A stretch of DNA of 35,336 nucleotides from Eubacteriales bacterium (GTDB lineage Bacteria > Bacillota > Clostridia > Oscillospirales > SIG627). The notes beneath the pieces are model-generated. The model did no database searches, was not told the DNA's origin, and saw only the letters and a list, made by a program, of their open reading frames with translations. Positions 1-35,336 of the stretch are shown one piece after another (positions within the stretch are counted from its first letter, which is position 1; every line of letters starts with the position of its first letter). Both the position numbers and the translations under genes were made by a program. The stretch lies in contig JAZNZV010000083.1 in NCBI GenBank assembly GCA_045595105.1, positions 1 to 35,336 of the forward strand, in the 5' to 3' direction.

Positions 1-134
1 CGAAGGTGGAGCAGTGTGCGACACCGAAGTGAGTCGTAGTGCTGACAAAAATTTCGTCGGAATTACATTTCTTCCTTTCAAGTAATAATTTACAAATAAA
101 AAAAGTAAAACTTATTAAAATTTTTGAAGGGGAG

Positions 135-172
135 TAAGAGGGGGAACTTTTTATAAAAAGTTCCCCCTCTTA
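135..172. repeat. Perfect 38-bp palindrome (REP-like)
   Basis: TAAGAGGGGGAACTTTTTA|TAAAAAGTTCCCCCTCTTA is self-complementary. Confidence 0.85.
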
Positions 173-175
173 ATA

Positions 176-211
176 CAAACAAAAAATCTCCGACGAAAGT
201 CGGAGATTTTT
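176..211 (-). terminator. Intrinsic terminator after tsf
   Basis: AAAAATCTCCGAC-loop-GTCGGAGATTTTT stem with a U-tract on the minus strand, about 10 nt after the tsf stop. Confidence 0.85.
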
Positions 212-221
212 GTTCATTTAA

Positions 222-1148
222 TTAGTTGCCTGCGAGCTGCTTTGCAATTTCTTCTGCAAAGTTCTCTTCCTTCTTTTCAAGGCCTTCGCCCTTTTCATAC
301 ATAAGGAATGCTTCAACCTTTACGGGTGCACCGAGTTCCTTTTCTACGCTGTTGAGATACTGTTCAACAGTGAACTTCTCTTCTTTAACGTACTCCTGAA
401 GAAGGAGACAGTTTGTAGAATAGTACTTGCCAAGCTTACCCATAGCCATCTTTTCGATGATGTTTTCGGGCTTGTTAGCATTCTTTTCATCATTCTTTAT
501 CTGAGCCATGATGATTTCCTTTTCAGCGTCGAGGACGCTTGCAGGAACGTCATCCTTGCCAAGGTAAGCGGGCTTCATAGCTGCGATCTGGAGAGCAACG
601 TTCTTTGCTGCTTCCTTGAATTCAGCCTTATCAGCTGCTGCGCTGTCAGCCATCTTAACCATAACACCGATAGAGCCCTTACCGTGAATGTAGGAAGCAA
701 TAGTTCCTTCAATGGTAACGAATCTTCTGATGTTGATGTTTTCGCCGATTTCAAATACCTTGTTCTTGAGAGCTGTCTCAACGTTCTGCTCTGCGTCAAA
801 GGGAAGAGCAAGGAGAGCTGCAACGTCTGCGGGCTTGTTCTTAAGGATGAGCTTAAGAAGGTCCTTAACGAATGCTCCGAACACTGCGTTTGATGCAGCA
901 AAGTCTGTTTCAATATTAACTTCGATCATAGCTGCAGTCTTAGTAGCCTCGTCGTACATAATGTCAACGATACCCTCTGCTGCGATTCTTGAGGACTTCT
1001 TGTCAGCAACTGCAAGTCCCTTCTCACGAAGGATCTTTATTGCTTCTTCTTCGTTTCCGTCAGCCTCTGTGAGTGCCTTCTTGCACTCCATCATGCCAAG
1101 ACCTGTCTTAGCTCTGAGGTCTGCAACCTGTTTTGCTGTAATAGGCAT
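222..1148 (-). CDS. tsf: Elongation factor Ts
   Basis: ITAKQVADLRAKTGLGMMECKKAL N-terminus, EVNIETDFA motif, directly downstream of rpsB. ATG at 1148 preferred over GTG at 1169 because of the family N-terminus. Confidence 0.97.
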   Translation of the reverse strand: MPITAKQVADLRAKTGLGMMECKKALTEADGNEEEAIKILREKGLAVADKKSSRIAAEGIVDIMYDEATKTAAMIEVNIETDFAASNAVFGAFVKDLLKLILKNKPADVAALLALPFDAEQNVETALKNKVFEIGENINIRRFVTIEGTIASYIHGKGSIGVMVKMADSAAADKAEFKEAAKNVALQIAAMKPAYLGKDDVPASVLDAEKEIIMAQIKNDEKNANKPENIIEKMAMGKLGKYYSTNCLLLQEYVKEEKFTVEQYLNSVEKELGAPVKVEAFLMYEKGEGLEKKEENFAEEIAKQLAGN

Positions 1149-1194
1149 ATTATTATACCGAGTTGCCACTTATGTGACAAACTGTCCTTTCTTT

Positions 1195-1315
1195 AATTTT
1201 TCGTCTTTTTCCGCAATACTTCGTTGTCATCGTCCTCCACTTCGTCACCTTACAGAAGTAAGGCTTCCTTGTGTCGTCCTCGACGCCTCGTCTTGCGAAA
1301 AAATACTTCAAAATT
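1195..1315 (-). repeat. Long imperfect purine-mismatch-rich hairpin element between rpsB and tsf
   Basis: Outer arms TTTTTCCGCAA (1206-1216) / TTGCGAAAAAA (1293-1303); central ACCTTAC-AGAA-GTAAGGC (1247-1264). Confidence 0.6.
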
Positions 1316-1346
1316 TGTATTATTCAGTGATGGTACTAATCAACAA

Positions 1347-2081
1347 TTATTCAGCGTCAGCTTCAGCTTCCTCTGCTTCTTCAGCAGGAGCAGCTTCCTC
1401 GCCCTGATGTCCTTCGATAACAGCGTTAGCTATTACGGAAGAGATGAGCTTGATTGCACGGATAGCGTCGTCGTTACCGGGGATTACGCAATCAATATCG
1501 TCGGGATCACAGTTTGTATCAACGATAGCGATGATCGGAATACCAAGCTTCTTAGCTTCTGCTACTGCATTTGCTTCCTTGCGAGGGTCAACAATGAAGA
1601 TAGCGTCGGGAAGAGTGGTCATTTCCTTGATACCGCCAAGGTTCTTTTCAAGGGTTTCCATTTCCTTTGTAAGTGCGATAACTTCCTTCTTGGGAAGAAG
1701 GTCGAAGGTGCCGTCCTCAGCAAACTTGTGAAGAGTGTTAAGTCTTGCAATGCTCTTCTTGATAGTCTTGAAGTTTGTGAGCATACCGCCGGGCCAACGA
1801 GCGTTTACGAAGTACATACCAGCTCTGAGTGCTTCATCCTTGATAGCGTCCTGAGCCTGCTTCTTTGTTCCTACAAAGAGGATAGAGCCGCCTTCCTGAG
1901 CTGCTTCATGAACGAAGTTGTAAGCTTCCTCAACCTTCTTTACTGTCTTCTGAAGGTCGATGATGTAGATGCCGTTACGCTCGGTAAAGATGTACTCTGC
2001 CATCTTGGGGTTCCATCTTCTTGTCTGATGTCCGAAATGAACACCTGCTTCAAGAAGCTGTTTCATAGAAATTACTGACAT
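1347..2081 (-). CDS. rpsB: 30S ribosomal protein S2
   Basis: [22 protein letters not shown] and [11 protein letters not shown] motifs; AAGGAGG SD. Confidence 0.99.
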
Positions 2082-2186
2082 TTTAAATGTCCTCCTTAAA
2101 GTTTTTTACCACCACAGAAGCTCCTCTACGGGACATACCAAAGGGTACGAACTGCCGTATATACACCCCTGTGTGTGTATTTTTGC
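2082..2186 (-). ncRNA. rpsB 5' leader (probable S2 autoregulatory RNA)
   Basis: ACACACAC at the 5' end; CACAGGGG (2173-2166) pairs with CUUCUGUG (2120-2113); inner UACGG/CCGUA stem; located between promoter and SD. Confidence 0.7.
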
Positions 2187-2192
2187 CGATAT

Positions 2193-2221
2193 AGTATAGC
2201 ACACCCCCCTGACTTTTTCAA
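2193..2221 (-). promoter_or_regulatory. SigA promoter of rpsB-tsf
   Basis: TTGAAA-17 nt-TATACT with extended TG. Confidence 0.8.
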
Positions 2222-2264
2222 GAGTGTGTGCCAAAAAACAACAATGTTTACAAAAAGTTCACAT

Positions 2265-3083
2265 TTAACTGCGAAGTCCTTTAACGAGAAGCTTCACGTC
2301 CATGTATTTTGATGCATTGTCGTAGTAGATGTGACCTTTGTCGATAATGAGGAGTGCAAGGTCTGCGTCTGCCTTTATTGCCGAGCGGTTGGGGGTAGTG
2401 GCAATAGCAACGGTAAGGTCTTCGCTCTCCAAAGAAATAGAGAAATGAGCCTCCGAGTAAGAGGAAAGCTTATTCTTGACAACAAAACGTGTTTCGGGAG
2501 TAACCATAACGTTTTCGTTCTTATCGAAAGCACCCTTGCCGAAGGTTTTATATACCTTTGCCCTCATGTTAAGAGGGAAGGAAACGGCAGTTTCAAAAGC
2601 GTTCTCCTCTACCTTTATGCCCTTGATTATACCGGCGTATTCTTCGGGAAGTCTCTCGGCGGAATCGAAGATGTCCTTAATTATCTTATCTTTAGTGAGG
2701 GTTTCGTATATCTTCATCATCTTGCCCTGGAGCTGACCGTTTGACGATGCCCAGCGGTCAATGTCACGGTAGGACACGCCGTTTTTCTCATCAATGAGGG
2801 ATTCGAATATCATCTCACGGGTAGATGCCACCATATCGAAATACTTCATAGTGCCATAAAAGTAACGGCATTCAAAGGCGGTTATCGCTTTTTTCTTACT
2901 AAGGGTGAGAGCCTCTCTTTTCTCTGCCATTTCTTCGGGAGAAAGGGCTTTGTCGGCATAGAGAGAAAACTGAACGCCCTCTTTTTCGCCAAGAGCTATT
3001 TCATAAAGCTGTTTTTCCGTCATTTCGGGGTAAATGCCCGAAAGCCTTTCAAGGTCGGCTGTTTCTATCTTGATTTCTTTCAT
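2265..3083 (-). CDS. Hypothetical protein
   Basis: Long ORF with its own promoter; AAAGGT SD before ATG 3083 (MKEIKIE); no family recognised. Confidence 0.8.
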   Translation of the reverse strand: MKEIKIETADLERLSGIYPEMTEKQLYEIALGEKEGVQFSLYADKALSPEEMAEKREALTLSKKKAITAFECRYFYGTMKYFDMVASTREMIFESLIDEKNGVSYRDIDRWASSNGQLQGKMMKIYETLTKDKIIKDIFDSAERLPEEYAGIIKGIKVEENAFETAVSFPLNMRAKVYKTFGKGAFDKNENVMVTPETRFVVKNKLSSYSEAHFSISLESEDLTVAIATTPNRSAIKADADLALLIIDKGHIYYDNASKYMDVKLLVKGLRS

Positions 3084-3115
3084 CTTTAGTTTACCTTTTC
3101 TTAGAATAGTAACTA

Positions 3116-3144
3116 ATTTTAGCACATCTTTTTTACAATGTCAA
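3116..3144 (-). promoter_or_regulatory. SigA promoter of the hypothetical gene
   Basis: TTGACA-17-TAAAAT with extended TG. Confidence 0.8.
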
Positions 3145-3160
3145 GGAATGCATAAATTTA

Positions 3161-3189
3161 TTGACAATTACTTGTAAATAATATAAAAT
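3161..3189 (+). promoter_or_regulatory. SigA promoter of the M16 peptidase-lgt-folD operon
   Basis: TTGACA-17-TAAAAT, back-to-back with the minus-strand promoter. Confidence 0.8.
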
Positions 3190-3218
3190 ATAGAGAAGAA
3201 AAGGAGTGAATCAAGTTC

Positions 3219-4481
3219 ATGATTGAAAAGAGAAAAACGGCGATTGCAGAGGGCGTCGCTCTTCACTATATAAACGACTTAAAATATAAGACCAACTATT
3301 TGAATATATATTTTTCACTGCCTCTCACAAGTGAGAATACTACCAAAATGAGCCTTCTTGCCAAGGTTATGAAAAGGGGAAGCACAACTTATCCAACAAT
3401 GGCAAGTCTTAACTCTGCCCTTGATATGAATTATTCCTCGGGCATAACTCTCACCTCCTCAAAGGAAGGGGAGACGGCGGTGTTTATTGTGGGTGTTTCC
3501 ACCTTGAAAAATGATTTTGCTCTTGAAGGCGAGGATATATTTGAAAAGGCGCTTGACGTAGCCTTCGACCTTATTATGAACCCTTTGACAAAAGACGGCA
3601 AGTTCAATGAAGAGTATTTTGAAAGCGAAAAGAAAAATCTCCGTGACTCCATTCTTTCACAAATAAACAATAAAGCGGCTTACGCACGCATGCGCTTTAT
3701 TTCTGCTATGTGTCAGGGTGAGCCCTACGCCGTTAACGGGGAAGGTGATATAGAAATTCTCGAAAAGACCGATAACGCAGAGCTTTTTGAATTCTGGAAA
3801 TATCTTTTGAAGTGTGCTGACTGCCACGTTTATTTCGTAGGAAACGAAAAAGAGGAAAGAGTCGGGGCTTTACTCCGTTCAAGATTTGAAAAGACATTAA
3901 GACAGCCTGTTTCTATCCCTGAGGTTCAAGTCATTGTTGAAGAGAATAACAAGAACGTAACCGAAGCACTCGATATTGCGCAAGCGCATCTCTTTGTGGG
4001 CTTCAGAACTCCCGTCACCTATTCTCATCCCGATTATCTGAAGTTTGTTCTTCTCAATATGGTTCTCGGTGGCGACGTATCAAGTAAAATGTTTATGAAT
4101 TTAAGAGAGAAGATGTCTCTTTGCTATACATGTTATTCCTCTCTTGACGGCAGTAAGGGAATACTTATGGCATATGCGGGTATCGACCCCGAAAACAAAG
4201 AAAAAACGCTTGACGCCTTTTATAAGGAGCTTGACAATATAAAAGAAGGAAAGGTGAGCGTGGATGAGATAGAGGATGCAAAAAAAGCCTACGTTAACCG
4301 TATGCGTGAAATTGCAGATAACCCATCTCTTCTTCCTGCATGGTTCCATTTAAGACTGTCAGCTCCGGACCGTGACCCCTCACTTGATGCAGAGGAGATA
4401 AACAGGCTTACTCTTGACGACGTAGTTTGGGCAGCTAAGAACATAAAACTTGACACTGTGTACTTTCTTACGAAAAAGTAA
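3219..4481 (+). CDS. M16 (insulinase) family protein, non-catalytic subunit, YmfF-like
   Basis: Lacks HxxEH; has SKMFMNLREKMSLCY motif; paired with the downstream active M16 gene. Confidence 0.85.
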   Translation: MIEKRKTAIAEGVALHYINDLKYKTNYLNIYFSLPLTSENTTKMSLLAKVMKRGSTTYPTMASLNSALDMNYSSGITLTSSKEGETAVFIVGVSTLKNDFALEGEDIFEKALDVAFDLIMNPLTKDGKFNEEYFESEKKNLRDSILSQINNKAAYARMRFISAMCQGEPYAVNGEGDIEILEKTDNAELFEFWKYLLKCADCHVYFVGNEKEERVGALLRSRFEKTLRQPVSIPEVQVIVEENNKNVTEALDIAQAHLFVGFRTPVTYSHPDYLKFVLLNMVLGGDVSSKMFMNLREKMSLCYTCYSSLDGSKGILMAYAGIDPENKEKTLDAFYKELDNIKEGKVSVDEIEDAKKAYVNRMREIADNPSLLPAWFHLRLSAPDRDPSLDAEEINRLTLDDVVWAAKNIKLDTVYFLTKK

Positions 4482-4495
4482 TAAAAGGTGATAAA

Positions 4496-5794
4496 ATGAA
4501 TTTTACAAAATATACAAACGAACGTCTTGGAGAGAGCTATTATAAGGGTGTTCACGAAAGTGGGCTTGAGGTTATTGTTATCCCCAAGGACCAGATGACA
4601 GCCTATGCTCTTTTTGCTACACGTTACGGCTCTATGGACAATACCTTCAAGACCAAGAAGGACGGCGACTATATCACCGTGCCCGACGGAATAGCACATT
4701 TTCTTGAGCACAAGCTCTTTGAAAACGACGACGGAACAGATACCTTTTCACGCTTTGCAGGGCTTGGAGCCTCTGCCAACGCATATACCTCCAACGAGAT
4801 GACCGCTTATCTTTTCTCGGCTACCGAGAATTACTACGAGTCACTTGAGGTGCTTCTCGACTTTGTCACTCACCCCTATTTCACCGAAAAGACAGTAGAA
4901 AAGGAAATGGGTATAATCGAGCAGGAGCTTAGAATGTACGAGGACAACCCATACCGCTGGATGTATCAAGCATTGCAGAATGCTCTCTACGTGAATAATC
5001 CCGAGAGAATACCCGTGGGGGGAACGGTAGAGTCTATACACGAGATTACCGCCGAAATCCTTTACGATTGCTATAACACCTTCTACAACCTTAACAATAT
5101 GGTGCTCGTCCTTTGCGGTGACGTCCTGCCAGAAAAGGTTGCAGAGGTTATGGATAAGACCCTTAAGAAGAGCCCTGACTCCTTTATCGAAAAGAAGCTC
5201 GTTGACGAGCCGAGAAGGGTAAACGAGGAGCTGGTGGAAAAGTCTTTCCCCGTCTCACGTCCTATGTTCAGCATCGGACTTAAGGAAACCGACTTTACCG
5301 ATGACGGCGACTTGTATATCAAACGTGAGTTTGAGCACTCCATTATATCCGAAATACTTTTCGGAAAATCCTCGGACTTTTATACAAAGCTTTATTCAAG
5401 CGGACTTATCAATCAGAAGTTCGGTACGGGCTATTATGCCTCAAAATCCTTTGCCCATTTTATTGCTTCGGGTGAAAGTGATGACCCGAGAGAGGTATTC
5501 CGCCTTATGAAGGACGAAATAAATCTTTTCAGAAATGGCGAAAAGAAGATAGACAAAACAGATTTTGAAAGAGCGAAAAAGGTGCTTTACGCCGCATCGG
5601 TGCAGGCGTGGAATTCTACCTCAGATATTGCCGAGACCTTCCTCGATTACTACCTTGCAGGAGCGGATATGTTAAGGCTTCCCGAGGTGCTTTCTTCTAT
5701 AACTCTCGATGACGTAAAAGCAAGACTTGAAAAATCTTACGATACAAGCCTTATGTCAATGGCAGTAGCAATGCCCGAAAAAGTAAAGGAGTAA
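4496..5794 (+). CDS. M16 zinc peptidase, YmfH-like
   Basis: PDGIAHFLEHKLFE (HxxEH), ANAYTS, EKEMGIIEQE. Confidence 0.92.
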   Translation: MNFTKYTNERLGESYYKGVHESGLEVIVIPKDQMTAYALFATRYGSMDNTFKTKKDGDYITVPDGIAHFLEHKLFENDDGTDTFSRFAGLGASANAYTSNEMTAYLFSATENYYESLEVLLDFVTHPYFTEKTVEKEMGIIEQELRMYEDNPYRWMYQALQNALYVNNPERIPVGGTVESIHEITAEILYDCYNTFYNLNNMVLVLCGDVLPEKVAEVMDKTLKKSPDSFIEKKLVDEPRRVNEELVEKSFPVSRPMFSIGLKETDFTDDGDLYIKREFEHSIISEILFGKSSDFYTKLYSSGLINQKFGTGYYASKSFAHFIASGESDDPREVFRLMKDEINLFRNGEKKIDKTDFERAKKVLYAASVQAWNSTSDIAETFLDYYLAGADMLRLPEVLSSITLDDVKARLEKSYDTSLMSMAVAMPEKVKE

Positions 5795-5796
5795 AA

Positions 5797-6633
5797 ATGT
5801 CACATTGGATATCTTTTCCCGGACTTGGTATTGAGCCCTTCAAAATAGACCCCGTTGCCTTTAATCTCTTTGGCAGAGACGTTATGTGGTACGGAGTAAT
5901 CCTTACCACAGGTATCATTCTTGCGGTACTCTATGCTTGGCAGATGGCGAAGAAGTCGGGCATAGATGAGGACACCTTTTTCAATCTTGTGCTCTTCCTC
6001 ATTCCTATTTCCATCATCTGTGCACGCCTTTACTACGTTATTTTCGACCCAACCCCAAACTACCATAGCTTCATTGACGTCATTGCAATATGGCGAGGTG
6101 GAATAGGAATTTACGGTGCAGTAATAGGTGGCGCTTTAACAGCCATAGTTTTTGCAAAGGTCACAAAGCTCAAGCTTTCCACTCTCCTTGACTGTCTCGC
6201 TCCTGCGGTTATGATAGGACAGATTGTGGGGCGTTGGGGCAACTTTGTCAATGCCGAGGCTCACGGCTCGGTGACCGACCTTCCTTGGAGAATGGGGATA
6301 GCACCTTATATGGAGGGCAGAGAGTATTCCGAGATTTATACGTCTTACTATCACCCTACCTTTCTCTATGAATCTCTCTGGAACTTACTCGGATTTTTAA
6401 TTATACATTTTATTTTGAGAAAGAAAAAGACCTTTGAAGGTGAGCTTGCACTTTTCTATCTTGCATGGTATGGACTTGGACGTGGCTTTATCGAGCTTCT
6501 TCGTACCGACAGCCTCAGGATTTTAGGCTTTAAGGTATCGGCTCTTGTGGGCTTCTTGTCAGCGATAGTGTTTGGTACAATACTTGTTATAATGAAAATG
6601 AAGCATTCAAAAATGCAGAATTCAGAGTTATGA
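5797..6633 (+). CDS. lgt: Prolipoprotein diacylglyceryl transferase
   Basis: WYGVI, ARLYYV, GRWGNFVNAE, HPTFLYES, ELLRTD motifs. Confidence 0.96.
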   Translation: MSHWISFPGLGIEPFKIDPVAFNLFGRDVMWYGVILTTGIILAVLYAWQMAKKSGIDEDTFFNLVLFLIPISIICARLYYVIFDPTPNYHSFIDVIAIWRGGIGIYGAVIGGALTAIVFAKVTKLKLSTLLDCLAPAVMIGQIVGRWGNFVNAEAHGSVTDLPWRMGIAPYMEGREYSEIYTSYYHPTFLYESLWNLLGFLIIHFILRKKKTFEGELALFYLAWYGLGRGFIELLRTDSLRILGFKVSALVGFLSAIVFGTILVIMKMKHSKMQNSEL

Positions 6634-6675
6634 ATGCAGTTTTTTGCATTTTGCATTAACTAAAAGGAGAAATAT

Positions 6676-7527
6676 ATGGCAGTAATACTTGACGGAAAGC
6701 TTACCTCAGCTAAGGTAAGACAAAGAATAAAAGCGGAGGTTGACGCACTCCCCGAGGGAGCAAGACGTCCGGGACTTGCAGTGGTTATCGTAGGTGACGA
6801 CCCTGCCTCACACGTGTACGTGAGAAACAAGAAGAAGGGCTGTGAGGAGGTGGGCTTTTTATCCCGTGAATACGCATTGCCCGAAAGCACTACCGAAGAG
6901 GAGCTTATAGCTCTTGTAGAGGAGCTCAACGGTGACAGCGAAATAGACGGAATACTTGTGCAGTTGCCCCTTCCCCGTCATCTTGACGACAAGAAGGTCA
7001 TTGAGCACATTGACCCATCAAAGGACGTTGACGCCTTTTCTTATCACAACGTGGGAAGAATTACGGTAGGAGATTATGACTTTCTTCCCTGTACTCCTGC
7101 AGGCGTTATGGAGCTTCTTCATGAATATAATATAGACGTTTCGGGCAAGAATGCAGTAGTAGTCGGAAGAAGTAATATAGTAGGTAAGCCTCAGGCGCTC
7201 TTACTCCTTCAGGCAAATGCAACCGTAACCGTGGCTCACTCCAAGACTCAGAACCTTGCCGAAGTAACAAGAGGTGCCGATATACTTGTTGTGGCTATCG
7301 GAAAGGCGAAGTTTGTCACATCCGATATGGTAAAGGAAGGCGCTGTTGTCATTGACGTTGGAATGGACAGAGACGAGAACGGCAAGCTTTGCGGAGACGT
7401 GGATTTTGAAGGGGTTTGCGAAAAGGCATCCTATATTACCCCTGTTCCAGGCGGTGTAGGACCTATGACCATAACCGAGCTACTCAAGAACACACTTACC
7501 TCGTATAAGAGAAGAAATAATATTTAA
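6676..7527 (+). CDS. folD: Methylenetetrahydrofolate dehydrogenase/cyclohydrolase
   Basis: [41 protein letters not shown]. Confidence 0.98.
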
Positions 7528-7535
7528 GGATTTTT

Positions 7536-8399
7536 ATGCACGGGATTTTACACATTTTTTTACATGCTTTGAAGCATACTTTGAAGGACGGAATATCACT
7601 TTTGCCTTTCTTGTTCCTTACATATTTTTTGATGGAGCTAATAGAGCACACCTCAAAGGATAAGGCAAAGGCGTTTATTTCATCTTCGGGAAGATTCGGT
7701 CCCTTGGTGGGAGGGGTGCTGGGCACACTGCCACAATGCGGATTTTCGGCGGCAATAGCGGGGCTTTATTCGGGAAGAGTAATAACTCTTGGAACGCTCT
7801 TCGCTATCTTTCTGTCTACCTCCGACGAGATGCTCCCCATAATGATTTCAAATAAATTCCCCATAAGCTCTGTTGCAACTGTTATCGTGGCAAAGGCTCT
7901 TATAGGTATCGTTGTGGGATTTCTTGTAGATATACTTTTGAAGAGAAAAAGCAGTGCCGACAGTATTACTCATATCTGTGAGGACGAGGGCTGTCACTGT
8001 GAAGAGGGCGTTTTGCGTTCTGCTCTTCACCATACATTAAGCGTGTTTTTATTTATAATTGCCGTAGGCTTTATTCTTGAATCGGTGATAGGAATTGTGG
8101 GAGAGGACCTTCTCGCTTCTCTTATTTCGGGAGCACCCATAATTTCTAATATAGTTGCCGCAACCATAGGGCTTATCCCTAACTGTGCCGCATCGGTAGT
8201 AATAACCGAGCTTTATATCGAGGGCATAATATCGGCGGGCGCTATGATGTCGGGACTCCTTGTAGGGGCGGGCATGGGAACTCTCGTGCTTTTCAGAACC
8301 AACAAAAATTTAAAGGAAAACCTTTTGATTTTAGTTTCCCTTTGGGCTATTGGCGCACTCTCGGGAGTGCTTCTCGATACAGTGGGATTTCACGTATAA
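7536..8399 (+). CDS. Putative metal/metalloid permease (ArsP_2/DUF2899-like)
   Basis: Multi-TM protein with duplicated PQCGFS / PNCAAS motifs, STSDE and a His/Cys loop HICEDEGCHCEE. Confidence 0.7.
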   Translation: MHGILHIFLHALKHTLKDGISLLPFLFLTYFLMELIEHTSKDKAKAFISSSGRFGPLVGGVLGTLPQCGFSAAIAGLYSGRVITLGTLFAIFLSTSDEMLPIMISNKFPISSVATVIVAKALIGIVVGFLVDILLKRKSSADSITHICEDEGCHCEEGVLRSALHHTLSVFLFIIAVGFILESVIGIVGEDLLASLISGAPIISNIVAATIGLIPNCAASVVITELYIEGIISAGAMMSGLLVGAGMGTLVLFRTNKNLKENLLILVSLWAIGALSGVLLDTVGFHV

Positions 8400-8414
8400 A
8401 AAGGAAGTGTAAAT

Positions 8415-9248
8415 TTGAAGCATCAGATAAAAAAAGTAATAGCCGCCCACGACCTATCGGGGCTTGGCAGATGCTCTTTGTCAGCCGTAATGCCTATCCT
8501 TTCGGTTATGGGCATACAGGCGGTAGCCCTGCCCACAGCAATACTTTCTACTCAAACCGACGGATATGAAAATTTCACCTTTCACGATATTACCGACGGT
8601 ATAGAGGACTATTTTAACCACCTTATTTCACACACCGACGCTTTTGACGCTTTTTACAGCGGATTTCTCGGCTCGTCAGAGCAGATAGATAAAATTTGCC
8701 ACATGACCGAGAGAGTAAAGGACAAAATGACGGTGCTCGTTGACCCCGTTATGGGAGACGGTGGAGAATACTATTCCACGTATAACGAAGAAATGAGTGA
8801 GGGCATGAGGCGTCTTATAAAGAATGCTCACATAATCGTGCCCAATATAACCGAGGCGTCCTTTCTCCTTTCTGAGGAGCCAAAGGAAAAGTATAGTGAC
8901 GAAGACGTAAAAAGCTATGTGAAAAGGCTTTCCCACATGACGGGAGGGTCGGTGGTGATAACGGGAATAAAGGGGAAGGGAAGCGTTTCTTCTGCCTTTT
9001 CCTCCGACGGAGGGATAACCGTTGGCTTTCAGGAAAATCACAGTCTTGACTGCCACTATCCAGGAACGGGAGATATATTTGCGTCTGTTATGCTGGGCGC
9101 TCTTCTCAACGGCAAAAATTTAAGCTCGGCTGTAAAACAGAGCGCTGAATTTGTAAAAGAGGTTATGGAATACTCCGCAGGGTTCGATTATCCCAAACGA
9201 GAGGGAGTACTTCTCGAAGCAAAACTTTCAAAGCTTATGAATTTTTAA
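8415..9248 (+). CDS. pdxK: Pyridoxal/pyridoxamine kinase
   Basis: HDLSGLGRCSL, DPVMGD, PNITEA, YPGTGDIFAS; TTG start. Confidence 0.85.
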   Translation: MKHQIKKVIAAHDLSGLGRCSLSAVMPILSVMGIQAVALPTAILSTQTDGYENFTFHDITDGIEDYFNHLISHTDAFDAFYSGFLGSSEQIDKICHMTERVKDKMTVLVDPVMGDGGEYYSTYNEEMSEGMRRLIKNAHIIVPNITEASFLLSEEPKEKYSDEDVKSYVKRLSHMTGGSVVITGIKGKGSVSSAFSSDGGITVGFQENHSLDCHYPGTGDIFASVMLGALLNGKNLSSAVKQSAEFVKEVMEYSAGFDYPKREGVLLEAKLSKLMNF

Positions 9249-9294
9249 GGGCTTTTCATCATAGACTTTTAAAAAACGAAAAGGAAGATTTATT

Positions 9295-9777
9295 ATGAAT
9301 TACACCGACATAAAGGATTTTAATCCCTTTCTCAGAATCGGTTCGGATTGGGCGCTTCTCGGTGCCGTTATGGGAGAGCGTAAAAACGCCATGACAGTAA
9401 GCTGGGGAGATGCGGGAGTACTTTGGAATAAGCCCATATTCACAGTATACGTTCGTCCTACACGCTATACATACCACCTTATAGAAGGAAGCGACATAGC
9501 TACTCTTTCGTTCTTCGACGAGTCAATGAAAAAGACTCTTTCCTATTTCGGAAGAGTCAGCGGTAAGGATGAGGACAAATTCGCATATTCAAAAATAGAG
9601 CATCATATAGAAGACGGAGCGCTGATGTTCGACCGTGCAAAGCTTACTCTTGTTGGAAGGAAGCTTTATTATTCGGATATCGACCCAAGGCACTTTAAGG
9701 ACGAAGCTATCGACTTAAACTATTCGGGCGATTACCACAGAGCTTATACTTATGAAATAATAAAGGTGTGTCAATGA
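9295..9777 (+). CDS. Flavin reductase-like (flavoredoxin) protein
   Basis: NAMTVSWG, VYVRPTRYT, FGRVSGKDEDK motifs. Confidence 0.85.
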   Translation: MNYTDIKDFNPFLRIGSDWALLGAVMGERKNAMTVSWGDAGVLWNKPIFTVYVRPTRYTYHLIEGSDIATLSFFDESMKKTLSYFGRVSGKDEDKFAYSKIEHHIEDGALMFDRAKLTLVGRKLYYSDIDPRHFKDEAIDLNYSGDYHRAYTYEIIKVCQ

Positions 9778-9789
9778 CACACCTGCATT

Positions 9790-9815
9790 AAAAAAAGCCC
9801 GAAAGGGCTTTTTTT
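9790..9815. terminator. Bidirectional terminator
   Basis: A7-GCCC-GAAA-GGGC-T7 between convergent genes. Confidence 0.85.
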
Positions 9816-11586
9816 AAATGTCGTATTTGATTTCAAATTTGCTCTTCCACTGTGCACACTGTGCCATGAAGTCGGAGTCGGGCTCGGTCTTGACAGAGTG
9901 AAGATACTCGTGAGTGTCGAAGGTGCCGTGTGCCGCTTCTATCATTGCAACCGCTATGTTCGAGCAGTGGTCGGAAATTCTCTCACAGTTAGTCAGAAGG
10001 TCTGTGAGGACAAAGCCTAGCTCGATAGTACAGCTTCCCTTCTGGAGACGGGAAATATGTCTTGTTCTTATCTCGTTAATGAGAGCGTCAATGACCTGTT
10101 CAAGAGGCTCGATGGTTTTTGCAAGCGCAAGGTCGCCTGTCTGGAAAGCACGTGTAGTGTTGGAAAGAATTTGCGTTACAGCCTCTGTAAGAGTTTTCAG
10201 CTCGTTTCTCGCTTCATGGGAGAAGGATATCTTCTTTTCATACATTTCACGGGAGACGTCAACAAGGTTTTCGGCGTGGTCGCCTATACGCTCAAGGTCG
10301 GTGATGACGTGAAGGAGAAGAGATACGTTTTTTGCGTCACTGTCCGAGAGCTGACACTTGGAAAGCTTTACAAGATAGGTTCCAAGTCTGTCCTCGTAGT
10401 TGTCAAGTACCCCTTCAAGCTCAACGATTTCCTTTGCCTTTTCATCGTCAAATCTATCAAGGAGTCTTATAGCGTCAAGCACCGAGTTCTCGGCAAGAGC
10501 ACCCATAGTTCTCGATGCAGAAAGGGCATTTCCTACTGCAATGGAAGGTACGGTGAGAAGTCTGTCGTCGAGGAAAGCGGATTTCTCCTTGTCGTCCTGT
10601 ACGCTCTCTTCCTTGTCCTTGATGATAATACAAGCACACTTTTCGAGAAGCTTCGAGAAGGGGAAGAGAATGAGCGTTGACACAACGTTGAAGACAGAAT
10701 GAATTACAGCAATGCTGAAGGGTGTGACAGGGCTGTTTTCAAAGGTAAACTCAACAAATGCTCCCGTTATTGCCCAAAGAGAGAGAAGAATGACGGTACC
10801 GATGCAGTTGAAGAGAAGGTGTACTACGGCAACTCTTCTTGCATTTCTTCCTGCACCAACGGAGGAAATCATGGCGGTGACACAGGTACCGATATTCTGA
10901 CCCATAATAATGGGGATAGCAGATGAATAAGTAATAGAGCCTGTCATAGAAAGTGCCTGCAATACACCCACAGATGCCGAAGAGGATTGTATAATTGCGG
11001 TGAATATTGCACCTGCAAGGACACCGAGAACAGGATTGGAAAAAGCGGTGAGTATACTTGCAAACTGAGGCATATCCGCTAAAGGCTCAACGGCGGAGGA
11101 CATGAAGTCCATGCCGTACATAAGTACTGCAAAGCCGACACAGATAGAGCCGATATCACGCCTTGACTGCTTCTTTGAAGTCATTATAAGGAGTATTCCT
11201 ACAAAGGCAACGATAGGAGAAAAGCTTTCGGGCTTCATAAGCCTAAGGAAGAAGGAATTACTTTCTATTCCCGTAAGGCTGAGCAGCCACGCTGTGATTG
11301 TGGTACCGACATTAGAGCCCATTGTTATGGAAATCGCCTGAGAAAGTCCCATAATGCCTGAGTTTACAAGACCTACAAGCATGACCGTAACAGCAGAGGA
11401 TGATTGGATAATGGCAGTAATTACGGCACCGAGAGTAAGTCCCTTTAGAGGGTTTGAGGTAAGCTTTCTGAGTATCCCCTCTATCTTGCCACCTGCAAGC
11501 TTTTCAAGAGAATTTGACAGAACGTGCATTCCGTAAAGGAAGAGAGCAAGTCCGCCAAACAGACTTATAACTGAAAAAATATCCAT
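9814..11586 (-). CDS. Na/Pi cotransporter with C-terminal PhoU-like domains
   Basis: Two TAIIQSSSA repeats, GSNVGTT/GQNIGT, DLERIGDHAEN and ERISDHCSNIA. Confidence 0.93.
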   Translation of the reverse strand: MDIFSVISLFGGLALFLYGMHVLSNSLEKLAGGKIEGILRKLTSNPLKGLTLGAVITAIIQSSSAVTVMLVGLVNSGIMGLSQAISITMGSNVGTTITAWLLSLTGIESNSFFLRLMKPESFSPIVAFVGILLIMTSKKQSRRDIGSICVGFAVLMYGMDFMSSAVEPLADMPQFASILTAFSNPVLGVLAGAIFTAIIQSSSASVGVLQALSMTGSITYSSAIPIIMGQNIGTCVTAMISSVGAGRNARRVAVVHLLFNCIGTVILLSLWAITGAFVEFTFENSPVTPFSIAVIHSVFNVVSTLILFPFSKLLEKCACIIIKDKEESVQDDKEKSAFLDDRLLTVPSIAVGNALSASRTMGALAENSVLDAIRLLDRFDDEKAKEIVELEGVLDNYEDRLGTYLVKLSKCQLSDSDAKNVSLLLHVITDLERIGDHAENLVDVSREMYEKKISFSHEARNELKTLTEAVTQILSNTTRAFQTGDLALAKTIEPLEQVIDALINEIRTRHISRLQKGSCTIELGFVLTDLLTNCERISDHCSNIAVAMIEAAHGTFDTHEYLHSVKTEPDSDFMAQCAQWKSKFEIKYDI

Positions 11587-11603
11587 ATTTTAATTTCCTT
11601 TCT

Positions 11604-12263
11604 TTAGAGCACCTTTTGTCCGTTTATGTTAAGTGAAAAGGTAAGCCCAAGCTTTTCTGCGGCATTTCTGCACATGACCATTCTTCCAAGGAATATTTCA
11701 AAGTAGTTCATAACCGAGCCTACCGACGTATCAATTCTGAGGTTTAAGGTCAAGATTTTATTTTCGGTATCGATTTGGGTCTTACCTTCCTCTACCGAAT
11801 AATTTACTCTGTCGTGAATATCGAAGGAGGACTTGTCGGTGTTTCTCACTCTTGAGCGTCTTACGTCGGTTTTGTCGGCGAGAATGAGAGCGGCGGCAAC
11901 GGCATTCACTGCAACTCCCGTTCCTTCGTCATGATTGCCTATGGCGGTAACCACGGTCGCTACGTCCTCAGCAGGCATTCCGAGATTGTCAAGTATTCTG
12001 AACGCCATGATAGCACCGCTTTGAGAGTGGTCCTCTCGGTTTACAAGATTTCCTATATCGTGCATATACCCCGCAATCTTGGCAAGGTCTATGGTGTGCT
12101 CGTCATACCCTAAGGTCTCGAGAATTTTACCGCTGTCATGCGCAACCTTGCCCACGTGAGCAAAGCTGTGCTCGGTGTAGCCAAGGCAGATAAGAGACTC
12201 GTCAGCCTTTTTTATATACGTCTTTATTTCTTCGTTTTTCTTTATATCTTCAAAGGTTATCAT
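11604..12263 (-). CDS. HD-domain phosphohydrolase
   Basis: EHSFAH...MHDIGN...NHDE...LADKTD; ATG directly abuts the kinase stop codon. Confidence 0.88.
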   Translation of the reverse strand: MITFEDIKKNEEIKTYIKKADESLICLGYTEHSFAHVGKVAHDSGKILETLGYDEHTIDLAKIAGYMHDIGNLVNREDHSQSGAIMAFRILDNLGMPAEDVATVVTAIGNHDEGTGVAVNAVAAALILADKTDVRRSRVRNTDKSSFDIHDRVNYSVEEGKTQIDTENKILTLNLRIDTSVGSVMNYFEIFLGRMVMCRNAAEKLGLTFSLNINGQKVL

Positions 12264-13295
12264 TTAAAACACTATCCTTATTGTAGTTCCCTCGCCAAGA
12301 GTGCTCTTTACCGAAAGTCCAGCTCCGAAGAATTTTGCTCCGTGCTTTACTATGGAAAGACCAAGTCCCGTTCCGCCAATCTCCTTGGAGTGGCTCTTGT
12401 CCGCTCGCCAGAAGCGTTCAAATATGTGAGGGATATCGTTTTCGGCAATGCCTATACCCGTGTCGCTGACCTCAAACTCAACGCCGTCAATTCTTTGCTT
12501 TATTCTTATATTGACCTTTCCGTCTTGCTTGTTGTATTTGACTGCATTGTCGAGAACGTTGAATATCATCTCTTCAACTATCTGCTCACCACCTGTTATG
12601 ACAGGCTTGTCGCCGGTGATGGTGAAGGTGACGTTTTTTTCCTTTGCCTGAAGCTCAAGCTGACCTATTATAGATTTTGTCAAGTCGTACAGGTCGATAT
12701 CTTCTATCTTGACCTGAATGTCCTTGCCGTCAAGCTGAGAAAGCTTTATTATATCACCCACCAGAGTTATAAGTCGGTGGGCTTCATCGTATATCCTTCC
12801 TGCAAATTTTGAGACGTCCTCTTCTTTTACAAGTCCGTCACGCAGCAGCTCGGAGTAGCCCTTGATGCTTGTGAGTGGCGTTTTAAGCTCGTGAGACACG
12901 TTGGCGGTGAAATCACGCCTGAGATTGTCCTGCTCCTCGTGGAGCACTTCAATGTCTTTAAGCTTGTCCGAGGTCTCTTTTTCTTTTTTTATTATCTTGT
13001 TTCTCAGCTCGAGAAGCTCTCCGTATACCTCGTTTGCATAAGGGTTGTCAAGGTCAATGGAATTAATCTTTTTTGCGATTTTTTCGGAGGACTTAACTGC
13101 CATAATGAGAGACGTCAGTGTGAGCGTTACAATGCCCACCGACAAAAGCCCCATAAAGGCATATCCTACCTTAAAGTCCATGAGATATATGAGAATGAAA
13201 GCCAAAGCCGATAAAATGAGAGTGACAGCCGAAACCTTCAAAGCGACACTCAGTATTTCACGGCTGACGGTATTCTTTTTCTTCACCTTAGTCAC
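12264..13295 (-). CDS. Sensor histidine kinase, PhoR-like
   Basis: FTANVSHELKTPLTSI H-box, NAVKYN, DTGIGI, FERFWRADKSHS, GGTGLGLSIVKH; two N-terminal TM helices. Confidence 0.92.
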   Translation of the reverse strand: MTKVKKKNTVSREILSVALKVSAVTLILSALAFILIYLMDFKVGYAFMGLLSVGIVTLTLTSLIMAVKSSEKIAKKINSIDLDNPYANEVYGELLELRNKIIKKEKETSDKLKDIEVLHEEQDNLRRDFTANVSHELKTPLTSIKGYSELLRDGLVKEEDVSKFAGRIYDEAHRLITLVGDIIKLSQLDGKDIQVKIEDIDLYDLTKSIIGQLELQAKEKNVTFTITGDKPVITGGEQIVEEMIFNVLDNAVKYNKQDGKVNIRIKQRIDGVEFEVSDTGIGIAENDIPHIFERFWRADKSHSKEIGGTGLGLSIVKHGAKFFGAGLSVKSTLGEGTTIRIVF

Positions 13296-13966
13296 CTCTT
13301 TTCTGAAATCTTGTAGCCTACCCCTCGCACCGTCTCGATAAGCTCACCTGCAACGCCAAGCTTTTGTCTGAGTGTGCGTATGTGTACGTCTACCGTTCTG
13401 CTTTCCCCGTCGAAGGAGTAGCCCCATATAGTGTTGAGAAGCTGGTCACGGGTAAGGACTATGCCAATGTTCTTTAAAAGCATAGTAAGTATTTCAAATT
13501 CCTTGTAAGTCAAGGTAACTTCTTTTTCTTCAACCGTTACAATATGTCTTTCGGGGCAGACGTAGAGAGGACCTATCGTGTATTCAAAAAGCTCCTTGTC
13601 TCGTTTTTCCGCCCTGAGTCTTGCCTTTACTCTCGCCACAAGCTCCATTACTCCGAAGGGCTTTGCAATATAATCGTCAGCCCCAAGCTCAAAGCCTTGT
13701 ACCTTGTCTATCTCCGAGCTTTTCGCCGAAAGCATAATGACGGGTATATTTGCGGTGGCAGTGTTGTTTTTAAGCTTTGCGAGAATGCTCAGCCCGTCCT
13801 CTTCGGGTAACATAATATCGAGAAGCACCAAAGACGGCGCTTTTTCTTCCATACCTTTCCAGAAAGAGAGAGGATTGTCAAAGCTTTTTGCTTCAAGTCC
13901 CATATTGCAGAGAGCGTAGGTGACAAGCTCTCTTATGTTTTTGTCATCTTCTACGAGATATATCAA
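13292..13966 (-). CDS. OmpR-family response regulator, PhoP/PhoB-like
   Basis: VEDD, LLDIMLP, GADDYIAKPF, SRTVDVHIRTLRQKL; GGAGG SD 8 nt before TTG at 13966. Confidence 0.93.
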   Translation of the reverse strand: MIYLVEDDKNIRELVTYALCNMGLEAKSFDNPLSFWKGMEEKAPSLVLLDIMLPEEDGLSILAKLKNNTATANIPVIMLSAKSSEIDKVQGFELGADDYIAKPFGVMELVARVKARLRAEKRDKELFEYTIGPLYVCPERHIVTVEEKEVTLTYKEFEILTMLLKNIGIVLTRDQLLNTIWGYSFDGESRTVDVHIRTLRQKLGVAGELIETVRGVGYKISEKR

Positions 13967-14023
13967 TACAAATACCTCCAAAAACGGATTTTGGCATATT
14001 TTAGCAAACCATTTCAAAACTTA

Positions 14024-14052
14024 GACGAAATTCCGGTTAAATGTATGTTAAA
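14024..14052 (-). promoter_or_regulatory. Pho-box-like direct repeat
   Basis: TTTAACA-taca-TTTAACC-ggaa-TTTCGTC with an 11-bp period, upstream of TGcTAAAAT (-10 at 14003-13998). Confidence 0.6.
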
Positions 14053-14064
14053 CTTTTCATCTCC

Positions 14065-14093
14065 ATTATAGTTTATTATTTGCTGTTTTGCAA
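14065..14093 (-). promoter_or_regulatory. SigA promoter of the two-component/phosphate operon
   Basis: TTGCAA-17-TATAAT. Confidence 0.75.
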
Positions 14094-14134
14094 GAAAAAA
14101 TAAGGTTTATGTGTAAAATACTACACATAAACCT
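14094..14134 (-). terminator. Terminator of the glycogen operon
   Basis: 13-bp stem AGGTTTATGTGTA/TACACATAAACCT followed by TATTTTTT. Confidence 0.8.
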
Positions 14135-14138
14135 ATAC

Positions 14139-15956
14139 TTATTTTACAATATATGATTTCGGTGGAATTTTCATCCCTTTTACCGACTTTTCGCTGTCAC
14201 CCACGTTAATCGCCACAGTCAAGGAGTCCTTGTCCTTTTTACGGCGATAGATGATACAGTCCTCATCCTTGTAGATGAATTCAAAGGAGCCGTCCTTGAG
14301 GCAGGAGTGCTTATGTCTGAGCCTTCCAAGCTCCTTATAGTGCTTTATAAGCTCCTCTTCCTCACATCCCCAAGGGTAGGGAAGTCGGCAGAATGGGTCG
14401 TGGTAGCCCTCAAGTCCTGCTTCGTCTCCGTAATATACCGAAGGAAATCCAAAGACGGTATACTGAATGACAGAGGCTATTTTCAAGAGTGAAATAGCTT
14501 CTCTTCTCTTTTCCTTTGACATTCTGAGGGTTGCAAGCTCGTCGTTGTCCCGACCCTCGCCTGCGCTCTTATCACCGAGAAGTGTGAGCATTCTTTCGGT
14601 GTCATGGGTAGAGATGATGTTCATGAGGGAATTGGATATTTCGAGAGGATAGCTTGCGTAAAGCTCGGTGAGAGCGTTATAAAAGGTTTCGGTGTCGCCC
14701 TCGGTGAGAAGTGCAAGAATAGCCGAGCGCAAGGGGTAATTCATTACGCTGTCAAGCTGACCGCCGTGAAAATACTTTCTTCTCACGCCATAGGAAATCT
14801 TCGTTACCGCATTTTCCCAGACCTCGCCGATAATAGCCTTATTGCCATGGGACTTCACTTCCCCGCAAAACTCGTCGAGGAAGGTGTCCGAAAGCTCGTC
14901 GGCAACGTCAAGACGCCAGCCGTCAGCCCCTCTTTCAAGCCATTTTTTGGCAATGTTCTTAGTGAAATATTTTCTGCAGTTATCCTCGCTGTGCTGAAGC
15001 CTTGGCATTATTTCAATACCCCACCAAGCCTCATAGCTGTCGGGGAAGTCGGTGAAGTTAAACCACCTGTGATAGGGGGAGTCCTCCGACTGATATGCCC
15101 CCACCTCTTCATATTCTCCATAGCGGTTGAAGTAACGGCTGTTGTCTCCCGTGTGATTGAAAACGCCGTCAATGATGACCTTCATTCCATGCTTGTGGCA
15201 TTCCTTGATAAGGGTGTCAAACGCCTCGTCACCGCCGAGAATGGAGTCTATCTTTTCGTAGTCACCCGTATCGTAGCGATGATTTGACACCGATTCAAAT
15301 ATGGGAGATAAGTAAATAATGCTGACCCCAAGCTTTTTAAGGTAGGGAAGCTTTTCTATAACGCCCCAGAGATTTCCTCCGAAGAAAACGTCGTTTGAAA
15401 GAGGGTCGCCTGCTTTTTTTGCATATTGGGGAATACCGTTCTCCCAGTCCTCGTTGAGCCTTCCGTGAAGCGTTACCTCACCCTTGCCACGGCAAAATCT
15501 GTCAACAAAGATATGATACATCACCCCACCCTTCATAAAGTCGGGGGTAGAGAGGGAGGGGGAGTGAACGAGGAGAGTAAATTTACTTTCACTTCTGTCT
15601 GACAGGGTAAAGTCTACGTTATTGACACTTGAAGAAAAGAGGGTATCCACACCTCTCAAAAAGAGGAATTCATAAAAATAAAGACCTCGTTTTTTAAGAG
15701 GAAGAGTGACGGAGTAAGAGTCTGTACCAAGACTTGTATCCTTAAACTCAAAGGGCAGGTCAAGTGTGGGCTCGCCGTCGGGGTTTATTCTCAGCACAAC
15801 TCCAGATGCTCCCAATATCCTTGGCACCTCAAGGGTAAAGGTCAGCCTTTCACCCTCGGGAAAAGCGCCGAGAAGTGTCACGTTTTTGGCGTGACACTTC
15901 TTTGTAAGGCGTATTTTAATATCTTTTTCCAGTTTTGTGTGATTAGCTGTAATCAT
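14139..15956 (-). CDS. GH13 neopullulanase/amylopullulanase-type glycosidase
   Basis: DGVFNH, GWRLDVADE, GEVWE, STHDTER catalytic regions. Confidence 0.92.
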   Translation of the reverse strand: MITANHTKLEKDIKIRLTKKCHAKNVTLLGAFPEGERLTFTLEVPRILGASGVVLRINPDGEPTLDLPFEFKDTSLGTDSYSVTLPLKKRGLYFYEFLFLRGVDTLFSSSVNNVDFTLSDRSESKFTLLVHSPSLSTPDFMKGGVMYHIFVDRFCRGKGEVTLHGRLNEDWENGIPQYAKKAGDPLSNDVFFGGNLWGVIEKLPYLKKLGVSIIYLSPIFESVSNHRYDTGDYEKIDSILGGDEAFDTLIKECHKHGMKVIIDGVFNHTGDNSRYFNRYGEYEEVGAYQSEDSPYHRWFNFTDFPDSYEAWWGIEIMPRLQHSEDNCRKYFTKNIAKKWLERGADGWRLDVADELSDTFLDEFCGEVKSHGNKAIIGEVWENAVTKISYGVRRKYFHGGQLDSVMNYPLRSAILALLTEGDTETFYNALTELYASYPLEISNSLMNIISTHDTERMLTLLGDKSAGEGRDNDELATLRMSKEKRREAISLLKIASVIQYTVFGFPSVYYGDEAGLEGYHDPFCRLPYPWGCEEEELIKHYKELGRLRHKHSCLKDGSFEFIYKDEDCIIYRRKKDKDSLTVAINVGDSEKSVKGMKIPPKSYIVK

Positions 15957-18379
15957 TATTTAACTTTCTTCAAATTCCAGAATTTAGAAGCGTATTCCTC
16001 TATGCATCTGTCGGCTGCAAAGTAGCCCGATGATGCGATATTGATAAGGGACATACGGTTCCACTTTTCACGCTCACGATAGGTTAATATCGCCTCTCTG
16101 TGTGTCAGATGGTATGACTCAAAGTCTGCAAGACACATATAGGGGTCTGCAACGCCGTGAGCGTTGAGAAGGTAGGACGCTATATCTGCAAAGGATTCAC
16201 CTGCAAAGCCCTTAGCAAGGCGGTCGATGATAGCACGCAGTCTCGGGTTTGTGGTGTAGTAGTTTGCGGAGTTGTAGCCCGACAGCCACAAGCCTTCGAC
16301 CTCACTTGCAGTAAGACCGAAAATAAACATATTTTCACTGCCTGTTGCCGCCTGCATTTCAACGTTGGCTCCGTCCAGCGTTCCGATAGTAAGCGCTCCG
16401 TTTATCATAAGCTTCATACAGCCCGTACCGCTTGCCTCTTTACCTGCAAGGGAAATCTGCTCGCTTATTTCGGCAGAGGGAATGAGAGCCTCGGCAAGGC
16501 TTACGTTGTAGTCCTCAAGGAATACTACGCTGAGCTTGTCCTTTATTTTGGGATTCTTTTCTATATCCTTTGACAGACAGCAGATAAGCTTGATAATTCT
16601 CTTTGCCATATCATAGCCCGGTGCCGCTTTGGCTCCGAAAATAAAGGTCTGGGGCTGAAGGTCAAGGTCGGGATTGTTTTCAAGGTCAATATAAAGACCG
16701 ATGATATTGAGAGCGTTGAGAAGCTGACGCTTGTACTCGTGAAGACGCTTTATCTGTACGTCGAACACCGAGTGAGTGTTGAGCTTCTGTCCCGTCTTGT
16801 TTGATATAAGATTTGCAAAATCGATTTTATTCTGATGCTTTACGGCTCTCAGCTTTTCAAGAACTGCCTTATCATCGGCAAACTTTTTGAGCTCTTCAAG
16901 CTTTTCGGGCTCTTTTCTGTACCCATCTCCGATGCACTCTTCAATGAGAGAGGCAAGTCTCGGGTTGGAGTAGCACAGCCAACGTCTGTGAGCAATACCG
17001 TTTGTTACGTTGTCAAAACGGTTGGGATACATTTTATAAAAGGGCTTAAAGGTAGAATCCTTTAAAATCTGAGAGTGAAGCTTTGATACGCCGTTTATAG
17101 AGTGGGATGCAATAACCGACAGGTTTGCCATTCTCACTTCTCCGTTGGCGATAATGCTCATATTGGATATAATGTCCCAGTTTCCGGGGAATGCTTCCCA
17201 AGCCTCACGGCAGAAGCGCTCGTTTATTTCCTTTATGATAGAGTGAATTCTTGGAAGCTTTAAGCGGAATAAGTCCTCGTTCCACTTCTCAAGTGCCTCG
17301 GGCATTACAGTGTGATTGGTGTAGGACACCGTCTTTGTCACAATATCCCACGCTCTCTCCCAGGTGTAGAAGTATTCGTCAATAAGGATACGCATAAGCT
17401 CGGGTACAACGAGAGCAGGGTGAGTATCGTTGATGTGAATAGCTACCTTGTCAGGGAGATTGTCAAGAGTTTTGTAAAGTGCCATGTGGTCACGGATAAT
17501 GCTCTGTACCGATGCCGACACAAGGAAATACTGCTGAGAAAGTCGGAGAAGCTTACCCTCAGTATGATTGTCCGAGGGGTAAAGCACCTTGGAGATAATA
17601 TCTGCATTTGTGCTTTCCTCAAGTGCCTTTGTATACTGTCCTTGGGTGAAGAGACCCATGTTGAAGTTCTGAATATCACGTGCTTTCCACAGTCTGAGCT
17701 GGCTTACCGCCCCGGAGTCTGCTCCCGATATCATCATATCGTAGGGCACGGCTTCGATTTCTTCGGCATTTTCATAGAGTATCTCAAGGTGTCCGTCACG
17801 CCAGTTTTCGACAACCTTTCCTCCGAATTTAACCTTGTATACTCTGTCTGTACGGGGTACAAGCCAAACCTCTCCACCGGGGAGCCATACGTCGGGAAGC
17901 TCAAGCTGCATTCCGTCAACTATCATCTGCTTGAAAAGTCCGTACTCATAGCAGATAGAAAATCCTGTTGCGGGATAGTCGAGACTTGAAAGAGAGTCCA
18001 TGAAGCAAGCGGCAAGTCTGCCAAGACCTCCGTTGCCAAGCCCTGCATCGGGCTCGCAGGAATAAAGCTCTTCAAGGTCGAACCCAAGAGACTTCATTGC
18101 TTCCTTGTAGGAGTCGGCAAGTCCTAAATTGTGGAGATTTGTCTTCAGACTTCTTCCCACAAGGAACTCCATACACATATAGTAAATACGTTTAGCGCCT
18201 TTATCGTTTACTTTTTTCTTAAAGGCGGCACGCTTTTCGGTAAGAATATTTTTGACGGTTATTGCCGCCGCTTTATACATCTGTTCGCAGGATGCCTCGT
18301 CGGGAGAACAGCCAAAATGTCTTTGAAGTACGTTTTCTATTTGTTCTCTTACCTTAGCGCTGCTTGTTATTTCGTTCAT
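15956..18379 (-). CDS. glgP: Glycogen phosphorylase
   Basis: GLGNGGLGRLAACF, NDTHP, QIKRLHEYKRQ, EASGTGCMK; GGAGG SD before ATG 18379. Confidence 0.97.
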   Translation of the reverse strand: MNEITSSAKVREQIENVLQRHFGCSPDEASCEQMYKAAAITVKNILTEKRAAFKKKVNDKGAKRIYYMCMEFLVGRSLKTNLHNLGLADSYKEAMKSLGFDLEELYSCEPDAGLGNGGLGRLAACFMDSLSSLDYPATGFSICYEYGLFKQMIVDGMQLELPDVWLPGGEVWLVPRTDRVYKVKFGGKVVENWRDGHLEILYENAEEIEAVPYDMMISGADSGAVSQLRLWKARDIQNFNMGLFTQGQYTKALEESTNADIISKVLYPSDNHTEGKLLRLSQQYFLVSASVQSIIRDHMALYKTLDNLPDKVAIHINDTHPALVVPELMRILIDEYFYTWERAWDIVTKTVSYTNHTVMPEALEKWNEDLFRLKLPRIHSIIKEINERFCREAWEAFPGNWDIISNMSIIANGEVRMANLSVIASHSINGVSKLHSQILKDSTFKPFYKMYPNRFDNVTNGIAHRRWLCYSNPRLASLIEECIGDGYRKEPEKLEELKKFADDKAVLEKLRAVKHQNKIDFANLISNKTGQKLNTHSVFDVQIKRLHEYKRQLLNALNIIGLYIDLENNPDLDLQPQTFIFGAKAAPGYDMAKRIIKLICCLSKDIEKNPKIKDKLSVVFLEDYNVSLAEALIPSAEISEQISLAGKEASGTGCMKLMINGALTIGTLDGANVEMQAATGSENMFIFGLTASEVEGLWLSGYNSANYYTTNPRLRAIIDRLAKGFAGESFADIASYLLNAHGVADPYMCLADFESYHLTHREAILTYREREKWNRMSLINIASSGYFAADRCIEEYASKFWNLKKVK

Positions 18380-18427
18380 TAATTTCCTCCGTGTTCCTTT
18401 TAAATGCAAGGTGCATTTTTGCGGTTG

Positions 18428-19864
18428 TTACATATCAAGGCTGTCGTAAAGCTCAAGATACTTTTCGGCAGATTTCTTCCAAGAGAAATCACACCTCATT
18501 ATCTTATATATGAGCTTTGGTGCAAGTTCGCTATTGTAAAGCTCTATTGCCGCCTCACAGCGTTCCTTCAGCTCGTGTGAGGTGTAGCCCGAAAAGGTAA
18601 AACCGTTTCCGTTCATTTTTTTGCCGTCCATCCAGAATGGCTTGATAGAGTCGTAAAGACCGCCCGTTTCTCTTACCACAGGTATTGCTCCGTAGCGTGA
18701 TGCTATCATCTGACTCAGCCCACAGGGCTCACTCTTTGAGGGCATGAGGAAGATATCGGCACCTGCGTATATCCTCTTTGACAGGTCTCTGTCGTAGGTT
18801 ATAAGGGCACGCACCTTGTCGGGGAAGCAGGCTTCAAGATACTTGAAGTATTCCTCGTATCTCGTCTCTCCCTTACCAAGCACAACAAGCTGAACGTCAT
18901 TCTTTGATACTATATCATATATCGCACCTTCGATAATGTCAAGTCCTTTGTGAGAAGCGAGTCTTGTAACAATGGCGAGAAGGGGGGTATCAGGCTTCAA
19001 GGGAAGCGCGCATTCCTTTTGAAGAGCCTCTTTACAAGCCTTCTTGCCCGAGGTGTCCACCGAGGAATAATTTTCTGCTATCACAGGGTCCTTTTTCGGG
19101 TCGTAGTAGTTATAGTCAATACCGTTGAGAATTCCCGACAGCTTGTGAGCGTTTCTTTGAAGCACGGTGTGAAGCCCGTGAGCAAATTCGGGGGTCTGTA
19201 TCTCCTCGGCATACTTGGAGCTGACCGTAGTTACTCTGTCGGCATCTTCGATTGCTCCCTTCATAAGATTGATGCATCCGTCCTGCTCCATAAGGGAGTG
19301 CTCGCTGTCGTTCAGGTCGAAAACGTCACCGAGTATGGCGAAATCGTATTTGCCTTGATATTCTATATTGTGGATAGTAAATACGGTTTTTATTTTCTGA
19401 TATTCCTCACGCCACTTGTAGATGTGGTTGAGATAAATTATCGAAAGCGCCGCCTGCCAGTCGTGAGCGTGGAGCACGTCGGGGAAAAAGTCAAGCTTAT
19501 CGAGTGCCTCCAGAGCTGCCATAGAGAAGAATGCAAAGCGCTCACCGTCGTCGAAGCATCCGTAAAGGGTGTCCCTTTTAAAGTAGTATTCGTTATCTAC
19601 GAAATAATATGTGACCCCGTCCTTTTTAAGGCTGTAAATTCCACAGTACTGACGTCTCCAGGAAAGAGTAACGTAAAACACCGCTTCCTCTTTCATTTTT
19701 TCACGCCATTCGGGCTTTATCTGAGAGTAGAGGGGCATTATCATTCTCACGTCAGCCTCACCCGTTTTGCTGATAGCGGCAGGGAGAGAGCCCATAACGT
19801 CTCCAAGTCCTCCCGTTGCCCCGAAGGGCATAGCCTCGGCACCTACGAATAAAATCTTTTTCAC
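18428..19864 (-). CDS. glgA: Glycogen synthase
   Basis: TGGLGDV, HAHDWQ, TIHNIEYQG, MPSKSEPCGLSQM, TGGLYD. Confidence 0.96.
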   Translation of the reverse strand: MKKILFVGAEAMPFGATGGLGDVMGSLPAAISKTGEADVRMIMPLYSQIKPEWREKMKEEAVFYVTLSWRRQYCGIYSLKKDGVTYYFVDNEYYFKRDTLYGCFDDGERFAFFSMAALEALDKLDFFPDVLHAHDWQAALSIIYLNHIYKWREEYQKIKTVFTIHNIEYQGKYDFAILGDVFDLNDSEHSLMEQDGCINLMKGAIEDADRVTTVSSKYAEEIQTPEFAHGLHTVLQRNAHKLSGILNGIDYNYYDPKKDPVIAENYSSVDTSGKKACKEALQKECALPLKPDTPLLAIVTRLASHKGLDIIEGAIYDIVSKNDVQLVVLGKGETRYEEYFKYLEACFPDKVRALITYDRDLSKRIYAGADIFLMPSKSEPCGLSQMIASRYGAIPVVRETGGLYDSIKPFWMDGKKMNGNGFTFSGYTSHELKERCEAAIELYNSELAPKLIYKIMRCDFSWKKSAEKYLELYDSLDM

Positions 19865-20991
19865 ACAGTTCCTCCTTTTCCGATGAAGAAAGGCATAGTT
19901 TCATGTCCCGACAGCACTCTTCCGTCCTTTATGAGAACGTTTTTGTCGGTTATTACACAATTGATTTCGGCATTGTTTCCAACGTAGGTGTCCTGAAGAA
20001 GCACACTGTTTTTAATAACCGTGCCCTTACCTACGTGCACACCTCTGAAGAGTATGGAGTTCTCTACCTCTCCCTCTATTACGCATCCGTCGGCAACAAG
20101 ACAGTTCTTGACCTTCGCACCCTCAAGATATTTCACAGGTGCGCTGTTACGAAGCTTTGTGTAGATACGGCGGTCCTTTTTGAAAAGACCCTCTCTTGCC
20201 TCTTTGGTGAGAAGCTTCATGGAAATTGCAAAATAGCTTTCAAGAGAAGATATATAAGCGTACCAGCCGTCATAGTGATATGCACGGATAAGCTTTCTCT
20301 TCAGGTTCTTGCGGATAACGTCACGGGTGAAGTCTGTAAAGCCGTGAGATACTGCGGTGGAGATGATCTCTTCAAGGTCACGTCTTGCCATTACCATAAT
20401 GTTTGTGGAAATTTCCACCTCACCCTTTTCGGGCTTAAAGTTTGCAATATCGGTTATAGCGTTGTTTTCGCTCACCGTTACCACCTTGACGTTGGAGTCG
20501 AAGTGTCGGTCCTTGGTGTTAAGCTTCTTTGTTACAATGGTTATATACGCACCCGAATTTATGTGGTCCTCAATAACCTTGCTCATATCGATATTTAAAA
20601 CAACGTCACAGTCAGACATAACTATATAGTCTGCCTGACACTTTGACACAAAGCTACCGGCATTGATTATTGCCTCAAGCCTGCTTTCATAAAGTCTTCC
20701 CGTAACGCCGTTCTGATATGCGGTCACATAGGGAGGAATGAGCTTTATACCTCCCGAGCGTCTTGCCAAATCCCAGTCCTTGCCTGTTCCTATGTGGTCG
20801 AGAAGGGAGCGGTAGTTATAGTGGGTAATAACGCCGATATTCGTTATCCCCGAGTTCACCATATTGGAAAGCGCAAAGTCGATAAGTCTGTAACGGCAAC
20901 CGAAGGGAATGCTCGCCATAGTACGAAGCTTAGTCATTTCGGGTATGCAGTTATCATGAATATTTGAAAAAATAAGTCCTGCAGAAGTCAA
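19861..20991 (-). CDS. glgD: Glucose-1-phosphate adenylyltransferase subunit GlgD
   Basis: ASIPFGCRYRLIDFALSN, SLLDHIGTGKDWDL; lacks LAGG; follows glgC; TTG start after GGAGG. Confidence 0.93.
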   Translation of the reverse strand: MTSAGLIFSNIHDNCIPEMTKLRTMASIPFGCRYRLIDFALSNMVNSGITNIGVITHYNYRSLLDHIGTGKDWDLARRSGGIKLIPPYVTAYQNGVTGRLYESRLEAIINAGSFVSKCQADYIVMSDCDVVLNIDMSKVIEDHINSGAYITIVTKKLNTKDRHFDSNVKVVTVSENNAITDIANFKPEKGEVEISTNIMVMARRDLEEIISTAVSHGFTDFTRDVIRKNLKRKLIRAYHYDGWYAYISSLESYFAISMKLLTKEAREGLFKKDRRIYTKLRNSAPVKYLEGAKVKNCLVADGCVIEGEVENSILFRGVHVGKGTVIKNSVLLQDTYVGNNAEINCVITDKNVLIKDGRVLSGHETMPFFIGKGGTV

Positions 20992-21006
20992 CTCTTGCCA
21001 CCTCCC

Positions 21007-22182
21007 TTAGTTTATCATGGCGCCGGCTTCAACCACGTCGCCATCTTTGATTTTTTTATCTGCACCGATAACGGTAACCTTCGTTTTGTTGCCGTCCTTT
21101 GCTATAACGGCACCCTTGCCGATAACCACGTCTGCATCTATTATTGAATAATAGACCTTGGCATCCTCACATATTACAGTGTTATCCATAATAACGCTGT
21201 TTTCTACAACGGCACCCTTTTCAATTCTCACACCGTGACCGAGAACGCAGTTTTTTACCTTGCCGTAGATTTCACAGCCTGCTGTCATAGTGGTGTTTTC
21301 CACCGAGGCGTCATCGCCTATATACTGAGGGGACATGGCATACTGCCTTGAATAAATGCGCCATGACTCATCCGAAAGGTCGAGAGCGGGGCTGTCACCT
21401 AAAAGGTCCATGTTAGCTTCCCAAAGTGAGGTAATGGTTCCCACGTCCTTCCAATATCCCTCAAAGGGATAAGCGAACATCTTTTCTCCCGCCTTGAGCA
21501 TTGCGGGAATGACGTTCTTACCGAAGTCATAGCTTGAGTCGGGGTCAAGGCTGTCTTCTCTCAGATACTTTTCAAGCTTTGATTTCGTGAATACGTAAAT
21601 GCCCATAGAAGCCTTTGTACTGTCGGGGTTCTTGGGCTTTTCGGAGAATTTGTATATCTCTCCCTCTTCTGTTGCCGTCATTATTCCGAAACGGCTTGCC
21701 TCTTCAATAGGAACGTCGATGACCGCAATGGTACAATCCGCCCCCTTCTTTTTGTGGTAAGAGAGCATCTTTGAATAGTCCATCTTATAAATATGGTCGC
21801 CCGACAGAATAAGCACGTACTCTGCATCGTAGCGGTTGATGAACTCCATATTCTGCCATATGGCGTTGGCTGTACCCTTATACCAATCGGCAGAGCCCTG
21901 CCCCTGATAGGGAGGGAGTATGTGAACGCCTCCGAAGGTACGGTCAAGGTCCCAAGGCAGACCCGTGCCGATGTAATCGTTGAGATATAGAGGCTGATAC
22001 TGAGTCAGTACTCCCACAGTATCAAGTCCCGAGTTTGTGCAGTTTGAGAGAGGGAAGTCAATGATACGGTACTTTCCTCCGTAAGATACCGAGGGTTTCG
22101 CCGTTTTTGTCGTTAGTGCATAAAGTCTGCTTCCTTGTCCTCCTGCCAGAAGCATAACGACGCATTCTTTTTTCTTGAACAT
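21007..22182 (-). CDS. glgC: Glucose-1-phosphate adenylyltransferase
   Basis: [35 protein letters not shown]. Confidence 0.97.
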
Positions 22183-22196
22183 AGCTCCTCCTTGTT

Positions 22197-22284
22197 AGAA
22201 TGATGAATGAAGAATTAAGGACAATTTCGGCAAAGCCGAAATTTACCATTAATTTTGCATTTTATACTTTCCATTCTGCATTCT
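22197..22284. repeat. Heptamer repeats in inverted arrangement around a hairpin
   Basis: AGAATGATGAATGAAGAATT - AATTTCGGC-AAA-GCCGAAATT - AATTTTGCATTTTATACTTTCCATTCTGCATTCT. Confidence 0.65.
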
Positions 22285-24138
22285 ATATATAACTCCGCTC
22301 ATTGGCGGTAAATTTATTCTTATTGCCTCAGAGTAGCCTCTGAGCATACAGGGCTCGGTTTGAAGTGCACCTTTGTTTTCAACGCCACTTCCTCCGAATT
22401 CCTTTTTGTCGCTGTTGAACACCTCTTCCCACTTTCCCTTAAAGGGAACTGCAAGTAAGAAGTCATCTCTTTGTATAGGGGTGAAGTTCAGTATTACTAC
22501 AAGCTCATTGCCTTTTTTATCACGCCGTCTGTATGATGCAATGCTCTGCTCGGCGTTGTCGGCGTCTATCCACTCGAAGCCCGACCAATCTCCGTCGCAC
22601 TCAAAGAGAGGGGGATTTTTCAGATAAAAGTTGAAAAGACTTGCCGAAAACTCCTGAAACATTCTGTGCATTTCATAGTCGAGTAAGAACCACTCGATTT
22701 CGCCCTCGAAGTCCCATTCTCTGAACTGTCCTATTTCACAACCCATAAAGGTCAGCTTTTTGCCGGGGTGTGTCATCATGTAGGTAAGAAAGGCTCTCGC
22801 TCCTGAAAACTTCATTTCATACTCGCCCGGCATTCTGTCAAGAAAGGACTTCTTGCCGTGAACTACCTCGTCGTGAGATATGGGAAGCACGTAGCGTTCA
22901 CTAAATGCATAGGAGAGAGAGAAGTTTATTTTATTGTGATGGTATTTTCTCCATATAGGGTCTTCCTCGGCGTAGGACAGAGTGTCGTTCATCCACCCCA
23001 TATTCCACTTGAGAGTGAAGCCAAGTCCGTCGTTATCAAAGCTCGTTACGTTGGACCACGCAGTTGACTCCTCGGCGATAGTCATAACGTCGGGATAATC
23101 CTCTGCAAGTGCCGAATTCAGTTTTCTGAAGAATGCAAGCGCTTCAAGGCACTTGTTGTCGCCGTATACGTTGGGCACCCATTCTCCGGGGCGTTTATCG
23201 TAATCGAGATAGAGCATAGATGCCACTGCATCAACTCTCAGAGCGTCTATATGATACTTTTCTATCCAGTAATATGCGTTTGATATAAGAAAGCTTTGCA
23301 CCTCTTCACGACCTACGTCAAAGCGTCGTGTGCCCCAGCCCTCATGCTCCATTCGGTCTGCACCTTGATATTCATACAAGGGCTGTCCGTCGAATTCGTA
23401 GAGCCCGTGAGCGTCCTTGGGGAAGTGGGCGGGTACCCAATCGAGAATAACTCCTATTCCCGCCTCGTGCATTTTATCTACAAAAGCCATAAAGTCCTTG
23501 GGGTTTCCAAAGCGTGAGGTGGGGGAGTAGTATCCCGACACCTGATATCCCCACCAGCCGTCAAAGGGAAATTCTGATATGGGCATGAGCTCTATATGAG
23601 TATATCCCATCTCTTTTACGTAGGAAGAAAGCTCCTCGGCAAGCTCTGCATATGACAGGACCTCGCCGTCACGGCGAAGGAAGGAGCCCAGATGCACTTC
23701 ATATATATTGAGTGGCTCCGACATGATTTTTTCACGGGTGAAGTGCTTTTTACGGTAGCCTAAAAAACTTTTATCACGCCATTTGTAGCCATCAATATCA
23801 AAAAGCACGCTTGCCGTCTCGGGGGGATGCTCCGAGAAAAATCCGTAAGGGTCTGCTTTGTATATTTCCTTCCATCCGTTTTTGATGAAAAATTTATATT
23901 TGTCGCCAAAGCTCGGCGTGTCGGAGCAAACCTCCCACACTCCTTTTTCTGTAACCTTGGACATAGGGAGACTGTAAGGGTCCCAGCCGTTGAAGTCGCC
24001 CACCAGTGATACGTAGTTGGCATTTGGTGCCCATACACGAAAGACAAAGGAGTCGCCGTCCTTGTGTGCTCCCAGGTATTCAAAGGCTCTTCTCGACGTT
24101 CCCTGATGGAAATAAAAGGGTGCAAGATTGTTGTCCAT
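22249..24138 (-). CDS. glgB: 1,4-alpha-glucan branching enzyme
   Basis: FRVWAPNA, DWVPAHFP, LRVDAVASMLY, AEEST, SHDEVVHGK; AGGAG SD before ATG 24138. Confidence 0.97.
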   Translation of the reverse strand: MDNNLAPFYFHQGTSRRAFEYLGAHKDGDSFVFRVWAPNANYVSLVGDFNGWDPYSLPMSKVTEKGVWEVCSDTPSFGDKYKFFIKNGWKEIYKADPYGFFSEHPPETASVLFDIDGYKWRDKSFLGYRKKHFTREKIMSEPLNIYEVHLGSFLRRDGEVLSYAELAEELSSYVKEMGYTHIELMPISEFPFDGWWGYQVSGYYSPTSRFGNPKDFMAFVDKMHEAGIGVILDWVPAHFPKDAHGLYEFDGQPLYEYQGADRMEHEGWGTRRFDVGREEVQSFLISNAYYWIEKYHIDALRVDAVASMLYLDYDKRPGEWVPNVYGDNKCLEALAFFRKLNSALAEDYPDVMTIAEESTAWSNVTSFDNDGLGFTLKWNMGWMNDTLSYAEEDPIWRKYHHNKINFSLSYAFSERYVLPISHDEVVHGKKSFLDRMPGEYEMKFSGARAFLTYMMTHPGKKLTFMGCEIGQFREWDFEGEIEWFLLDYEMHRMFQEFSASLFNFYLKNPPLFECDGDWSGFEWIDADNAEQSIASYRRRDKKGNELVVILNFTPIQRDDFLLAVPFKGKWEEVFNSDKKEFGGSGVENKGALQTEPCMLRGYSEAIRINLPPMSGVIYRMQNGKYKMQN

Positions 24139-24197
24139 ACAAAGTCTCCTTGAAAGAATAATCAATATAATAATTATATTATACCCTCATTATAATT

Positions 24198-24225
24198 ATT
24201 ATAGCACATAATACAAATTTTACAA
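24198..24225 (-). promoter_or_regulatory. Probable promoter of the glg operon
   Basis: TTGTAA-16-TATAAT with extended TG; further TATAAT copies downstream. Confidence 0.6.
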
Positions 24226-24341
24226 CGAGTCAAAAGGATTTTTTGTCAAATTTTACCTGTTTTGTGTAAATCTACACAAAATGAGAGAAACAAAAAACAG
24301 CTTTTTGCAACACTTTTAAAAAAACTGTTGTTATTTTACAC

Positions 24342-24377
24342 AAAAAAATGAAAGGTAGTAAGCTACCTTTCATTTTT
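24342..24377 (-). terminator. Terminator after the FAD oxidoreductase
   Basis: AAAAATGAAAGGTAG-4 nt-CTACCTTTCATTTTT with a U-tract. Confidence 0.85.
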
Positions 24378-24384
24378 ATAAATC

Positions 24385-25761
24385 TTATTTTTCGTATTTT
24401 TCAACAATATCTCTTGCGACAAACACACCTGATGCCGATGCGTGAGAGAGTGAATGTGTAACTCCTGAGCAGTCTCCGATAACGTAGAGTCCACGGTGCT
24501 TTGTTTCAAGGTGGGAGTTGATTTCAACCTCCATGTTGTAGAACTTGACCTCCACGCCGTAAAGGAGAGTGTCATCGTTTGCAGTACCGGGGGCAATCTT
24601 GTCAAGAGCGTATATCATCTCGATTATTCCGTCAAGTATACGCTTTGGCATGACAAGGCTCAGGTCACCCGGTGTTGCCATAAGGGTGGGAGTGATGAAT
24701 GCTTCTTCAATTCTGCTGATCGTTGAACGCTGACCACGTATCAGGTCACCGAATCTCTGAACGATGACTCCTCCGCCAAGCATATTGGAAAGCCTTACTA
24801 TACTTTCACCGTAGCCGTTGGAGTCCTTGAAGGGCTCGGAGAAGTGCTTTGAAACAAGAAGCGCAAAGTTGGTGTTCTCTGTTCTGAGACTGGGGTCCTC
24901 GTAGCTGTGTCCGTTAACGGTAACTATTCCGTTTGTGTTTTCGTTTACTACCGCTCCGTAAGGGTTCATACAGAAGGTACGCACAAGGTCCTGAAACTTC
25001 TCTGTTCTATATACTATCTTGCTTTCGTAAAGCTTGTCGGTAATATGTGAGAATACCTCTGCAGGAAGTTCTACTCTCACACCGATGTCAACTCTGTTGG
25101 AGCGTGTAGGAATGTCAAGGTCGTGACAGACCTGTTCCATCCATTTACTACCGCTTCTGCCTGCCGATACGATACATTCCTTTGAGGTGTAGCTACCCTT
25201 TTCGGTTACTGCCTCATAGCCGTCGTCGGTCTTGTTTATCTTCTCTACGGGAGTGTTGAAGAAGAAGTCAACCTTGTCCTTCAGCTCTGCATAAATGTTT
25301 CCGAGGACCTTGTAGTTAATGTCGGTGCCAAGATGTCTGACGGATGCATCGAGGAGATGAAGTCCGTTCTGGACACAAATTTTCTTGAACTCGGAATTAG
25401 CCGTTGAGAAGAGTCTTGTGCCCTCTCCTCCATGAGAAAGGTTTATCTCGTCAACGTATCTCATGAGCTCAAGAGCTTCGTTCTTTCCTATATATTCGTG
25501 GAGTGTTCCTCCGAATTGGTTAGTTATATTATATTTTCCGTCGGAGAATGCTCCCGCACCTCCGAAGCCGTTCATAATAGCACAGGTCTTACACCCGATA
25601 CAGGTCTTTATCTTCTTGCCGTCAATGGGACATTTTCTTTTTTCGAGAGGATTGCCCGATTCAAAAACCGCAATTTTCAGGTTATCCTTTAATTTCACAA
25701 GCTCGAAAGCAGAAAAAATACCACCCGGACCTGCTCCTATTATTATAACGTCGTATTTCAT
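24385..25761 (-). CDS. NAD(P)/FAD-dependent oxidoreductase (uncharacterised)
   Basis: IIGAGPGG, GFGGAGAFSDGK, RTFCMNP, IGDCSG; GAAAGG SD before ATG 25761. Confidence 0.88.
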   Translation of the reverse strand: MKYDVIIIGAGPGGIFSAFELVKLKDNLKIAVFESGNPLEKRKCPIDGKKIKTCIGCKTCAIMNGFGGAGAFSDGKYNITNQFGGTLHEYIGKNEALELMRYVDEINLSHGGEGTRLFSTANSEFKKICVQNGLHLLDASVRHLGTDINYKVLGNIYAELKDKVDFFFNTPVEKINKTDDGYEAVTEKGSYTSKECIVSAGRSGSKWMEQVCHDLDIPTRSNRVDIGVRVELPAEVFSHITDKLYESKIVYRTEKFQDLVRTFCMNPYGAVVNENTNGIVTVNGHSYEDPSLRTENTNFALLVSKHFSEPFKDSNGYGESIVRLSNMLGGGVIVQRFGDLIRGQRSTISRIEEAFITPTLMATPGDLSLVMPKRILDGIIEMIYALDKIAPGTANDDTLLYGVEVKFYNMEVEINSHLETKHRGLYVIGDCSGVTHSLSHASASGVFVARDIVEKYEK

Positions 25762-25783
25762 AAAGCTCACACCTTTCCTTGTC

Positions 25784-25812
25784 ATTCTAACATATAAACA
25801 TTTTCTTTTCAA
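25784..25812 (-). promoter_or_regulatory. SigA promoter of the oxidoreductase
   Basis: TTGAAA-17-TAGAAT with extended TG. Confidence 0.7.
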
Positions 25813-25821
25813 GTATCAATA

Positions 25822-25850
25822 TTGACAAAAGCGTAAATAAATGATAGGAT
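25822..25850 (+). promoter_or_regulatory. SigA promoter of the aminotransferase
   Basis: TTGACA-17-TAGGAT with extended TG. Confidence 0.7.
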
Positions 25851-25881
25851 AAAACATACATATTTTGAAAGGAATGATAGT

Positions 25882-27063
25882 ATGGTTTCAGAAAAAATGA
25901 AAGGGCTCGGCTCCAACCGTTCGGTTATCCGAGAGCTTTTTGAATATGGAAAAAAGAGAGCGGCAGAGGTAGGGGCTGAAAACGTTTATGACTTCAGTCT
26001 GGGGAACCCCAGCGTGCCCGCTCCTAAAAGCGTTGAAGAAAAAATAAAGAGTCTCCTTGCTACCGACCCCACAGTGCTTCACGGCTACACCTCGGCACAG
26101 GGTGATGCAGGAGTGAGAGGGACTATTGCCAATAACCTTAAAAAGCGCTTCGGCGCATCGGTTTCCCCCGACTTTATCTATATGACTTGTGGTGCGGCGG
26201 CAAGCCTTACCATATCACTCAAGGCTCTCGCCGAAGAAGGAGACGAGTTCATTACCTTTACACCCTTTTTCCCCGAGTACAGAGTTTTCGTTGAAATGAC
26301 AGGCTCCAAGCTTGTTCCCGTAAAGACAATTGATAAAACCTTTCAGGTGGACCGTGACGCCTTCGAAAAGGCAATTACTCCTCACACAAAGGGAATTATA
26401 GTAAATACCCCCAATAACCCCTCGGGCGTTATACTTAATGAAGACAGCGTCAAGGCTATCGTTGAGATTCTCGAAAAGAAGCAACGTGAGTACGGACACG
26501 ATATTTTCCTCATCTCCGACGAGCCCTACCGTGAGCTTGTCTATTCTGACACCGAGAACCCCGTCTTCTTAAACCTTTACTCCAACACTATCCTTTGTTA
26601 TTCTTATTCAAAGTCGCTTTCTCTCCCCGGTGAGAGAATAGGCTATATCGCCCTTGGCGACTCAATGGCAGGTAAGAGCGACGTTTACGCCGCAGTATGC
26701 GGTGCAGGAAGAGCTCTCGGCTTTGTGTGCGCTCCCTCTATGATGCAGAGAGTAGCCGCTGCCTGCGACGGTGAAACTGCCGACGTTTCGGTTTACCGTG
26801 AGAACAGGGATCTTCTTTATAAATCTCTTACCGAAATGGGATACGACTGCGTTTATCCCGATGGTGCTTTCTATCTCTTTGTAAAGACTCCCACAGCAAA
26901 CGCAAAGGACTTTTCGGACAAGGCTTGCGAGTATGACCTTCTCGTAGTTCCCGCCGACTCCTTCGGTGTTGAAGGCTACGTGAGAATTGCGTACTGCGTA
27001 TCCACCGATATGATAAAAAGAGCTCTGCCTAAGTTCGGTGAGCTTATAAAGGAATATAAATAA
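25882..27063 (+). CDS. PLP-dependent class I (aspartate-type) aminotransferase
   Basis: FSLGNP, NTPNNPSG, SDEPY, SYSKSLSLPGERIG. Confidence 0.93.
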   Translation: MVSEKMKGLGSNRSVIRELFEYGKKRAAEVGAENVYDFSLGNPSVPAPKSVEEKIKSLLATDPTVLHGYTSAQGDAGVRGTIANNLKKRFGASVSPDFIYMTCGAAASLTISLKALAEEGDEFITFTPFFPEYRVFVEMTGSKLVPVKTIDKTFQVDRDAFEKAITPHTKGIIVNTPNNPSGVILNEDSVKAIVEILEKKQREYGHDIFLISDEPYRELVYSDTENPVFLNLYSNTILCYSYSKSLSLPGERIGYIALGDSMAGKSDVYAAVCGAGRALGFVCAPSMMQRVAAACDGETADVSVYRENRDLLYKSLTEMGYDCVYPDGAFYLFVKTPTANAKDFSDKACEYDLLVVPADSFGVEGYVRIAYCVSTDMIKRALPKFGELIKEYK

Positions 27064-27090
27064 CAAAAAGAGCCGAAAGGCTCTTTTTTG
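27064..27090. terminator. Bidirectional terminator
   Basis: AAAAAGAGCC-GAAA-GGCTCTTTTTT between convergent genes. Confidence 0.88.
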
Positions 27091-27091
27091 T

Positions 27092-27928
27092 TTATCTGTA
27101 AACGTGAAATCCGTTGCCCACTATTTGCTGAGACTCAGAATATATTATAAATACGCTGGGGTCAATCTCCTCTATTTTTCGCTGAAAGAGAGGTATCTCC
27201 GAGTCCTTCAGGGCACAGATAAGCACCTGCCTTTCTCCTCCCGTGTACGCTCCCTTGCCCTCGAGAAGCGTAATGCCTCGGGGAGAGGTGGAAACAAGGC
27301 AGCTTGAAATCTCTTCGCCCTTAGACGTAATGACGAAGGCAAGCTTTGAAATGTTCATTTTTGAAATGAGGAAGTCTATTGCAAAGGTAGAAACCGCAAG
27401 AGCGATAATTCCGTAAAGTGCAAGGTCGAACTCACGGAAGACCATGAGAGAAAGAAGAATTACGGCACTGTCAACAACGAGAAGCAGTTTGCCGATGGCA
27501 ACGCTCGGACGGTAATGCTGAATGAGACGGGCTGCAATGTCGGTTCCTCCCGTGGACGCTCCCGCAAGAAGAGTGATGCCTATTCCCACTCCGTAGAACA
27601 CCGAACCGCATATGGTGGCAAGGACAATATCGTTTGTAATGGGTGGCACGTAGGACAAAAGCTCAACGAAAAGAGTCAGCGAAAATGCGCCTACAAGAGT
27701 GTGAAAAACAAACTTTTTCCCCAAAATAAAGAGAGCAATAACAAGGAGAGCTACATTTATCACGGCGTAAGTTACACCGGGCTGAATACCAAGAGTGTGA
27801 TAAACAACGGTAGCCAGACCCGAGACTCCTCCGCCTACAACCTTAGACGGCAGATAAAAGACAGATACTCCGATAGAGGTGAGAAAGGTTCCCACTATTG
27901 TTAAAATAAGCGTTTTTATCTTTGACAT
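27092..27928 (-). CDS. YitT family membrane protein
   Basis: GGVSGL, STGGTDI, RGIT..EGKGAYTG, IDPSVFI, V.GNGF. Confidence 0.9.
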   Translation of the reverse strand: MSKIKTLILTIVGTFLTSIGVSVFYLPSKVVGGGVSGLATVVYHTLGIQPGVTYAVINVALLVIALFILGKKFVFHTLVGAFSLTLFVELLSYVPPITNDIVLATICGSVFYGVGIGITLLAGASTGGTDIAARLIQHYRPSVAIGKLLLVVDSAVILLSLMVFREFDLALYGIIALAVSTFAIDFLISKMNISKLAFVITSKGEEISSCLVSTSPRGITLLEGKGAYTGGERQVLICALKDSEIPLFQRKIEEIDPSVFIIYSESQQIVGNGFHVYR

Positions 27929-27959
27929 AGACTAAATTCCCTTTCGTGTAGTACACGCT

Positions 27960-27988
27960 ATTTTACACCATTACCGCCGAAAAATCAA
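27960..27988 (-). promoter_or_regulatory. Probable promoter of the YitT gene
   Basis: TTGATT-17-TAAAAT. Confidence 0.6.
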
Positions 27989-28098
27989 GCGGTGTTTTTC
28001 ATGATACGCCGAATAATTTGCCGAGAGAGACGAAAAATACAACAAATTTTACGGATTTTCCTCTTTTGACAGGAATGACTGCTTGAATTTTTAAATGC

Positions 28099-28127
28099 TT
28101 GACATATTGTGGCGTTTGTGTTAGAAT
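28099..28127 (+). promoter_or_regulatory. SigA promoter of leader-metY-metA
   Basis: TTGACA-17-TAGAAT with extended TG. Confidence 0.85.
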
Positions 28128-28157
28128 TAACTATCTTTAAGGAGAGGAGAAAAAGTT

Positions 28158-28235
28158 ATGATGATGCTTCGAATGTGCAACTCAAAAAATATGCTTTCTC
28201 CCTGTCTTAGAATGCCCCAAGGGGCAAAGGTATAG
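28158..28235 (+). CDS. Putative Met/Cys-rich leader peptide MMMLRMCNSKNMLSPCLRMPQGAKV (25 aa)
   Basis: Strong SD AAGGAGAGGAG 8 nt upstream; 6 Met and 2 Cys codons; lies between the promoter and a terminator before metY. Confidence 0.8.
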   Translation: MMMLRMCNSKNMLSPCLRMPQGAKV

Positions 28236-28241
28236 CTATTT

Positions 28242-28266
28242 AAGGCAGGGGAGACCTGCTTTTTTT
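28242..28266 (+). terminator. Attenuator terminator in the metY leader
   Basis: GGCAGG-GGAGA-CCTGCT then TTTTTT; its 5' arm overlaps an alternative pairing with 28197-28213. Confidence 0.75.
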
Positions 28267-28314
28267 AATTGAAAAAATCCAACCATAATTCTGCATTCGT
28301 TAAAGGAGAATATT

Positions 28315-29604
28315 ATGTCAAACTACAAAATTGAAACTAAATGTATTCAGTCGGGATACGTTCCCACAAACGGAGAGCCCAGACAGATACCCATCGTTCA
28401 GAGCACTACCTTCAAATATGACACCAGCGAGGACATGGGAAAGCTTTTTGACCTTGAAGCAGAGGGCTATTTCTATACAAGACTTCAGAACCCCACCAAC
28501 GATTACGTTGCAAAGAAGATAGCCGACCTTGAGGGCGGAACTGCGGCAATGCTCACATCATCGGGTCAGGCGGCAAACTTCTATGCTATTTTCAATATTG
28601 CTTCCTGTGGTGACCACGTTGTTGCATCATCTACTATCTACGGCGGTACCTTCAACCTTTTCTCGGTTACTATGAAGAGAATGGGCATTGATTTTACCTT
28701 TGTTTCTCCCTATGCAACCGACGAAGAGATACAGGCGGCTTTCCGTCCCAATACAAAGGCTCTTTTCGGTGAGACTATCGCAAATCCCGCTTTGACTGTC
28801 CTTGATATCGAGCGCTTTGCGAACGTTGCGCACAAGAACGGTGTACCCCTCATTATAGATAACACCTTTGCAACTCCTTTCCTTTGCCGTCCCTTTGAGT
28901 TTGGTGCAGATATCGTAACTCACTCTACAACAAAGTACATGGACGGACATGGTGCAGGAGTTGGCGGCTGTATCGTTGACAGCGGTAAATTCGACTGGAC
29001 AAAGTACCCCGATAAATTCCCCGGTCTTTGTACTCCCGACGATAGCTACCACGGCGTAACCTACACCGAGCGCTTCGGACTTGGCGGTGCATTTATCACT
29101 AAGGCAACAGCTCAGCTCATGCGTGACTTCGGCTCTATTCAGTCACCTCAGAACGCTTTTCTTTTAAACCTCGGTCTCGAAAGCCTCCACGTAAGAATGG
29201 AGCGTCACTCTGCTAATGCATTGAAGGTAGCGACCTTCCTTGAAAGTCATCCCATGGTTTCTTGGGTTAAATACAGCGGACTTCCCTCTGACAGAGACTA
29301 TCCCCTTGCACAGAAATATCTTCCCCTCGGCTCCTGCGGAGTTGTAAGCTTTGGAGTAAAGGGCGGAAGAAGTGCAGCTGAGAAGTTCATGAAGAATCTT
29401 CGCATCGCTTCAATTGAGACACACGTAGCAGATGCCAAGACCTGCTGTCTGCATCCCGCTTCAGCCACACACCGTCAGATGAACGACGCCGAGCTTGAAG
29501 CGGCAGGAGTTTCTCCCGACCTTGTAAGATACTCTTGCGGTATCGAAAACGCAGACGACCTTATTGCTGACATTGCCCAAGCACTTGAAAAGGCGGGTGT
29601 TTAA
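28315..29604 (+). CDS. metY: O-acetylhomoserine aminocarboxypropyltransferase (sulfhydrylase)
   Basis: [37 protein letters not shown]; adjacent to metA. Confidence 0.9.
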
Positions 29605-29606
29605 TA

Positions 29607-30521
29607 ATGCCTATCAGAATACCCAACTCTCTGCCTGCTACCCAAACGCTCATTGACGAAAACATTTTCGTCATGACCGAGACACGGGCTCTGACACAGG
29701 ATATTCGCCCCTTGCAGATACTTCTTTTAAATCTTATGCCCACCAAAATAGTTACCGAAACACAGTTTGCAAGGCTCCTCGGCAACACACCCTTGCAGGT
29801 GGAGCTCGACTTCTTGCAGACTGCCACCCATAAGGCTACCCACACCTCCTCAGACCACCTTCTTGCCTTTTATAAGGTCTTTGACGACATTAAAGACAAG
29901 AAATACGACGGCATGATAATCACGGGCGCTCCCGTTGAGCTCATGCCCTTTGAAGAGGTCAACTATTGGAAAGAGCTTTGTGAGATCATGGAGTGGTCGA
30001 AAACTCACGTAACAAGCACCTTCCACATCTGTTGGGGCGCTCAGGCAGGTCTTTACTATCACTTCGGTATAGGTAAAGAAGTTCTTCCCGAGAAGCTTTT
30101 TGGAGTTTTCCCTCACCGAGTAGTGCACAAAAACGCAATACTTTTCAGAGGCTTTGACGATGAGTTTTTAGTACCTCACTCCCGTCACACCACCGTTGAC
30201 GTTGAAGAGGTAAGACGGGTTCCCGAGCTTAAAATACTCACCCTTTCCGATAAAGCGGGACTTCACTGCTGTATGACTGAAGGCGGACGTCAGATTTTCG
30301 TGACCGGTCATTCCGAATATGACCCCGAAACCTTGAAAAATGAGTATTTGAGGGACAAAAACGCAGGGCTCCCCATAAAGGTTCCCGAAAACTATTTCCC
30401 TCACGACGATGATACCCTTCCCCCTATCGTTAAATGGCGCTCTCACGCCAATCTCCTTTTTTCTAACTGGCTTAATTACTTTGTATATCAAGCGACGCCT
30501 TACGACATCAACGAAATATAA
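29607..30521 (+). CDS. metA: Homoserine O-acyltransferase (MetA family, probably acetyltransferase)
   Basis: [38 protein letters not shown]. Confidence 0.96.
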
Positions 30522-30579
30522 AAAATACTTTGTATTTTTCTGTTCTGCATTCTGCATTAAAAACCCCACGGAGGTTAAA

Positions 30580-30963
30580 ATGAAAAAAATACTTAACGTT
30601 CTTTATACGGTGCTTTGTCATTTTGCTTTGTCTTTTTCGGGAATAATACTTTTCTTCTGGTCGTTTATGAAAGAGGCACAGTATATCGATTATGAGAAAA
30701 TTCTTGTTTTCTTCCGCTTTGCTTTGATATTCGGTGTAGCGTCGGTTATTTTCGCTATACCCAAGATTCCTTACATAGTAAAGCTATCACTGCACTTTGT
30801 AATAAACACCATAGCTTTTGTTGCCACCTTTGCTACCGCAACGGGAATACCACAGATGAGAGCCTTTGTTGTAGGTGCATTGTTCGTTATAATTTACGTT
30901 ATTGTTTTCGCTGTTGTTAAGGGACTTCAGGCTCTTGCAAAGAAGCTGACGAAAAATGTATGA
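30580..30963 (+). CDS. Hypothetical 4-TM membrane protein
   Basis: GGAGG SD before ATG 30580; four hydrophobic segments; overlaps the next start codon. Confidence 0.75.
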   Translation: MKKILNVLYTVLCHFALSFSGIILFFWSFMKEAQYIDYEKILVFFRFALIFGVASVIFAIPKIPYIVKLSLHFVINTIAFVATFATATGIPQMRAFVVGALFVIIYVIVFAVVKGLQALAKKLTKNV

Positions 30964-31831
30964 GCTGAAAGCTTTAGGGCAGTCCTCTTATTATATTGAC
31001 TGCCCCTCCAAAATCGGAATAATAAAAAAGGACAGCCACGTTATCCTCATTGACGGCGGTAGCAGTAAGGACTCGGCGAAAAAGACCCTCAAAGCGATAA
31101 CGGCAGAGGGGTGGACGGTAAAGAGTGTCATCATTACCCATTCCCACGCCGACCACATAGGTGGTGTTAAGTATCTTGCCGACAACACAGGATGCAAGGT
31201 TTACGCCAAGGGCACCGAGTGTGACTTTACACGGCATACCTATCTGGAGGGTACGTACATTTGGGGAGGCTTTCCTCACCGTGATTTGAGAAGTCATTTC
31301 TTTTTAGCGCCACCCTGTGAGGTAGAGCCCATAGAGGAGTTTTCAGAGGAGGGCGTGAGCATAATAGACCTACCCGGTCATTCCTTTGACCAGATAGGAG
31401 TTAAAGCTCCCGATGGCACTGTCTTTGTGGCTGATGCATTGGCGAGCGAAACTACCCTTGAAAAGTACGGCGTTTCGTTTTTGTACGACGTGAAAAGCTA
31501 TCTTGAAACCCTCCATAAGCTGAAGAGCCTTGACGGTAAGGTGTTCTTGCCATCTCATAACGAGCCACAGACGAGCATAGTCACTCTCGCTGACAGGAAC
31601 ATAGAAAAGACTCTCGAAATATGTGAGAGTATAGTAAAGCTTCTTGACATACCCTTGACCTTTGACGAGCTTTTAAAGGGTATCTTCGATAAGTATTCTC
31701 TTGCCCTTTCAACAGGACAGTACTCTCTTGTTGGGTCAACTATTCGTTCCTATATTTCATATCTTTGGGACGAGGGAAGAATTGAGCCCGAAATAAACGA
31801 CAACCTAATGAAATGGAAAAAAACGGAGTGA
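30956..31831 (+). CDS. MBL-fold metallo-hydrolase
   Basis: LIDGG, THSHADHIGG, LPGHS, VADAL, PSH. Confidence 0.9.
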   Translation: MYELKALGQSSYYIDCPSKIGIIKKDSHVILIDGGSSKDSAKKTLKAITAEGWTVKSVIITHSHADHIGGVKYLADNTGCKVYAKGTECDFTRHTYLEGTYIWGGFPHRDLRSHFFLAPPCEVEPIEEFSEEGVSIIDLPGHSFDQIGVKAPDGTVFVADALASETTLEKYGVSFLYDVKSYLETLHKLKSLDGKVFLPSHNEPQTSIVTLADRNIEKTLEICESIVKLLDIPLTFDELLKGIFDKYSLALSTGQYSLVGSTIRSYISYLWDEGRIEPEINDNLMKWKKTE

Positions 31832-31846
31832 AAACTCCGTTTTTTT
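31817..31846. terminator. Bidirectional terminator
   Basis: A7-CGGAGT-GAAA-ACTCCG-T7 between convergent genes. Confidence 0.85.
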
Positions 31847-32648
31847 AATTCCTATATTCACTTGGCGACACGCCGTATTTCTTTTTAAATATACGGCTGT
31901 AATATAACGGGTCTGAAAAACCGCAGATTTCGGATATCTCGCCAATAGTGTATTTTGTGGAGGTCAGCATTTCGCAGGACGTTTTTAGTCTCAACTCGTT
32001 CTGGTATTTTTTTGCGGTTGTACCCGTAACCTCCGAAAAGAGGTGAGAGAAACGGCTCTTTGAATACCCCGTAATTTCTGCAAGGCTGTCCAATGATATT
32101 TCTTTGTTGTAGTTTTCGTTCAAGTAGGCGAGGGCAGGGGCTATTATATCGTAGCCTCTTATGTCGGCGGGAGAGTTACAAGCGTTGGAAATATTGTATA
32201 TAAGCTCTACAAGGCGGGCATTGGCAAAGCTTTCTCTTCCTTGAGTGTGAAATTCTTTAACAAGCTCTGAAAAAGAAGCGAGGATTTCGTTCTTTGGCTT
32301 TAACGAATACACTCCGCTCTTAAGCTTTGCATCTGTCATTATTTCGTCGGCAACCGTTCCCGTAAAATGGCACCACAGAGTAGTGCTCTTTGAGGGAAAT
32401 GAGTATTTTTGTTCCTCGTTTGGAGAGTAGATAATGATGTTTCCTGCCGTCAGAGTGTGGTTTTCTCCACCGTGGAGAGCTTCACAATTGCCACTTATGA
32501 TGAGAAGCAAGTGATAATCAAGTCTGCCTCTTTTTCGTATGACAGTATAGTTCTTGGGAGCATTCTGAAAACCACAGCTGTTGACTTTCAGATATTTGTC
32601 GGTTTTAAAGTTTGTTAAATCGTATTTTTCTCCGTCATAGGTTTTCAT
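31845..32648 (-). CDS. AraC family transcriptional regulator
   Basis: N-terminal cupin-like domain (GRLDYHLL, WCHFTG); C-terminal CGFSDPLYYSRIFKKKYGVSPSEYR. Confidence 0.95.
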   Translation of the reverse strand: MKTYDGEKYDLTNFKTDKYLKVNSCGFQNAPKNYTVIRKRGRLDYHLLLIISGNCEALHGGENHTLTAGNIIIYSPNEEQKYSFPSKSTTLWCHFTGTVADEIMTDAKLKSGVYSLKPKNEILASFSELVKEFHTQGRESFANARLVELIYNISNACNSPADIRGYDIIAPALAYLNENYNKEISLDSLAEITGYSKSRFSHLFSEVTGTTAKKYQNELRLKTSCEMLTSTKYTIGEISEICGFSDPLYYSRIFKKKYGVSPSEYRN

Positions 32649-32670
32649 TATTATCTCACCTCATAAAATG

Positions 32671-32749
32671 AGTATATCATATTTTAGCATTTTTGTCCAT
32701 ATCAATCAAGGAATTGTATATGGACTTTTTTACTTATTTTAAATATCAT
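32671..32749. promoter_or_regulatory. Divergent promoters with an araI1-like site
   Basis: Minus: TGGACA(32699-94)-17-TATACT(32676-71). Plus: TGGACT(32721-26)-17-TATCAT(32744-49). TAGCATTTTTGTCCATA at 32685-32701. Confidence 0.65.
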
Positions 32750-32781
32750 AAAGTCAGAAAAACAAAAACAGGAGAAAAAAT

Positions 32782-34095
32782 ATGAAAAAATTTGCTTTTA
32801 TAGGTGCAGGAAGTCTTCAGTTCACAAGTAGCTGTGTCAGAGACCTTTTGACCTTCCCTGCATTTCAGGAATGTGAGTTTGCCCTCATGGACACAAACCC
32901 CGATAATCTTAAAAATATCGAAAAGGTAGTGGGCAGAATTGTCGAGAACATGGGCTGTAATAAGTGCATTGTTACTGCCACCACCGACAGAATAGAAGCC
33001 CTCAAGGGAGCCGACGGTGTTCTTTGCACGGTGTTTAACGGCGATATTGATATATGGCAGTACGATATTACCATTCCCAAGAAGTATGGAATCGACATTA
33101 ACGTAGGAGATACCCGAAGCGTATCGGGCATTTTCAGAGCACTGAGAAACATTCCTCTCATGCTTGACATCTGTCACGACATTGAAAAGTACTGTCCTAA
33201 CGCAGTATTCCTCAACTATACTAACCCCATGGCAATGCTTTGCTCTGCTATGCAGAAGTATTCGGGCATCGAGGTGACAGGTCTTTGCCACAGCGTTCAG
33301 GGAACTGTAAAGATGCTCGCCGAGTGGCTGGGAGTTCCTTATGACGAAATTGTCTATAAGTGTATGGGCGTAAACCATCAGGCGTTTTACACTATTCTTC
33401 AGCACAAGGGGGAGGACCTTTATCCCAGACTCCGAAAGCTTCTTGAAAACGAAGAGTATTACAACAAGGAGCAGGTAAGAAACGAGATGTTCTTAAAGCT
33501 GGGCTACTACGTAACCGAGTCCAGCGGACATAACTCCGAGTATAACGCTTGGTTCAGAAAGAGACCCGACCTTATTGAAAAGTATTGTACTCATGGTACA
33601 AACTGGAATCCCGGTGAACATGCCTTCTCTCTCAACATAAGAAAAGAGAGAAAAGCCGACACTGCAAAGCAGTACAAGGAATGGCTTGAGAAGGACTTTG
33701 ATAAGAACAAGAGCCACGAGTATGCAGGTGACATCTTCAACGCAAGACTCGGTGACGGAAAGCCCTTCGTTTTCAATGCTAACGTTATAAATCACAACTC
33801 TATTCCTAACCTTCCTGCTGACGCTTGCGTAGAAGTACCCGTTGTTGCAGATAGAATGGGCTTTAAGACAACTATTGCAGGACCCCTTCCCGAGCATTTG
33901 GCAATCTTGGTAAATACTACCGCCCGACTTGAATCTCTCGCCGTTGAAGCGGCAATGAAAAAGAGCCGTGAAATGGTATATCACGCCGTTTATATGGACC
34001 CTCTTTCATCTGCTGTCTGCAGTATGGATGAAATCAAGAGGATGTGCGATGAGCTTTTTGAAGTCAACCGTGACTTCCTTGGGGAGTATAAATAA
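32782..34095 (+). CDS. GH4 NAD+-dependent alpha-galactosidase/alpha-glucosidase (MelA-like)
   Basis: FIGAGS, GDTRSVSGIFRALR, LNYTNPM, GLCHSVQ, GVNHQAF, TESSGHNSEY. Confidence 0.92.
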   Translation: MKKFAFIGAGSLQFTSSCVRDLLTFPAFQECEFALMDTNPDNLKNIEKVVGRIVENMGCNKCIVTATTDRIEALKGADGVLCTVFNGDIDIWQYDITIPKKYGIDINVGDTRSVSGIFRALRNIPLMLDICHDIEKYCPNAVFLNYTNPMAMLCSAMQKYSGIEVTGLCHSVQGTVKMLAEWLGVPYDEIVYKCMGVNHQAFYTILQHKGEDLYPRLRKLLENEEYYNKEQVRNEMFLKLGYYVTESSGHNSEYNAWFRKRPDLIEKYCTHGTNWNPGEHAFSLNIRKERKADTAKQYKEWLEKDFDKNKSHEYAGDIFNARLGDGKPFVFNANVINHNSIPNLPADACVEVPVVADRMGFKTTIAGPLPEHLAILVNTTARLESLAVEAAMKKSREMVYHAVYMDPLSSAVCSMDEIKRMCDELFEVNRDFLGEYK

Positions 34096-34985
34096 TGATA
34101 GGCTATTTCCTTTTATCTCTATCTCTTCTTGCAGGGGCAACCAAAGGCTTTTGCGGTAAAAAAATAAGCTTTTTTACCAAAGAAACAAAAAGCGCTGTTT
34201 TTGCAAACATGATAAGAATGCTCATGTGCGTCGTAATAGGAGCTGTTATTGTAGTGTTGAAGGGTGAGGTCGAATATCTTATACCCGACGTAAAGCTTCT
34301 GCTTGTTTCGGCTATGTCGGGTGTTTCCACAGCTGTGTTTGTGGTTACCTGGCTCATGTCGGTGAGAAAAAGCGCTTACGTAATGCTCGAATTGTTTTTG
34401 ACCATGGGAGTTATAATTCCCCTCGCTCTGTCTTGGGCTTTATTCGGTGAGCCGGTAACACTCAGACAGCGAGCAGGATTTATTATACTTGCTTTGGGTG
34501 TTTACGTCATGTCTTTATACAGTAGCTCCATCAAGGGCAAAATTTCAAAATTAGACCTTGTCCTGCTCTTCCTTTGCGGAGCATTTAATGCAGTTACTGA
34601 CTTTTCTCAAAAGCTCTTTGTCAAAAGCGACTTTGAAGCTCCTGCAACGGTGTTCAATCTTTACACTTATATTTTTTGTGCTATAATATTGTCGGGCTTT
34701 TATTTTGCAGTAGGTAAGGGTAAAGAAAAAACCAACCCACAAAAAATGTCAAAGACAGTTTTTATGTACGTTGGTATAATGTCGCTGTGCCTTTTTGCAC
34801 ATTCTTATTTCAAAACGTTAGCGGCAACACACCTTGATGCAGTAAAGCTTTATCCCTTGAGTCAAGCAGGCTCCTTGATTTTGTCTACGGCAATGTCAGC
34901 TGTTTTCTTTGGTGAGAAGATTACGCTGAAAAGCTTTTTAGGAACGGCAATAGCCTTTTTAGGTTTATTGGTGATAAACATATGA
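34095..34985 (+). CDS. EamA/DMT family transporter
   Basis: About 10 TM segments in two repeats ending LFGEPVT / FFGEKIT; TAATG coupling to the GH4 gene. Confidence 0.8.
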   Translation: MIGYFLLSLSLLAGATKGFCGKKISFFTKETKSAVFANMIRMLMCVVIGAVIVVLKGEVEYLIPDVKLLLVSAMSGVSTAVFVVTWLMSVRKSAYVMLELFLTMGVIIPLALSWALFGEPVTLRQRAGFIILALGVYVMSLYSSSIKGKISKLDLVLLFLCGAFNAVTDFSQKLFVKSDFEAPATVFNLYTYIFCAIILSGFYFAVGKGKEKTNPQKMSKTVFMYVGIMSLCLFAHSYFKTLAATHLDAVKLYPLSQAGSLILSTAMSAVFFGEKITLKSFLGTAIAFLGLLVINI

Positions 34986-35044
34986 CGAAAGGGCACGTGG
35001 CTTTCATACATCATTTTTACATCAAATTTTGAAAAAATTATGTT

Positions 35045-35321
35045 GCTTCGAGCCCCTTCGGACTTTATTATACCATAACGAAAAAACAGATGCACAAGGC
35101 ATCTGTTTTGTGTTATGGGGTGAATAATGGGGCAGGTCTGCTGCGCATACCTTTTCGCTCGGGCAAAGCCCTCCCGCACTCGGCTAAAAACAGTCCACCG
35201 GACTGTTTTTTTAACGCCGATTTCCCTCTCAGGCTTCGAGCCCCTTCGGACTTATTATACCATAACAAAAAGACAGATGCACAAGGCATCTGTCTTTTTA
35301 TTATGGGGTGAATAATGGGGC
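35045..35321 (-). repeat. Tandem tRNA-linked repeat (two 89-bp copies, period 188)
   Basis: 35045-35133 and 35233-35321 are near-identical; each carries the last 18 nt of the tRNA plus a terminator-like hairpin. Confidence 0.9.
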
Positions 35322-35336
35322 TCGAACCCACGACCT
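35304..35336 (-). tRNA. 3' part of a tRNA, probably tRNA-His (truncated by window edge)
   Basis: AGGTC-GTGGG-TTCGAGC-CCCAT-TATTCAC-C-CCA: T-arm, acceptor 3' strand, C discriminator typical of bacterial tRNA-His, encoded CCA. Anticodon lies outside the window. Confidence 0.75.

Follow-up and report, generated by a model that had tools for sequence, protein, structure and literature searches.

A candidate methionine-codon leader-peptide attenuator upstream of metY and metA in a genus of Clostridia

Organization of the metY-metA locus

The window, that is, the whole stretch of DNA analyzed here, is a 35,336-nucleotide contig (JAZNZV010000083.1) of the Eubacteriales bacterium assembly GCA_045595105.1. 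On its forward strand, two adjacent genes for methionine synthesis are preceded by a leader that contains promoter elements, a ribosome-binding site (RBS), a short open reading frame (ORF) and a putative intrinsic terminator (Table 1). An initial annotation, made from the sequence alone, had placed the leader upstream of metY and metA, and the Pfam matches directly downstream bear this out.

Table 1. Features of the leader and of the genes that follow it.
Feature	Coordinates	Strand	Basis
Promoter: -35, 17-nt spacer, extended -10	28099..28127	+	11 of 12 consensus matches
Leader RBS, also region 1 of the proposed switch	28139..28149	+	purine run, ends 8 nt upstream of the start codon
Leader ORF, 25 codons and stop	28158..28235	+	ORF scan; homologues in eight further species
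Proposed regulatory codons Met1-3, Leu4, minor Arg5, Met6, Cys7	28158..28178	+	Met enrichment, invariance
Region 2, pyrimidine-rich 5' strand of the predicted antiterminator	28195..28211	+	ORF codons 13-18; ViennaRNA pairing with 28239-28254
Small G+C hairpin, antiterminator loop	28213..28226	+	seen in folds
Region 3, 3' strand of the predicted antiterminator	28239..28254	+	contains terminator 5' arm and loop
Predicted intrinsic terminator	28242..28266	+	stem 28242-28262, 8 pairs, loop 5; seven T at 28260-28266
metY-like O-acetylhomoserine sulfhydrylase, Cys/Met PLP enzyme	28315..29604	+	PF01053, E 1.8e-123
metA, homoserine O-acyltransferase	29607..30521	+	PF04204, E 6.1e-139

The promoter named in that annotation (TTGACA, a 17-nt spacer and TAGAAT) is present, with the -35 hexamer at 28099-28104 and the -10 hexamer, preceded by TG, at 28122-28127. 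Three promoter-like sites were counted in 27700-28700 versus 2.1 +/- 1.5 in shuffled sequences, and thus the promoter match by itself is within chance; a comparable strong promoter precedes all nine leaders described below. The strong Shine-Dalgarno sequence that had been noted was recovered as the purine run, and the terminator as a hairpin with an 8-pair stem and a seven-T run. Its stem has a predicted energy of -10.8 kcal/mol, and in 9/9 leaders a stem of -10.5 to -15.7 kcal/mol leads into a run of T. The TGCCCC-AA-GGGGCA hairpin likewise appears in the predicted folds. The possibility that the terminator is the end of a neighboring gene was ruled out, the upstream gene being divergent.

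Two sequencing runs contain the region, both as assembled contigs. One 237-nt contig from an RNA library (28149-28384) bridges the short ORF, the terminator and the start of metY; DNA carry-over is possible, and this contig gives no sign of translation or of RNA ends and is no proof of a transcript or an RNA end.

The leader ORF and its conservation within the genus

The 25-codon ORF was found as originally described, with Met at codons 1, 2, 3, 6, 12 and 19 and Cys at codons 7 and 16. The presence of three Met within codons 2-6 has a binomial P of 1.7e-4 against the Met background of the window (2.6%), and at least two Met among the next five codons occur in only 7 of the 841 Met-started frames of the window.

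A homologous leader was found upstream of metY-metA in 7 of the 16 species genomes of the genus; the six further species (L003, L006, L008, L010, L011 and L012) have metY orthologues of 89-99% identity, and the covariance model R1 detected exactly one copy per genome in 7/16. Two further species of the genus (L046 and L058), which R1 matched only weakly (E about 0.025) when the family was searched, have a strongly diverged leader ahead of a metA that stands alone. All nine copies thus stand upstream of a gene for methionine synthesis, metY or metA. They represent one genus and about six lineages, so that comparisons among the nine are shallow and non-independent. The metY-type and metA-type leaders have in common only the RBS, a block at the start of the ORF of the form Met / Met / minor codon / Met, the pyrimidine tract and the terminator; apart from this block, no long stretch is invariant across both types. 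In the joint alignment of the two types the terminators are unaligned, and covariance modeling was limited to R1. The conservation that the initial annotation had named as a check was therefore found in nine species genomes, for the short ORF, the RBS, the early Met codons and the terminator. The leader is absent at the orthologous metY in four species of the genus (L004, L005, L007 and L009). L009 lacks the ORF and has kept a promoter and a hairpin that resembles a terminator.

Each of the nine leaders has two or three Met in codons 2-6, with P from 6.5e-3 to 1.7e-4 at a Met background of 2.6%. Met was observed at codons 1, 2 and 4 in six leaders, at 1, 2, 3 and 6 in the leader of the window and L003, and at 1, 2 and 5 in L006, the shift being due to in-frame insertions. 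In 9/9, a minor codon immediately precedes the last early Met; the minor Arg codon is nucleotide-identical in 8/9, and the sole substitution yields another minor codon. The residue adjoining the last early Met is Cys in 7/7 metY-type leaders and Tyr in 2/2 metA-type leaders. A generic filter for Met/Cys clusters flagged exactly the seven leader-bearing sequences among 29 metY upstream regions, and none of the 29 on the antisense strand.

Elsewhere in the genus the leader ORFs have 18-25 codons, and the RBS lies 7-10 nt upstream of the start in 9/9. Both indels within the ORF are of 3 nt (2/2), compared with 3 of the 12 indels outside it. The stop codons vary among the leaders and are always in frame, and an in-frame start and stop are present in 9/9. 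Sequence in the middle and at the end of the peptides is free to vary; a Met-Pro-x-Gly-Ala-like end is present in 5/7 metY-type peptides. Because the Arg codon is nucleotide-conserved in 8/9 and the small hairpin shows no covariation, an RNA-level constraint may also act here.

Predicted RNA switch

Two mutually exclusive structures were predicted for the leader RNA. The antiterminator consists of 16 pairs with one bulge between regions 2 and 3, as folded with ViennaRNA. Its existence had been proposed in the initial annotation and stood, and its register was revised, the ViennaRNA pairing being 1-2 nt away from that proposed. As the antiterminator overlaps the 5' arm of the terminator, the two exclude each other, in line with the original proposal. 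The duplex of region 3 with the 3' part of the ORF has an energy of -19.6 kcal/mol, which was reached by 1.4% of 500 dinucleotide shuffles. In dinucleotide shuffles of each leader, the p values for the antiterminator in the nine leaders were 0.014, 0.082, 0.096, 0.224, 0.056, 0.010, 0.020, 0.062 and 0.254, a modest support per sequence. As its register is not the same in all sub-lineages, the antiterminator was assessed by folds of each sequence and not by column covariation. The fold energy of the window's leader as a single sequence is unexceptional (z -1.54; 16/200 shuffles fold equally well).

The 5' partner in the predicted switch is the leader's own RBS, which would pair with the 5' strand of the antiterminator when the leader is untranslated. 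RNAalifold pairs the RBS with the pyrimidine tract through seven pairs, two of them with compensatory changes, and in minimum free energy (MFE) folds of the full-length leaders this pairing is present in 8/9, as is the terminator (8/9). The complementarity of the RBS and region 2 has p <= 0.014 in 5/9 leaders and 0.26-0.78 in L006, L010, L011 and L012.

Folding with the footprint of a ribosome masked, a form of the constrained folding originally suggested, was found to give the two expected outcomes. The nascent RNA folded into the antiterminator in 9/9 when the mask placed the last early Met codon in the A site, and in 8/9 when it placed codon 2 there. A mask at the stop codon led to the terminator in 8/9; in the leader of the window, region 2 then pairs with the RBS. 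In metY-type leaders the stop codon lies six codons beyond region 2, and for L011 a mask at the stop leaves the antiterminator able to form. When the full-length RNA was folded, the antiterminator was the MFE structure under both masks in only 5/9, and the model therefore requires kinetic (co-transcriptional) control.

The initial annotation had listed codons 2, 3, 6, 12 and Cys7 as stall sites. Codons 2, 3, 6 and Cys7 are suitably placed; Met12 is not, as a ribosome stalled there, or at Met19, would sit on the antiterminator strand, which makes read-through impossible from either codon. In the model, only codons 2-7 are so placed that a stall would give read-through.

All seven metY-type leaders share the 4-pair core of the small hairpin, which shows no covariation. 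In the metA-type leaders its place is taken by another hairpin, after the stop. The same predicted switch architecture is built there from different sequences.

Known RNA families and searches beyond the genus

No Rfam family matched anywhere in the window at gathering score. At E<=10, five matches of 13-17 bits (E 1.5-8.1) were obtained in 27930-28330, none of them to a SAM riboswitch family. SAM-I (RF00162) gave no match in the whole genome, which is 83% complete. The T-box (RF00230) gave no match in the leader region and nine elsewhere in the genome, upstream of other genes and none on this contig. The absence of SAM-I and T-box hallmarks that had been noted by eye was thus reproduced with covariance models, and readings of the leader as an S-box or a T-box were rejected on these grounds. 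A TRAP-like repeat-binding site was also rejected, with only three triplet repeats present.

In two exact-pattern scans of one genome per species (185,579 species), five stretches (four in the genus and one by chance) and six stretches (four in the genus and two by chance) were found. R1 gave some match at E<=1 in 21 of 51 family genomes; among the best eight of these weak matches, with E up to 0.27, two are real (L046 and L058) and six are terminators or coding sequence. Across 151 order genomes, R1 returned only the window itself and two ordinary terminators. The 500 nt upstream of metA were searched in 60 order genomes, taken from the highest-scoring of 345 and comprising 59 of other genera and L065 of the same genus, and no convincing Met-rich short ORF was found in them: four of the 60 passed a loose filter, all with ORFs ending at least 256 nt upstream. 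Rfam searches of 20 of these 60 regions gave no match. Metagenome loci whose metY relatives are 73-82% identical were also examined (80 loci), and none has a homologous leader.

Proposed mechanism

The leader is probably a ribosome-mediated transcription attenuator that senses the supply of Met-tRNA, and perhaps also of Cys-tRNA. The computational tests of conservation, reading frame, masked folds and Rfam all agree with the methionine attenuation that was originally proposed. Of the dual sensing proposed along with it, the part concerning Met-tRNA holds up, and that concerning Cys-tRNA is less secure, the Cys being replaced by Tyr in metA-type leaders.

According to this model, transcription would start at the strong promoter, and the RBS and the opening block of Met codons would emerge first. 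If no ribosome is loaded, region 1 would pair with region 2, and the terminator (regions 3 and 4) would then form and end transcription before metY. The leader ORF is presumably translated, and ribosomes would stall at its Met codons when Met-tRNA is short: a ribosome waiting at codons 2-7 for Met-tRNA (perhaps Cys-tRNA) would occupy region 1 and stop short of region 2, and the free region 2 would pair with the nascent 5' arm of the terminator, allowing RNA polymerase to read into metY-metA. With ample Met-tRNA, the ribosome would cover region 2 during transcription of regions 3 and 4, and the hairpin at 28242-28266 would form and probably terminate transcription. Because region 1 is the RBS and the Met codons adjoin the start, a delay at initiation (initiator Met-tRNA short) and a delay at codons 2-4 (elongator Met-tRNA short) should lead to the same read-through. 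The switch would depend on the timing of the ribosome relative to RNA polymerase. In Bacillus subtilis, RNA polymerase runs ahead of the ribosome, so that attenuation coupled to translation is more difficult to achieve in Firmicutes.

Could the leader be translated without reading Met-tRNA? It might sense general translation capacity or coupling, or encode an arrest peptide that responds to a small molecule (SAM or methionine), with tnaC (tryptophan) and plant CGS1 (SAM) as precedents for arrest peptides. This reading is favored by the RBS and the frame-keeping indels, which make translation appear likely, by the minor codon between the Met codons of all nine leaders, which would slow any ribosome, and by the recurrent Met-Pro-x-Gly-Ala-like end (5/7) of metY-type peptides. 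These conserved C-terminal residues, however, overlap the small hairpin and are missing from metA-type peptides. The element common to both types is instead the Met block at the very start, where the nascent peptide has only 2-5 residues and is too short to fill the exit tunnel, and the association with methionine-synthesis genes in 9/9 fits a Met-specific signal. This explanation is considered unlikely. The narrow range of the leader (9/16 genomes of one genus and none in the other genera searched), its loss in four species and the retention of a promoter and terminator-like hairpin without the ORF in L009 would suit a terminator that is controlled by a protein or other trans factor, or is constitutively partial, with the Met-rich ORF a lineage-specific accident. 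The Met block nevertheless persists across leader types that are otherwise almost wholly changed, the alternative pairings have been rebuilt from different sequences, no repeated protein-binding motif is present, and the Met/Cys-cluster filter leaves the other 22 metY upstream regions unflagged, so that an accident of this kind is judged quite improbable.

The remaining alternative, a new riboswitch in which SAM, methionine or a related metabolite stabilizes the helix of the purine run and pyrimidine tract, the ORF being incidental or overlaid, is regarded as very improbable. It draws on the two compensatory pairs of that helix and its presence in 8/9 MFE folds, on the nucleotide conservation of the opening block down to the third position of the Arg codon (8/9), on the genome being without a SAM-I match, and on the precedent of the SAM-III/SMK boxes, which also sequester a ribosome-binding site. 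However, no Rfam family, the curated SAM classes included, reaches E 1 on the region, and the two leader types have no common structured core beyond one helix and the terminator. The helix encloses a loop of freely variable sequence; both indels in this loop are multiples of three, an in-frame start and stop lie within it in 9/9, and the sole substitution of the Arg codon is to another minor codon.

Comparison with known attenuators

The textbook cases of leader-peptide attenuation respond to Trp, His, Phe, Leu, Thr and Ile/Val, and sensors for Cys based on short ORFs are more recent descriptions. In Firmicutes, met genes are usually regulated by the S-box (SAM-I) riboswitch and the Met-specific T-box; Staphylococcus aureus is said to have a met T-box, and also, reportedly, a Leu-rich attenuator peptide. 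The candidate Met leader resembles the S-box and met T-box in pathway and in a choice between terminator and antiterminator in the 5' leader. The S-box senses SAM by an aptamer and the T-box binds uncharged tRNA, whereas the Met leader matches neither model.

The Proteobacterial attenuators comprise trpL, hisL, pheL, leuL, thrL and ilvL, with Rfam families for the Trp, His, Leu and Thr leaders. Like them, the Met leader has a short ORF enriched in codons for the end product (with translation predicted here), an intrinsic terminator upstream of the first biosynthetic gene, and a contest of 1:2 and 3:4 (terminator) pairings versus a 2:3 pairing (antiterminator) that would be set by the position of the ribosome. 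The Met leader differs from these systems in several ways. Its amino acid is Met, joined in the metY type by an adjacent Cys; the regulatory codons come right after the start codon and not in mid-ORF; its own RBS serves as region 1 of the proposed switch; it has only two or three elongator Met codons; its host belongs to the Clostridia; and no sequence or Rfam match links it to them. Classical leader-peptide attenuation has been summarized (bioRxiv 10.1101/834739).

Closer in phylogeny are the uORF attenuators of Gram-positive bacteria, such as the His leader of hisS/hisZ in bacilli (PMC2965389) and the ilvB-II attenuator of Corynebacterium (PMC11109978). Like the candidate Met leader, they combine a lineage-restricted short ORF and its RBS with an antiterminator and an intrinsic terminator upstream of amino-acid genes, and they occupy the place of T-boxes or riboswitches in related species; they differ in sensing His or branched-chain amino acids through codon runs inside the ORF. 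In mycobacteria, polycysteine short-ORF attenuators (bioRxiv 10.1101/834739), and in Actinobacteria, Cys-rich candidate leader peptides (PMC1262725), read the supply of a sulfur amino acid via the stalling of ribosomes in a short ORF ahead of genes for Cys/Met metabolism, as is proposed for the Met leader. The Cys attenuators are leaderless with Cys runs at the C-terminal end, and unmask the RBS of the next gene without an intrinsic terminator, whereas in the Met leader Met codons predominate, the ORF has its own RBS and the predicted output is termination. For the uORF motif of fthC in Streptococcus, it was speculated that Met status, via initiator tRNA, sets how fast the uORF is initiated and thereby controls a downstream gene (PMC11109978), which comes near to the idea that the Met leader senses at its start. 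Unlike the Met leader, the fthC motif precedes a gene of one-carbon metabolism and is proposed to act on translation, and the accessible part of that report describes no Met-codon cluster.

The initial annotation knew of no characterized leader of the Met/Cys kind, and full-text searches of the literature found no leader-peptide attenuator for Met, although the candidate lists of PMC11109978 and PMC2965389 could include a related motif. Met is a difficult choice for a leader of this type, since every protein begins with it. The RBS and Met codons at the sensing end of the switch suggest a solution to this problem: if the model is true, the start-site design would answer the objection that a shortage of Met also blocks initiation of the leader itself. 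The leader probably serves to turn on methionine synthesis in these uncultured gut Clostridia when charged Met-tRNA is scarce. We tentatively suggest, as a possibility that falls somewhat short of even, that this is the first Met-specific ribosome-mediated attenuator, with sensing at the start of the ORF and Cys as a second input in the metY type. More broadly, riboswitches are predicted to have been replaced in uncultured gut and rumen Clostridia by short-lived peptide attenuators at the level of the genus, which escape annotation pipelines and Rfam.

An unrelated short ORF of 46 codons was observed upstream of a metY on two metagenome contigs (L185 and L186). It contains three Met, five Cys and one Met codon in direct succession, and a search of 401 order genomes with the leader DNA of L185 gave one marginal match of 39 nt. 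This ORF hints that Met/Cys leader sensors arose more than once.

Architecture of the leader

The leader lies in a 386-nt intergenic gap flanked by a divergent YitT-family gene and the metY-like gene, and every part that the initial annotation had placed upstream of metY-metA (promoter, ribosome-binding site, 25-codon ORF, hairpin and terminator) was found there. The leader ORF contains Met at codons 1, 2, 3, 6, 12 and 19 and Cys at codons 7 and 16, as the annotation had it. The predicted antiterminator pairing overlaps the 5' arm of the terminator, so the two structures are mutually exclusive; this part of the annotation stood, with the pairing register shifted by 1–2 nt.

Features of the leader and neighboring genes (window coordinates)
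Feature	Position	Strand	Remarks
YitT-family membrane gene	27092-27928	minus	divergent from metY
Promoter	28099-28127	+	11/12 consensus positions, extended -10
Ribosome-binding site of leader ORF	28139-28149	+	purine-rich
Leader ORF	28158-28235	+	25 codons
Predicted antiterminator	28195-28211 with 28239-28254		16 pairs, one bulge (ViennaRNA)
G+C hairpin	28213-28226	+	within 3' end of leader ORF
Intrinsic terminator	28242-28262 (stem); 28260-28266 (seven T)	+	8 pairs
metY ribosome-binding site	3' of terminator	+	last element in gap
metY-like gene	28315-29604	+	
metA	29607-30521	+	2 nt after metY
ORF	30409-30963	+	184 codons; overlaps metA end; no Pfam match

A comparison of the whole window with Rfam gave no match at gathering scores, so no known riboswitch came to light, and the leader region itself returned only five matches of 13–17 bits (E 1.5–8.1). 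The fold energy of the leader is ordinary (z -1.54), and shuffled sequences, too, yielded consensus promoters and terminators not infrequently. Taken alone, the sequence of this leader is only suggestive. The true start of the 184-codon ORF may lie further downstream than listed.

Distribution of the leader

metY is present in 55 of 61 related genomes, and the sequence upstream of it was examined for the 30 best matches. Six species of the same genus have a leader composed of the same elements that aligns with that of the window (loci L003, L006, L008, L010, L011 and L012; metY identity 89–99%). It is absent upstream of metY at L004, L005, L007 and L009 of this genus, and from all 18 loci of other genera (L014-L031); the L013 locus begins at a contig end. 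The metY 5' UTR is short and plain at L004, L005 and L007. L009 (genome G012) retains two parts before metY, a strong promoter and a hairpin with a T run that resembles a terminator, but neither ORF nor antiterminator strand, and looks like a locus from which a deletion took out the sensor.

A covariance model built from the alignment of the seven metY-type leaders detected a single copy in each of 7 genomes, out of 16 in the genus. Among 51 family genomes it returned two weak matches (E about 0.025), both in this genus (G015 and G005), which proved to be real: here the leader precedes a stand-alone metA. Its ORF, which follows a ribosome-binding site, is 18 codons long and has Met at codons 1, 2 and 4; a pyrimidine tract and a terminator are also present. 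The element thus occurs in 9 of the 16 species genomes of the genus, always once and always upstream of metY or metA. Exact-pattern scans of one genome per species (185,579 species) did not find it outside the genus, and neither did the covariance model elsewhere in 151 genomes of the order. It was likewise not found upstream of metA in 60 genomes (L065 of this genus and 59 belonging to other genera of the order) or at 80 metagenome loci with metY of 73–82% identity.

Coding signature of the leader ORF

When both leader types are aligned, the sole long invariant stretch is the start of the ORF, which reads Met, Met, minor codon, Met; the remainder of the peptide, its length (18–25 codons) and its stop codon vary. 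Extra codons (two in the window's leader and L003, one in L006) all keep the frame. Both indels inside the ORF in the metY-type alignment are 3 nt long, against 3 multiples of three among 12 outside it. Each leader has two or three Met in codons 2–6 (binomial P 6.5e-3 to 1.7e-4, background 2.6% Met), and only 7 of the 841 Met-started frames in the window have two or more there. When 29 metY upstream regions were passed through a sequence-blind filter (four or more Met+Cys within 7 residues, at least two of them Met), exactly the seven leaders were flagged; the antisense strand gave no hit.

Cys directly follows the last early Met in all seven metY-type leaders, three of which contain 3–4 Cys (P 4e-3 in L012, 5e-4 in L008). 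Both metA-type leaders have Tyr at this position and lack Cys altogether. The expectation of a conserved Met/Cys-rich ORF was thus borne out for Met in both gene contexts, and for Cys in the metY type only. The codon preceding the last early Met (window 28170-28172) is a minor one in all nine leaders: eight have CGA and L003 has CTA, which make up 7.7% of Arg codons (37/480) and 1.2% of Leu codons (14/1202), respectively, in the long ORFs of the window. Selection for slow decoding or an RNA-level constraint may lie behind this choice.

Alternative RNA folds and proposed mechanism

RNAalifold predicted three helices from the metY-type alignment. The ribosome-binding site pairs with a pyrimidine tract in the ORF (7 pairs, two changed on both sides), and one of the 8 terminator pairs exchanges G-C for A-U; the small hairpin (4 pairs) shows no covariation. 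In folds of the single sequences as untranslated full-length RNA, the terminator forms in 8/9, the exception being the window's own, and the ribosome-binding site is paired with the tract in 8/9. A ribosome was represented by a mask with a footprint to 14 nt past the P site, on RNA extended to the terminator loop. If the A site holds the last early Met codon, the tract pairs with the terminator 5' arm in 9/9; if the A site holds codon 2, the tract does so in 8/9, and L008 adopts another pairing that also occupies the first bases of this arm. In full-length RNA, the antiterminator is the MFE structure under both masks in only 5/9, so that the decision must fall during transcription. A mask at the stop codon allows the terminator in 8/9 (not L011). 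In the metA-type leaders, the tract and the terminator 5' arm derive from different sequences and the architecture is the same; their small hairpin is different and situated 3' of the stop codon. Among 500 dinucleotide shuffles of the ORF 3' part, 1.0–25% matched the antiterminator duplex (2% or fewer in four of nine leaders); the ribosome-binding-site duplex was matched by 1.4% or fewer in five and by 26–78% in the other four. This test is conservative because the composition itself is pyrimidine-rich. The duplex support per sequence is modest.

In the simplest reading, the leader would be a four-region attenuator. Its own ribosome-binding site would serve as region 1 and the pyrimidine tract (codons 13–18 in the window, about 10–14 otherwise) as region 2; the terminator 5' arm would be region 3, and the 3' arm together with the U run region 4. 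A ribosome held up at codons 2–7 would occupy region 1 and end 16–25 nt before region 2, leaving the latter free to pair with region 3, and RNA polymerase would continue. A ribosome moving on would cover region 2 and allow 3:4 to form, and with no ribosome 1:2 and 3:4 would form. Of the stalling codons proposed initially, the early ones fit this scheme; a stall at Met12, or likewise at Met19, would place the ribosome over region 2, which rules these codons out as sensors. Initiation complexes would occupy region 1 too, and a shortage of initiator Met-tRNA should therefore act like one of the elongator. Such sensitivity, we infer, would explain the Met codons adjoining the start codon.

Other explanations of the leader were weighed against the same data. 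A new riboswitch would account for the conservation of the opening block at a synonymous position as well, but this idea is weakened by the coding signature of the ORF, by the lack of a common structured core in the two leader types and by the lack of an Rfam SAM-class match. A peptide that arrests the ribosome on sensing a metabolite is unlikely, since conservation falls on the first four residues; the C-terminal residues conserved in the metY type coincide with the RNA hairpin and are missing in the metA type. A protein-controlled or accidental element is hard to square with a Met block that survived selectively and pairings that were rebuilt. Leader-peptide attenuation sensing Met, as the initial annotation had suggested, is the best-supported reading and probably the correct one, judged from comparative and in-silico evidence. 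The attenuator would be genus-restricted, start-proximal and Met-sensing, possibly with a Cys input.

Comparison with described systems

A Met-codon leader-peptide attenuator before met genes was not found in searches of article full text. Excerpts of an Actinobacteria survey describe methionine operons in which no RNA element was seen (PMC1262725), and those of a premature-terminator survey bring up Met in connection with T-boxes and SAM riboswitches alone (PMC2965389). In mycobacteria, sORFs that sense Cys are an established finding (bioRxiv 10.1101/834739), whereas the window's leader is proposed to sense Met and possibly Cys. A Met response through initiator tRNA is speculated for a Streptococcus uORF motif (PMC11109978), an idea close to the one that the start of the window's leader may be its sensing site.

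Genomic context and related loci

In the source assembly (1.8 Mb, 229 contigs, 83% complete), a SAM-I riboswitch was not found. T-boxes gave nine matches, three above the Rfam cut-off, on contigs C123, C156, C55, C44, C38, C201, C9 and C63; the genes that follow encode a sodium:solute symporter, leuA-like, pheS and thrS products, two PLP-dependent enzymes and two HTH-cupin-AMP-binding (adenylating) proteins. Upstream of metA, Rfam gave no match in any of the 20 regions scanned, of which 19 belong to other genera of the order and one to the genus itself. Across the order, metA and metY (L014-L031, L065-L124) mostly have short 5' UTRs or directly follow another gene, and regulation by known RNA families is not apparent in these relatives. 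An RNA-library contig (237 nt, identity above 99%) covers 28149-28384 and includes the ORF, the terminator and the metY start; it is compatible with read-through transcripts without proving them.

In L003, the spacer between terminator and metY exceeds that of the window by about 50 nt and contains several copies of a short 5-nt motif, one copy of which is also present at window 28293-28299. Two near-identical metagenome contigs (L185:210-428 and L186), with metY 75% identical to that of the window, carry a different sORF of 46 codons, codons 13–21 of which encode three Met, five Cys and one Met consecutively, followed by a terminator-like hairpin of 11 pairs and a U run. About 290 nt separate this sORF from metY downstream, and the interval contains a lipoprotein-signal-like ORF fragment and a weak promoter; the sORF may be an independent Met/Cys-sensing leader.
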